44,388 nt of DNA. It comes from Candidatus Omnitrophota bacterium. GTDB lineage: Bacteria; Ratteibacteria; UBA8468; B48-G9; DTJG01. Both the position numbers and the translations under genes were made by a program. The notes beneath the pieces were generated by a model, which saw only the letters and a list, made by a program, of their open reading frames with translations, was not told the DNA's origin and did no database searches. Location of the stretch: the NCBI GenBank assembly GCA_023818375.1, contig JAMWCC010000126.1, positions 2,684 through 47,071 of the forward strand. The letters run 5' to 3'. Numbering within the stretch: position 1 is the stretch's first letter; every line of letters starts with the position of its first letter. Positions 1-44,388 of the stretch are shown here, in pieces.

Positions 1-240
1 CTTGGATGTGTTCTTGGGATATGGAGTTATTTTATGAAAAGTACACTAACGATAAGCCTAATTGTTGGTTTTTCTGTTATATTTATTTCGTTATGGGCAA
101 ATCTTATTGGAAGCTTGTTACCTATAATATTAAGAAAGTTACACTTAGATCCTGCAGTTGTTAGCAGTCCTTTTATTTCAACGATTCTTGATGTAAGTGG
201 ACTTCTGATTTATTTTAGTGTCGCCCTGCTCATTCTTTAG
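1..240 (+). CDS. mgtE: Magnesium transporter MgtE, C-terminal membrane part (5' truncated by window edge)
   Basis: Frame is open from base 1. 'GSLLPIILRKLHLDPAVVSSPFISTILDVSGLLIYF' matches the MgtE DPA..S.P.I.T..D motif. Confidence 0.9.
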   Translation, partial: LGCVLGIWSYFMKSTLTISLIVGFSVIFISLWANLIGSLLPIILRKLHLDPAVVSSPFISTILDVSGLLIYFSVALLIL

Positions 241-286
241 AGGGCTGAAATTTTTGTGTTAACATATCAGACTAAGGAGGGTAATA

Positions 287-2101
287 ATGGAAGGCATTAT
301 AATGCCACGCAGCAAGTCTGTGAGAATTAAGCCAGTTTCTATCAATGAAGTAAAAAATGAAGGTTTTTTTTATCCATACATAAAAAGAAACAGAACAATT
401 AGTATACCGTTATTGTATAAGCTATTCGAAAAATATGGAACAATTGAAAATTTCAGGATAGCTGCAGGTATTTCAAATAAAGAAATAACAAGAAGGCTTG
501 CTCCAGATTCGGATTTATACAAGTGGATGGAAGCTATAGCATGGGATTTACAGAGTTTTCCTGATAGAAACAGGACAAAACAGCTTGACAAATTTATAGA
601 TTTGATAGCAAAAGCTCAAGAAAAGTCAGGTTACATTGATACATATTATACCGGGCTTTTCAGAAAACAGAGGTTTAAGCGTCTTGAATATAGCCATGAA
701 CTTTATTGTGGTGGCCATTTGATACAGGCAGCAATTGCCCATTTCAGAAGTACTGGAAAAGAAAATTTCTTACAAATTGCTAAAAAATGGGCAAATTATA
801 TTGTGAAAAAGTATGAGAAAAAGGAGATTGTGGTAAACGATGGACATCCTGAAGTTGAAATGGCTTTAGTGGAATTGTACAGGACAACAGGTGATGAAAA
901 ATACCTCAAATTAGCTGGCACGCTTATGGAAATGCCCTATGTATATCTTGGTAATAAAAAATTTCTTGAGATCAATGAAATTACTGGACATGCTGTAAGG
1001 ATGATGTACTTATTTTCCGGAGCAACCGATTATTACCTTGAAACCAGAGACCCTAGATATTACAAAAAAATAAAACAACTGGCAGAGGATCTTTACGCTG
1101 GAAAATATTACATCACCGGTGGAATAGGTTCTCGCTATCAAGGAGAAGCATTTGGTTTTAAATACGAGCTTCCTAATTTAAGGGCATACTGTGAAACCTG
1201 TGCCTCAATAGCATTGATGATGTGGCTTTATAGGATGTTCTTCGTTGAGCAGGACGTAAAATGGTTCAATTTATTTGAGCGTGTTTTATACAACGCTTTT
1301 CTTGCATCTGTTTCATTGGATGGCAGAGAGTATTTCTATGTGAATCCACTTGCTTCGTATGGATCTTACAGAAGACAGAACTGGTACACAACTACCTGTT
1401 GTCCCCCCAACTTCCAGAGGTTTATAGCAAGCCTTCCAGCATATTTTTATGCTAAAGGAAAAAATGAGATCTGGGTAAATCTGTACGATACCAATCAAGC
1501 AAAACTGAAACTTGCTGATGAAAACACTGTGCTTGTTGATATGAAAACGGATTATCCTTGGAGCGGGAAGGTAAAAATTGATATAAAAAAGCATAATAAT
1601 GACAGAATAAAAATACATCTCAGAATACCGGAGTGGAGTGATAAGACCGAAGTGAGATTTGATGATAAGGTTTTCAATGCGGAAAAATCTTCTTATTTTA
1701 CTCTTGAGATTTCACAGTCCTGTTCGATTGACATTGAATTTGATGTAAAGGCTGAAATTTATCATTCTAATCCTGCTGTAGAATCTGACAAAAATTGTGT
1801 TGCAATTTGCAGAGGTCCACTTGTGTACTGTCTTGAAGGGGTTGACAACAATTTTGATCTTTTTAATTTTTTTCTGCCGCAACAGTGCTTCCAGCAACAG
1901 CGCGATGAAAATTTCTTTAATTTCGTTACAGTTCATGGATATGGGTTTTTGAATACTGATACAGATTTTCTATACAGAAAAGGAACGCCACATTACAGAT
2001 TTAAAGAAGTGAAGTTTAAAGCAGTACCTTATTTTTCCTGGGCAAATAGGAAAAAGTCTTCTATGATTTTATGGATTGGCAGCTTTAAAGGTACCGAATG
2101 A
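287..2101 (+). CDS. Glycoside hydrolase family 127 (beta-L-arabinofuranosidase-like)
   Basis: Motifs DSDLYKWMEA, HELYCGGHLIQAA, GHPEVEMALVELYR, GHAVR, YCETCA, CCPPN, RGPLVYC, VPYFSWANR. SD AAGGAGG upstream. Confidence 0.92.
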   Translation: MEGIIMPRSKSVRIKPVSINEVKNEGFFYPYIKRNRTISIPLLYKLFEKYGTIENFRIAAGISNKEITRRLAPDSDLYKWMEAIAWDLQSFPDRNRTKQLDKFIDLIAKAQEKSGYIDTYYTGLFRKQRFKRLEYSHELYCGGHLIQAAIAHFRSTGKENFLQIAKKWANYIVKKYEKKEIVVNDGHPEVEMALVELYRTTGDEKYLKLAGTLMEMPYVYLGNKKFLEINEITGHAVRMMYLFSGATDYYLETRDPRYYKKIKQLAEDLYAGKYYITGGIGSRYQGEAFGFKYELPNLRAYCETCASIALMMWLYRMFFVEQDVKWFNLFERVLYNAFLASVSLDGREYFYVNPLASYGSYRRQNWYTTTCCPPNFQRFIASLPAYFYAKGKNEIWVNLYDTNQAKLKLADENTVLVDMKTDYPWSGKVKIDIKKHNNDRIKIHLRIPEWSDKTEVRFDDKVFNAEKSSYFTLEISQSCSIDIEFDVKAEIYHSNPAVESDKNCVAICRGPLVYCLEGVDNNFDLFNFFLPQQCFQQQRDENFFNFVTVHGYGFLNTDTDFLYRKGTPHYRFKEVKFKAVPYFSWANRKKSSMILWIGSFKGTE

Positions 2102-2116
2102 AAAGGAAAGCAAAAA

Positions 2117-3235
2117 ATGGTAAGGGAAAAACTTATAAAAAAACTGGTAAAAAAATACGGCACTCCGCTATTTGTGATTTTTATTCCTGAGATAGAGAAA
2201 AGGATTAATCTGTTCCATAATCTTCTTCCAAGAGTAGAACCATTCTACGCAGTGAAAGCAAATCCACACCCATCTATTTTGAAATATCTTGCGCGAAAGA
2301 ACTTTGGGTTTGATGTGGCTTCAAAAAATGAAATAGAAAGTTTACTAAGGCTTGGTGTATCAAGCGAAAAGATGGTGTTTGCAAATACTATTAAATCACC
2401 AGAAACATTAAGGTTTGCTGCAAAAAATGGGATTGATCTGATGACCTTTGACTCTGAATATGAACTTAATAAGATTGCAAAAATTTTTCCTGGTGCAAGG
2501 GTAATGATAAGAATTAAGGTTCCAAATGTAGGTTCTGTCGTCGAGCTGTCATTGAAGTTTGGTGCAGAGCCTGCGGATGCAATGGGTTTAATTATAAAGG
2601 CGTTACAACTTGGACTTAGACCCGTAGGTGTAAGCTTTCATGTTGGTTCGCAGTGTCTTGAAGTGTCCAATTTTCTTGAAGCACTGGAGCTTTCGTCAAT
2701 AATTTTTCACGATGCATTACTTAAAAAAATTCCACTTGAGATCCTTGACATAGGTGGAGGGTTTCCAATAACCCATTTTGATAAAGAAGCCGACGTTTTT
2801 CCTTCAATGGCTGAAAAAATTAGCAGTGAAATAGATAGATTGTTTGACAAAAATATAAGAATTATCGCTGAACCTGGAAGATTTATTATAGGACCCGCAT
2901 GCGTCTTGATAACAAGGGTAATTGGTAAATCAATAAGAAATAACAAGCACTGGTATTATCTTGATGATGGAGTATATGGATGTCTTTCCGGAATCATTTA
3001 CGACCACTGTAAGTATCAGTACAAGGTTTTTAAAAAGGGACAAACCCAGCTTTCAACCCTTGCAGGTCCGACTTGCGACTCCCTTGATGTTATTTCTTTA
3101 AGTGAAGAATTACCCGAACTTGAGTTTGGAGATATTGTTTATGTGGAAAATATTGGAGCCTACTCTTATGCAACCGCAACCAACTTTAATAGCATTCCTA
3201 TTGCAAAGGTTATTTCAATTAACAAGGGGGTATAG
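2117..3235 (+). CDS. Fold-type III PLP-dependent basic amino acid decarboxylase (ornithine/lysine decarboxylase-like)
   Basis: PFYAVKAN (PLP lysine), FDVAS, KFGA, SFHVGSQ, LDIGGGF, EPGR, GPTCDSLD, GAYS. Confidence 0.9.
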   Translation: MVREKLIKKLVKKYGTPLFVIFIPEIEKRINLFHNLLPRVEPFYAVKANPHPSILKYLARKNFGFDVASKNEIESLLRLGVSSEKMVFANTIKSPETLRFAAKNGIDLMTFDSEYELNKIAKIFPGARVMIRIKVPNVGSVVELSLKFGAEPADAMGLIIKALQLGLRPVGVSFHVGSQCLEVSNFLEALELSSIIFHDALLKKIPLEILDIGGGFPITHFDKEADVFPSMAEKISSEIDRLFDKNIRIIAEPGRFIIGPACVLITRVIGKSIRNNKHWYYLDDGVYGCLSGIIYDHCKYQYKVFKKGQTQLSTLAGPTCDSLDVISLSEELPELEFGDIVYVENIGAYSYATATNFNSIPIAKVISINKGV

Positions 3236-4450
3236 ATGAAGAGGACTCACCGTGTAAGGGAGAATATGAGCGATTTGCCTGACTGGATGAGAAAAAAGAA
3301 GTGCCCACATAAAGATAAATATCTTTCTGGGAAAAGGATACTTCCTCCTTCGATAAATGGAAAGATGACACTAGAACAGCTTGTGGACGATATTTTTCTT
3401 GCATATAATGCCGCGAGGTTAAAAGAAGGATGCAGGCTTTTTACTGAAAAAATGCTTGAAGATGATGTAACCGTTGGTATGAGTTTGGCAGGAGCCTTGA
3501 CGCCTGCTGGACTTGGGGCTTCTGCAATTGTTCCCTTGATTGAAGCAGGATTTGTTGACTGGGTTATTGTTGCGACGGGAGCCAATTTGTATCATGATTT
3601 ACATTTTGCATTCAATCTGCCGCTATATGTGGGGACGCATCTTGTGGACGACGCAGATTTGAGGAAGAATGATGTTGTCAGGATTTATGATATTTTTCTT
3701 GCTTACACCGATTGTTTGATGGAGACAGATAAAATTCTGAGATCCATTTTAGTTCAACCAGAATTTCAAAAGGAGATGGGAACAAGCGAATTTTATTATC
3801 TTTTAGGTAGATATGCAAATGAGTTTGAAAAACAAAACAACTGTACTGGAGTATCTATTGTTGCAGCGGCGTACAGAGCAGGCGTGCCACTTTTCACCAG
3901 TTCTCCTGGCGATTCAACAATTGGAATGAATATTGCAGGTCTTGAAATTGAAGGAAACAAACTTAAGATTAATCCATCAATTGATGTTAATGAAACCACT
4001 GCAATAGTACTTGATGCAAAAAGATCTGGAGGTAAATCCGCAGCATTTCTTGTTGGTGGTGGAAGTCCAAAAAACTTTTTGCTTCAAACTGAGCCACAGA
4101 TACAGGAAATACTTTTGATTAGAGAGGTTGGACATGATTATTTTTTCCAGATCACAGATGCACGCCCCGATACAGGTGGATTATCCGGAGCAACCCCGCA
4201 TGAAGCAGTTTCCTGGGGTAAGGTTGATCCGAATATGCTTCCCAACGCAGTTGTTTGTTATCTTGATTCAACGGTTGCACTTCCCATAATTGCACATTAT
4301 GCTCTCGCGAAACGTAAGCCTAGAAAGTTAAAAAAGCTTTATCACAAGAAAACAGAATTGATGGATAAGCTTATACGAGAATATTTTGCACATAATCCCA
4401 GAAAAATTACCGGCAATATAGATGAGATAAAAAAGTATCTGAAGACCTGA
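3236..4450 (+). CDS. Deoxyhypusine synthase-like protein (probable homospermidine synthase)
   Basis: [42 protein letters not shown] (catalytic Lys). Starts immediately after the decarboxylase stop. Confidence 0.88.
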
Positions 4451-4457
4451 AACTAAA

Positions 4458-6044
4458 TCAGCTGCGAATGTATTGGATTTCAGGGAGTATGTCTTGTAGT
4501 AGAATCATGCCAACATAAATTGGTTTTCCATTGACAGTTTCAACTACTGGTATACTATGTATTCTGGAATCAGCAAAGATTCTTATTACATCCTGAATTG
4601 TAGAATCTCTTTCTATGGTAGGGTATTTTTCGTCAACAACATCAGCAGAAATTACAAGGCACGCTATTTCTTCTTTAAACATCGTATCCCTGACATCATC
4701 AAGATGAATTACTCCTTTATACACACCCTCATTGTCAGTAACTGGATAGACAGATAATTCTGTGTATTTAAGTCGTTTTGCAATATCGCAAATTGGAGTC
4801 AATAAATTAAATGGTTTTATATCAGTGTAAAAATCATCGATGAGAATCAGGCCCTTTGTCTCTCCTTTTAGACCAGGGAACAGTAGCAATCTTGCAATAA
4901 ATGTTCCTAACACTGTGGTAATGATGGCAAGGATAATAACTGAATTGAAAAGTACTTCAGAAATCATTCCGGAATTGAAAAAGACAATGCTTATTGCGAT
5001 GGCGCCGGTTAACTGAGGAACAATTGAAAATCCAAAACCAATAGAATCTCTATAAGAAAACCCTTCAATCCTTGAAACGAGATAACCTGAAAGCCCTCTT
5101 GAAATAACAAGGATTGTTATCGTTAAAAAACCAAGTATAAAATTTTCGGTTTGCGAAAAAATTGTCAAATTGACCCTTGAACCAACAATAATGAAAAATA
5201 TGGGAACAAAAATTCCGGAAGCAATAAAATTTATATTGTTTCTTACCATCCTATTAATGTGAATATTAGCAAGTGAAATTCCTGCAAAAAAGGAACATAC
5301 AACCGGCGGAATCTGTAACAAAGCTCCCATCGATACAACTATGACAAGAAGCATTAAAATTGTTGTGGTTTCGTCTTCTGAAGATTTCATTCCCTTGAGT
5401 TTTTTTAAAATCTTTTCGTGCAAAACCGGCAATACCTTCAAAACAAGAAAGAAGAATGCTCCCGCAAAAACAAAAAATTTAATGATGTCGAGTAATTCTT
5501 TTGATAGCCTTATTGCAAGAACTATTGTGAAAATAAAAAGGCTGAAAAGATCTGCCAGCACAGAAGTAAAAACAATCTGGTTAAAAAACCCCTTTTTTGT
5601 AAAGTCCATTTTTCGATAGAATTCTCTGAAAAACTGAATAACAACCTCTGAAGCTGGTGAAGAAAAAAGTGTTATCATATAGAGCGAGACTAAGATAGAA
5701 GATCCGACACGAAAGTATTTTGCTATAATTAGTCCGTATAAAAGCCCTACGATGGAAGGAATTAGGAGGTTAAAAACAAGCAAATCTTTAAAATTTTTTC
5801 CTGCCTTTTTTGTGGTGGGTTGAATTTTTAGTTCAAGTCCAGCTGAAAACATAAGCAAAATTATTCCAAGTTCGTAAAAATAATTTATGGAAGAAACATC
5901 TTTCACTAGCCCTATCCCAGAAGAACCAAATAGAATCCCAGCAATAATATAGATAATGAGTGTGGGAATTTTCAGATAAGTTGCCACAGGCCTTGCAAGA
6001 CAGATTGTAATAAAGGCAGCAAGAAAGAAACCAAATATTTCCAT
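4458..6044 (-). CDS. Cation:proton antiporter (CPA2/KefB-like) with C-terminal CBS domain pair
   Basis: About 12 hydrophobic segments with ELGIILLMFSAGLE and FVPIFFIIVG. C-terminal CBS-like 'YPVTDNEGVYKGVI' and 'IPVVE...VGMILLQDI'. Confidence 0.82.
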   Translation of the reverse strand: MEIFGFFLAAFITICLARPVATYLKIPTLIIYIIAGILFGSSGIGLVKDVSSINYFYELGIILLMFSAGLELKIQPTTKKAGKNFKDLLVFNLLIPSIVGLLYGLIIAKYFRVGSSILVSLYMITLFSSPASEVVIQFFREFYRKMDFTKKGFFNQIVFTSVLADLFSLFIFTIVLAIRLSKELLDIIKFFVFAGAFFFLVLKVLPVLHEKILKKLKGMKSSEDETTTILMLLVIVVSMGALLQIPPVVCSFFAGISLANIHINRMVRNNINFIASGIFVPIFFIIVGSRVNLTIFSQTENFILGFLTITILVISRGLSGYLVSRIEGFSYRDSIGFGFSIVPQLTGAIAISIVFFNSGMISEVLFNSVIILAIITTVLGTFIARLLLFPGLKGETKGLILIDDFYTDIKPFNLLTPICDIAKRLKYTELSVYPVTDNEGVYKGVIHLDDVRDTMFKEEIACLVISADVVDEKYPTIERDSTIQDVIRIFADSRIHSIPVVETVNGKPIYVGMILLQDILPEIQYIRS

Positions 6045-6140
6045 ACTTAAATTTTAAAGCAACAATACAGGTAGGGTCAAAAATATTCTAAACCATTTTC
6101 AATCGACATCGTCAAAAGGTAAGAAAGGAGGTGATAAAAA

Positions 6141-6581
6141 ATGAAAAAGATATTGATGGTAGGAGTGTTTCTACTGGTGGCAGGTGGACTTATCCTGGCA
6201 GCAGAACAACAGATAGAAAAGAATAAAATAGAAAAAAGAGGAGCTGAGCAGGGATTAAGAAGAGGTCCTGGCGAAATGGGACTTGGTTTATATGAGCGGC
6301 TCAATCTGACAGAAGAACAGAAGGCAAAAATTAGGGAAATTCAGAAAAGCAGAAGAGAGCAACTATCTGCCCTTCAACAAGATACCACACTTAGCCAGGA
6401 GCAGAAAAGAGAAAAAATGAGGCAGATAATGGAATCTACACAAAAACAGATGGATGAGGTTCTCACTCCTGAGCAAAGACAACAGATGGAAAAACTAAGA
6501 GAAGAAATGAGGGAAAGGATGAAACAACACTGGAAAAAAAGAAATCAGGGCGAAGAAAAACCTTCAACTGAAGCAAAGTAG
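6141..6581 (+). CDS. Spy/CpxP-family periplasmic protein (LTxxQ motifs)
   Basis: Signal peptide, motifs LNLTEEQ, LSQEQ and VLTPEQ, Met/Arg/Glu-rich helices. Strong SD AAAGGAGGTG. Confidence 0.8.
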   Translation: MKKILMVGVFLLVAGGLILAAEQQIEKNKIEKRGAEQGLRRGPGEMGLGLYERLNLTEEQKAKIREIQKSRREQLSALQQDTTLSQEQKREKMRQIMESTQKQMDEVLTPEQRQQMEKLREEMRERMKQHWKKRNQGEEKPSTEAK

Positions 6582-6591
6582 TCCTTTCCTG

Positions 6592-6628
6592 AATAGAAGG
6601 GCGGGATTTAAAACCCCGCCCTTCTATT
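6592..6628. terminator. Probable bidirectional intrinsic terminator between convergent genes
   Basis: Perfect 14-bp inverted repeat AATAGAAGGGCGGG (6592-6605) / CCCGCCCTTCTATT (6615-6628). Confidence 0.85.
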
Positions 6629-7577
6629 AATTACATTCTGCAATCAATGGTCCTGCAAGTTCTTTTAAGAAGAAAAGTTTACCCGGCAATGTGGGCATAA
6701 AGCTACTTGGTACCCAGATATCAGGTCCATAACGTAGTGTTACCCAAAGGCTCATTCCCTGCCACATCATACCTCTTCCGAGAGCACCATCACAACCGCC
6801 AATAATTTTATCGGCTTTTAAAAAAATTCCTGGTCCTATCGTATTTGCAAAACACGGCACAAGGGTTGTGCGGCTTTTGAAACTTGTTATGGCATTTTGT
6901 TCTATGGTTAATGGATGGAGTTTTGCACCAAGCCGGTATTGTTGTTTTTTCCATTCTTCAATATTTTTAAACTCTGCTGCAAAATGTGGTTCCCAGAAGG
7001 CAATATGAAAAACCCTCCCTATTCCAAAAATTACCACAAGCTTTGCATCCTGATCCTTCAGCTTACTAATTTTCTCAGGATATGTTGGCAAGACCTTTTT
7101 TGTCGCGAAATTGCGTTGACCTGGTGGCACAGTTAATTCACCCAGTGGTCCATAGAATGCCTGCTCCATTGCGTTCTGGAAAGCACCCGGGTTGTTTGGC
7201 GGTAGGGTATTGCCTTTTGAATCACTCCATTCATCCATATTGAAGCCATATACGTGTTTACAAGAGACATTCCACTGTTTCAGAAAATAAACAGCCCATT
7301 TGTACATGCCCATAGGTCCAACAGGGAGAATAAGAATCAGTTTTCTTTTTTCCTTCGCTGCGTCAGAAATCTCTTTGGCTATTTCGTGTCCCATTTTTGT
7401 ATCAAATTCTTCCAGTGTTTGGCACATGATTGGTTGAAAGTCTTTATGCCACCACTTCTGCCTTTCAAGTATTTTTTCAGGCGGGTTTGAACAACATCTA
7501 TCAATTTTTTTTAAATCCCATCCAGCTGGAAAAAAATCTTCAAGCAATGATCCTTTGATTGTTTTCATCAGATCCAT
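6627..7577 (-). CDS. Glucosamine-6-phosphate isomerase/deaminase-like protein (NagB superfamily)
   Basis: [16 protein letters not shown] and [14 protein letters not shown] resemble NagB FNLDEY and GIGxNGHIAFNEP. Confidence 0.75.
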
Positions 7578-7603
7578 CTTAGCCTCCTCGGTTGATAAAA
7601 CTT

Positions 7604-8578
7604 TCAGGCTTTACCAGCGCTTCCGAGTACATTTTTGCACTTGTCGGCATACATGTTCTTCAACGCTTCTCTGGCTGGGCCTAGATACTTTCTCGGATCG
7701 AACTCAGATGGATGTTCTGCAAGATACTTTCGTATCATTGCTGTCATGACAAGTCTACCGTCTGAATCGATATTTATTTTACAAACTGCAGATTTGGCAG
7801 CACGCCGCAATTGCTCCTCTGGTACTCCTGCAGCATTTTCTATTTTACCGCCATATCTGTTAATCATCTCAACATATTCAGGTAATACAGAAGATGCACC
7901 ATGTAGGACAATAGGGAAACCTGGTAGTCTCCTTTCACACTCTTCAAGGATGTCGAATCTGAGCGGTGGAACTGGCTGGCCCGGTTTTATTTTGAATTTG
8001 TAAGCACCATGTGATGTTCCGATGGATATTGCAAGACTATCAACACCTGTTTGTGAAACAAAATCTTGCACCTCTTCGGGTTTTGTATAATGTGATTTTT
8101 CAGAAGAAACATGTTCTTCGATACCGGCAAGTACTCCAAGCTCACCTTCAACCGTTACATCGTACTTATGCGCATAATCAACGACCTTTTTTGTCAGTGC
8201 AACATTTTCTTCATAAGGTAGATGGGAGCCATCTATCATAACAGAAGAAAAACCATTTTCTATGCAGGAAACACACAATTCATAGCTATCCCCGTGGTCA
8301 AGATGAAGTGCGATTGGTATATTTGCTCCCATTTCCTTTGCCATTGCAACAGCGCCCTGTGCCATGTATCTTAACATTGTCTGGTTTGCATATTGACGAG
8401 CTCCTTTTGAAATCTGAAGAATTACAGGACTTCTTACTTCGACACAGGCAGTGATAATTGCTTGCAATTGTTCCATGTTATTGAAGTTAAAGGCAGGTAC
8501 TGCATATCCTTCTTTCATAGCCTTCTTAAACATTTCTCTTGTATTGACAAGACCCAGTTCTTTATAACTTATTGCCAT
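7604..8578 (-). CDS. fba: Class II fructose-1,6-bisphosphate aldolase
   Basis: [50 protein letters not shown]. Start refined to ATG 8578 after SD GGAGG. Confidence 0.95.
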
Positions 8579-8643
8579 CCTATTACCTCCTGATGTATTT
8601 AAAGTTCGTTTAATTTTATCATAGCGTATCAATTTCTACAAAA

Positions 8644-9849
8644 TTACCTAGTGTTTAGGAAAGACTTTATAAACTGCTCGCCTTTTAACTTACCCAAAAT
8701 ACCATTTGAACATGATTTTTCATTAAAGGATTTTACATTGTCGGGTTTGAGCCGCGGACTATAAATAACAAATGGAACATCTTCATCTGAATGACACCTG
8801 ACAGAGACAGGCGTGTAATGATCTGGGATTACTGCGATTGTTGTATTCATTAAATCTATGTTTTTTAAAATTGTTCCAACAAGTCTTTCATCAAAATCCT
8901 CAATACACTTTATTTTCAATTGAACATTTCCTTCGTGTGCTGCTTCATCCGGTGCCTCAACATGAACATAAACAAGATCGAATTTTTTGAGTGCGTCTAT
9001 CGCTGCATTGGCTTTTCCTTCATAGTTTGTGTTGTAAAGTCCTGTTGCTCCAGGAACATTTATAACCTGAAAGCCTGCGTATATCCCAATTCCTTTAATT
9101 AAATCGACGGCCGAAATCACAGCGCCTGAGATTCCAAATTTTTTTGTGAACAGCTCCATATCTGGTTTCTTCCCTGGAGACCATGGCCAAATAAAATTTG
9201 CCGGTTGCTTACCAGAGTTGATTCTTTTTATGTTTACAGGATGATGATTGAGGATTCTTCTGGAATTCATTATTAAATCCATCAACATTTTTTCTGTCTT
9301 TTTTGCTTGTGGTGTTAATGCTTTCGGTAATAGAAGTTTGAAATCTCTTCCAATGTTATCGTGTGGTGGAAAGCACTCCACCATTGGAGAAAATCCATCT
9401 TTTAGAATTAGAATATGTCTGTAGTCAAGGCCCGGATAAAACTTTATTTGCTCTGAAGCAAATTCTTTATTTAAGTCCTCAATCAATTTTCTGCTTTCTT
9501 CAGTGCTAATATGACCTGCTGAATGGCTAACAATACGATCATTATCGATGAAAATTGTATTGCAACGGAAGACTACTTCATCTTGAAAAATGTTTATTCC
9601 CAGAGCAGCTGCTTCAAGAACTCCACGTCCTTGATAGCATTTTTCTGGATTATAACCAAGAATTGTTAAATTTGCTACCTCTGAGCCAGCTGAAAAACCA
9701 TGCGGTATGGTTTCCATTAAACCGCAACAGCCTTTCTCTGTTAAGAAGTCAATATTCGGTTTATATGCATATTCAAGAGGAGTTTTGTATTTCAATTCTT
9801 CTAACGGGTAATCAGCAGCACCATCAGGAACAAGGATTAAATATTTCAT
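8644..9849 (-). CDS. Cofactor-independent phosphoglycerate mutase family protein (ApgM-like; proposed homoserine kinase type)
   Basis: DGAAD, KTPLE, GSEVANL (catalytic Ser), GRGVLEAA, HVEAPDEAAHEG, PDHYTP. Overlaps the thrC stop by 4 nt. Confidence 0.88.
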   Translation of the reverse strand: MKYLILVPDGAADYPLEELKYKTPLEYAYKPNIDFLTEKGCCGLMETIPHGFSAGSEVANLTILGYNPEKCYQGRGVLEAAALGINIFQDEVVFRCNTIFIDNDRIVSHSAGHISTEESRKLIEDLNKEFASEQIKFYPGLDYRHILILKDGFSPMVECFPPHDNIGRDFKLLLPKALTPQAKKTEKMLMDLIMNSRRILNHHPVNIKRINSGKQPANFIWPWSPGKKPDMELFTKKFGISGAVISAVDLIKGIGIYAGFQVINVPGATGLYNTNYEGKANAAIDALKKFDLVYVHVEAPDEAAHEGNVQLKIKCIEDFDERLVGTILKNIDLMNTTIAVIPDHYTPVSVRCHSDEDVPFVIYSPRLKPDNVKSFNEKSCSNGILGKLKGEQFIKSFLNTR

Positions 9850-11198
9850 AGAAGTACTTCTTTCAATTGCTGGTAGTCGTTATCTATTGTTATGAAGTGT
9901 TCTTTTTTTTGATCAAGTTTTGCGATGGTATCAGGAACAACCGGTTCAATCTTCAAAATCTCCTGAATTTTTTCAGGGAATTTTGAAGGATGCGCGGTTT
10001 CAATGCAGCACACACAATCATTCAGGTTAGCCTTAATTGCAGCCGCAATACTGACTGCACCATGCGGCTCAATAACAATTCCATATTTTTCATAAACGTA
10101 TTTTATTGTCTGTTCTGTCTCATCATTTGAAATGGAAAATGAGATAAAATCTTTCCTCATTTTTTCCATATCTGGCATAATTTTAAGTACACCTTTTTTT
10201 ATAACATTTCCCTGTTCATCTCGCAGGTCAGTTAACCACCCACCATATAAATCGATCAATCTTGCCAAATTGCTTGGATGTCCCACATTCATTGCATTTG
10301 ATGGACATTTTTTTGATGGTACTACTGGATTATATTTTCCGGTTTCAAGAAAACGTGGAAATTCATCGTTTTCGTTAACTGCAACGATAAATTTTTTGAC
10401 AGGTAGACCCATTTCTCTGGCAAGAACTCCACCCATTAAATTGCCAAAGTTTCCTGATGGAACTGAAAAAACAATACTATTTTCACCAATTTCCGCAAAC
10501 GCCTTAAAGTAATAAACTGATTGTGGAAGTAGTCTTCCAAAATTAATTGAATTAGCTGAACTTAAATTTTTTTGCAAAAATTCTGGGTCATTAAAAGCCC
10601 TTTTAACCAGTGCCTGACAGTCATCAAATGTTCCTCTTACAGCGATTGCTTTTACATTTCCACCAAGCGTTGTCATCTGCTTTCTCTGCCTTTGTGTAAT
10701 TTCCTCAAGAGGAAAAAGAACAAAAACTTCAATGTTTTCAAGATTAAAAAATGCATCTGCAACAGCACCTCCTGTATCACCTGATGTGGCAACCAATATC
10801 GTGAGACTCACCCCTTTTTTTGATGCAAGGTAATTCATAATTTGTGCCATCAGTCGTGCTGCAAAATCTTTGAAGGATGCTGTTGGACCTCTATCGAGAT
10901 AAAGAATGTAGATGCTACTATCAAGTTTTTCCACTGGAACCGGAAAATTGTATGCCCGTTTACAAAGTTCTAAAAGATCAGATTCAGGGATTTCATCATG
11001 AACAAATGGCTTTACAATTTCAAAAGCAACCTCATAATAGGGTTTTCCAGCAAATTCTTTTATTTTTTCAAAAGAAAACTTGGGTAATCTTAAAGGCATG
11101 TAAAGTCCATAATCAGGAGCTTGTCCTTTAAATAGCGCTTGTGAGAATGATACTGGTTGAGATTGCCTGTTGGTGCTTCTAAAAAGAATTTTTTCCAT
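9846..11198 (-). CDS. thrC: Threonine synthase
   Basis: GPTASFKDF (PLP lysine), ATSGDTGGAVA, SANSINFGRL, PSGNFGN, SNAMNVG, TAHPSKF. Confidence 0.95.
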   Translation of the reverse strand: MEKILFRSTNRQSQPVSFSQALFKGQAPDYGLYMPLRLPKFSFEKIKEFAGKPYYEVAFEIVKPFVHDEIPESDLLELCKRAYNFPVPVEKLDSSIYILYLDRGPTASFKDFAARLMAQIMNYLASKKGVSLTILVATSGDTGGAVADAFFNLENIEVFVLFPLEEITQRQRKQMTTLGGNVKAIAVRGTFDDCQALVKRAFNDPEFLQKNLSSANSINFGRLLPQSVYYFKAFAEIGENSIVFSVPSGNFGNLMGGVLAREMGLPVKKFIVAVNENDEFPRFLETGKYNPVVPSKKCPSNAMNVGHPSNLARLIDLYGGWLTDLRDEQGNVIKKGVLKIMPDMEKMRKDFISFSISNDETEQTIKYVYEKYGIVIEPHGAVSIAAAIKANLNDCVCCIETAHPSKFPEKIQEILKIEPVVPDTIAKLDQKKEHFITIDNDYQQLKEVLL

Positions 11199-11203
11199 TT
11201 TAT

Positions 11204-12541
11204 TTATGTTATCTTGACGTTTTTGAAAGTCGGAAGATATTTCTTGTTTTTATTAAAAAGCTCCTGAACCATCTTTCTTATTTCAGCAAGTGACAACACG
11301 GCAGCACTAAGGGGATCATAAGCCACTGCATGGAAAACCATTTCTGGATCACCTTTCAAACAACCTTCAACAGCCATCAGTTCACTTGCGATATTAATGC
11401 TGTTAAGAGCTGCACACTGTGCTGGTAATGGGCCAACATGTATTGGGTTAAATCCGCGTCTATTTGCAAGCACAGGAACTTCAACGCATGCCTCACCTGG
11501 CAGGTTATCTACCAACCCGGTGTTAGGAACGTTTCCATTAAACAAATATGGTTCACCACCAAGATAGGCGTTGATAATATAGGCAGCATATTCATGTCCC
11601 CTTTCGAGGGAAATGGGTTCTTTACTTGCCAGCCATTTTTTAACTTGGTCTTTCCAAGTTTTTTCTGTTTTGAGATAGTGTTTTAGTATGAAGGCGTATT
11701 CACCTGGATTCCAGTTCGTTCCGCAAGTACAATACTTTTTAATCAAATCTTCTCTTTTTCTGAACCACCAATTATATTCTGAATTGTGCCCACTTGATTC
11801 AGTCACATAATACCCCAGTTGCAGGAACATTTCGTTTCTCACGATTTCTTTGTTGTAAATTTTTTTGTCTTTTCTAACCAACTCCTTCAATTTTGGATAG
11901 AGGTCTTTGTTATCCTTTTTAAGTTCTAAAAACCACGCCTGATGATTAATGCCTGCACAGACATAGTCAATTTCTTGATATTTTAATCCAAGCCATTCGG
12001 CAAGCATTGCTGCTGTTCCTTGAACGCTATGACATAAACCTGTTACCTTTACAGATGTTTGAGATTGCATTGCTTTACAGTTCATAGACATGGGATTTGT
12101 ATAGTTTAACAATATCGCGTCAGGACATAACCTTTCAATATCTCTACAGATATCAAGCATTACAGGTATAGTGCGGAGAGCGCGAAATATACCTGCGACT
12201 CCTCTTGTATCGCCGACGTTAAAGTTTACTCCATATTTTTTTGGTATCTCTATGTCATGCCTCCAAACATTTGTGTCACCAACTAGAATAGTACAAAGCA
12301 CAGCGTCCGCATCCTTTAACGCCTGTTTTCTGTCAAGTGTCGCTTCAACTTTTGCAGGATACTTTCCCAGTTCAATGATCCTATCAACTGCCTCTTTTGA
12401 AAAGGAAAGTCGTTCTTCATCGATATCCATTAAAGATATATGAGCGTCTCTCATGGTTTCAAATGTCAAAATGTCTCTTACTAATCCTCTTGTGAAACCT
12501 AAACTTCCTGCACCTATAAAACAAATCTTTGGCCTTGGCAT
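11204..12541 (-). CDS. melA: GH4 NAD+-dependent alpha-galactosidase
   Basis: [55 protein letters not shown]. Confidence 0.9.
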
Positions 12542-12568
12542 CTTTTCTCCTTTTTAATAAAAAAAATG

Positions 12569-13354
12569 TTATTCTTGTAACAGTTTGCCTGCTTTTTCAA
12601 TTAGGTTTTTCCAGTATTCACCAAGTCCAAGAACATCCGCTCCGATATTAATAAAATTATAACCTATTTCCTTAATTTCTTTAAGTTGACTGATGCCACA
12701 CGGCGTTGAACAGTACTTTCCATATTTTTTGCAGATTTCGGCTACCTTTTTTCTTGTTTCTGTTAGAACTGGATTTTGAAAATCTCCTGGTGTTCCTATA
12801 CCCTGGGAAAAATCACCGGGTCCAAAAAATACAATATCAATTCCTTCAAGCTGTACTATTTTCTCAAGATCCTTGAGTACCTCTGGGTCTTCAATCTGTA
12901 CCATCAGGAATCTTTCATAATTTGCCTGTTTAATGTATTCTTTTAGATCTAGTTGACAGTATTTTCCATCTGCATTGCCGCCATCAAGGGGTCTTCTTCC
13001 TATTGGATGAAATTTTGTATAATAAACAACCTGTTTGGCTTCATCAAAACTCATCAGATGCGGATAAATAATTCCTGTGGCATCAGCCTCGAGCGGCTTG
13101 ATGAGATCTGAATATGAACCTTTCGAAACCCTTACCATTGAATCCATATCGTACATTTTTGCAGTCCTTATCATGTCACATATTGTACTCCAGTCACAGC
13201 CAATATGTTCCATATCAAGCCAGACACAATCAAAACCTGCAATTGCGGCAAGTTCAACCGAAACAGGGTCACATATATTAATTTTTGTGCTAAGAGCAAT
13301 TTTTTTATTTCTTAATTTTCTAAGAACGCGACTTTTCCTTATTTCTAATCCCAT
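12569..13354 (-). CDS. HpcH/HpaI aldolase family protein
   Basis: GFDCVWLDMEH, PIGRR, VQIED, FFGPGDFSQ. Start refined to ATG 13354 after SD AAAGGAG. Confidence 0.88.
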   Translation of the reverse strand: MGLEIRKSRVLRKLRNKKIALSTKINICDPVSVELAAIAGFDCVWLDMEHIGCDWSTICDMIRTAKMYDMDSMVRVSKGSYSDLIKPLEADATGIIYPHLMSFDEAKQVVYYTKFHPIGRRPLDGGNADGKYCQLDLKEYIKQANYERFLMVQIEDPEVLKDLEKIVQLEGIDIVFFGPGDFSQGIGTPGDFQNPVLTETRKKVAEICKKYGKYCSTPCGISQLKEIKEIGYNFINIGADVLGLGEYWKNLIEKAGKLLQE

Positions 13355-14681
13355 AATTACTCCTTTTTCCAAGGTTATGGAATTCAATCGGATTATCCCA
13401 GAGAATAGATTTTGCAATTGATTTTGCTGTCTCAAGATTGAATTCCTTTTTAGTCACTTTTTCAGCCAGGACGTCGTAAAGCACGTTTTTGAGCAAAAGG
13501 ACTGTTCCTGCGAAGCACTCAGCTGTTCCGCAGTCCGTTCCGACTAAAATCTTATTGACCGGAACCATATCCAATGCCTCGGAAAGTATCCTACGTCCCA
13601 ATGTTTGGCTTAATAATGGAGTCCAGGAAATATCAAAATAACAATTTCTGAAGGTTCTTGCCATAATCATCGCTTTTCCTTCATTAGGCCAACCACTATG
13701 AGAAATAGCTATTTTCAGTTCCTTAAGCGAATTATCTTGGAGCAGACATATAAGATTTTCGGGATCTCCATTTTCGGTTGGAATGCTGTACCCAGTGTGA
13801 ACAATTAAAGGAAGCCCTTTATCATTGGCCATAATCAAGAGTTGTTTCAATAAAAAGTCCTGGAGTACCAGCAAAGCACTTTTAGAAAGAACATCAAACC
13901 CTATAGAGAATAGATGTTGGGCTCTTTTCTCATCAACATTTTCAATCCTTAGGGTTCTGAAATATGAAATCAACAGTTTCACCGACTTTCCTCCGCTCTT
14001 TTTAAAAACATCAAGAACATCGTTACAGAATGAGAGATAATCTTGCAGATTTCTTGGATATTTTCTAATGATATCAAACGACATTTCTCTTGCCCTATGC
14101 TGGATCTCAAAACCAGTGAAGGCATACCCATCTAAAACAAGAGACAAAACCAGTAATTCCATCTGGGATTTCTTTTCTTTTTCCGGCAACGAATCAAGAT
14201 GTGTTGTAACATACGGTAAGGTGGCAATGTGGACCTGTTTAAGAACTTTTAACTTTTTACATGCAATCCTTTGCCATTTTCTCTCGCCGTATTTTCTGTA
14301 TGCCATTTGTATGCTTTTGTCGATTTCTTTCCAGTTCTGAAAACAGATGTCATCCTCTTTAAAAGGGTGTAGCAACCTTATACCCTCTCGAATTGCGTAG
14401 TATGTTGTCAAGCCTCGACACACTCTAAGAAGGGGTTCTATGTCATTGAAGGAGCACTTTCCATCAATTGCCTGTTTCCTTGACGGAACTAACTGTCTAT
14501 CAAGGCATGAACCTGAAAGATATGCAAGATAATCATTCATTAGAATACTATACAGTGTTCTTGGCCTTTTATCATCTACAGGTGTTCCTAGCTCAAAACC
14601 TGCCATGTGGCTGTGCATATCAAAAAAATTGGTATTGTCAATAAACCTTTTGAGCTCTTTTAATTCGTCTTCTTTTTTCAT
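13320..14681 (-). CDS. Amidohydrolase superfamily metalloenzyme
   Basis: DMHSH, VHTG, SHSG, YFDIS, VGTD. Start uncertain; ATG 14681 preferred over the TTG at 14750. Confidence 0.75.
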   Translation of the reverse strand: MKKEDELKELKRFIDNTNFFDMHSHMAGFELGTPVDDKRPRTLYSILMNDYLAYLSGSCLDRQLVPSRKQAIDGKCSFNDIEPLLRVCRGLTTYYAIREGIRLLHPFKEDDICFQNWKEIDKSIQMAYRKYGERKWQRIACKKLKVLKQVHIATLPYVTTHLDSLPEKEKKSQMELLVLSLVLDGYAFTGFEIQHRAREMSFDIIRKYPRNLQDYLSFCNDVLDVFKKSGGKSVKLLISYFRTLRIENVDEKRAQHLFSIGFDVLSKSALLVLQDFLLKQLLIMANDKGLPLIVHTGYSIPTENGDPENLICLLQDNSLKELKIAISHSGWPNEGKAMIMARTFRNCYFDISWTPLLSQTLGRRILSEALDMVPVNKILVGTDCGTAECFAGTVLLLKNVLYDVLAEKVTKKEFNLETAKSIAKSILWDNPIEFHNLGKRSNYGIRNKEKSRS

Positions 14682-14756
14682 TTCGTGGCCTTGATACAAG
14701 TTAATTTGAACTTGCCTATCATAATATTCTACAATGGTTCCTTGTGTCAATAATTC

Positions 14757-14785
14757 TTGATTTTTAAAAATTAATTAAATATACT
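14757..14785 (+). promoter_or_regulatory. Putative sigma70 promoter for the plus-strand catabolic cluster
   Basis: TTGATT (14757-14762), 17-bp spacer, TATACT (14780-14785). A divergent TTGACA lies on the minus strand at 14745-14750. Confidence 0.5.
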
Positions 14786-14852
14786 AAACTATGTAAGCCT
14801 AAAAAGATTTGCGTGTGCATTTGATTTTATCGAGAATATCGATTGTGAAAGT

Positions 14853-15110
14853 TTGAAAGTTGGGAATTATGAGATGGATATTAATAAAATTTTCGAGGTT
14901 GTCCAGAAGTATTGTACTCAACCAGAAAATATTTTGATTGGGAAGTACACAAAAGAAAGGACTATATTCTGCTTAAAGGGGAGGGTTCATATTTCCACAT
15001 TTCAAAAGATTTTTACGATTTTTTCCGCACGATTGCCACAAGGTGCGGATCGGATTCAAGAAACACAAAGGGCACTTGTTAAGGAACTTGTTATCAAAAT
15101 TTTAATTTGA
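14853..15110 (+). CDS. Small hypothetical protein (uncertain, possibly a gene remnant)
   Basis: 85-codon ORF filling the gap before the isomerase. No motif recognised. Confidence 0.35.
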   Translation: MKVGNYEMDINKIFEVVQKYCTQPENILIGKYTKERTIFCLKGRVHISTFQKIFTIFSARLPQGADRIQETQRALVKELVIKILI

Positions 15111-15121
15111 TAGGAGGAATT

Positions 15122-15883
15122 ATGAAAGTTGCATTGACCCTTTACACCTTGAGGGACTTTGTGCAAACGCCTTCTGAAATGGAAAAAACTTTTAAAAAGG
15201 TTAAGAAGATTGGATATAACACTGTCCAGCTTTCGGCTCTCGGTCCAGTTGATACCAGGGAACTGAAGAAAATGCTTGATGACGCTGGTTTAAAAGTTTG
15301 TGCTACCCATGTTTCTTTTGATAGACTACAGAATGATTTTAACAATTTAATTGAAGAACATCGCATTCTGGGTTGTCCTCATATCGCAATAGGTTCATTA
15401 CCTTCGAATATGCGAAACTATGAAGGTTACAGTCAGTTCGCAAAACTGGCTACTGAGATTGGGAGAAAAATTTTACAGCATGGCATGGACTTCAGTTACC
15501 ATAATCACGCTTTTGAACTTGTTAGATTCAAAAATGGAAAGACTGGGCTTGAGATTATATATGAAGAAAGTGACAAAAATGCAGTTCTTGCCGAAATCGA
15601 TACTTACTGGATACAATATGGCGGCGGTGATCCAGCATACTGGATAAAAAAGATGAAGGATAGAATCAAGGTTGTTCATTTTAAGGACATGGGCGTTATA
15701 GATAACCTTCCGACAATGGTTGAGATTGGTGAAGGAAATCTTAATTGGCCAGAAATCATTGAATCATGCCGTTATTCGGGAGCAGAGTGGCTTGTCGTTG
15801 AACAAGATACCTGCCAGCGCGATCCTTTTGAAAGCGTCAAAATAAGCCTTCAGAATCTTATGGCAATGGGACTAAACCCCTAA
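15122..15883 (+). CDS. Sugar phosphate isomerase/epimerase (xylose isomerase-like TIM barrel)
   Basis: LYTLRD, YHNHAFE, EIDTYW, HFKD, EIGEG, VVEQD. SD AGGAGG before ATG 15122. Confidence 0.9.
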   Translation: MKVALTLYTLRDFVQTPSEMEKTFKKVKKIGYNTVQLSALGPVDTRELKKMLDDAGLKVCATHVSFDRLQNDFNNLIEEHRILGCPHIAIGSLPSNMRNYEGYSQFAKLATEIGRKILQHGMDFSYHNHAFELVRFKNGKTGLEIIYEESDKNAVLAEIDTYWIQYGGGDPAYWIKKMKDRIKVVHFKDMGVIDNLPTMVEIGEGNLNWPEIIESCRYSGAEWLVVEQDTCQRDPFESVKISLQNLMAMGLNP

Positions 15884-15889
15884 GCATAA

Positions 15890-17011
15890 ATGAGTATTAG
15901 AGACAGGATACTTTGTGTTTACAATGGTAAAAAACCTGATTGCGTCCCCTTTGTTCTTGATCTTTCACACTGGTTTTATCATCATTACAGAAGAGCCTGG
16001 GATCTAACTATGCCATATCATAAACCGGATATCGACCTCATCGATATACACAAAAAGTTTAAAGCTGGTTTTTATGTTCCAATACTCAATATTGGATGGC
16101 GTGCAGTCTATCCAGCGGATGTGAGATATTCGGTTTGGAAAGAGAATTTCAATGGGATTTCTTCAATAGTCTGGGAATATGAAACTCCGTTCGGAAAGAT
16201 AAGACGACGCAGAATCTGGGAAGAAAAATCTTATTCCTGGCCAATTGTTGACTGGGCAGTTAAAGACAAGCAGGGCATAGAAATTTTACAATACGCACTT
16301 AGCAAGAGAGAATTTTTTCCTGAGTTTGATAGTTATAATGAATGGAACAACGCTGTTGGTGACATCGGGATTGTCTATATGCCTTTTGGTTATAGTGCGA
16401 TGGGGATGCTATTGAATCTCTGGATGGGTGTTGAAGGTACAATCTATGCAATTTGCGATATGGAATCTGCGGTGGTTGAGTTTGTTGAGGCTGTGAATGA
16501 AAATAATTTAAAACTTGTGGATTTACTCTGCGAATCCCCGGCTGAGGTGATTTTAATGGGAGATAATTTTTCTGCTGATATACAGTCGCCTCGTTTCTTT
16601 GAAAGATGGTCAAAAAGTTTTTATTGTGAAGCGATAAAAAGATTCCACAAGGCAGGAAAGAAGGTGGCGGTTCACATTGATGGAAGGCTTAGGGGTTGCC
16701 TGAGAATGATCACTGAAACAAAGGCTGACTGTGGTGATGCAATAACACCTTTACCAGCAGGCGATCTCAGTCCGATGGATTGCAGAATTGAAGCAGGAGA
16801 TGATTTTATACTTTCTGGTGGGATTTCACCCACTCTCTGGTTGGGCGAAGTAAACCAGAAAAAGTTTGAAAGAGCAGTCGTTGAATGGCTTAGTACTAAA
16901 GACAAGAGCTTTAGACTTATGGCTGCCGCTGGGGATCAGGTTCCACCGGGAGCAGAAATAAGCAGGATCATTTTGATGAGAGAAATGGTTAATCACTATG
17001 GAAGATTTTAG
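15890..17011 (+). CDS. Uroporphyrinogen decarboxylase / cobalamin-methyltransferase-like TIM barrel protein
   Basis: ETPFG, GDNFS....SPRFF, VHIDG, ITPLPAGD, GGISP, GDQVPP, typical of the URO-D/MtaA-CmuA superfamily. Confidence 0.75.
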   Translation: MSIRDRILCVYNGKKPDCVPFVLDLSHWFYHHYRRAWDLTMPYHKPDIDLIDIHKKFKAGFYVPILNIGWRAVYPADVRYSVWKENFNGISSIVWEYETPFGKIRRRRIWEEKSYSWPIVDWAVKDKQGIEILQYALSKREFFPEFDSYNEWNNAVGDIGIVYMPFGYSAMGMLLNLWMGVEGTIYAICDMESAVVEFVEAVNENNLKLVDLLCESPAEVILMGDNFSADIQSPRFFERWSKSFYCEAIKRFHKAGKKVAVHIDGRLRGCLRMITETKADCGDAITPLPAGDLSPMDCRIEAGDDFILSGGISPTLWLGEVNQKKFERAVVEWLSTKDKSFRLMAAAGDQVPPGAEISRIILMREMVNHYGRF

Positions 17012-17023
17012 GAGGGTTACACT

Positions 17024-17968
17024 ATGTTGACAAAAGAAAATTTCAAAGGCATCTGGGCAGGTGTTCCTATTGCATGGAACGAGGACGAAACATTTGATGA
17101 AAAAACCTACCGCAAAGATATCGAGAATTGCTGTATGGCAGGGATCTCCGGAATTTACACGGGTGGTACAACCGGTGAATTTTACGCACAAGAGTTTGAG
17201 GAGTTCTGTAGGATTACTGAAGTGACCGTTAAAGAGTGTAAGAACGCAAAAGTTCCTGTTATGATTGGTTGCACATCTACTTATACGAAAGGGGTCATAA
17301 GAAAAGCAATTTATGCGGTAGAGACAGGAGCCGACGCCATTCAGATAGCTCTCCCTTTTTGGTTAACTGTTCCTGATGAATGCGTTGTATCATTCTTCTA
17401 CGATGTTGCAAAGGAAATCGGAAAGACACCGATCTCTATATATTGTGCAGGGGATCGAATGAAAAAAAATCTTTCCGTGGACATGCTGCTACAGATAAAT
17501 AAAGAGGTTCCAACAGTATTTCACGTTAAAGGTTTGAACGTGCCCGAGGATGAAAGACGAGATGCCTGCTTTAAGCTCAGCAGAAGTTACAACATATTTG
17601 TGGGTGAACACCTTTTGTGTGAACTTGGCATGTATGGCGCTGTCGGTTCATGCAGTTCTTTTGTTTATCTTAATCCGCCCATTCTTTTACATATGGAAAA
17701 ATTGCTTTTCGAAAGAAAGTGGGATGAGCTTGGTACATGGTGCAGTAAGATAAGAGCTATAATATTTGAAGGGCTCATGCCATTTGCAAAAAAAGGTTGT
17801 GAAGATAGTGCGATTGATAGATTATTGGGCAGAGCAGCGGGTTTTTTAAAAACTTCACTTCGTTGCCGTAGCCCTTATCCATTCTGTACTGAAAAAGATC
17901 TTGAGACATTCAGAAGGTGGCTAGAGAAAAATTTCCCTGAATTCCTGAACCTTAGATGGAAAGTATAA
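17024..17968 (+). CDS. Dihydrodipicolinate synthase (DapA/NAL) family lyase, probably not DapA itself
   Basis: GGTTGEF, GADA, conserved Tyr (SIYC) and Schiff-base Lys (HVKG). Confidence 0.85.
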   Translation: MLTKENFKGIWAGVPIAWNEDETFDEKTYRKDIENCCMAGISGIYTGGTTGEFYAQEFEEFCRITEVTVKECKNAKVPVMIGCTSTYTKGVIRKAIYAVETGADAIQIALPFWLTVPDECVVSFFYDVAKEIGKTPISIYCAGDRMKKNLSVDMLLQINKEVPTVFHVKGLNVPEDERRDACFKLSRSYNIFVGEHLLCELGMYGAVGSCSSFVYLNPPILLHMEKLLFERKWDELGTWCSKIRAIIFEGLMPFAKKGCEDSAIDRLLGRAAGFLKTSLRCRSPYPFCTEKDLETFRRWLEKNFPEFLNLRWKV

Positions 17969-18759
17969 AGATTGGTAACATTGAGGCAATTGATGTACAT
18001 GGACATTTTGGCAGATACCAGACTGGAAGTTGGATTTACAGAGAACTTATGAGTGGCGACCTTTCCCTGGTTGAAAAACGGGCAAAACAGGCAAACACAA
18101 GACTCACCATAGTTTCGCCATTGGAAGCCTTTTTCCCGGAGCCGGGTAATCCTTTGAATGCTAATAAAAAAGCTATTAAACTTGTGAGAAACAAAGAAGC
18201 ATTTCTATTATGGGTAGTAGTTGATCCAAAAAGACCTGAAACTTTTGAACAGGCCAAAGTTCTTATAAGCGAGAGGAAGTGTGTTGGAATTAAAATTCAT
18301 CCCCTGCTGCATGATTATCCCATTAGTAAATATGGGGGGAAGATTTTTGAATTTGCTGCAAGACATAACATTGCTGTTCAATCTCACAGTGGCCAGAAAA
18401 ATTGTATGCCTGATGACTTTATCGTTTTCGCCAACTCTTTTCTAGATGTCAAAATCATTATTTCACATCTTGGATGCTCAGATAACCAAAATCTATTCCT
18501 TCAGATTAATGCAATTCTGAGAAGCAAATATCACAATCTTTTTACCGACACCTCAAGTTTTCGATCAATTTTCCCAGGGCTTATAGAACTGGCAGTTGAA
18601 AACGTAGGTGCTGATCGAATTCTTTATGGAACTGATACACCACTCTATTTTGCACCGTGTCAAAGGGCGAGGATCGATAATGCAGACATTCCTGATTCCG
18701 CAAAGCTTCTTATACTGAGAGAAAATGCTCTTAGGATTTTCAAAATCCGTCTGGTCTAA
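17956..18759 (+). CDS. Amidohydrolase family (Amidohydro_2-like) protein
   Basis: IDVHGH, GIKIHP, SHSG, SHLG, DTS, YGTDTP. Confidence 0.88.
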   Translation: MESIKIGNIEAIDVHGHFGRYQTGSWIYRELMSGDLSLVEKRAKQANTRLTIVSPLEAFFPEPGNPLNANKKAIKLVRNKEAFLLWVVVDPKRPETFEQAKVLISERKCVGIKIHPLLHDYPISKYGGKIFEFAARHNIAVQSHSGQKNCMPDDFIVFANSFLDVKIIISHLGCSDNQNLFLQINAILRSKYHNLFTDTSSFRSIFPGLIELAVENVGADRILYGTDTPLYFAPCQRARIDNADIPDSAKLLILRENALRIFKIRLV

Positions 18760-18788
18760 GATGGAGAGATAATTTTGGGTTATTATAT

Positions 18789-19781
18789 ATGATCTTTAAA
18801 ATAAAGAATGCAGACAGAAGAATGTGGAGAGAAATACAAAGGGAAATTCCTAAAGATATCTTTGATTTTCATACACATTCTTTCAACGTAGAAAGTTTTG
18901 TTTATGGTATACCGGAAGCCTTGAAAATTTATTTGCCCTGTGATGTAAAGACTACAATGCACAATCTTAGAAAAGCTTTTCCCGGAAGAAAACTCTGCGC
19001 ATTGATAACGGGATGGCCAACGAAGAATTCAGATATTCACAGACAGAATGAATGTGTTGCTTTTCAATCCGAGAAGAAAAATCTTTTTTTTCTTGCATTG
19101 GTCAGTCCTGAAACTAAAATTTCCTACATTGAGAAATTCCTCAGAAAAAAACACTGTCTGGGTCTCAAGCCTTACAAATGCTTCGCGCCGGCTCCTGAAG
19201 AAGCACGGATTACGGATTTCATAACACTCGAACAACTGAAAGTCGCAAATCAATATGGAGCAGTCGTGACATTGCATCTTTCCAAGAAGGCAGGAATTGT
19301 TGATCCTGTGAATTTGAAGGATATTTTGACACTTGCTGAAAAATTTCCTTTGATTACATGGAATCTGGCTCATTGTGGAAGGAGTTTTGTCCCATATTAC
19401 ATCGAGAAATATGCCAGCAGATTGGAACAATTAAAGAAACCTGGAATTTTTTTTGATACAGGAGCAATTACAGACGTTGATGTTTTCACATATTTCTTTT
19501 CTATATTCGGATCTGACAAAGTTTTATTTGGAAGCGATTCTCCAGTTTCTTTCTTACATGGAAAATGCGTTGGATTCGGATATGATTGGGCGTTTATTGC
19601 TGAAGAGACTCATAAGATAACCGCAAGTTTTCCAGTCTCTCCAGTTTTACTTCTTTATGAACAGGTGGCTGCAATGAGCAAAGCCTTCAAAAAAGTTAGA
19701 TTTAATGCGCAGGATCGGGAGTTAATTTTCTCGAAAAATGCCAGACGGATTGTCAAGTATGTGACAAGTAGAAAGCCATAG
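18789..19781 (+). CDS. Amidohydrolase family (Amidohydro_2-like) protein
   Basis: FDFHTH, GLKPY, TLHL, LAHCGR, FDT, FGSDSP, NARR. Confidence 0.85.
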   Translation: MIFKIKNADRRMWREIQREIPKDIFDFHTHSFNVESFVYGIPEALKIYLPCDVKTTMHNLRKAFPGRKLCALITGWPTKNSDIHRQNECVAFQSEKKNLFFLALVSPETKISYIEKFLRKKHCLGLKPYKCFAPAPEEARITDFITLEQLKVANQYGAVVTLHLSKKAGIVDPVNLKDILTLAEKFPLITWNLAHCGRSFVPYYIEKYASRLEQLKKPGIFFDTGAITDVDVFTYFFSIFGSDKVLFGSDSPVSFLHGKCVGFGYDWAFIAEETHKITASFPVSPVLLLYEQVAAMSKAFKKVRFNAQDRELIFSKNARRIVKYVTSRKP

Positions 19782-20082
19782 AGGAGATTCGTTTTCCCAA
19801 AAAATTTATTTGAGATTTTCCTTTTACCAGGCATTATTCTTTTCCGGATATATTTTTCAATTTCTCAAGATATTCATTGGTTTTATTGATTCAACAAGTA
19901 TGCTGTGTCTCTTATAACCAGCAATTGTGCCTTCGTTTTATTTTGTGTATGTTTTATTTCAAAACCCTTCAATCTGGCACAGGGCTTCTAAGGATACCTA
20001 TATTTAATCAAATCTCCAGCTCTTTTTCATTTGTGAGAAAACAATATGCATTCAGAGAAATTATTTTTGAGCAATCGGAGAT

Positions 20083-20111
20083 TTGAAAATTGATCGGCAT
20101 TTTGGTAGAAT
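20083..20111 (+). promoter_or_regulatory. Putative sigma70 promoter of the glutamate dehydrogenase operon
   Basis: TTGAAA, 17-bp spacer, TAGAAT, with extended -10 TG. Confidence 0.6.
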
Positions 20112-20176
20112 AACTTTTAATCAAACCGTTTTCAAAAAAGGTTGGCGAGGTATTGAATTATCAAGGAAAGGAAGGA

Positions 20177-21418
20177 ATGGAAAATCCGTGGGAAATAGCT
20201 CAGAAACAGTTTGATAATGCTGCAGAAAAACTTGGGCTTCAGGAATGGTTGAGGCTGAAATTAAGAGAACCACGCAGAGTTTTAATTGTATCTGTGCCTG
20301 TTAGGATGGATGATGGATCCTTGCAAGTTTTTACAGGATACCGCAGCCAGCATAACACGGCTAGAGGTCCAGCAAAAGGTGGGATAAGGTATCATCCAGA
20401 TGTTACACTTGATGAGGTAGTGGCTTTGTCTATGTGGATGACATGGAAGTGTGCAGTAGTAAATGTTCCTTTTGGTGGTGGAAAAGGCGGAATCAGATGT
20501 AACCCGAAAACAATGTCTGTTGGAGAAATTGAAAGAATGACCAGGAGATACACTGCAGAAATCTTTGATATTATCGGACCAGAAAAAGACATCCCAGCTC
20601 CTGATGTTAATACGGATGCACAGGTGATGGCATGGATTATGGATACCTACTCGGTTTTTTCTGGAAGAAACGTTCCAGGAGTTGTAACTGGAAAACCCCT
20701 TGATATTGGAGGCTCTGCAGGAAGAGATGAAGCTACGGGAAGGGGTGTTTATTACACAATTTTAAATTATTTCAAGTACAAAAAGGAATCTATTGAAGGG
20801 AAAACAATAACCATTCAAGGATTTGGCAATGTCGGACAGCATGCAGCAACGCTTCTTGAAAAAGACGGTTTCAAGATTATAGGGGTTAGTGATTCTACCG
20901 GAGCAATTTATAATCCAGCAGGTTTGAATATAAATGAACTAAAGGAAATTAAAACAAAAACAAAAAAGGTAACCGATTATAAAGATGCAGAAAAATTACC
21001 CAGGGACGAAATCCTTTTTGAAAAAGCGGATATCTTAATACCTTCGGCTCTTGAAGCAGCTATTACAAAAGATAATGCCGATAAAATCAAGGCGCGTGTT
21101 ATATGTGAGGCTGCCAATGGACCGATCACGATCGATGCTGATAGTATTTTGCGTGAGAAAGGAATAACCGTGATTCCGGACATTCTTGCAAGCGCAGGCG
21201 GGGTAACGGTTTCCTATTTTGAATGGCTACAGAATATACAATCTTTCTACTGGACGCACCAGCAGGTAATTGAGAAACTTGAAGCAATTATGAATACTGC
21301 TTTTGATAGTGTCGTTCATCTGGCTGAGGAAAAGAAGGTTACACTTAGGGAAGCTGCATTGATGCTTGCCATCCTTAGGGTCGCTGAATCATCAAGATGC
21401 AGGGGATTATACCCTTGA
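20177..21418 (+). CDS. gdhA: Glutamate dehydrogenase (Glu/Leu/Phe/Val dehydrogenase family)
   Basis: GPAKGGIRYHP, MTWKCA, GGGKGG, DIPAPDV, VTGKP, QGFGNVG, EAANGP, GGVTVSYFEW. ATG 20177 after AAGGAAGG. Confidence 0.93.
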   Translation: MENPWEIAQKQFDNAAEKLGLQEWLRLKLREPRRVLIVSVPVRMDDGSLQVFTGYRSQHNTARGPAKGGIRYHPDVTLDEVVALSMWMTWKCAVVNVPFGGGKGGIRCNPKTMSVGEIERMTRRYTAEIFDIIGPEKDIPAPDVNTDAQVMAWIMDTYSVFSGRNVPGVVTGKPLDIGGSAGRDEATGRGVYYTILNYFKYKKESIEGKTITIQGFGNVGQHAATLLEKDGFKIIGVSDSTGAIYNPAGLNINELKEIKTKTKKVTDYKDAEKLPRDEILFEKADILIPSALEAAITKDNADKIKARVICEAANGPITIDADSILREKGITVIPDILASAGGVTVSYFEWLQNIQSFYWTHQQVIEKLEAIMNTAFDSVVHLAEEKKVTLREAALMLAILRVAESSRCRGLYP

Positions 21419-21419
21419 A

Positions 21420-22352
21420 ATGATGATAAAACTGGCTTTCATCGGGACAAACGAAGGAAACGGACACATCTTTTCTTGGAGTGCAATTATAAACGGAAGA
21501 TACGATCCAGAACTTATGAAACGATGCGGTTACCCGGTGATTTACGATTATCTTTCAAGTCAACCACAAGCGAATCTTGGGATTCCCGATGCCCGTGTTA
21601 CCCATGTTTGGACTCATGATAAGAAATTTTCTGAATTTGTTGCGAAAACGTGTTTTATTGAAAATATTATGAACAGTCCAGAAGAGGCAGTCGGTAAGGT
21701 AGATGCAGTTATCATAACAACCGATATTGCCTCTCAGCATATCATACTTGCCAAACCATTTATTGAAAAAAATATCCCTGTTTTTATAGATAAACCGCTT
21801 ACTGACAATGAAAAGGATCTTAAAGAATTCTACAGGTGGCATATGGAAGGAAGGCCTTTTATGTCCTGTTCAAGTGTTAGGTACGCAAAGGAAATTGATC
21901 CCTGTGAAATTATGAATGCAGGAAGACTACTGTTTATTAGTGGAATCATGTCAAAAACATGGGAAAGATATGGAGTTCATGCTGTAGAGGGACTATATAC
22001 GATAGCCGGTGGGAATATAAAATCCGTGCAAAACCTTGGGGAATATGACATTAATTTGGTGCTTGTTGAATTTTGGTCTGGGTTAAGAGCTTTGCTTCAG
22101 GTAATCTATAATTCCAATATTTTTGTTAGGTATGATATTTTTGGAGAGAAAAAAACACTCACCATTGAAACCAGGGATTACTTTCACATGTTTAAAAGGC
22201 AGCTTGAAAAATTTTTGGATTTTGTAAGAACAGGAAAATTACCTTTTCAATTTTCACAGACCATTGAAATCATAAAAGTTGTGATTGCTGGTATTAAATC
22301 CCGCAATGAAAAACGCAAGGTTTTCTTGGAAGAAATATGTCTGGAGGAATAG
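21420..22352 (+). CDS. Gfo/Idh/MocA family oxidoreductase
   Basis: N-terminal Rossmann-like strand, VDAVII, PVFIDKPL, YGVHAVE. Start refined to just after the gdh stop. Confidence 0.8.
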   Translation: MMIKLAFIGTNEGNGHIFSWSAIINGRYDPELMKRCGYPVIYDYLSSQPQANLGIPDARVTHVWTHDKKFSEFVAKTCFIENIMNSPEEAVGKVDAVIITTDIASQHIILAKPFIEKNIPVFIDKPLTDNEKDLKEFYRWHMEGRPFMSCSSVRYAKEIDPCEIMNAGRLLFISGIMSKTWERYGVHAVEGLYTIAGGNIKSVQNLGEYDINLVLVEFWSGLRALLQVIYNSNIFVRYDIFGEKKTLTIETRDYFHMFKRQLEKFLDFVRTGKLPFQFSQTIEIIKVVIAGIKSRNEKRKVFLEEICLEE

Positions 22353-22353
22353 A

Positions 22354-23130
22354 ATGGGGATACTTGATGACTTTAAGCTTACAGATAGGGTAGCTGTGGT
22401 TACGGGAGGTGCAGGTAGATATGGAAAATTTATAGTTGAAGGTCTTGCAGAAGCAGGTGCTATTGTTTATGTCGTGTCAAGAAATATTGAGAACTGCGAA
22501 AATTTTGCCTCAAAAATGAGGGAAAAGGGCTTTCAGGTTTTTTCAGGTTATCTGGATATGGGAAAAACAGAAAGTATTTTAGCTATGAAAGAAAAGGTGA
22601 TAAAACAGCAGGGGAAAATAGATATTCTTGTTAACAATGCTGTCTTGAGACCTATGAAGCACTATAATGATCCGATCGAAGCATTTGACCAATCTATGAA
22701 GATAAACGCTACAGGGATTATGGACACTACCAGGATATTTGCTGAGGATATGATGAAAAGAAAAAGAGGAGTTATTATCAACATCTCTTCTATAATGGGA
22801 GTTGTTGGACCGGATTTTACCCTTTACGAAGGAACATATATGGATGCACCGCCAGATTACTTTTTCCATAGAGCAGGAATCATATCCCTAACAAGATATC
22901 TTGCAGCAAAATATGCACCTTACAATATCAGGGTAAACTGTATTTCACCTGGGGGACTATTTGAGAATCAGCCAAAGGAATTTGTTGAGAGGTACAATAA
23001 ACGAACATTTTTAGGCAGGATGGCAAAAGGACATGATATAAAGGGTGTGGTAGTATTCTTGGCATCAGATGCATCGTCCTACATCACGGGTGAAAATATC
23101 CTTGTTGATGGAGGTTATACAAAAAAATGA
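22354..23130 (+). CDS. Short-chain dehydrogenase/reductase
   Basis: VTGGAGRYG, DILVNNA, NISS, RVNCISPGG, SYITGENILVDGG. The catalytic YxxxK appears as YFFHR. Confidence 0.9.
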   Translation: MGILDDFKLTDRVAVVTGGAGRYGKFIVEGLAEAGAIVYVVSRNIENCENFASKMREKGFQVFSGYLDMGKTESILAMKEKVIKQQGKIDILVNNAVLRPMKHYNDPIEAFDQSMKINATGIMDTTRIFAEDMMKRKRGVIINISSIMGVVGPDFTLYEGTYMDAPPDYFFHRAGIISLTRYLAAKYAPYNIRVNCISPGGLFENQPKEFVERYNKRTFLGRMAKGHDIKGVVVFLASDASSYITGENILVDGGYTKK

Positions 23131-24107
23131 AAAAAATTTTGATAGTCGGTTGTGGTGGAATAGGGAAAAGGCATATAGACGGCTTTCTCAGAACTGGTAA
23201 ATGTAGAGTATCTGTTTGTGATATAGATAACGAAAAACTGCAGCAGCTTGAAAACAAATATCCACTGGATTCATTATTCACTGACTTTTTTTCTGTAGAT
23301 ATTAGTAAGTTCGATGCTGTTTTGATTGCAACGCCTGCAAATCAGCATATAAAAATGGCGAAAAGATGTTGTCAAATGCAAGTACCGTTTCTACTTGAAA
23401 AGCCGCTTGCAGTAACACTTGAAGGAGTGGATGAGCTCATAGACATGTCAAAAAAGAGTAATATTGTGTGTGCTGTGGGTTACACAAGACGCAGTATACC
23501 TTCCTTCAAAAAGTTTAAACAGCTTGCTGATTCAGGGATGGCAGGTGAGATTAAAATGGCAAATTTCTATTGTGGCCAGGATTATAGAAAATACAGACCT
23601 GATTATTCAAACATTTATTTTTCAAGGAGGTCAACAGGTGGTGGTGTTCTTAGGGATTTTGTAACCCATTTTATTGATCTTGCTCAGTGGATACTCGGAA
23701 AACCAAAAAGAGGTTTTGCATTGACTGCGAATCTTGTTTTTGGAAATGCTGTGGAAACGGATGATTCTGCTATAGTTATTGGTGAATTTGCAGGAAAGTT
23801 GGCAAATTTTTATTGTAATGGTTTTCAAAAACCAAACGAGTTAGTTATAGACCTTGCAGGAACAAAAGGGAATCTCAAATATACTCTTGCGACAAGATTT
23901 TTATCGAAAATTTTGTTTTCGAACGACGATTCAGGAAACTGGCAGGAGATTGTCTGTTTCCATGATGAGATATTTGATTACTATCTTTACCAGGCTCAAG
24001 AGTTTTTGAAGATGCTGGATGGAGAGATTTGTGAATTGACAACACTTGAGGAAGCTGCAGAAAATTTAAAGTTCATTATTGATGTAATCGAAAGAAGTAA
24101 AGATTAA
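23127..24107 (+). CDS. Gfo/Idh/MocA family oxidoreductase
   Basis: VGCGGIG, IATP, LEKPL, GGGVLRDFVTHFID. Confidence 0.9.
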   Translation: MKKILIVGCGGIGKRHIDGFLRTGKCRVSVCDIDNEKLQQLENKYPLDSLFTDFFSVDISKFDAVLIATPANQHIKMAKRCCQMQVPFLLEKPLAVTLEGVDELIDMSKKSNIVCAVGYTRRSIPSFKKFKQLADSGMAGEIKMANFYCGQDYRKYRPDYSNIYFSRRSTGGGVLRDFVTHFIDLAQWILGKPKRGFALTANLVFGNAVETDDSAIVIGEFAGKLANFYCNGFQKPNELVIDLAGTKGNLKYTLATRFLSKILFSNDDSGNWQEIVCFHDEIFDYYLYQAQEFLKMLDGEICELTTLEEAAENLKFIIDVIERSKD

Positions 24108-24874
24108 TGTTCGGTGCGTTTTTCCTCGGTTTGTGGCTTGCCTTTGGCTTAATAATTCTCGGCATTGAATTTTACTATTTTATCGTTTCAAGATACTTAG
24201 AAAAGGACCTTTCTGGATTAGAGGCTTTGATCTTAATTTTTTGTTTTGCTATTTCTATTTTCATGTTTATTAAATCAATTTTCCATGAGGAAATGATAAT
24301 CCTGCGATTGTTTTCACTCTTGCCTTTGCCATTGGCAAGGGGAGTTATTTACACTATCGGTTTCACCAAGGAGAAAGTTCAGCAGAAAATTGAGGAAGAA
24401 AAGTCTTTAAGAGATTGGTTGTACACAATAGAAAAACAACCTGATAATGTAAATGCCTATGTTTCTATTGGTGATATATATTTTGAGAAAAAGGATTATG
24501 AAAAAGCTCTTGAATTCTATAATAAAGCTTACAAGATTATGGAGATGCCTTATATTTTAAAAAGAATCAGGACTAGCGAAAAAGAATTAAAAATACAAAA
24601 AGGAGTTATCTGGGTTTGTCCTGAATGTAGTTTTGATAATTTGAATGAGGTAAAGCAATGTAAGATATGCGGATACTCAAAAGTTGACAGAAACATTTTA
24701 AGGGATATCAAACACCTCAAAAAAGAAATTTTTAAAGGAATTGCAATAATAATTTTTGGACCCCTTGTTTTAATATTTCTTGCTGCCCTATACATAATCC
24801 TTCCAATATACATTGCATTGGGGATTACGCTTTTGATGATTTATTTTACAATCAAGTATTTTGTGACTTACTAA
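24107..24874 (+). CDS. Membrane protein with TPR repeat and C4 zinc ribbon
   Basis: Three N-terminal TM segments, TPR 'AYVSIGDIYFEKKDYEKALEFYNKA', W.CPEC...N...CKICG, two C-terminal TM segments. Confidence 0.75.
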   Translation: MFGAFFLGLWLAFGLIILGIEFYYFIVSRYLEKDLSGLEALILIFCFAISIFMFIKSIFHEEMIILRLFSLLPLPLARGVIYTIGFTKEKVQQKIEEEKSLRDWLYTIEKQPDNVNAYVSIGDIYFEKKDYEKALEFYNKAYKIMEMPYILKRIRTSEKELKIQKGVIWVCPECSFDNLNEVKQCKICGYSKVDRNILRDIKHLKKEIFKGIAIIIFGPLVLIFLAALYIILPIYIALGITLLMIYFTIKYFVTY

Positions 24875-25539
24875 TCAAATACCAAAGTAAGCCACTGGTC
24901 AAATTTGTGGAAATTTCTATCAGTTAAATAGGCACAAGAAGAAAGCTCCCGATAATTTTTTAATACATAACTGTAATCATATCTTGCAAGATGGAACAGC
25001 CATTTTTCGCCTTTCTTTGGAGGATTTTTTAAAGTAGGTAAACTTAAAAAAGGAATTGCTATTTCAATTGTCCAGTGGTTATCGAAATCCGATGGGTCAT
25101 TAATTGTACCAGAAACGAAGCTTTCAACAAGTATTCCTTCACAATTCCATTTTGAAGACTCAATGATACTTTTGTTAGTTCTTTCTGGATAAACGAAAAA
25201 TGCATCAAAAATGGTTTTGATAGGAGAAAATTCGAACTCAAAATATGGACCTCCACTACAAGAAGTCATAATGAAAACTTCGACTACATCTTCTTCCCAG
25301 ATGGGACTGTCTCTTCTGACATATGTTGCCCTTATATCTTTGTCAAAGCATGTAAAACCAACATATAGATATTTTTGATTGTACAACAACTTTGCAACAG
25401 TTTTTGAAACCGGTTGTTGAAGAGTGACTGGGACAAAAAATTCCAGGGCTTTTGCGAGATACCAGTCTTGTTCATCCAGTAGACCATCTATTTTTAATTC
25501 TTTATCTATTCTTGGGCATCTGTATGCAATTTTGCACAT
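24871..25539 (-). CDS. Carbohydrate-binding family 9-like (DOMON-like) protein, no signal peptide
   Basis: KIDGLLDEQDW, YLYVGFTCFD, EEDVVEVFI, YFEFEFSP, WTIEIAIPF. Confidence 0.8.
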   Translation of the reverse strand: MCKIAYRCPRIDKELKIDGLLDEQDWYLAKALEFFVPVTLQQPVSKTVAKLLYNQKYLYVGFTCFDKDIRATYVRRDSPIWEEDVVEVFIMTSCSGGPYFEFEFSPIKTIFDAFFVYPERTNKSIIESSKWNCEGILVESFVSGTINDPSDFDNHWTIEIAIPFLSLPTLKNPPKKGEKWLFHLARYDYSYVLKNYRELSSCAYLTDRNFHKFDQWLTLVFD

Positions 25540-25556
25540 TTTAGTAGTAAAAAATG

Positions 25557-25627
25557 AGCGGGATACGGGAATCGAACCCGCACTTCAAGCTTGGGAAGCT
25601 TGCACTCTACCATTGAGTTAATCCCGC
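25557..25627 (-). tRNA. tRNA-Gly (anticodon CCC)
   Basis: Reverse complement GCGGGAT..ACTCAATGGTAGAGT..CAAGC TTCCCAA GCTTG..GCGGGTTCGATTCCCGT ATCCCGC T folds as a cloverleaf. CCA not encoded. Confidence 0.95.
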
Positions 25628-25660
25628 TTATATAAGATTATACATTTGAGGAAAACAAAA

Positions 25661-26122
25661 TCAAGATTTCTGGATTTGGCTGGTAACCGTAGTAATTTTT
25701 TCGATATTTCTTTTGGAAGGAAAGAACCTAAATCCTGAAAAAAATGAGATAGCACAAAAAATAATGACCCATGAAATATTTCCAGAGATAATAAACCCAA
25801 TAAATCCTGAAAGTCCGATATAATTAAGTACACCAAGGCCAATAATATTGAACATATAAGGAGAAAAAAATTGATTTTTCCTTCTAATTTTTTTTTGGAT
25901 TAAATGCATTATGCCATCTATAAAGAAAAAAACTGCAAGACCAGAAAGATAAAGAAAATATTGAATTGATCTAGCGGTGTTGTTTATTTCGTAAAATTCT
26001 GGAGATGGTTGATAACAATGAATTTTTTTTAAGTAAACTGCGATAAGAGCCAGAAAAAGCGGACTGAAAAAAAATAAAAAATTGAATAGTTTCAAAATTT
26101 TTTCATTATATTTTTTTTCCAT
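25661..26122 (-). CDS. Hypothetical membrane protein (about 4 TM)
   Basis: 153-aa ORF with four hydrophobic segments. Confidence 0.65.
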   Translation of the reverse strand: MEKKYNEKILKLFNFLFFFSPLFLALIAVYLKKIHCYQPSPEFYEINNTARSIQYFLYLSGLAVFFFIDGIMHLIQKKIRRKNQFFSPYMFNIIGLGVLNYIGLSGFIGFIISGNISWVIIFCAISFFSGFRFFPSKRNIEKITTVTSQIQKS

Positions 26123-26140
26123 GGCACATATTATAACATC

Positions 26141-26169
26141 TTGACTGTAAAGTTAAAAAAAAATATACT
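26141..26169 (+). promoter_or_regulatory. sigma70 promoter of tRNA-Arg
   Basis: TTGACT, 17-bp spacer, TATACT, ending 7 nt before the tRNA 5' end. Confidence 0.8.
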
Positions 26170-26176
26170 TTTTATA

Positions 26177-26250
26177 GCGCCTGTAGCTCAATAGGATAGA
26201 GCATCTGCCTTCTAAGCAGAGGGCTGCCCGTTCGATTCGGGCCAGGCGCG
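26177..26250 (+). tRNA. tRNA-Arg (anticodon TCT)
   Basis: Acceptor GCGCCTG/CAGGCGC, anticodon arm TCTGC-CTTCTAA-GCAGA, T arm GCCCG-TTCGATT-CGGGC. CCA not encoded. Confidence 0.95.
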
Positions 26251-26271
26251 CATTCAAACCTTTAATCAAAA

Positions 26272-27123
26272 ATGTTAATTCCACATAGAAAACTTAAGGA
26301 TGGTACCTCGATCTCCATTATTGGTGCTGGTGGATTGATGTTCTCGGGTCTCCTCCAGGTAAAAGTGGATGAGGTTGTTGATACAGCAATTTCAAACGGG
26401 ATCAATTTCTTTGATGTTGCGCCGACTTATGGTGATGCCGAGATTAAACTTGGAAATGCGCTTGAAGGAAAGAGGAAAAATATACTTTTATCCTGCAAAA
26501 CAACCAGAAGAGATAGAAATAATGCACTTTCTGAACTGCGTCAATCAATGAAAAATTTAAAAACAGATTATTTTGATTTTTATGTTATGCACGGAATAAG
26601 GGATGTAGAGAAAGATGTTCAGTCCGCTTGTTCAAAGAATGGAATGCTTGAATTGGCTATTGAAGTTAAAAAACAGGGTATTGTTCGGAGAATCGGATTT
26701 AGTGCTCATACTGAAGAAGCAGCAATTGCAGCTTTGAACAAATTTGATTTTGATTTCATCATGTTCCCGATTAATATCTTTTGTTTTTTAAAGGTGGGTT
26801 TCGGAGAAAAAGTATTGGAAGCGGCAAGAAAGAGAAATGTAGACGTTATCGGCATAAAATGTTTTGCACTTCAAAAATGGAAAGAAAACTCCGAAAAATC
26901 AAAATATCCCAATTGCTGGTATCAGCCAATCGAAGATATCGAAATTGCGAAAATCGCTTTTTCATGGGCAGTAAATAAAGGGATCGTATCCATTATTCCG
27001 CCTGCAGATGTTGAAGTATTTTGTAATGCTATCAAGATCGCAAGAATGAAACTTGAACTTAAACAAGCACACCTGGCAAGAATTAAAAAAATTGTGGACA
27101 ATATTGAACCCATCTTCCCATAA
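26272..27123 (+). CDS. Aldo/keto reductase
   Basis: GINFFDVAPTYGDAE, SCKT, LKTDYFDFYVMH, RIGFSAH. Confidence 0.9.
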   Translation: MLIPHRKLKDGTSISIIGAGGLMFSGLLQVKVDEVVDTAISNGINFFDVAPTYGDAEIKLGNALEGKRKNILLSCKTTRRDRNNALSELRQSMKNLKTDYFDFYVMHGIRDVEKDVQSACSKNGMLELAIEVKKQGIVRRIGFSAHTEEAAIAALNKFDFDFIMFPINIFCFLKVGFGEKVLEAARKRNVDVIGIKCFALQKWKENSEKSKYPNCWYQPIEDIEIAKIAFSWAVNKGIVSIIPPADVEVFCNAIKIARMKLELKQAHLARIKKIVDNIEPIFP

Positions 27124-27160
27124 AGTGCTTTTAAAAGTATTTTTTTGTTGCGTATGGTGT

Positions 27161-27188
27161 TTGAATTCTTCCTTAGATTTGTTATAAT
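27161..27188 (+). promoter_or_regulatory. Putative sigma70 promoter of tRNA-Lys
   Basis: TTGAAT, 16-bp spacer, TATAAT with extended -10 (TGnTATAAT). Confidence 0.65.
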
Positions 27189-27200
27189 AGTTTTATCAAT

Positions 27201-27273
27201 GGGCCGTTAGCTCAACAGGCAGAGCAGGGCACTCTTAATGCCAAGGCTGGAGGTTCGATTCCTCCACGGCCTA
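27201..27273 (+). tRNA. tRNA-Lys (anticodon CTT)
   Basis: Acceptor GGGCCGT/ACGGCCT, anticodon loop CTCTTAA, T arm GGAGG-TTCGATT-CCTCC. CCA not encoded. Confidence 0.93.
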
Positions 27274-27408
27274 TAACATTAAATTGGAAAAGCTAATTGC
27301 TAAGAAAATCATGCAAAGACAATATACCTTCATATTTTTTAAAATTTATCGACTTTCCGTATCTATCTTTATTAGACCAATTTTTACTTTTGCCTTATGG
27401 GGTAGTTA

Positions 27409-28125
27409 ATGGCAAATGTCGTCTATCTACCTGCAAAAGGGAAAGCTGTTTTTGTTGGTGATACACACGGCGATATTCAAGCATCAAGATCTATTATCAA
27501 GAGGTTCGCAACAAGGGATTATTTTGTGGTTTTTCTCGGTGATTATGTTGATAGGGGAGAGAAAAGCCGCGAAAATATAGATTTTCTAATTTCAGAGCAG
27601 AAGAAAAATTCGAGAATAGTGCTTCTTGCTGGTAATCACGAAATGAATTTAATAGAACCTGTGTCACCTTCAGACTTCTGGGACGGCTTGAGCGAGATTG
27701 AAGCTTATGACTATTCAAAAATTTTCAATACGTTTCCCCTGGCAGTTTCTGGAAATGGTTTTGTGGCAGTTCACGCAGGACTTCCTGATTTGGCAAATCT
27801 TGAAGAGTGGGATAAAATAAAATCGGGTGACAAAAACTGGATGTATTTACTTTGGGCGGATTTCAGGGATAAAGATGGTGAGTATCTTGGAGAAATATGC
27901 GGAAGGATAAAATTGGGGCGAGATTATTTTTATAGGATTATGAATGCCATTGGCAAAAATGTACTTATTCGTTCTCATGACCCCTACGCCCCTGAAAAGA
28001 TGTTCAATAAAAGATGCCTCACCATTTTTACCTCATCCAGTTATGGCAGGGAACGCAAGATTGCCGTACTGGATCTGTCCAAGGAACTGGAATCCACTGA
28101 TGATGTTGAGTTGATTTCATTTTAA
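27409..28125 (+). CDS. PPP-family Ser/Thr protein phosphatase (metallophosphoesterase)
   Basis: GDTHG, GDYVDRG, GNHE, HAG, LLWAD, IRSH, LTIFTS. Confidence 0.9.
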   Translation: MANVVYLPAKGKAVFVGDTHGDIQASRSIIKRFATRDYFVVFLGDYVDRGEKSRENIDFLISEQKKNSRIVLLAGNHEMNLIEPVSPSDFWDGLSEIEAYDYSKIFNTFPLAVSGNGFVAVHAGLPDLANLEEWDKIKSGDKNWMYLLWADFRDKDGEYLGEICGRIKLGRDYFYRIMNAIGKNVLIRSHDPYAPEKMFNKRCLTIFTSSSYGRERKIAVLDLSKELESTDDVELISF

Positions 28126-28127
28126 TC

Positions 28128-29003
28128 ATGGCGAGAAATTTTTCAGAGTATTATCTGGCAGAAAAAGTAGGGGTTGGTGCCTTTGCCACGGTTTATAAGG
28201 CTTATTCACAGCTTCAAAAACCAACGTATGGCAAGGTTGTGGCTATTAAAATTCTGAATGAGAAGATTTATGGAGCCAGTGAAAGCAAGGTAATAAAGCA
28301 ATTTGAAAGGGAAGCAAGCATCGCAATGCAATTGAACCACGAAAATGTTGTAAAGGTTTATAACTGGGGAAAATTCAATGGAAGGTACGCCATGATCATG
28401 GAGTTTGTGGATGGCAAGAACCTTAATGAATTCATACATGAGCCGGAAAAATATAGTTTTACTACCCTTGTTGCAATAGGATATAAGATTGCTTCTGGTT
28501 TGATTCATATACATTCACATGGAATTGTGCATAAGGACATAAAACCGGAGAACGTCCTTGTTTCAAATGATTTAAAGATTGTTAAGATAACTGATTTTGG
28601 TATAGCCAAAGTACCAAGAAGATGGTGGCAGAGAGACCTATTTGATAGAGCAGGGAGTGAAAGGAGATTCAGCCATATTTCTTATGCTGCTCCAGAACAG
28701 AAGGAAGGAAGATCTGACGCGCGTTCTGATATTTACAGCCTTGGTGTTTTAATTGATGAACTTCTAACTGTAAAGTTGTCATTGCCTGAAATTCCTGGTA
28801 AGAATGAGCAAGATTATTTCAGAAGAATTTCAGAGGTGATATTCAAATACAGAAAAACGCAAATGCTTCTGTCAGAGCATTTACCCATTCCCGATCAATT
28901 TAAGGATATTCTTAGAAAGGCAACACATGACAATCCGGAAATGAGGTTCCAAACATCTTCAGAATTTGCCTACGCACTTTCAAGGTTCATCGATTACGTC
29001 TGA
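28128..29003 (+). CDS. Hanks-type Ser/Thr protein kinase (kinase domain only)
   Basis: GVGAFATVY, VAIK, HKDIKPEN, DFG, APE, SDIYSLG, terminal 'NPEMRF'. Confidence 0.92.
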   Translation: MARNFSEYYLAEKVGVGAFATVYKAYSQLQKPTYGKVVAIKILNEKIYGASESKVIKQFEREASIAMQLNHENVVKVYNWGKFNGRYAMIMEFVDGKNLNEFIHEPEKYSFTTLVAIGYKIASGLIHIHSHGIVHKDIKPENVLVSNDLKIVKITDFGIAKVPRRWWQRDLFDRAGSERRFSHISYAAPEQKEGRSDARSDIYSLGVLIDELLTVKLSLPEIPGKNEQDYFRRISEVIFKYRKTQMLLSEHLPIPDQFKDILRKATHDNPEMRFQTSSEFAYALSRFIDYV

Positions 29004-29013
29004 AAAGCAGGAT

Positions 29014-29487
29014 TCACAAGTTTTCAATCAAAACTGAAGCAAAACATGCAATTGCCTTTTTTTTACCGATTTCACCAAGACCTTCCATTGTTTTTGCTTT
29101 TATCCCAATACATGACGGATCAATCTTTAGTACCTCTGCGATATTTTTTTTCATCATTTCGTACCAGGGTTTGATATAGGGTGATTCTGTTAAGATTACG
29201 ATGTCTAAATTCACTATTTTACCGCCCATCTTTCTAAGAGAATTAAAATAACTTTCAAGAATCAGCCTGCTGCTTATTCCTTTTATCGATTTGTCAGTAT
29301 TTGGGAATCTTGTTCCTATATCTTCTATGCCAAGGGCGCCTGCAAGTGCATCACTAATTGAATGAAAGACCACATCTCCATCACTGTGTCCTTTCAATCC
29401 TGAATGGTATGGTATCTGAATTCCTCCAAGGATTAATCTTTTTCCCTTTACCAATTTATGAATATCAAATCCTAGCCCTATTCTCAT
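29014..29487 (-). CDS. ispF: 2-C-methyl-D-erythritol 2,4-cyclodiphosphate synthase
   Basis: MRIGLGFDIH, GHSDGDV, DIGTRFP, KAKTMEGLG. Start refined to ATG 29487. Confidence 0.95.
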   Translation of the reverse strand: MRIGLGFDIHKLVKGKRLILGGIQIPYHSGLKGHSDGDVVFHSISDALAGALGIEDIGTRFPNTDKSIKGISSRLILESYFNSLRKMGGKIVNLDIVILTESPYIKPWYEMMKKNIAEVLKIDPSCIGIKAKTMEGLGEIGKKKAIACFASVLIENL

Positions 29488-29564
29488 AGTGAAGATAATA
29501 CCAAAGAACGAAAATTGATTCAAGTTTGAATTTTATTAAAAGCTGAGTGTGTTATACAATAATA

Positions 29565-30557
29565 ATGATGGAAAAAGCAGAAATTTATCAAAAAATAAAA
29601 CTTAAATGGAAAGATTACAAGAATTTTAATGATGATCTGTTTTTAACACTTACAAAGATAGGTTATCAAAAAGGTTCCGATATAGAACTGCCAGAAGGAA
29701 AATGGCAGCTTTTTTATTTGATGAAAGAAATTCAATCTGCCATATCTTTAAACAAAAAGAATCAAATTATTAATTTTTTCGCAATTTGGATTCCAAACAA
29801 TCAGAATAGAAAGTTCTTAGTTTCCGGAATATCTGAAAATCTTGATAATATAGCTAATGACCTCAAATATATTGCACGCAAAATTCTTACAAATTTTTCA
29901 TCTTCTGAAAGGAAATTTTTTCGTTTCTCAAAAAACCTAACCGTTGAAAACGCACAAGATTATGGATATCTCAGAGGACTGCTGGCAGGCATAATGCTTA
30001 TGATTATTGATATTACCCCATGGCATATAGGAACTTTCAGACCCCAAGGGATACTTGGCACGTTCTTGGAATATACAAGGATCGTTTACTACGGCACTCC
30101 CGGCTTTGCAATTGTGGTAGGAATGGGTGCAATAGGGATTTATTTTACGGTCCTATTTATTCTCATTCCCATAATGACTGGAAACCTCTTCATGTTAAAG
30201 GCGAGAAAAATTGAAAAAAATGTTATTTTTTCAATGCCTGATTCTCTTGCCGATTATGACTTTGGCAAGGATGCTGAAATATCTCTGAATGAACAGTACA
30301 GATCGTTGGTAGAGAACATAAAAAGAGAAGAAATTTACAAAAAGGTTGTTTCCATCTGGAAAGATCTGAAAAAGGAGGACTTTTTCGATCTTTATGACTT
30401 CTTTAGGGGAGGATTGATTGCTGCAGAATCACTTTATGCGATCCTTAAAAGGATAACTGACACGTGTCCCAGTTTTGATCTTAAAGAATGTCTTAAAATA
30501 ATGATTGACGTTTTAAAAAAAGATACAGAAGTGGTATTAAAGGTTTCAGAAGTTTAG
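29565..30557 (+). CDS. Hypothetical membrane protein (2 central TM segments)
   Basis: Long ORF with two hydrophobic stretches. No family recognised. Confidence 0.65.
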   Translation: MMEKAEIYQKIKLKWKDYKNFNDDLFLTLTKIGYQKGSDIELPEGKWQLFYLMKEIQSAISLNKKNQIINFFAIWIPNNQNRKFLVSGISENLDNIANDLKYIARKILTNFSSSERKFFRFSKNLTVENAQDYGYLRGLLAGIMLMIIDITPWHIGTFRPQGILGTFLEYTRIVYYGTPGFAIVVGMGAIGIYFTVLFILIPIMTGNLFMLKARKIEKNVIFSMPDSLADYDFGKDAEISLNEQYRSLVENIKREEIYKKVVSIWKDLKKEDFFDLYDFFRGGLIAAESLYAILKRITDTCPSFDLKECLKIMIDVLKKDTEVVLKVSEV

Positions 30558-30561
30558 TTTA

Positions 30562-31794
30562 ATGAAGAAATTCATGAAGCACATTTTAAGAACCTTGTCC
30601 ATTTTAGCCATCTTGTCCATAACTGTTTATGTTTGTTTTGGTGATACAAATGAAGTCAAACCAATCTATTGTGAAATGTTTCCCGTTCCTTTTATGTTTC
30701 ATAATGGAAGTGGGTATACTGCCATTGAAGTGGGACATGATGGATATATTTATGTTGGTACAGCCAACTATGGATCCAGCGCCCATCTTGTCAGATTTAA
30801 TCCAAAAACTTATGAATGGGAAGATATAATTGATGCGCATAAAGTTACTCGGGAATCAGGAAAAGGATTAGATTCCCAAAGCAAATTTCATGCCAAAATA
30901 CTTGTGGATGGAAAAGGAATTATCTGGGCTGCTACAAAACAAGGAAACGAAAATTTTATAGAAAGACCAGAATTTGGTGAAAATTTAACGGGTTATCCTG
31001 GTGGCCATCTTTTTTCCTTTGATCCGAAAACAAGAATTGTAATTGATCACGGAATCCTGCGTAAGCAAGAGGGAATTATGGGTGGTTCTATTGATAAAAA
31101 AAGGGGAAAGATCTATTATTGGAGTGATCCTAAGCAGCACTTTCTTATTTACGACATCAAAACCGGTCAGTTTCGGGATCTTGGATCCATTGGTGGTTCT
31201 CCAAGATATACTGTAATTGATAAAAAAGGAAATGTTTTTGGCACTGGAAGACCTGGAATTTTATGGATGTACGACCCTGAAGCCGACAGATTATACGACC
31301 TTGCTGTAAGAGTAAAAGGTCCAGGACAATACAAAGATCCATATGCAATGATTATTTCAAAAGATGGAACAAAAATTTTTGCTGTTGCTATTGGTGGAGA
31401 ATATGTAATGGAATTTGAACTTTCAAGTATTTCGTTTCATGACAAAGATCCCGACACAGATGGTTCCATAATTTGTTGGAATGTTGCGAAATCCTACCCA
31501 GAAATAGCTGGAAAACCTGGTGATCAACATGCTGCTGTTTTGGGAAAAGATGGGTGCCTGTATTATCCGAATGTTATAGATAAAATACCGTATCTAATGA
31601 AATATGATCCGAGGAAGAAAAAAACAGAGTGCCTGGGCATTATAAAGATAAAAAACAATCCTGAATTGAATCCTCTTCATGCTCAGGGTGCCTGTACAAC
31701 TGATGATGGAACGATTTATATGAAATTTATTTCAGCAGGCAGACTTATGCCTTATTCAATAGTCAGATTTAACAGATTGAGTGCACCTAAATAA
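30562..31794 (+). CDS. Secreted beta-propeller-like protein
   Basis: Signal peptide plus repeated 'DG.IY.G' and 'F.FDPKT / YDIKT / YDP' blades. Confidence 0.7.
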   Translation: MKKFMKHILRTLSILAILSITVYVCFGDTNEVKPIYCEMFPVPFMFHNGSGYTAIEVGHDGYIYVGTANYGSSAHLVRFNPKTYEWEDIIDAHKVTRESGKGLDSQSKFHAKILVDGKGIIWAATKQGNENFIERPEFGENLTGYPGGHLFSFDPKTRIVIDHGILRKQEGIMGGSIDKKRGKIYYWSDPKQHFLIYDIKTGQFRDLGSIGGSPRYTVIDKKGNVFGTGRPGILWMYDPEADRLYDLAVRVKGPGQYKDPYAMIISKDGTKIFAVAIGGEYVMEFELSSISFHDKDPDTDGSIICWNVAKSYPEIAGKPGDQHAAVLGKDGCLYYPNVIDKIPYLMKYDPRKKKTECLGIIKIKNNPELNPLHAQGACTTDDGTIYMKFISAGRLMPYSIVRFNRLSAPK

Positions 31795-31806
31795 AAGGTT
31801 TGTTCA

Positions 31807-32769
31807 ATGAGGAAAAAGCTATTCTTATTATTTTTTATGATATCCTTCTGCTTTGCAGAAATACCACATGAATTTTCAAATATTTGTTTTTGCATAATAA
31901 ACTTACCATTTCCTCCTTATCAAAGAAATGTCGTCCGTCTGGTAGAATCTGAAGACGGCAAGATTTATGGAATTGTTTCAGAATCCCCTTACGGCGGTGG
32001 TTTTGTTTTTGCCATGGATGAAGGTGAAAAAATTAAGCGAATAAGCAGATTACCCGATGATATACTTCAGATTGACAGTATAGTGTTCAATCCTGAACTA
32101 ACATGGACATGGGACAAAACATACAAAAAAATTCTGGTTGTTGACAACACAGGTGTCCTGAAGGTTTACGAGAAAAATAGTCCAGCAAGGGAAATCTCAA
32201 AAATTTCAGGAACAAGGCCTTTTGAACCACAGGGATACCAGATATCACGTGCATTTGCATTTGACAAGGATGGAAATATTTACACTGCTGGAAAAGATGG
32301 ATTTTTATTTAAATTCGATCCTGAAACCTACAAGATTGAAAAAATGAAAATTCAACTCCCAGCAGTAAAAGGAAGAGAAGCGTGGGCGTCCCTTGATGCT
32401 GCAACGCTTGCTGATGATGGTACCATCTATCTTGGTACCTTTGATGGCTATATTGTACAATTCAATCCAGAGACACAAACCATTGTAAACCTTGGGAAGC
32501 CTCTAAGGCAACAAAGAATTCAAAGTCTTGTCTTCTATAAAGGAGTAGTTTTTGGTATCGGCGGAGAACCGGATGGACTGCCAAGGTGGTTTGTTTACGA
32601 CCCAAAGACGAGAAGTTTTGAACTTGGCGGTACATTGAAGGATAAAAACAATAAACTAATCTATGAACCCATCAACACAATGATTTTAACAAAAAATGGT
32701 CAAATTTTTGGAAGTTTTTTTGGAAGGCTCGGATCTCTTTTTAAAATTGAAATGGTAAAAACAAAATGA
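31807..32769 (+). CDS. Secreted beta-propeller-like protein
   Basis: Signal peptide plus repeats DGKIYG, DGNIYT..FKFDPET, DGTIYLG..FNPET, YDPKT. Confidence 0.7.
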   Translation: MRKKLFLLFFMISFCFAEIPHEFSNICFCIINLPFPPYQRNVVRLVESEDGKIYGIVSESPYGGGFVFAMDEGEKIKRISRLPDDILQIDSIVFNPELTWTWDKTYKKILVVDNTGVLKVYEKNSPAREISKISGTRPFEPQGYQISRAFAFDKDGNIYTAGKDGFLFKFDPETYKIEKMKIQLPAVKGREAWASLDAATLADDGTIYLGTFDGYIVQFNPETQTIVNLGKPLRQQRIQSLVFYKGVVFGIGGEPDGLPRWFVYDPKTRSFELGGTLKDKNNKLIYEPINTMILTKNGQIFGSFFGRLGSLFKIEMVKTK

Positions 32770-34721
32770 AAAAATTGGGGTTTTTAAGTTTATTGTGTGT
32801 TGTTGCCATCGTACTTTACGGAGAAGGGATAAAAACCATTAAGGAAATTGAGTTTTCCGACTTTTTTGATTCCTGGACAACTGATTTTTCTTGCTGTATA
32901 ACTGGAAATCGATTGACACTTAGAAAATCAGTACTGTATCAAGATGAAGAAGGCCGGACACACTACAATAATATTGAAAAGATTGGTCCAGGTATCTATG
33001 CGAAAAAACAATTTTTCATAAAGGATCCCACTTGTAAAAAAGCTGAGCTTTTTGTATTTAGAGGTGCAGGTTTAAAACTGACTTGTAACGGTACTGAAGT
33101 TACAGAATCAAGGGAGCTTTTATCCACTGGATGGCGTGTTTGGGATGTGCCAGTAAAATTACTGAAAAAGGGGTTAAACGAATTTATTTTTACTGGGACT
33201 GGCGTCCTATTAATAGAACCTTCCCTATTTCCTGACCGTTCTGCTAGATCTATTGACGGCGGTATCACCTGGGATTTCAATACCTTAGGGATCAACAATG
33301 GAAATGGTGAATATGTTGTAAGACTGAGGTTGCACAAATATCCCGAAAAAGGTATTGCCATAAGCAGAGTTTATGATTTCATGTCTTTTGTAGACAAAGA
33401 CATTGTTCATGGGAAGTTTATTTGCGCACGAAACTTCAATGTTTTTTGTAAAGGAGAATTTCCGTTCCAGACAGATCTAAGAATCCAATACCGTTGTGGT
33501 GATTCAAAATTTTATAACCCTGAAAATTGGAATTCCTGGACAGACTTAAAAAGGTCAAAAGATATTTGGAAAGTGGATAAATTAATTAGCAAAAGATACA
33601 TACAGTTAAAGCTTATTCTGACAACGAAAAAGTCTGATGTAGCAGCTACGCTTGATGAAATTAAAGTAAGAGCACAAGTTGAGTATTTACCACCAGAAAG
33701 CGAAATAAAAGTTCATCATCACGATAATCATGAAATTATTCAGACGTCTATTCCTTTTGCCTACCAGGAACAAAATCATAGAACTAAGGCTTTGCGCTCG
33801 GTTTATAAACTTGATGATGTCGTCAAAGATGGCAAAACCGAACTTGAAAAGTTTATAAAATTAAGAAACTGGGCTAGGCATACAGCACCCAAGGGATGGG
33901 AATGGGGAGTCAGTATGTGGTGTCCGCCCTGGGATGCACTTGTGATTCTTGCTACAAATAAACAACCATTGGCTCTTTGTATGTGTACCCATTATTCAAC
34001 CATTTTTGTGCAATGTGCTAATTCACTTGGATATGTTGGTCGTCATGTTATCCTTGATCATCATTGTGTTGCTGAAATATGGAGTAACCAGTATGGAAAA
34101 TGGATACTAATGGACACAGGAAATTCTCATAATCCTGAACTGAATTGTCATCTTGAACACAATGGTATCCCCCTCAATGCGCTGGAAATTAGAAATCTAT
34201 GGAAGTTGGGGAAAAGTAATGAAATCAAGTTTGTTTATGCAAATGAATCAAGTGCTACAAAGCAGGAAATAGAAAAATTCGAGTCAACTTATTTCAATAA
34301 CTTCCGTAGATTTGCTATTCCTTTGAGAAATAATTTTCTCGGTAATCCTGAACCAGGAGAACCTGAACAGGGAATGAGTCAATATTATTGTGATTTATAT
34401 TTATGGTATGAAGAGGAACCCGAACCTATTGAATCACCCGAATATGGTAAAACAAGCAATAGAAAAGGTGATTTTTATTGGACATTAAATCAAACATTTA
34501 TTGACCTTGTCAGCCTGGATAAAGGTACGTTAAGCGTTTCACTCTACAATAATGTGCCATCTTTTTCTCACTATCTTGTAAGTTTTAACGATGGACCATG
34601 GCAGAGATTACCTTGGCAGTTTGTATGGAAACTTGAGTCCGGAGTAAATAAACTTACAGTAAAATCGGTAAATTTATTCGGACTTGAATGCCCAACCTCA
34701 ACGGTAATCCTGGAAAGATAA
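32766..34721 (+). CDS. Secreted protein with transglutaminase-like (Cys-His-Asp) domain
   Basis: Signal peptide. 'LCMCTHYSTIFVQCANSLGYVGR....DHHCVAEIWSNQYGKWILMD' fits the transglutaminase-like core. Confidence 0.75.
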   Translation: MKKLGFLSLLCVVAIVLYGEGIKTIKEIEFSDFFDSWTTDFSCCITGNRLTLRKSVLYQDEEGRTHYNNIEKIGPGIYAKKQFFIKDPTCKKAELFVFRGAGLKLTCNGTEVTESRELLSTGWRVWDVPVKLLKKGLNEFIFTGTGVLLIEPSLFPDRSARSIDGGITWDFNTLGINNGNGEYVVRLRLHKYPEKGIAISRVYDFMSFVDKDIVHGKFICARNFNVFCKGEFPFQTDLRIQYRCGDSKFYNPENWNSWTDLKRSKDIWKVDKLISKRYIQLKLILTTKKSDVAATLDEIKVRAQVEYLPPESEIKVHHHDNHEIIQTSIPFAYQEQNHRTKALRSVYKLDDVVKDGKTELEKFIKLRNWARHTAPKGWEWGVSMWCPPWDALVILATNKQPLALCMCTHYSTIFVQCANSLGYVGRHVILDHHCVAEIWSNQYGKWILMDTGNSHNPELNCHLEHNGIPLNALEIRNLWKLGKSNEIKFVYANESSATKQEIEKFESTYFNNFRRFAIPLRNNFLGNPEPGEPEQGMSQYYCDLYLWYEEEPEPIESPEYGKTSNRKGDFYWTLNQTFIDLVSLDKGTLSVSLYNNVPSFSHYLVSFNDGPWQRLPWQFVWKLESGVNKLTVKSVNLFGLECPTSTVILER

Positions 34722-34723
34722 TA

Positions 34724-36649
34724 TCAAGTCTGTTCAAGAAGACAGCATACTTCAAGATGGGATGTATGAGGAAACATATCAATAGGAACAGCCTTTTTCA
34801 ATGTGTATCCATTTTCAATAATTATTGAAAGGTCTCTGGCAAGTGTTGCAGGATTACAGGAAACATATAGAATAAACCTACCTTTGACTTTTAAAAGATT
34901 GAAGATTGCCTTTTTTGAAAGCCCTCCTCTGGGTGGGTCAACTATGATCATATCATATGTTTTTTCCTTAGTATTTTTTTTCAAAAACTCTTCGGCAGAC
35001 AAGCAATAAAATTCACAATTCGTGATGCTATTAACCTTGCAATTTTCGATAGCAGTTTCTATGTTCTTATCATTGTTATCAACCCCTATAATCTGGCGAG
35101 CAATTGGGGATAGTATAATCTCCATAGGACCACTTCCACAGTAAAGTCCGAGAATCCTTTCATGCTTGATTTCTGAAGTCATAGAGAAAATAATGTTGTA
35201 GAGTTTCTCAGCAGCTTTTGTATTTGGTTGAAAAAACGTTTCTGGGTATATTCTGAAATTAAAATTTCTGATAGTTTCTTCAATGAATGGTCTGCCATAG
35301 ATAAGTTGGCTCTTTTGATAGTTTACAACGTCAGAGATTTGGTCGTTTTCTACATGAAAAAAGGATGAAATTTCAGGAAAATGTTGGGCAAGAGAATATG
35401 CTAAATCAGCAATGTTTATTTCTATTCCTGACCTGGTTACTAACAGCAACATAACCTGATTGGTTGTTTTTGACTGCCTGATAACAAGGTGTCTCACATA
35501 ACCCTTTTTTGTGAAGGGATTGTATGGTTCAATATTGTTCTTCTCAACAAATTCGATAAAAAAAGGAAAAATTTTATTCACAATTTCAGAAAAAATTGGA
35601 CAGAAATCTATTTTGTTCACATGTGCTCGATATTTTCTGAAAGGACTTTGCCTTTCTCTCAAACCTAGAACAATTTTTCTTCCATTGACACCAAAAGCAT
35701 ACTCCATTTTATTTCTGTAGTAAAAAGTTTCAGGAGAAGGAATAATCGGTTCCACTGCATCAAGGTTTTTAATCCTCCCTATTCTTTTCAGTGTTTCTAT
35801 AAGATACTTGTGCTTAAAATTTAATTGTTGATCATAATCAAGATTCTGAAGAGTACAACCACCGCAATAACCAAAGTGTGGGCACATAGGTTGAACTCTG
35901 TATGTCGATAATCTTTTCACCCCGCAGTTTTCAGCATATGAAAAATTGTGCAAACTTCTTTTTTCAAGGAACCAAACGATATCACCTGGCACAGCGTTTT
36001 CAACAAACACAGTTTTTCCTTTAAACTTTCCTATTCCGAATGACGTTGGAAATCCTATGTCTACTATTTCAATCGATTGCAACTTCTCAAAATCCAAAAG
36101 CATTTTTTTTATTTTTTCAACTGGTAGTCCTACTACATTATCATAACTACCTTTGATTTCAGCAACAAATTCGTCGCCGATTTCCTGAACAGCATATCCA
36201 CCGGCCTTGTCACAGAACGAGTGTTGATCAAGAAAATTTTTAATCATCTGGTCAGTTAATTCTCTAAACGTCACAAAAGTGATATCATAATCAGAAAGGA
36301 TTTTGTTATCGGATGGATGAAAAAGACAACAGCCAGTGATGACCTTGTGGGTGCTGTTTGAAAGAGTTTTTAGATATTCGAATGCCGTATCGTAACTATC
36401 AGGTTTCCCAAGTATCCTATTTTTTACCACGACCAAAGTATCCGCTGATATTATGAGACAATCTTTCTCTTTTATCTTTTCGGCAACGTTTTTTGCTTTT
36501 AGTTGTGCATTTAAAACAGCCAAATAGACAGGATCGATGCTTTCGTCGAAGATCTCCTCAACGTCAGGCACAATAACTTCGTATTCAGAAAAGATCTTTT
36601 GTATCAAATACCTTCGCCTTTCTGATGCGGATGCGAGAATTATTTTCAT
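34724..36649 (-). CDS. rlmD: Fusion of Maf nucleotide pyrophosphatase and 23S rRNA m5U methyltransferase RlmD
   Basis: N-terminal IILASASERR, SADTLV, LGKP, DKAGGY, NVVGLP (Maf). C-terminal CPHFGYCGGC, YRNK, FFQPN, DPPRGG, YVSCNPATLARD, DMFPHT (RlmD). One continuous frame; start refined to ATG 36649. Confidence 0.9.
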   Translation of the reverse strand: MKIILASASERRRYLIQKIFSEYEVIVPDVEEIFDESIDPVYLAVLNAQLKAKNVAEKIKEKDCLIISADTLVVVKNRILGKPDSYDTAFEYLKTLSNSTHKVITGCCLFHPSDNKILSDYDITFVTFRELTDQMIKNFLDQHSFCDKAGGYAVQEIGDEFVAEIKGSYDNVVGLPVEKIKKMLLDFEKLQSIEIVDIGFPTSFGIGKFKGKTVFVENAVPGDIVWFLEKRSLHNFSYAENCGVKRLSTYRVQPMCPHFGYCGGCTLQNLDYDQQLNFKHKYLIETLKRIGRIKNLDAVEPIIPSPETFYYRNKMEYAFGVNGRKIVLGLRERQSPFRKYRAHVNKIDFCPIFSEIVNKIFPFFIEFVEKNNIEPYNPFTKKGYVRHLVIRQSKTTNQVMLLLVTRSGIEINIADLAYSLAQHFPEISSFFHVENDQISDVVNYQKSQLIYGRPFIEETIRNFNFRIYPETFFQPNTKAAEKLYNIIFSMTSEIKHERILGLYCGSGPMEIILSPIARQIIGVDNNDKNIETAIENCKVNSITNCEFYCLSAEEFLKKNTKEKTYDMIIVDPPRGGLSKKAIFNLLKVKGRFILYVSCNPATLARDLSIIIENGYTLKKAVPIDMFPHTSHLEVCCLLEQT

Positions 36650-36725
36650 TTTCGTGGACTTAATTGACCAGAGAAACAAAAAAATATAGTATAATAATAC
36701 CACAAATATCCAAAAAGGGGGAATA

Positions 36726-37211
36726 ATGGTACTGAAATACCTCAATGAGGATGAGCTTTTTAAGGTTGCCATGAACATCGAACAGCAAGGGATTGAATTT
36801 TATCAGAGTGCTTTTGAATGTGCAGTAATTGAAAAAGCCAGGGATATTTTTGAGTTCTTAAAAAAAGAAGAAAAGCGCCATTATGAGGTTTTCAAAAAAA
36901 TGGACATGGAGATCGAAAGGATAAAATTTAGGCCCGAAGAACTCGATGAAGAAATTTCACTTTATTTAAGAAGCTTAGTAGATTCTGGAATTTTTGAAAA
37001 TCTACTTCCAAAAACTGAATGGAAAAATTTGACTGACAGGCAGGCTTTGAACATAGGGATTCAAGTTGAAAAAACATCAATACTTTTTTATTCAGGAATA
37101 AGTGAGATAACTCTGGAACCTACTTCAAAAAACGCGCTGGATAGAATAATTAAAGAAGAAAAGTCCCATCTTGTTGCATTAACTACATTGTGGAAGGATA
37201 TAGTTGGATAA
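36726..37211 (+). CDS. Ferritin-like / rubrerythrin family protein
   Basis: AMNIEQQGIEFY, EEKRH, QVEKTSILFY, EEKSH (two ExxH motifs). Confidence 0.85.
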   Translation: MVLKYLNEDELFKVAMNIEQQGIEFYQSAFECAVIEKARDIFEFLKKEEKRHYEVFKKMDMEIERIKFRPEELDEEISLYLRSLVDSGIFENLLPKTEWKNLTDRQALNIGIQVEKTSILFYSGISEITLEPTSKNALDRIIKEEKSHLVALTTLWKDIVG

Positions 37212-37443
37212 AATGTTTATTTTGACACAGTTTCCAGAAGAAATAGAAAAAGCATCTGTTTCCTTCTGGTATGTAAAGGAAGGCGATGAAATTCGAAAAG
37301 ATCAACCATTGATTGAGTTTGTTACAGAAAAAACTTCTTTTACATATCAATCGCCGATTACAGGTAAGGTCATTCGGCTTCTGGTTAAAGAAGGCCAAGA
37401 AGTCTCAAACAAACAAGAGATTGCTGAAGTGGAGACAAAGTGA
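37204..37443 (+). CDS. Stand-alone biotin/lipoyl attachment domain protein
   Basis: WYVKEGDEI..DQPLIEFVTEKTSFTYQSPITGKV..LLVKEGQEV, with Lys in the beta-turn. GTG start overlapping the previous stop. Confidence 0.85.
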   Translation: MDKMFILTQFPEEIEKASVSFWYVKEGDEIRKDQPLIEFVTEKTSFTYQSPITGKVIRLLVKEGQEVSNKQEIAEVETK

Positions 37444-38618
37444 TGGAGATTGAATCTTCAAGGATAAGAAATCTTCCTGGATATCTTTTTCAAACTATTA
37501 ACGATAAAAAGCTCAAAGCAAGGCAGGAAGGGAGGGATGTAATAGATCTTGGCATGGGGAACCCGGACATGCCACCTCCTGAACCAGTAATTGAAAAAAT
37601 TTGCGAAACCATTCGCAATCCGAAGGTCCATCGTTACAGTGCTTCAAGGGGAATTCCTCACCTACGAAGGGAAATATGTCTGTGGTACGAAAGAAGATTT
37701 GGGGTAAAACTTGATCCTGAAGAAGAAGCAATTGTAACCATTGGCTCCAAAGAAGGAATTAGTCATCTTGCCCTTGCGATTTTTGAAAAAGGTGATGTAG
37801 TTCTTACCCCAAATCCTACATATCCAAGTCATTTTTACAGTGTTGTTATCGCTGGTGCATCTGTTTATGATGTTCCACTTTTGAAAGAAAACAACTTTCT
37901 TCCTGACCTTAATCAACCAATATATGACAGGTATCCCGCACCAAAAGCAATGATAGTAAGCTATCCCAATAATCCGACTGCCCAGGTTGTTGATGTTGAT
38001 TTTTTTAAGGAACTCGTGAGATTTGCAAAAAAGCACAATATTATTGTTATCCATGACATCGCCTATTCTGAAATTTGTTTTGACGGCTACAGAGCACCGA
38101 GCTTTTTGCAGGTTGATGGTGCAAAGGATATTGGCGTGGAATTTTATTCACTGTCAAAAACCTACAATATGGCAGGATGGCGAGTTGGTTTTATGGTTGG
38201 GAATAAATATATTGTTAAAGCTCTTGCAAAGTTAAAAAGCTATTATGATTATGGAATTTTTACTCCAATTCAAGTTGCAGCGATATGTGCTTTGAGACTT
38301 GAACAAAAATACATCGAAAAAACCGTTGAAGAATACCGAAAGAGAAGAGATGTACTGGTTAGTGGTCTTAACAGAATAGGCTGGAATGTTGAAAAACCAA
38401 AAGCAACAATGTATGTATGGGCACAGATACCTGATAAATTCAGACACATGGGTTCTCTTGATTTTTCTCTTTTCTTACTTGAAAAATGTGACCTTGTGGT
38501 CTCTCCGGGATTAGGTTTCGGTAAGTATGGCGAGGGTTTTGTTAGGATTGCCCTTGTCGAGAATGAACACCGGATACGTCAGGCAATAAGGTCTCTGAGA
38601 AAAATCTTTTCCAGATAG
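37443..38618 (+). CDS. Class I/II PLP aminotransferase (AlaC/DapL-like)
   Basis: DLGMGNPD, YSASRGI, GSKEG, PNNPT, HDIAY, SLSKTYNMAGWRVG, RIALVENEHRIRQA (most like AlaC). Confidence 0.88.
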   Translation: MEIESSRIRNLPGYLFQTINDKKLKARQEGRDVIDLGMGNPDMPPPEPVIEKICETIRNPKVHRYSASRGIPHLRREICLWYERRFGVKLDPEEEAIVTIGSKEGISHLALAIFEKGDVVLTPNPTYPSHFYSVVIAGASVYDVPLLKENNFLPDLNQPIYDRYPAPKAMIVSYPNNPTAQVVDVDFFKELVRFAKKHNIIVIHDIAYSEICFDGYRAPSFLQVDGAKDIGVEFYSLSKTYNMAGWRVGFMVGNKYIVKALAKLKSYYDYGIFTPIQVAAICALRLEQKYIEKTVEEYRKRRDVLVSGLNRIGWNVEKPKATMYVWAQIPDKFRHMGSLDFSLFLLEKCDLVVSPGLGFGKYGEGFVRIALVENEHRIRQAIRSLRKIFSR

Positions 38619-38640
38619 TGTTTAATTCCGAGTTAACAGG

Positions 38641-41600
38641 TTATTCCGGTGAGTATCGATACCAACCACCGGCTTTTTTGATTTCTTGTTCAACTTCATT
38701 TAAATTAATGACATCTCTATGAGTAAGATTGTCTGTGTATATATGCACATCATAAGGATAAAATCTATCAACAAATTTACCATTACTTACTTCAATATTC
38801 CTGGCCTCTGATATGACTTTTAACTTTTTTATTTGACTTGATACAAAGATTTCTGGAGTTACTGTTTCTCCAGAAGTATTTACAGCAATCAAATAAAATT
38901 TTCCATTTAAATCTTTTCCAGAAAAATCAATTCTTTCGTCATTGATGACGACCGTTTTTGTTACATCCTTTCCGTGCAATATAACCTCACTCAGAGATTT
39001 TTTCTCTTTTATCAAATACGGCATGCCCACTCTTAGATCCGGTATGTTAACTGCTCCCCAGTGACCTGGATCTTTTTTCCCGAAAACATAGTAATGAAAT
39101 CCCTTTGCTCCATTTACTATAGCAAGATAATTCATACATCTTTCTTCAATAAAACTTGGTCCTCTACAGTCTCGGGTAGAATATGGAGGTTGAGTGGCAT
39201 AGATCTTGCCATAATCAAAAACTTGGGGTGTTACGCCTATAAATTTTTTCCCTCTTCCTTTTTCCTTTATTTCTTTCATAAAGTTACTTATGTAGGACAT
39301 CGGCCGCGATAGTTTTCCAGTAGTTAATGGATTAACATAAGGATCTGGAATAAACATTTCAGCACATTCTATATATGTACTGATGCCATTAACTGAATTA
39401 TTTGTTAACTGCACTGGATGATATGGGTCTAACTTTTTCAGTAATTGGTAAGTTTCTTTTAATATCCTGGGGCTTATATTTCTATCCTCGGGTTCGTCAG
39501 CAAGATAATAATACAAAAGAGCCGGATGGTTTTTTATAGAATTTATTCTACTGGTTATTACCTCGATTGCTTCATCGGATAAGACATCCTTTCCTGTCAA
39601 GTATTTCTCTCGTTCTTTCCCACTAAAGAACGCTACCACCCCATACTGGTTGATTTTATATAACTCATCAAGGAATTCTCTGGCTTTGTTACCAACTACT
39701 AACGCAATGCCGTCTGCTCCTGTTTTTGCTATTTCCTCAAAAGGTGATCCGCCCCACCATATTATTGGCAATATTGGTTTACCATTTAATACAAGATTAA
39801 GGTTTTCGTCTATGTATACTTCACTACCTTTTGCGGGTGGCATTTTATATAATGGAATAGAAGTCTCATAAAGCGTTTTACCTTTCTCTGTTATTCTTCC
39901 TATAATTTTGTATTCTCCATCCTTCAACTCGGGTATTTCCATCATCACTTTTTGCTCTTTCTTGGCATCAATTGAGATTTTTTTTATTACATTTCCAGTG
40001 CCATCCGTAATTAGAACTTCTTGTTTTAGTGTTTTAATGTCAGCTTCTTTTAATCCAGATTTTATGTCGAGTACTATTGTCTTTATCTTCTGCGTTGAAT
40101 AAATCGAATTTCTGTATAAGGGCTTCAATAGTTCTAATGAAATTTCTGCATAATCAACTTTAATATGGAAACTACCAGTGTAAATATTTCTACTTTTTTC
40201 ATTTATTTCAGCACTAAGTTTATATTCTTTTGCTTCAGGAATTGTTACCGTTAGTTCAATGGCTTTTTCTTTTTTTGGTAAAAGATGGAGATTCACTTTT
40301 TCTAAGACCCCAAGTTTTCTATTGTATATCTCCAGGGTAATTTCTCTTTCACTGTCTGTTAAATTTTTTATGTTTCTTTTCATACTCACATTTACCCATC
40401 CATCATTCCTCTTTTCCACCTCTTTTACTGTAAGACCAGCAAACTCTATTTGATACAGCGATAGATCAACATTTTCAAGTTTACAGGGTTTAAACAAATC
40501 AGGAATATGAAATTGGCCTTTCTCAGCAATCGAACTTTCCTCTTTTCTATCCGCGAGAACCCTCCTGTTTCTTGCAAAGTTCAGGGATACATCCTTTTTT
40601 ATTCTTTCGTGAATTAAGGACGAATAAGGAATAACCACCTCAAGAATCCATCTCTCTTTTTCTTTTGAACTTCCAGTATATAAACGAAATTCTTCTATCG
40701 GACGGCTTACGGTCCCACCCTCTGTCCTCAATTCAACCCCGTAATATCCTGATGAATTAATTACAAAATGATAGTAGTCGAACCTATCATTGTCCAAATC
40801 TATCATTATTTCTACGCTGTCATCATAATATACCTTCAATGTATTTTCCTTTACACTATCCTTAAGATTTTTCATTTCAGGTTCATCGCAAATAAATCCA
40901 AAATAGAGATTGTCATCGTCATAGTTAAAAATTACCTTTGTTTGAACAGGTGCAAGGATGGTAGTGCCTGTCATAAAGAAGTTAGTAAACAATCTTCCCT
41001 GTTCCCAGATTTCTTCATCTAATTTTCCATCAAGGGTAATTTTTTTTTCTTTCCAATTTTTCTTTTTGTATTCATTGAAAATTTCCTCTTCTGTCAATTC
41101 CCCTTTGTATATTTTGACTTCATCAATTGCTCCCATAAACCCATATCCGGAACCTCCAACATATGCACCCACTGTCAGGGGTAGGTTGCGAGTTGTAATT
41201 TCAAACTCGCCGTCACTTTCTGAAACCTTTTTACCATTCAAATACATAAATATCTTCTTGTTTCTGTCCCTTTTGACACAGACATGATTCCATTGGTCTA
41301 GCAAAACTCTGTCAATCGCCGGATTAGTCTTTATTTCCCAGAAATATTTTTCTACCTTACCTCTATATGCAGGACCAAGTCCGCTCCTGAATATTAACAT
41401 GTTCCAGAAATATGTTAATCTCCAACCAGGGCCTATATCTCCGGATGTGTTCAATATTTCAGCAAATTTGCGGAAATCCTTTTTTGAATCGGGTTTTATC
41501 CATACACTTATAGTAAACGGTCCATCCGAGAATTTTTGAAAAAAATCATCCTTCGCTGTCTGAGGGAATACTATACAATCAGACTCTTTCTCTTTTCCAC

Positions 41601-41793
41601 CAAAATATATTCCTTTACCAATTATTCCTTCTACCTGTTCTACCTTACCTCTTATCTTACCCTCAATTCCATGAACACTATCTTTAATTACCTGATCTGA
41701 AATTTCATCGAAAGGTAGATAAAATATTAGCTCCGCTTTTGAAAACAAAAGACTTGCAAAGACAAAATATATCAACGTCGGAAACTTTTTCAT
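38641..41793 (-). CDS. Large secreted multidomain CAZyme-like protein: LamG + CBM9-like + putative glycoside hydrolase barrel
   Basis: Signal peptide. LamG (FTISVWIK, QWNHV, YLNG, GAIDEVKIY), CBM9-like (LDGKLDEEIW, DDSVEIMID, WILEVVIPY, NFAR), C-terminal 'HPALLYYYLADEP..LDPYHP'. Confidence 0.75.
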   Translation of the reverse strand: MKKFPTLIYFVFASLLFSKAELIFYLPFDEISDQVIKDSVHGIEGKIRGKVEQVEGIIGKGIYFGGKEKESDCIVFPQTAKDDFFQKFSDGPFTISVWIKPDSKKDFRKFAEILNTSGDIGPGWRLTYFWNMLIFRSGLGPAYRGKVEKYFWEIKTNPAIDRVLLDQWNHVCVKRDRNKKIFMYLNGKKVSESDGEFEITTRNLPLTVGAYVGGSGYGFMGAIDEVKIYKGELTEEEIFNEYKKKNWKEKKITLDGKLDEEIWEQGRLFTNFFMTGTTILAPVQTKVIFNYDDDNLYFGFICDEPEMKNLKDSVKENTLKVYYDDSVEIMIDLDNDRFDYYHFVINSSGYYGVELRTEGGTVSRPIEEFRLYTGSSKEKERWILEVVIPYSSLIHERIKKDVSLNFARNRRVLADRKEESSIAEKGQFHIPDLFKPCKLENVDLSLYQIEFAGLTVKEVEKRNDGWVNVSMKRNIKNLTDSEREITLEIYNRKLGVLEKVNLHLLPKKEKAIELTVTIPEAKEYKLSAEINEKSRNIYTGSFHIKVDYAEISLELLKPLYRNSIYSTQKIKTIVLDIKSGLKEADIKTLKQEVLITDGTGNVIKKISIDAKKEQKVMMEIPELKDGEYKIIGRITEKGKTLYETSIPLYKMPPAKGSEVYIDENLNLVLNGKPILPIIWWGGSPFEEIAKTGADGIALVVGNKAREFLDELYKINQYGVVAFFSGKEREKYLTGKDVLSDEAIEVITSRINSIKNHPALLYYYLADEPEDRNISPRILKETYQLLKKLDPYHPVQLTNNSVNGISTYIECAEMFIPDPYVNPLTTGKLSRPMSYISNFMKEIKEKGRGKKFIGVTPQVFDYGKIYATQPPYSTRDCRGPSFIEERCMNYLAIVNGAKGFHYYVFGKKDPGHWGAVNIPDLRVGMPYLIKEKKSLSEVILHGKDVTKTVVINDERIDFSGKDLNGKFYLIAVNTSGETVTPEIFVSSQIKKLKVISEARNIEVSNGKFVDRFYPYDVHIYTDNLTHRDVINLNEVEQEIKKAGGWYRYSPE

Positions 41794-41820
41794 TTATCCT
41801 CCCTTCGGTTTCTTCCACAA

Positions 41821-42609
41821 TCAGAAACCCTGTCTCAAAGGCAAAGAACTTCCTACACTATAAGGCGAACAGAATGCCTCAGGTGTTTTTGCTTCTACGT
41901 GGCAATCAACATATAAAACATTTACCAGGCCTACAGAAACAGTACCTGTGCCATACGTTTTTGTAGACAGCCCACCATGTCTGAATGCAATATAAGAGCC
42001 GGAGGGATGACCTGATGGATACGTATAATTGACAAGAACATTATCTATCCATGCATTATCAACGACCCAAACCGCAATGGTAGGATTTGTTACCCTTTGA
42101 ATCCTTCTTGTCGGATAAGTAGGGTCTACCGGATATGGTGGGGAGCCGGTATGCCGACCTACCAACCAGAGATTTATTGCATAATGAGTATAGGTAAAAT
42201 TTCTTCTTTCACTTGGACAAAATAGGTTCTTTCCTCTCGCCTCAGGGACGTCATAATTCGAGCGAGGAGCACCAATATATATTCCATAATTTGTGACTGA
42301 ATATCGTCCATATTTTCCAAGGAGTTCGAACCATGGTCTTGCGCTTACATTACCACTCCAGAAGGCTGGATAAGGACTACTGGCAGGCAAAAGCCATCCA
42401 TCATAATCCTGCGTATAAAACAGCAATGCAAAACCCACTTGCTTCAAATTATTCATACAAATGGATTGTCTTGCCCTCTCCCTTGCCTGCGAAATCACCG
42501 GAAGTAGCATCGCAGCAAGTATCGCTACAATCGCTATTACAACAAGAAGTTCAATTAGAGTGAACCCATGTGGGTTTTGAGAGCGGGCTTTTTGAAACTT
42601 AAGCAACAT
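41821..42609 (-). CDS. DUF1559-type prepilin N-terminal cleavage/methylation domain protein
   Basis: [29 protein letters not shown]...CMNNLKQ, Y..DYD, CPS, and a C-terminal RH...[10 protein letters not shown] variant of the H-X9-DG motif. SD AAGGAGGTG. Confidence 0.92.
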
Positions 42610-42700
42610 ATTGCACCTCCTTGAAAAAGTGGTTATTTATATAAACAGAACTCAGGATAGAATTTACTCTATCTCTGGTTCTGATAACATGGAGGAAACA

Positions 42701-43816
42701 ATGAATTATATTGGTGTAGATTTGCATAAGGACAGTATGACAATAGTTGGTTGCAGAGAAAATGGTGAAATTTTTGTTAAAGACAAAATTGCCTGTAAGT
42801 GTATAAATAAGATTGAAAAGTTTTTTCTTCAAGAGCAACTTCAACCTTGTAGTGTTGCAGTAGAAGCCATCGGTTTTTACCACTGGTTCTTTGACCTTCT
42901 TGAAGGTAAAGTAGAAAAATTTATTCTGGCAAATCCAATTGAGACAAGAAAATATTCCTGGGATCAACCTAAAACTGATTTTAAAGATGCTACCAAACTG
43001 GCGATTTTGCTGGCAGGAGGTGAATTTGAGAGAAATAAGAGCCTTTCTTGTTTTATACCTGATAAAGCTCTCCGTACATTTAGAGAACTTACCAGACAAA
43101 GACATAATCTTGTCTGCCATCATACCTGTCTTGTTAATAGTGCAAGAAGAATCTTTTTGAAAAATAATCTTTCTGGACCAAAAGTTCTCACTGCTACTAC
43201 CTTGGAAAATTTCCTTACTCAGTTTGGAGAAAAATTCCCTGAATACCACAGACAATTTCTTTACACAATAGCCGATAACCTCCTTTATAATGAAAGACAA
43301 ACAACAAAACTGGAAAGAAACATAGAACAATTCCTGCACCTCGAAAGATTTCAAAAACTTCATGAAATACTGACTTCTATCCCTGGAATCGGTGATATGG
43401 TAGCCGCTACTTTGATTAGTGAGATTGGTGATTTTTCCAGATTTCAAGCACCCGATAAACTTGCTTGTTATTGTGGGCTTGTCCCTATGCTGTGGCAATC
43501 TGCAAATACTGTCAGATATGGAAAAGTTACCAAAAAAGGACCAGTGTATGTCAGAAGAGTATTGGTTAATGCTGCCTGGGTCAGTATCAGACAAGATGAC
43601 AAACCCAGAAGAATATTTAACCGGATATCTAAAAGAGCAGGAAGAAAAAAAGCAATTGTAGCTATAGCAAGAAAACTTTTGGTTTGGTCTTGGTATCTGG
43701 TGGCTGAAGATGAAAAATGGAAAACAATTGCCACCAGCAATCTGACAATCAACTTGTCCGGGATGACCTTGATGAGGCTTTTGAAGAAAGCCGAAATCAG
43801 GGATAATTCCCTTTAG
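42701..43816 (+). CDS. IS110 family transposase/recombinase (DEDD RuvC-like + Tnp domain)
   Basis: YIGVDLHK, VAVEA, KTDFKDA (DEDD); SIPGIG, EIGDFSRF, YCGLVP..WQSA (catalytic Ser region), TKKG, AIVAIARKL. SD GGAGG at 42691-42695. Confidence 0.95.
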   Translation: MNYIGVDLHKDSMTIVGCRENGEIFVKDKIACKCINKIEKFFLQEQLQPCSVAVEAIGFYHWFFDLLEGKVEKFILANPIETRKYSWDQPKTDFKDATKLAILLAGGEFERNKSLSCFIPDKALRTFRELTRQRHNLVCHHTCLVNSARRIFLKNNLSGPKVLTATTLENFLTQFGEKFPEYHRQFLYTIADNLLYNERQTTKLERNIEQFLHLERFQKLHEILTSIPGIGDMVAATLISEIGDFSRFQAPDKLACYCGLVPMLWQSANTVRYGKVTKKGPVYVRRVLVNAAWVSIRQDDKPRRIFNRISKRAGRKKAIVAIARKLLVWSWYLVAEDEKWKTIATSNLTINLSGMTLMRLLKKAEIRDNSL

Positions 43817-43915
43817 GCTACTCCGGTAGCGTGAATAAGGCTCCCAGACTTGGGTATAAGGACTGGTGCAGAAATTAGTACGAATAGTTGAGTGCTGATG
43901 TCGGATTGTGTTTTC
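43817..43915 (+). ncRNA. Candidate IS110 bridge/seekRNA in the 3' non-coding end
   Basis: Three stem-loops: GCTAC-TCCG-GTAGC (C-UNCG-G), CCCA-GACT-TGGG, ATTAGTAC-N10-GTGCTGAT. G-U pairs favour the + strand. Confidence 0.5.
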
Positions 43916-44117
43916 ATAAATTGAGAAAAATTTTGATAAGGAGGTGCTTGGAGTAATATCATCTCTCAAAGTTCCATAGTTGTATCGTCTTCTCATTTTT
44001 TCTTACATCCTTTTCCTGTCCCTCTTTTGGGTTGATCCTGAGAAGATTAGGATTGCTACAATTCCTTTTGCAAATAAGCCCGCAAGTTTCCTCTCTGGCC
44101 TCGTAGTTTTCAAAAAT

Positions 44118-44146
44118 ATTACACAATGAAAAGTGCGGATTGTCAA
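44118..44146 (-). promoter_or_regulatory. Putative sigma70 promoter facing the IS and the DUF1559 operon
   Basis: Minus strand TTGACA (44146-44141), 17-bp spacer, TGTAAT (44123-44118). Confidence 0.45.
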
Positions 44147-44264
44147 TACTTTATTATTTACACATCCAGGAGGATAGGTATACTCCAATATTATATTTAG
44201 GTTTTCTCAGATGTTTTTCTATGGTAAAATCTCCACGAAATAAGTCGGAAGAAAGGGAAAAAGA

Positions 44265-44388
44265 ATGGATAGGAAATACAGAGTGGGCATATGTAAAATA
44301 GACATAACCCCTCCTGTAGGCTATCTATTATGGGGACATCTGAACAGAAATGAGCCCTCAAAAAAAATTCATGACCCACTATTTCTGA
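44265..44388 (+). CDS. Neutral/alkaline ceramidase-like protein N-terminus (3' truncated by window edge; absent from the ORF track)
   Basis: Manual translation MDRKYRVGICKIDITPPVGYLLWGHLNRNEPSKKIHDPLFL matches G....DITP..G..L.G...R......HDPL. Purine-rich RBS upstream. Confidence 0.7.
   Translation, partial: MDRKYRVGICKIDITPPVGYLLWGHLNRNEPSKKIHDPLFL

Follow-up and report, generated by a model that had tools for sequence, protein, structure and literature searches.

The usual assumption about insertion sequences is that they disrupt, or exert polarity on, the genes in which they land. The locus studied here raises the question of whether an element may be built to be crossed by the ribosomes of its host. 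In the window, a stretch of 44,388 nucleotides from a Candidatus Omnitrophota bacterium, an IS110-family transposase gene is covered on the opposite strand by one long open frame, and the initial annotation had proposed that this frame may be selected for read-through and the avoidance of polarity. WIN denotes the copy in the window and L plus a number the related loci in other sequences. The features of the locus are as follows.

42561..43980, plus strand: insertion sequence of 1420 bp, IS1111-type, IS110 family; its transposase is on the plus strand, antisense to the host gene
42701..43816, plus strand: transposase gene, 371 aa, with GGAGGA upstream (42691-42696) and without TTA, CTA or TCA
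42599..43996, minus strand: stop-free antisense frame, 465 codons, codon-aligned with the transposase
43981..43996, minus strand: host start and leader remnant, ATG AGA AGA CGA TAC A (MRRRY), fused in frame to the antisense frame
42561..42620, minus strand: element-borne restart, with GGAGGTG (42620-42614), ATG (42609-42607), leader and the first base of a Thr codon
41821..42609, minus strand: DUF1559 prepilin-like gene, 262 aa, host DNA from 42560 downwards, where it begins TLIELLVV
38641..41793, minus strand: downstream gene, 1050 aa, with a weak TafC-family match far below the cut-off

Identity, Ends, and Target of the Element

The transposase carries the two domains of the IS110 family, DEDD/RuvC-like (PF01548, E 1.5e-11) and Transposase_20 (PF02371, E 8.4e-25), and matches the NCBIfam model of IS110 family RNA-guided transposases (NF033542) with 218.5 bits, the cut-off being 140. 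The ends of the element were placed at 42561 and 43980 on the basis of flank comparison with relatives and of a second copy in the same genome. Between the relatives and WIN, sequence similarity extends to TGAAnCC at the left end and CATAGT at the right, with divergence beyond, and the homology with the second copy ends at about 43981. When the flanks are joined without the element, an in-frame MRRRY-TLIELL gene is read from the sequence; no empty site for this locus was found in four DNA runs. The initial annotation had taken two ATAAA motifs as a measure of the element and suggested a frame-preserving copy of 3n length. The distance of 1275 bp between them is arithmetically right (42641 to 43916), but they are not the element ends, and the real length of 1420 bp is 3n+1, so that the suggestion fails for WIN, which uses a stop/restart overlap.

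WIN is inserted after the start codon of the DUF1559 gene, inside the leader-peptide codons, between G-F and T. All readable junctions follow G-F codons on one side, and most of them continue with TLIEL codons on the other. In every one the transposase is antisense to the target gene, which gives one target, one orientation and no target duplication, as in the IS1111 group. Non-pilin DNA lies beyond the left end in L008, L016, L027, and L057, and L071 follows a non-pilin leader. The subterminal inverted repeats are clear in L013, where each end has CAAAACCACAT and then GGCTTCA or AGT. In WIN only TTTGAGAG/CTCTCAAA pairs cleanly, the right arm being degenerate, and the terminal pair does not appear among the repeats listed by the search; its left end consists of the subterminal repeat plus a 7-bp extension, TGAACCC (42561-42567). 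There are 164 nt from the transposase stop codon to the right end, the long downstream region typical of the IS1111 group, and the 5′ region of 140 nt is long as well. This downstream region contains two further features.

43827..43904, plus strand: conserved 3′ non-coding core, a probable guide RNA (seekRNA or bridge RNA)
43933..43962, plus strand: outward-facing promoter-like site, TTGATA-18-TATCAT, near the right end

The core is almost invariant in 15 aligned relatives, with 19 predicted pairs, 5 of them showing compensatory changes, and it contains matches to both insertion junctions, AGCGTGAA and ATAGTTGA. Considering this complementarity and the biology of IS1111 elements, as given in the available part of PMC11187229, the core is probably the guide RNA. 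No Rfam family was significant, the sole match being a chance lncRNA at E 0.5. The promoter-like site scored 10/12 in WIN and L009 and 12/12 in L013; its presumed role would be transposase expression once a circle has formed.

The Antisense Frame and the Codons Missing from the Transposase

The antisense frame runs from the old start codon of the host (ATG 43996-43994, 14-16 nt outside the right end of the element) across the right end and the non-coding stretch 3′ of the transposase, then the complete transposase gene and the 5′ region. Its stop (42601-42599) lies 5 nt past the element-borne ATG, overlapping the start of the DUF1559 gene. The frame and the transposase share one codon register, the low-coordinate codon starts of both being congruent to 2 mod 3. 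We thus recovered, with the same coordinates, the 465-aa minus-strand ORF of the initial annotation, its register, its start outside the element and its end over the DUF1559 start. The codon counts on which the annotation had relied also agreed with ours: with 41 Leu and 17 Ser, the transposase has no TTA, CTA, or TCA.

This absence is not a property of the genome. In a set of 963 long ORFs from this genome, 25% of the Leu are encoded by TTA or CTA and 32% of the Ser by TCA, and none of the 963 lacks the three codons, which contradicts the possibility, considered earlier, that the source lineage generally does without them. Under host codon usage the absence has a probability of 1.0e-8 for the transposase alone, whose GC content (36.8%) is that of the genome (36.9%). 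The longest codon-aligned antisense run elsewhere among the 963 ORFs has 221 codons; the next-longest overlapping shadow ORF has 263 codons, against 467 from stop to stop here. A 411-bp deletion variant was also seen, and the frame is still open with the variants listed, 26 further differences lying outside that list; as a single event with 21-23 variants, it is too small a sample to weigh as evidence.

The host start is followed by the remnant MRRRY, and MxKKGF-type host leaders stand at the same junction in relatives. The CGATAC of the remnant is 2 bases off the GGATTC type of native leaders. Upstream, the Shine-Dalgarno-like AAGGA of the host is about 11 nt from the host ATG, a longer spacing than usual, which counts against the relay proposed below. 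Inspection by eye had suggested a minus-strand promoter ahead of the host leader (TTGACA-N17-TGTAAT, about 44141-44113); the promoter scan did not list it, and it was rejected.

At the other end, the start codon and the first 16 codons of the DUF1559 gene are element DNA and not host DNA. The rebuilt leader ends H-G-F-T; His at position -2 was found in 0 of 34 native leaders of this genome, the leader of WIN alone having it. A similar leader is carried with the element into different pilin genes and, in L008 and L057, into non-pilin DNA. The gene product matches Pfam N_methyl and SBP_bac_10/DUF1559 and the prepilin N-terminal cleavage/methylation domain TIGR02532, and the genome encodes both Rho and a prepilin peptidase.

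Entry and Exit of the Frame in Relatives

The long antisense frame continues the reading frame of the host start and leader in WIN, the second genomic copy, L012-L015, L057, L070, L071, and L073. At the exit, the antisense stop ends 4-11 nt past the first base of an element-borne ATG preceded by GGAGG, a layout seen in WIN, L006, L007, L009, L011-L015, L057, L070, and L071. In 11 of the 11 other relatives examined, the open frame includes GFTLIELL and runs on into the DUF1559 protein. These are L073, with 40% GC, and ten relatives at 57-64% GC, in which composition makes a stop-free frame much less surprising. In L074 a single antisense ORF of 921 aa spans two IS110-family transposase genes in tandem, 34% identical to each other, and ends in TAAATG ahead of a frame running to HSFT.

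Other layouts count against such a relay. The host leader frame of the L006-L011 lineage runs for 19-30 codons before a stop, and the long frame must then be entered by re-initiation. In L020 and L023 the host leader frame ends after 5 codons, and 42-43 nt separate the end of the long frame from the restart. The decayed remnant L080 has a broken long frame but an intact pilin gene with its element-borne leader, so the gene can be kept without the relay.

Among relatives in which the frame is not open, L018, L019, and L024 (3 of 3 scanned) have at the left end a minus-strand TTGACA-N16/17-TAAACT promoter-like site with a ribosome-binding site, ATG, and leader; L003 and L005 are without any element-borne start, and the contig of L004 ends within the left end of the element. 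Terminator-like sites were tried as a class marker and did not discriminate, with none in the window and, on the minus strand, 1-2 in open and 1-3 in non-open relatives.

Openness without Constraint on the Product

No antisense stop occurs within the transposase in 46 of 62 rows, a set with near-duplicates (L009/L010/L069, L007/L008, and L013/L057). Where the transposase has less than 50% GC, 16 of 27 rows are fully open, including L071 (29.9%), L014 (31%), and L013 (33%). Taking local flank codon usage as reference, the probability of openness per lineage ranged from 5e-3 to 1.5e-11. Sister elements at 45-47% GC hold 10-21 TTA, CTA, and TCA codons each.

The sense pN/pS values were similar in open pairs (L006-L007, 0.086/0.605; L012-L014, 0.077/0.480) and non-open pairs (L019-L021, 0.079/0.567; L004-L005, 0.091/0.437), that is, at matched sense pN the pS is equal, in a contrast between open and non-open relatives that comprises only two independent losses on the tree. 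The antisense identity at about 70% sense identity was 0.42-0.45 between open members and 0.43-0.44 between open and closed ones. Since synonymous divergence is no slower than where the frame is absent, these comparisons indicate that selection keeps openness alone and not the antisense protein. The initial annotation had asked whether the frame stays open in homologues despite synonymous divergence; in diverged AT-rich relatives it does.

Proposed Mechanism

Taking into account the anatomy of the element, the openness kept in relatives, the absent amino-acid constraint and the in-frame or overlapping junctions, sequence comparison suggests that the antisense frame is translated and takes part in downstream expression. 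Transcription from the host promoter would have to traverse 1.4 kb of element. Ribosomes loaded at the original start codon of the host would translate the stop-free frame through the whole element and terminate on the element-borne ribosome-binding site and ATG, where the pilin-like gene would be re-initiated. The restart would give a normal short leader ending H-G-F-T, and continuous translation would shield the transcript from Rho-dependent polarity. The antisense polypeptide would be a by-product; at 465 aa it would be costly to make, an observation that counts against the relay. A lower cost of insertion would presumably benefit the element, and the expression of the downstream 1050-aa gene would depend on transcription through the element too. 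We put at roughly 0.65 the joint reading that the element belongs to an IS1111-type clade targeting the G-F|T cleavage-site codons of prepilin-like (DUF1559) genes, always antisense, and that it is built as such a relay so as not to silence the gene. The proposal of read-through selection avoiding polarity thus gains comparative support from the kept openness, the lack of extra amino-acid constraint, the host start feeding the frame, the stop/restart overlap and the in-frame relatives; the boundaries and the 3n length given with it do not stand.

A different, more tentative reading starts from the in-frame members, L073 and the GC-rich clade. There the element may act as an extension of about 480 residues of the prepilin leader, removed by prepilin peptidase at the element-borne G|F, and therefore the interrupted gene would still yield its normal mature protein. 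The WIN lineage would be derived, its giant leader replaced by the stop/restart overlap, and the same logic could explain IS900 hed. If true, such an element would correspond, at the level of the protein, to introns and inteins, while relying on a host peptidase.

Alternative Explanations

A functional element protein as the product of the antisense frame is unlikely; it would be a Hed-like, host-expression-dependent factor, for example a regulator of transposition, with the host start serving merely to express it. In its favor, the frame is conserved and draws on host translation signals, in the way that the available part of PMC8141618 proposes for IS900 hed, and there are 23 invariant columns in 13 aligned antisense products. 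Against this, the synonymous sites of the transposase are the first codon positions of the antisense frame, and it is these that diverge as fast as in relatives without it; the invariant RHQHSTIR and PYSR overlie the conserved non-coding RNA core. The product has no Pfam, PHROG, or NCBIfam match and only 2 database protein matches, and its codon-usage score (0.036) is lower than those of all 963 host ORFs, as is usual for antisense frames. The frame is, besides, variously fused to pilin, fused to a second element or ended at the restart.

We consider it improbable, too, that antisense translation regulates the element itself, with ribosomes on the host-driven transcript modulating interference with the transposase mRNA or the guide RNA. 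The frame does span the conserved guide-RNA region and the outward promoter, and host-driven antisense transcription would have to meet transposase expression; but neither the end of the frame exactly on the rebuilt start, nor its in-frame run into pilin, nor its loss in relatives with an outward promoter is explained in this way.

Chance or composition, with the three codons avoided by the source lineage or for the sake of sense translation, is hardly credible given the host codon usage, the matching GC content, the codons of the sister elements and the openness of the non-coding ends as well, and has in its favor only the fact that the three codons would in any case be rare in GC-rich relatives.

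Comparison with Known Systems

The closest precedent for the relay, by the layout of the frame, is hed of IS900, an element that inserts between a host gene's ribosome-binding site and its start codon. To our knowledge, full-length antisense frames of IS110-family elements have been known since hed and never explained. IS900, from Mycobacterium avium subsp. paratuberculosis, also belongs to the IS110 family, and hed is complementary to its transposase, spans the whole element and lacks a ribosome-binding site and start of its own, according to the available part of PMC8141618; Doran et al. 1997, cited there, states by its title that IS900 targets translation initiation signals. The frame of WIN likewise spans the element on the complementary strand without start or ribosome-binding site of its own. 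Unlike IS900, WIN is inserted inside coding sequence, in the G-F|T leader-peptide codons, and rebuilds the start of its target gene. The surroundings of IS900 are rich in GC, a composition that readily gives rise to long antisense frames, whereas in our clade the frame persists at 30-48% GC and is constrained for openness only. No function of hed is known.

With the IS1111 group (ISEc11, IS621, and relatives), as described in the available portions of PMC11187229 and PMC11208160, our element shares the DEDD transposase, the conserved non-coding region downstream, and one target in one orientation without duplication. The subterminal inverted repeats of that group, about 11-13 bp long with 7-bp left and 3-bp right extensions, are clear in relatives; in WIN the right arm is degenerate. 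The same portions make no mention of an antisense frame or complementary-strand ORF. Piv is present in the tree legend of PMC11187229, and a pilin-inversion paper is among the references of PMC11208160, as far as these portions extend. Our literature search found no report of an IS110-family element that targets prepilin leader codons, nor of a read-through design. Piv of Moraxella, which works on type IV pilin genes, is likewise a DEDD recombinase and is related to the transposases of IS110; it inverts a segment and, unlike WIN, is not a mobile insertion, and we know of no read-through frame for it.

The whole clade appears transparent to host ribosomes through codon choice over 1.4 kb, which offers a testable function for the full-length antisense frames of IS110-family elements and would be a rare case of selection on the openness of a frame without selection on its product. 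It is also a warning for annotation, since the longest ORF here would be no gene. The lineage is, further, one of probably RNA-guided recombinases with a conserved protein-coding motif as natural target, present in dozens of copies per genome, and is of interest for bridge-RNA engineering.

Outward-promoter insertion sequences and self-removing elements such as introns and inteins are other mobile elements that leave the interrupted gene functional. The solution proposed here differs in being translational, by stop-free passage and restart or, in relatives, by in-frame passage ahead of a peptidase site, while the sister clade of L018, L019, and L024 seems to use an outward promoter.

Antisense Frame and Transposase Gene

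The initial annotation described a 465-aa minus-strand ORF in the codon register of a transposase gene that lacks TTA, CTA and TCA, and all of this was recovered. The product of the plus-strand gene contains both IS110-family transposase domains and passes the NCBI model for IS110-family RNA-guided transposases. The element is an IS1111-type insertion sequence (IS110 family), antisense to a DUF1559 prepilin-like gene, with the following features.

42561-43980: element, 1420 bp (TGAACCC... to ...CCATAGT)
42568-42583: left arm of the subterminal repeats
42599-43996, minus strand: antisense ORF, codon-aligned with the transposase gene
42601-42599, minus strand: its stop codon, 5 nt past the element-borne ATG
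42609-42607, minus strand: element-borne ATG, GGAGGTG 4 nt upstream
42701-43816, plus strand: transposase gene, true start ATG at 42701 (preceded by GGAGGA) to the end of the stop codon
43962-43980: right subterminal repeat, CAAAGTTCCAT
43996, minus strand: old host ATG, where the antisense frame begins

The three codons are absent among 41 Leu and 17 Ser codons of the transposase, whose GC content (36.8%) is close to that of the genome (36.9%). Codon usage was counted in 963 long ORFs from this 2.07-Mb genome: 25% of Leu codons are TTA or CTA and 32% of Ser codons are TCA, which contradicts the alternative that the source lineage simply lacks them. From this usage, the probability of a transposase without all three is 1.0e-8, and none of the 963 ORFs is free of them. 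The longest codon-aligned antisense run among these ORFs was 221 codons; among overlapping shadow ORFs the runner-up had 263 codons versus 467 for the window's frame.

Element Ends

The anatomy was derived from a seven-locus alignment and from inspection of the junctions at both ends in 18 loci. In minus-strand orientation, every locus opens with a short host leader ending in G-F (MERRNRRSGF, MKRSKGF, MERKNKKNGF, MRRLRNMFGF), and the element starts directly after it with ACTATG. At the far end there is GGAGG, then ATG, then a leader of 15-23 residues ending in H-G-F-T, beyond which host DNA resumes from TLIELLVV of the DUF1559 prepilin-like protein. This second leader is the element's own: it is almost identical among copies in different pilin genes, and in L008 and L057 (L numbers denote homologous loci on other contigs) it abuts unrelated DNA; ribosome site, ATG and leader are called the restart below. 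The motif GFTL(I/V)E occurs in at least 35 genes of the window's genome; in 34 of the 35 the native leader is short (MKKGFT, for example) and lacks His at -2, a residue that only the window's gene has there. Each of these genes is a potential target of the element.

In silico excision joined ATG AGA AGA CGA TAC A to CT CTA ATT GAA, giving in-frame MRRRYTLIELL; CGATAC differs from the usual GGATTC at two bases. By comparison with the IS1111 group, for which the seekRNA paper describes a downstream conserved non-coding region, subterminal inverted repeats and extensions of 7 bp (left) and 3 bp (right) (PMC11187229), the sequence of the ends appears to fit the group pattern. A second copy in the same genome (L002:1-95, contig C24), 88% identical and located at the contig start, loses homology with the window at the same point where the window's element ends, and its antisense frame continues the reading frame of the host leader it follows, (GTG)-K-N-K-G-F. 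Immediately upstream of this copy, a LacI-like C-terminus is encoded. Since the window's right subterminal repeat is degenerate relative to the left arm and to the second copy, the window's copy may no longer move despite its intact transposase gene.

It was also possible to see that 42911-43321 of the window (411 bp, 137 whole transposase codons) is missing from same-locus contigs of three other public runs from two studies; both frames are open in this deletion variant, given the variants listed. A near- or full-consensus TTGACA-N18-TATAAT on the transposase strand faces out of the right end (window 43933-43962, L013:4226-4255, L009:4250-4279), and would read into the left end once a circle forms.

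Openness among Relatives

A profile built from 24 homologous transposases yielded 66 metagenome and 18 genome loci. The 61 of these that matched over nearly the full length were analysed together with the window, giving 62 rows that include the near-duplicates L009/L010/L069, L007/L008 and L013/L057. The transposase gene has no antisense stop in 46 of the 62 rows. Below 50% GC the same holds for 16 of 27, so the initial proposal to check diverged homologues found the frame open down to 29.9% GC.

Open and closed rows below 50% GC.
Open: L071, 29.9% GC; L014, 31%; L013/L057, 33%; L012, 37%; L073/L074, 40-41%; L006-L011, 41-48%
Open spans: 459-505 codons, longer in L073 and L074
With stops (11): L003, L004, L005, L017 (1 stop), L018, L019, L021, L022, L024, L070 (1 stop), distant L085

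The per-lineage chance of openness, calculated from the codon usage of small samples of element-flanking host ORFs, was 5e-3 to 1.5e-11. When 52 transposases were placed on a tree, open members were scattered across the entire clade. Closed members fell into two groups (L018/L019/L021/L022/L024 and L003/L004/L005), apart from isolated recent stops; the contrast between open and closed classes is based on two losses.

Entry and Exit of the Frame

In-frame entry equivalent to that of the window is found in the second copy, L012, L013, L014, L015, L057, L070, L071 and L073. The overlap of stop and ATG at the exit recurs in L006, L007, L009, L011, L012, L013, L014, L015, L057, L070 and L071, where the distance from the first base of the ATG to the end of the stop is 4 to 11 nt. 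The host leader frame of L006-L011 ends after 19-30 codons, near an ATG of the long frame, and that of L020 after 5 codons; the long frame of both L020 and L023 finishes 42-43 nt short of the restart. The DNA ahead of the right end of L020 (L020:1575-1650, minus strand) is an element-type leader, IVSQIQHGF, which suggests head-to-tail copies at a single site.

L073 (40% GC) has no restart, and one 695-codon frame runs from host leader through element and GFTLIELL to the natural DUF1559 end; such passage was found in 11 of 11 loci examined (L073 and ten GC-rich relatives). At L074:90-2984 one 921-aa antisense ORF spans two different tandem IS110-family transposase genes, 34% identical, and ends in TAAATG behind GGAGGG, the following frame reaching HSFT at the contig end. 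One of the two elements seems to have used the other's rebuilt HGF site as its target.

The closed clade L018/L019/L024 retains ribosome site, ATG and leader and adds a minus-strand TTGACA-N16/17-TAAACT just within the left end (3 of 3 loci scanned); in L022 this site was seen by eye, and the L021 sequence is cut off. Scanning of the window, L013 and L009 gave no comparable left-end promoter-like site. As for the other closed clade, L003/L004/L005, an in-frame start ahead of HGFT is absent from L003 and L005, and the L004 contig ends within the left end. The long frame is gone from the decayed copies L056 and L080, and in L080 the pilin gene carrying the element-borne leader is intact. This remnant (L080:2192-3700, from an Omnitrophota genome) has a transposase reduced to 85 aa and no right end; its leader, MKKKFSKRFSKPHGFT, now fronts a 245-aa pilin-like gene, with a tRNA-like sequence upstream.

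Openness or Product

The closest precedent is IS900, whose hed (host expression dependent, function unknown) is described as a complementary-strand ORF spanning the entire element, without ribosome site or start codon (PMC8141618). The window's element shares the family and the arrangement. A functional Hed-like protein is one alternative reading. Constraint on such a protein should slow synonymous change, because transposase codon position 3 is antisense codon position 1. No slowing was found in open pairs at matched non-synonymous distance.

pN/pS of transposase pairs.
Open: L006-L007, 0.086/0.605; L006-L011, 0.080/0.466; L012-L014, 0.077/0.480; L020-L023, 0.121/0.466
Closed: L019-L021, 0.079/0.567; L019-L022, 0.077/0.432; L004-L005, 0.091/0.437

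At about 70% transposase identity, antisense products were 42-45% identical in open-open pairs and 43-44% in open-closed pairs. RHQHSTIR and PYSR, invariant in these products, sit opposite the conserved non-coding RNA core. The host-codon-usage score of the frame (0.036) lies under all 963 host ORFs and mid-range for ordinary antisense frames, and the transposase has the score of an ordinary host gene. The product matched no family in Pfam, PHROG or NCBIfam, and its only two database relatives have no domains. By these comparisons the conserved property is openness alone, and a Hed-like protein appears improbable. We regard a role of the frame in the element's own regulation as improbable to a similar degree. 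Chance or codon bias is excluded in practical terms.

Selection for an unbroken antisense frame is the sole explanation for avoiding exactly the three stop-complement codons; this applies to coding and non-coding parts and to many diverged AT-rich lineages. With the product unconstrained, translation itself must be what counts. The host start codon would feed the antisense frame, which would lead to the pilin gene in some loci and to the rebuilt start in others. Host ribosomes would thereby cross the element and spare the host-promoter transcript an untranslated stretch of 1.4 kb, so that expression of the pilin-like gene, and of the 1050-aa gene that follows on the same strand, would persist. 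We consider it probable (about 0.65) that the element is built for this crossing. Untranslated RNA is an invitation to Rho-dependent polarity. Both Rho and prepilin peptidase are present in the host genome, and we infer that such polarity is relevant at this locus.

In contrast to IS900, the window's element targets the inside of leader-peptide codons, carries a restart, resides in AT-rich DNA, where the statistics become decisive, and offers evidence of selection on openness alone. The seekRNA (PMC11187229) and bridge-RNA (PMC11208160) papers, in their available parts, describe ends and guide RNA and no antisense frame; no report of a read-through design of this kind was found in the literature searched.

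Next to the element, a plus-strand frame at 44265-44387, beginning MDRKYRVGICKIDITPPVGY, runs off the contig end. Thus 43997-44264 would be a divergent intergenic region, where the promoter for the interrupted pilin-like gene is to be expected.
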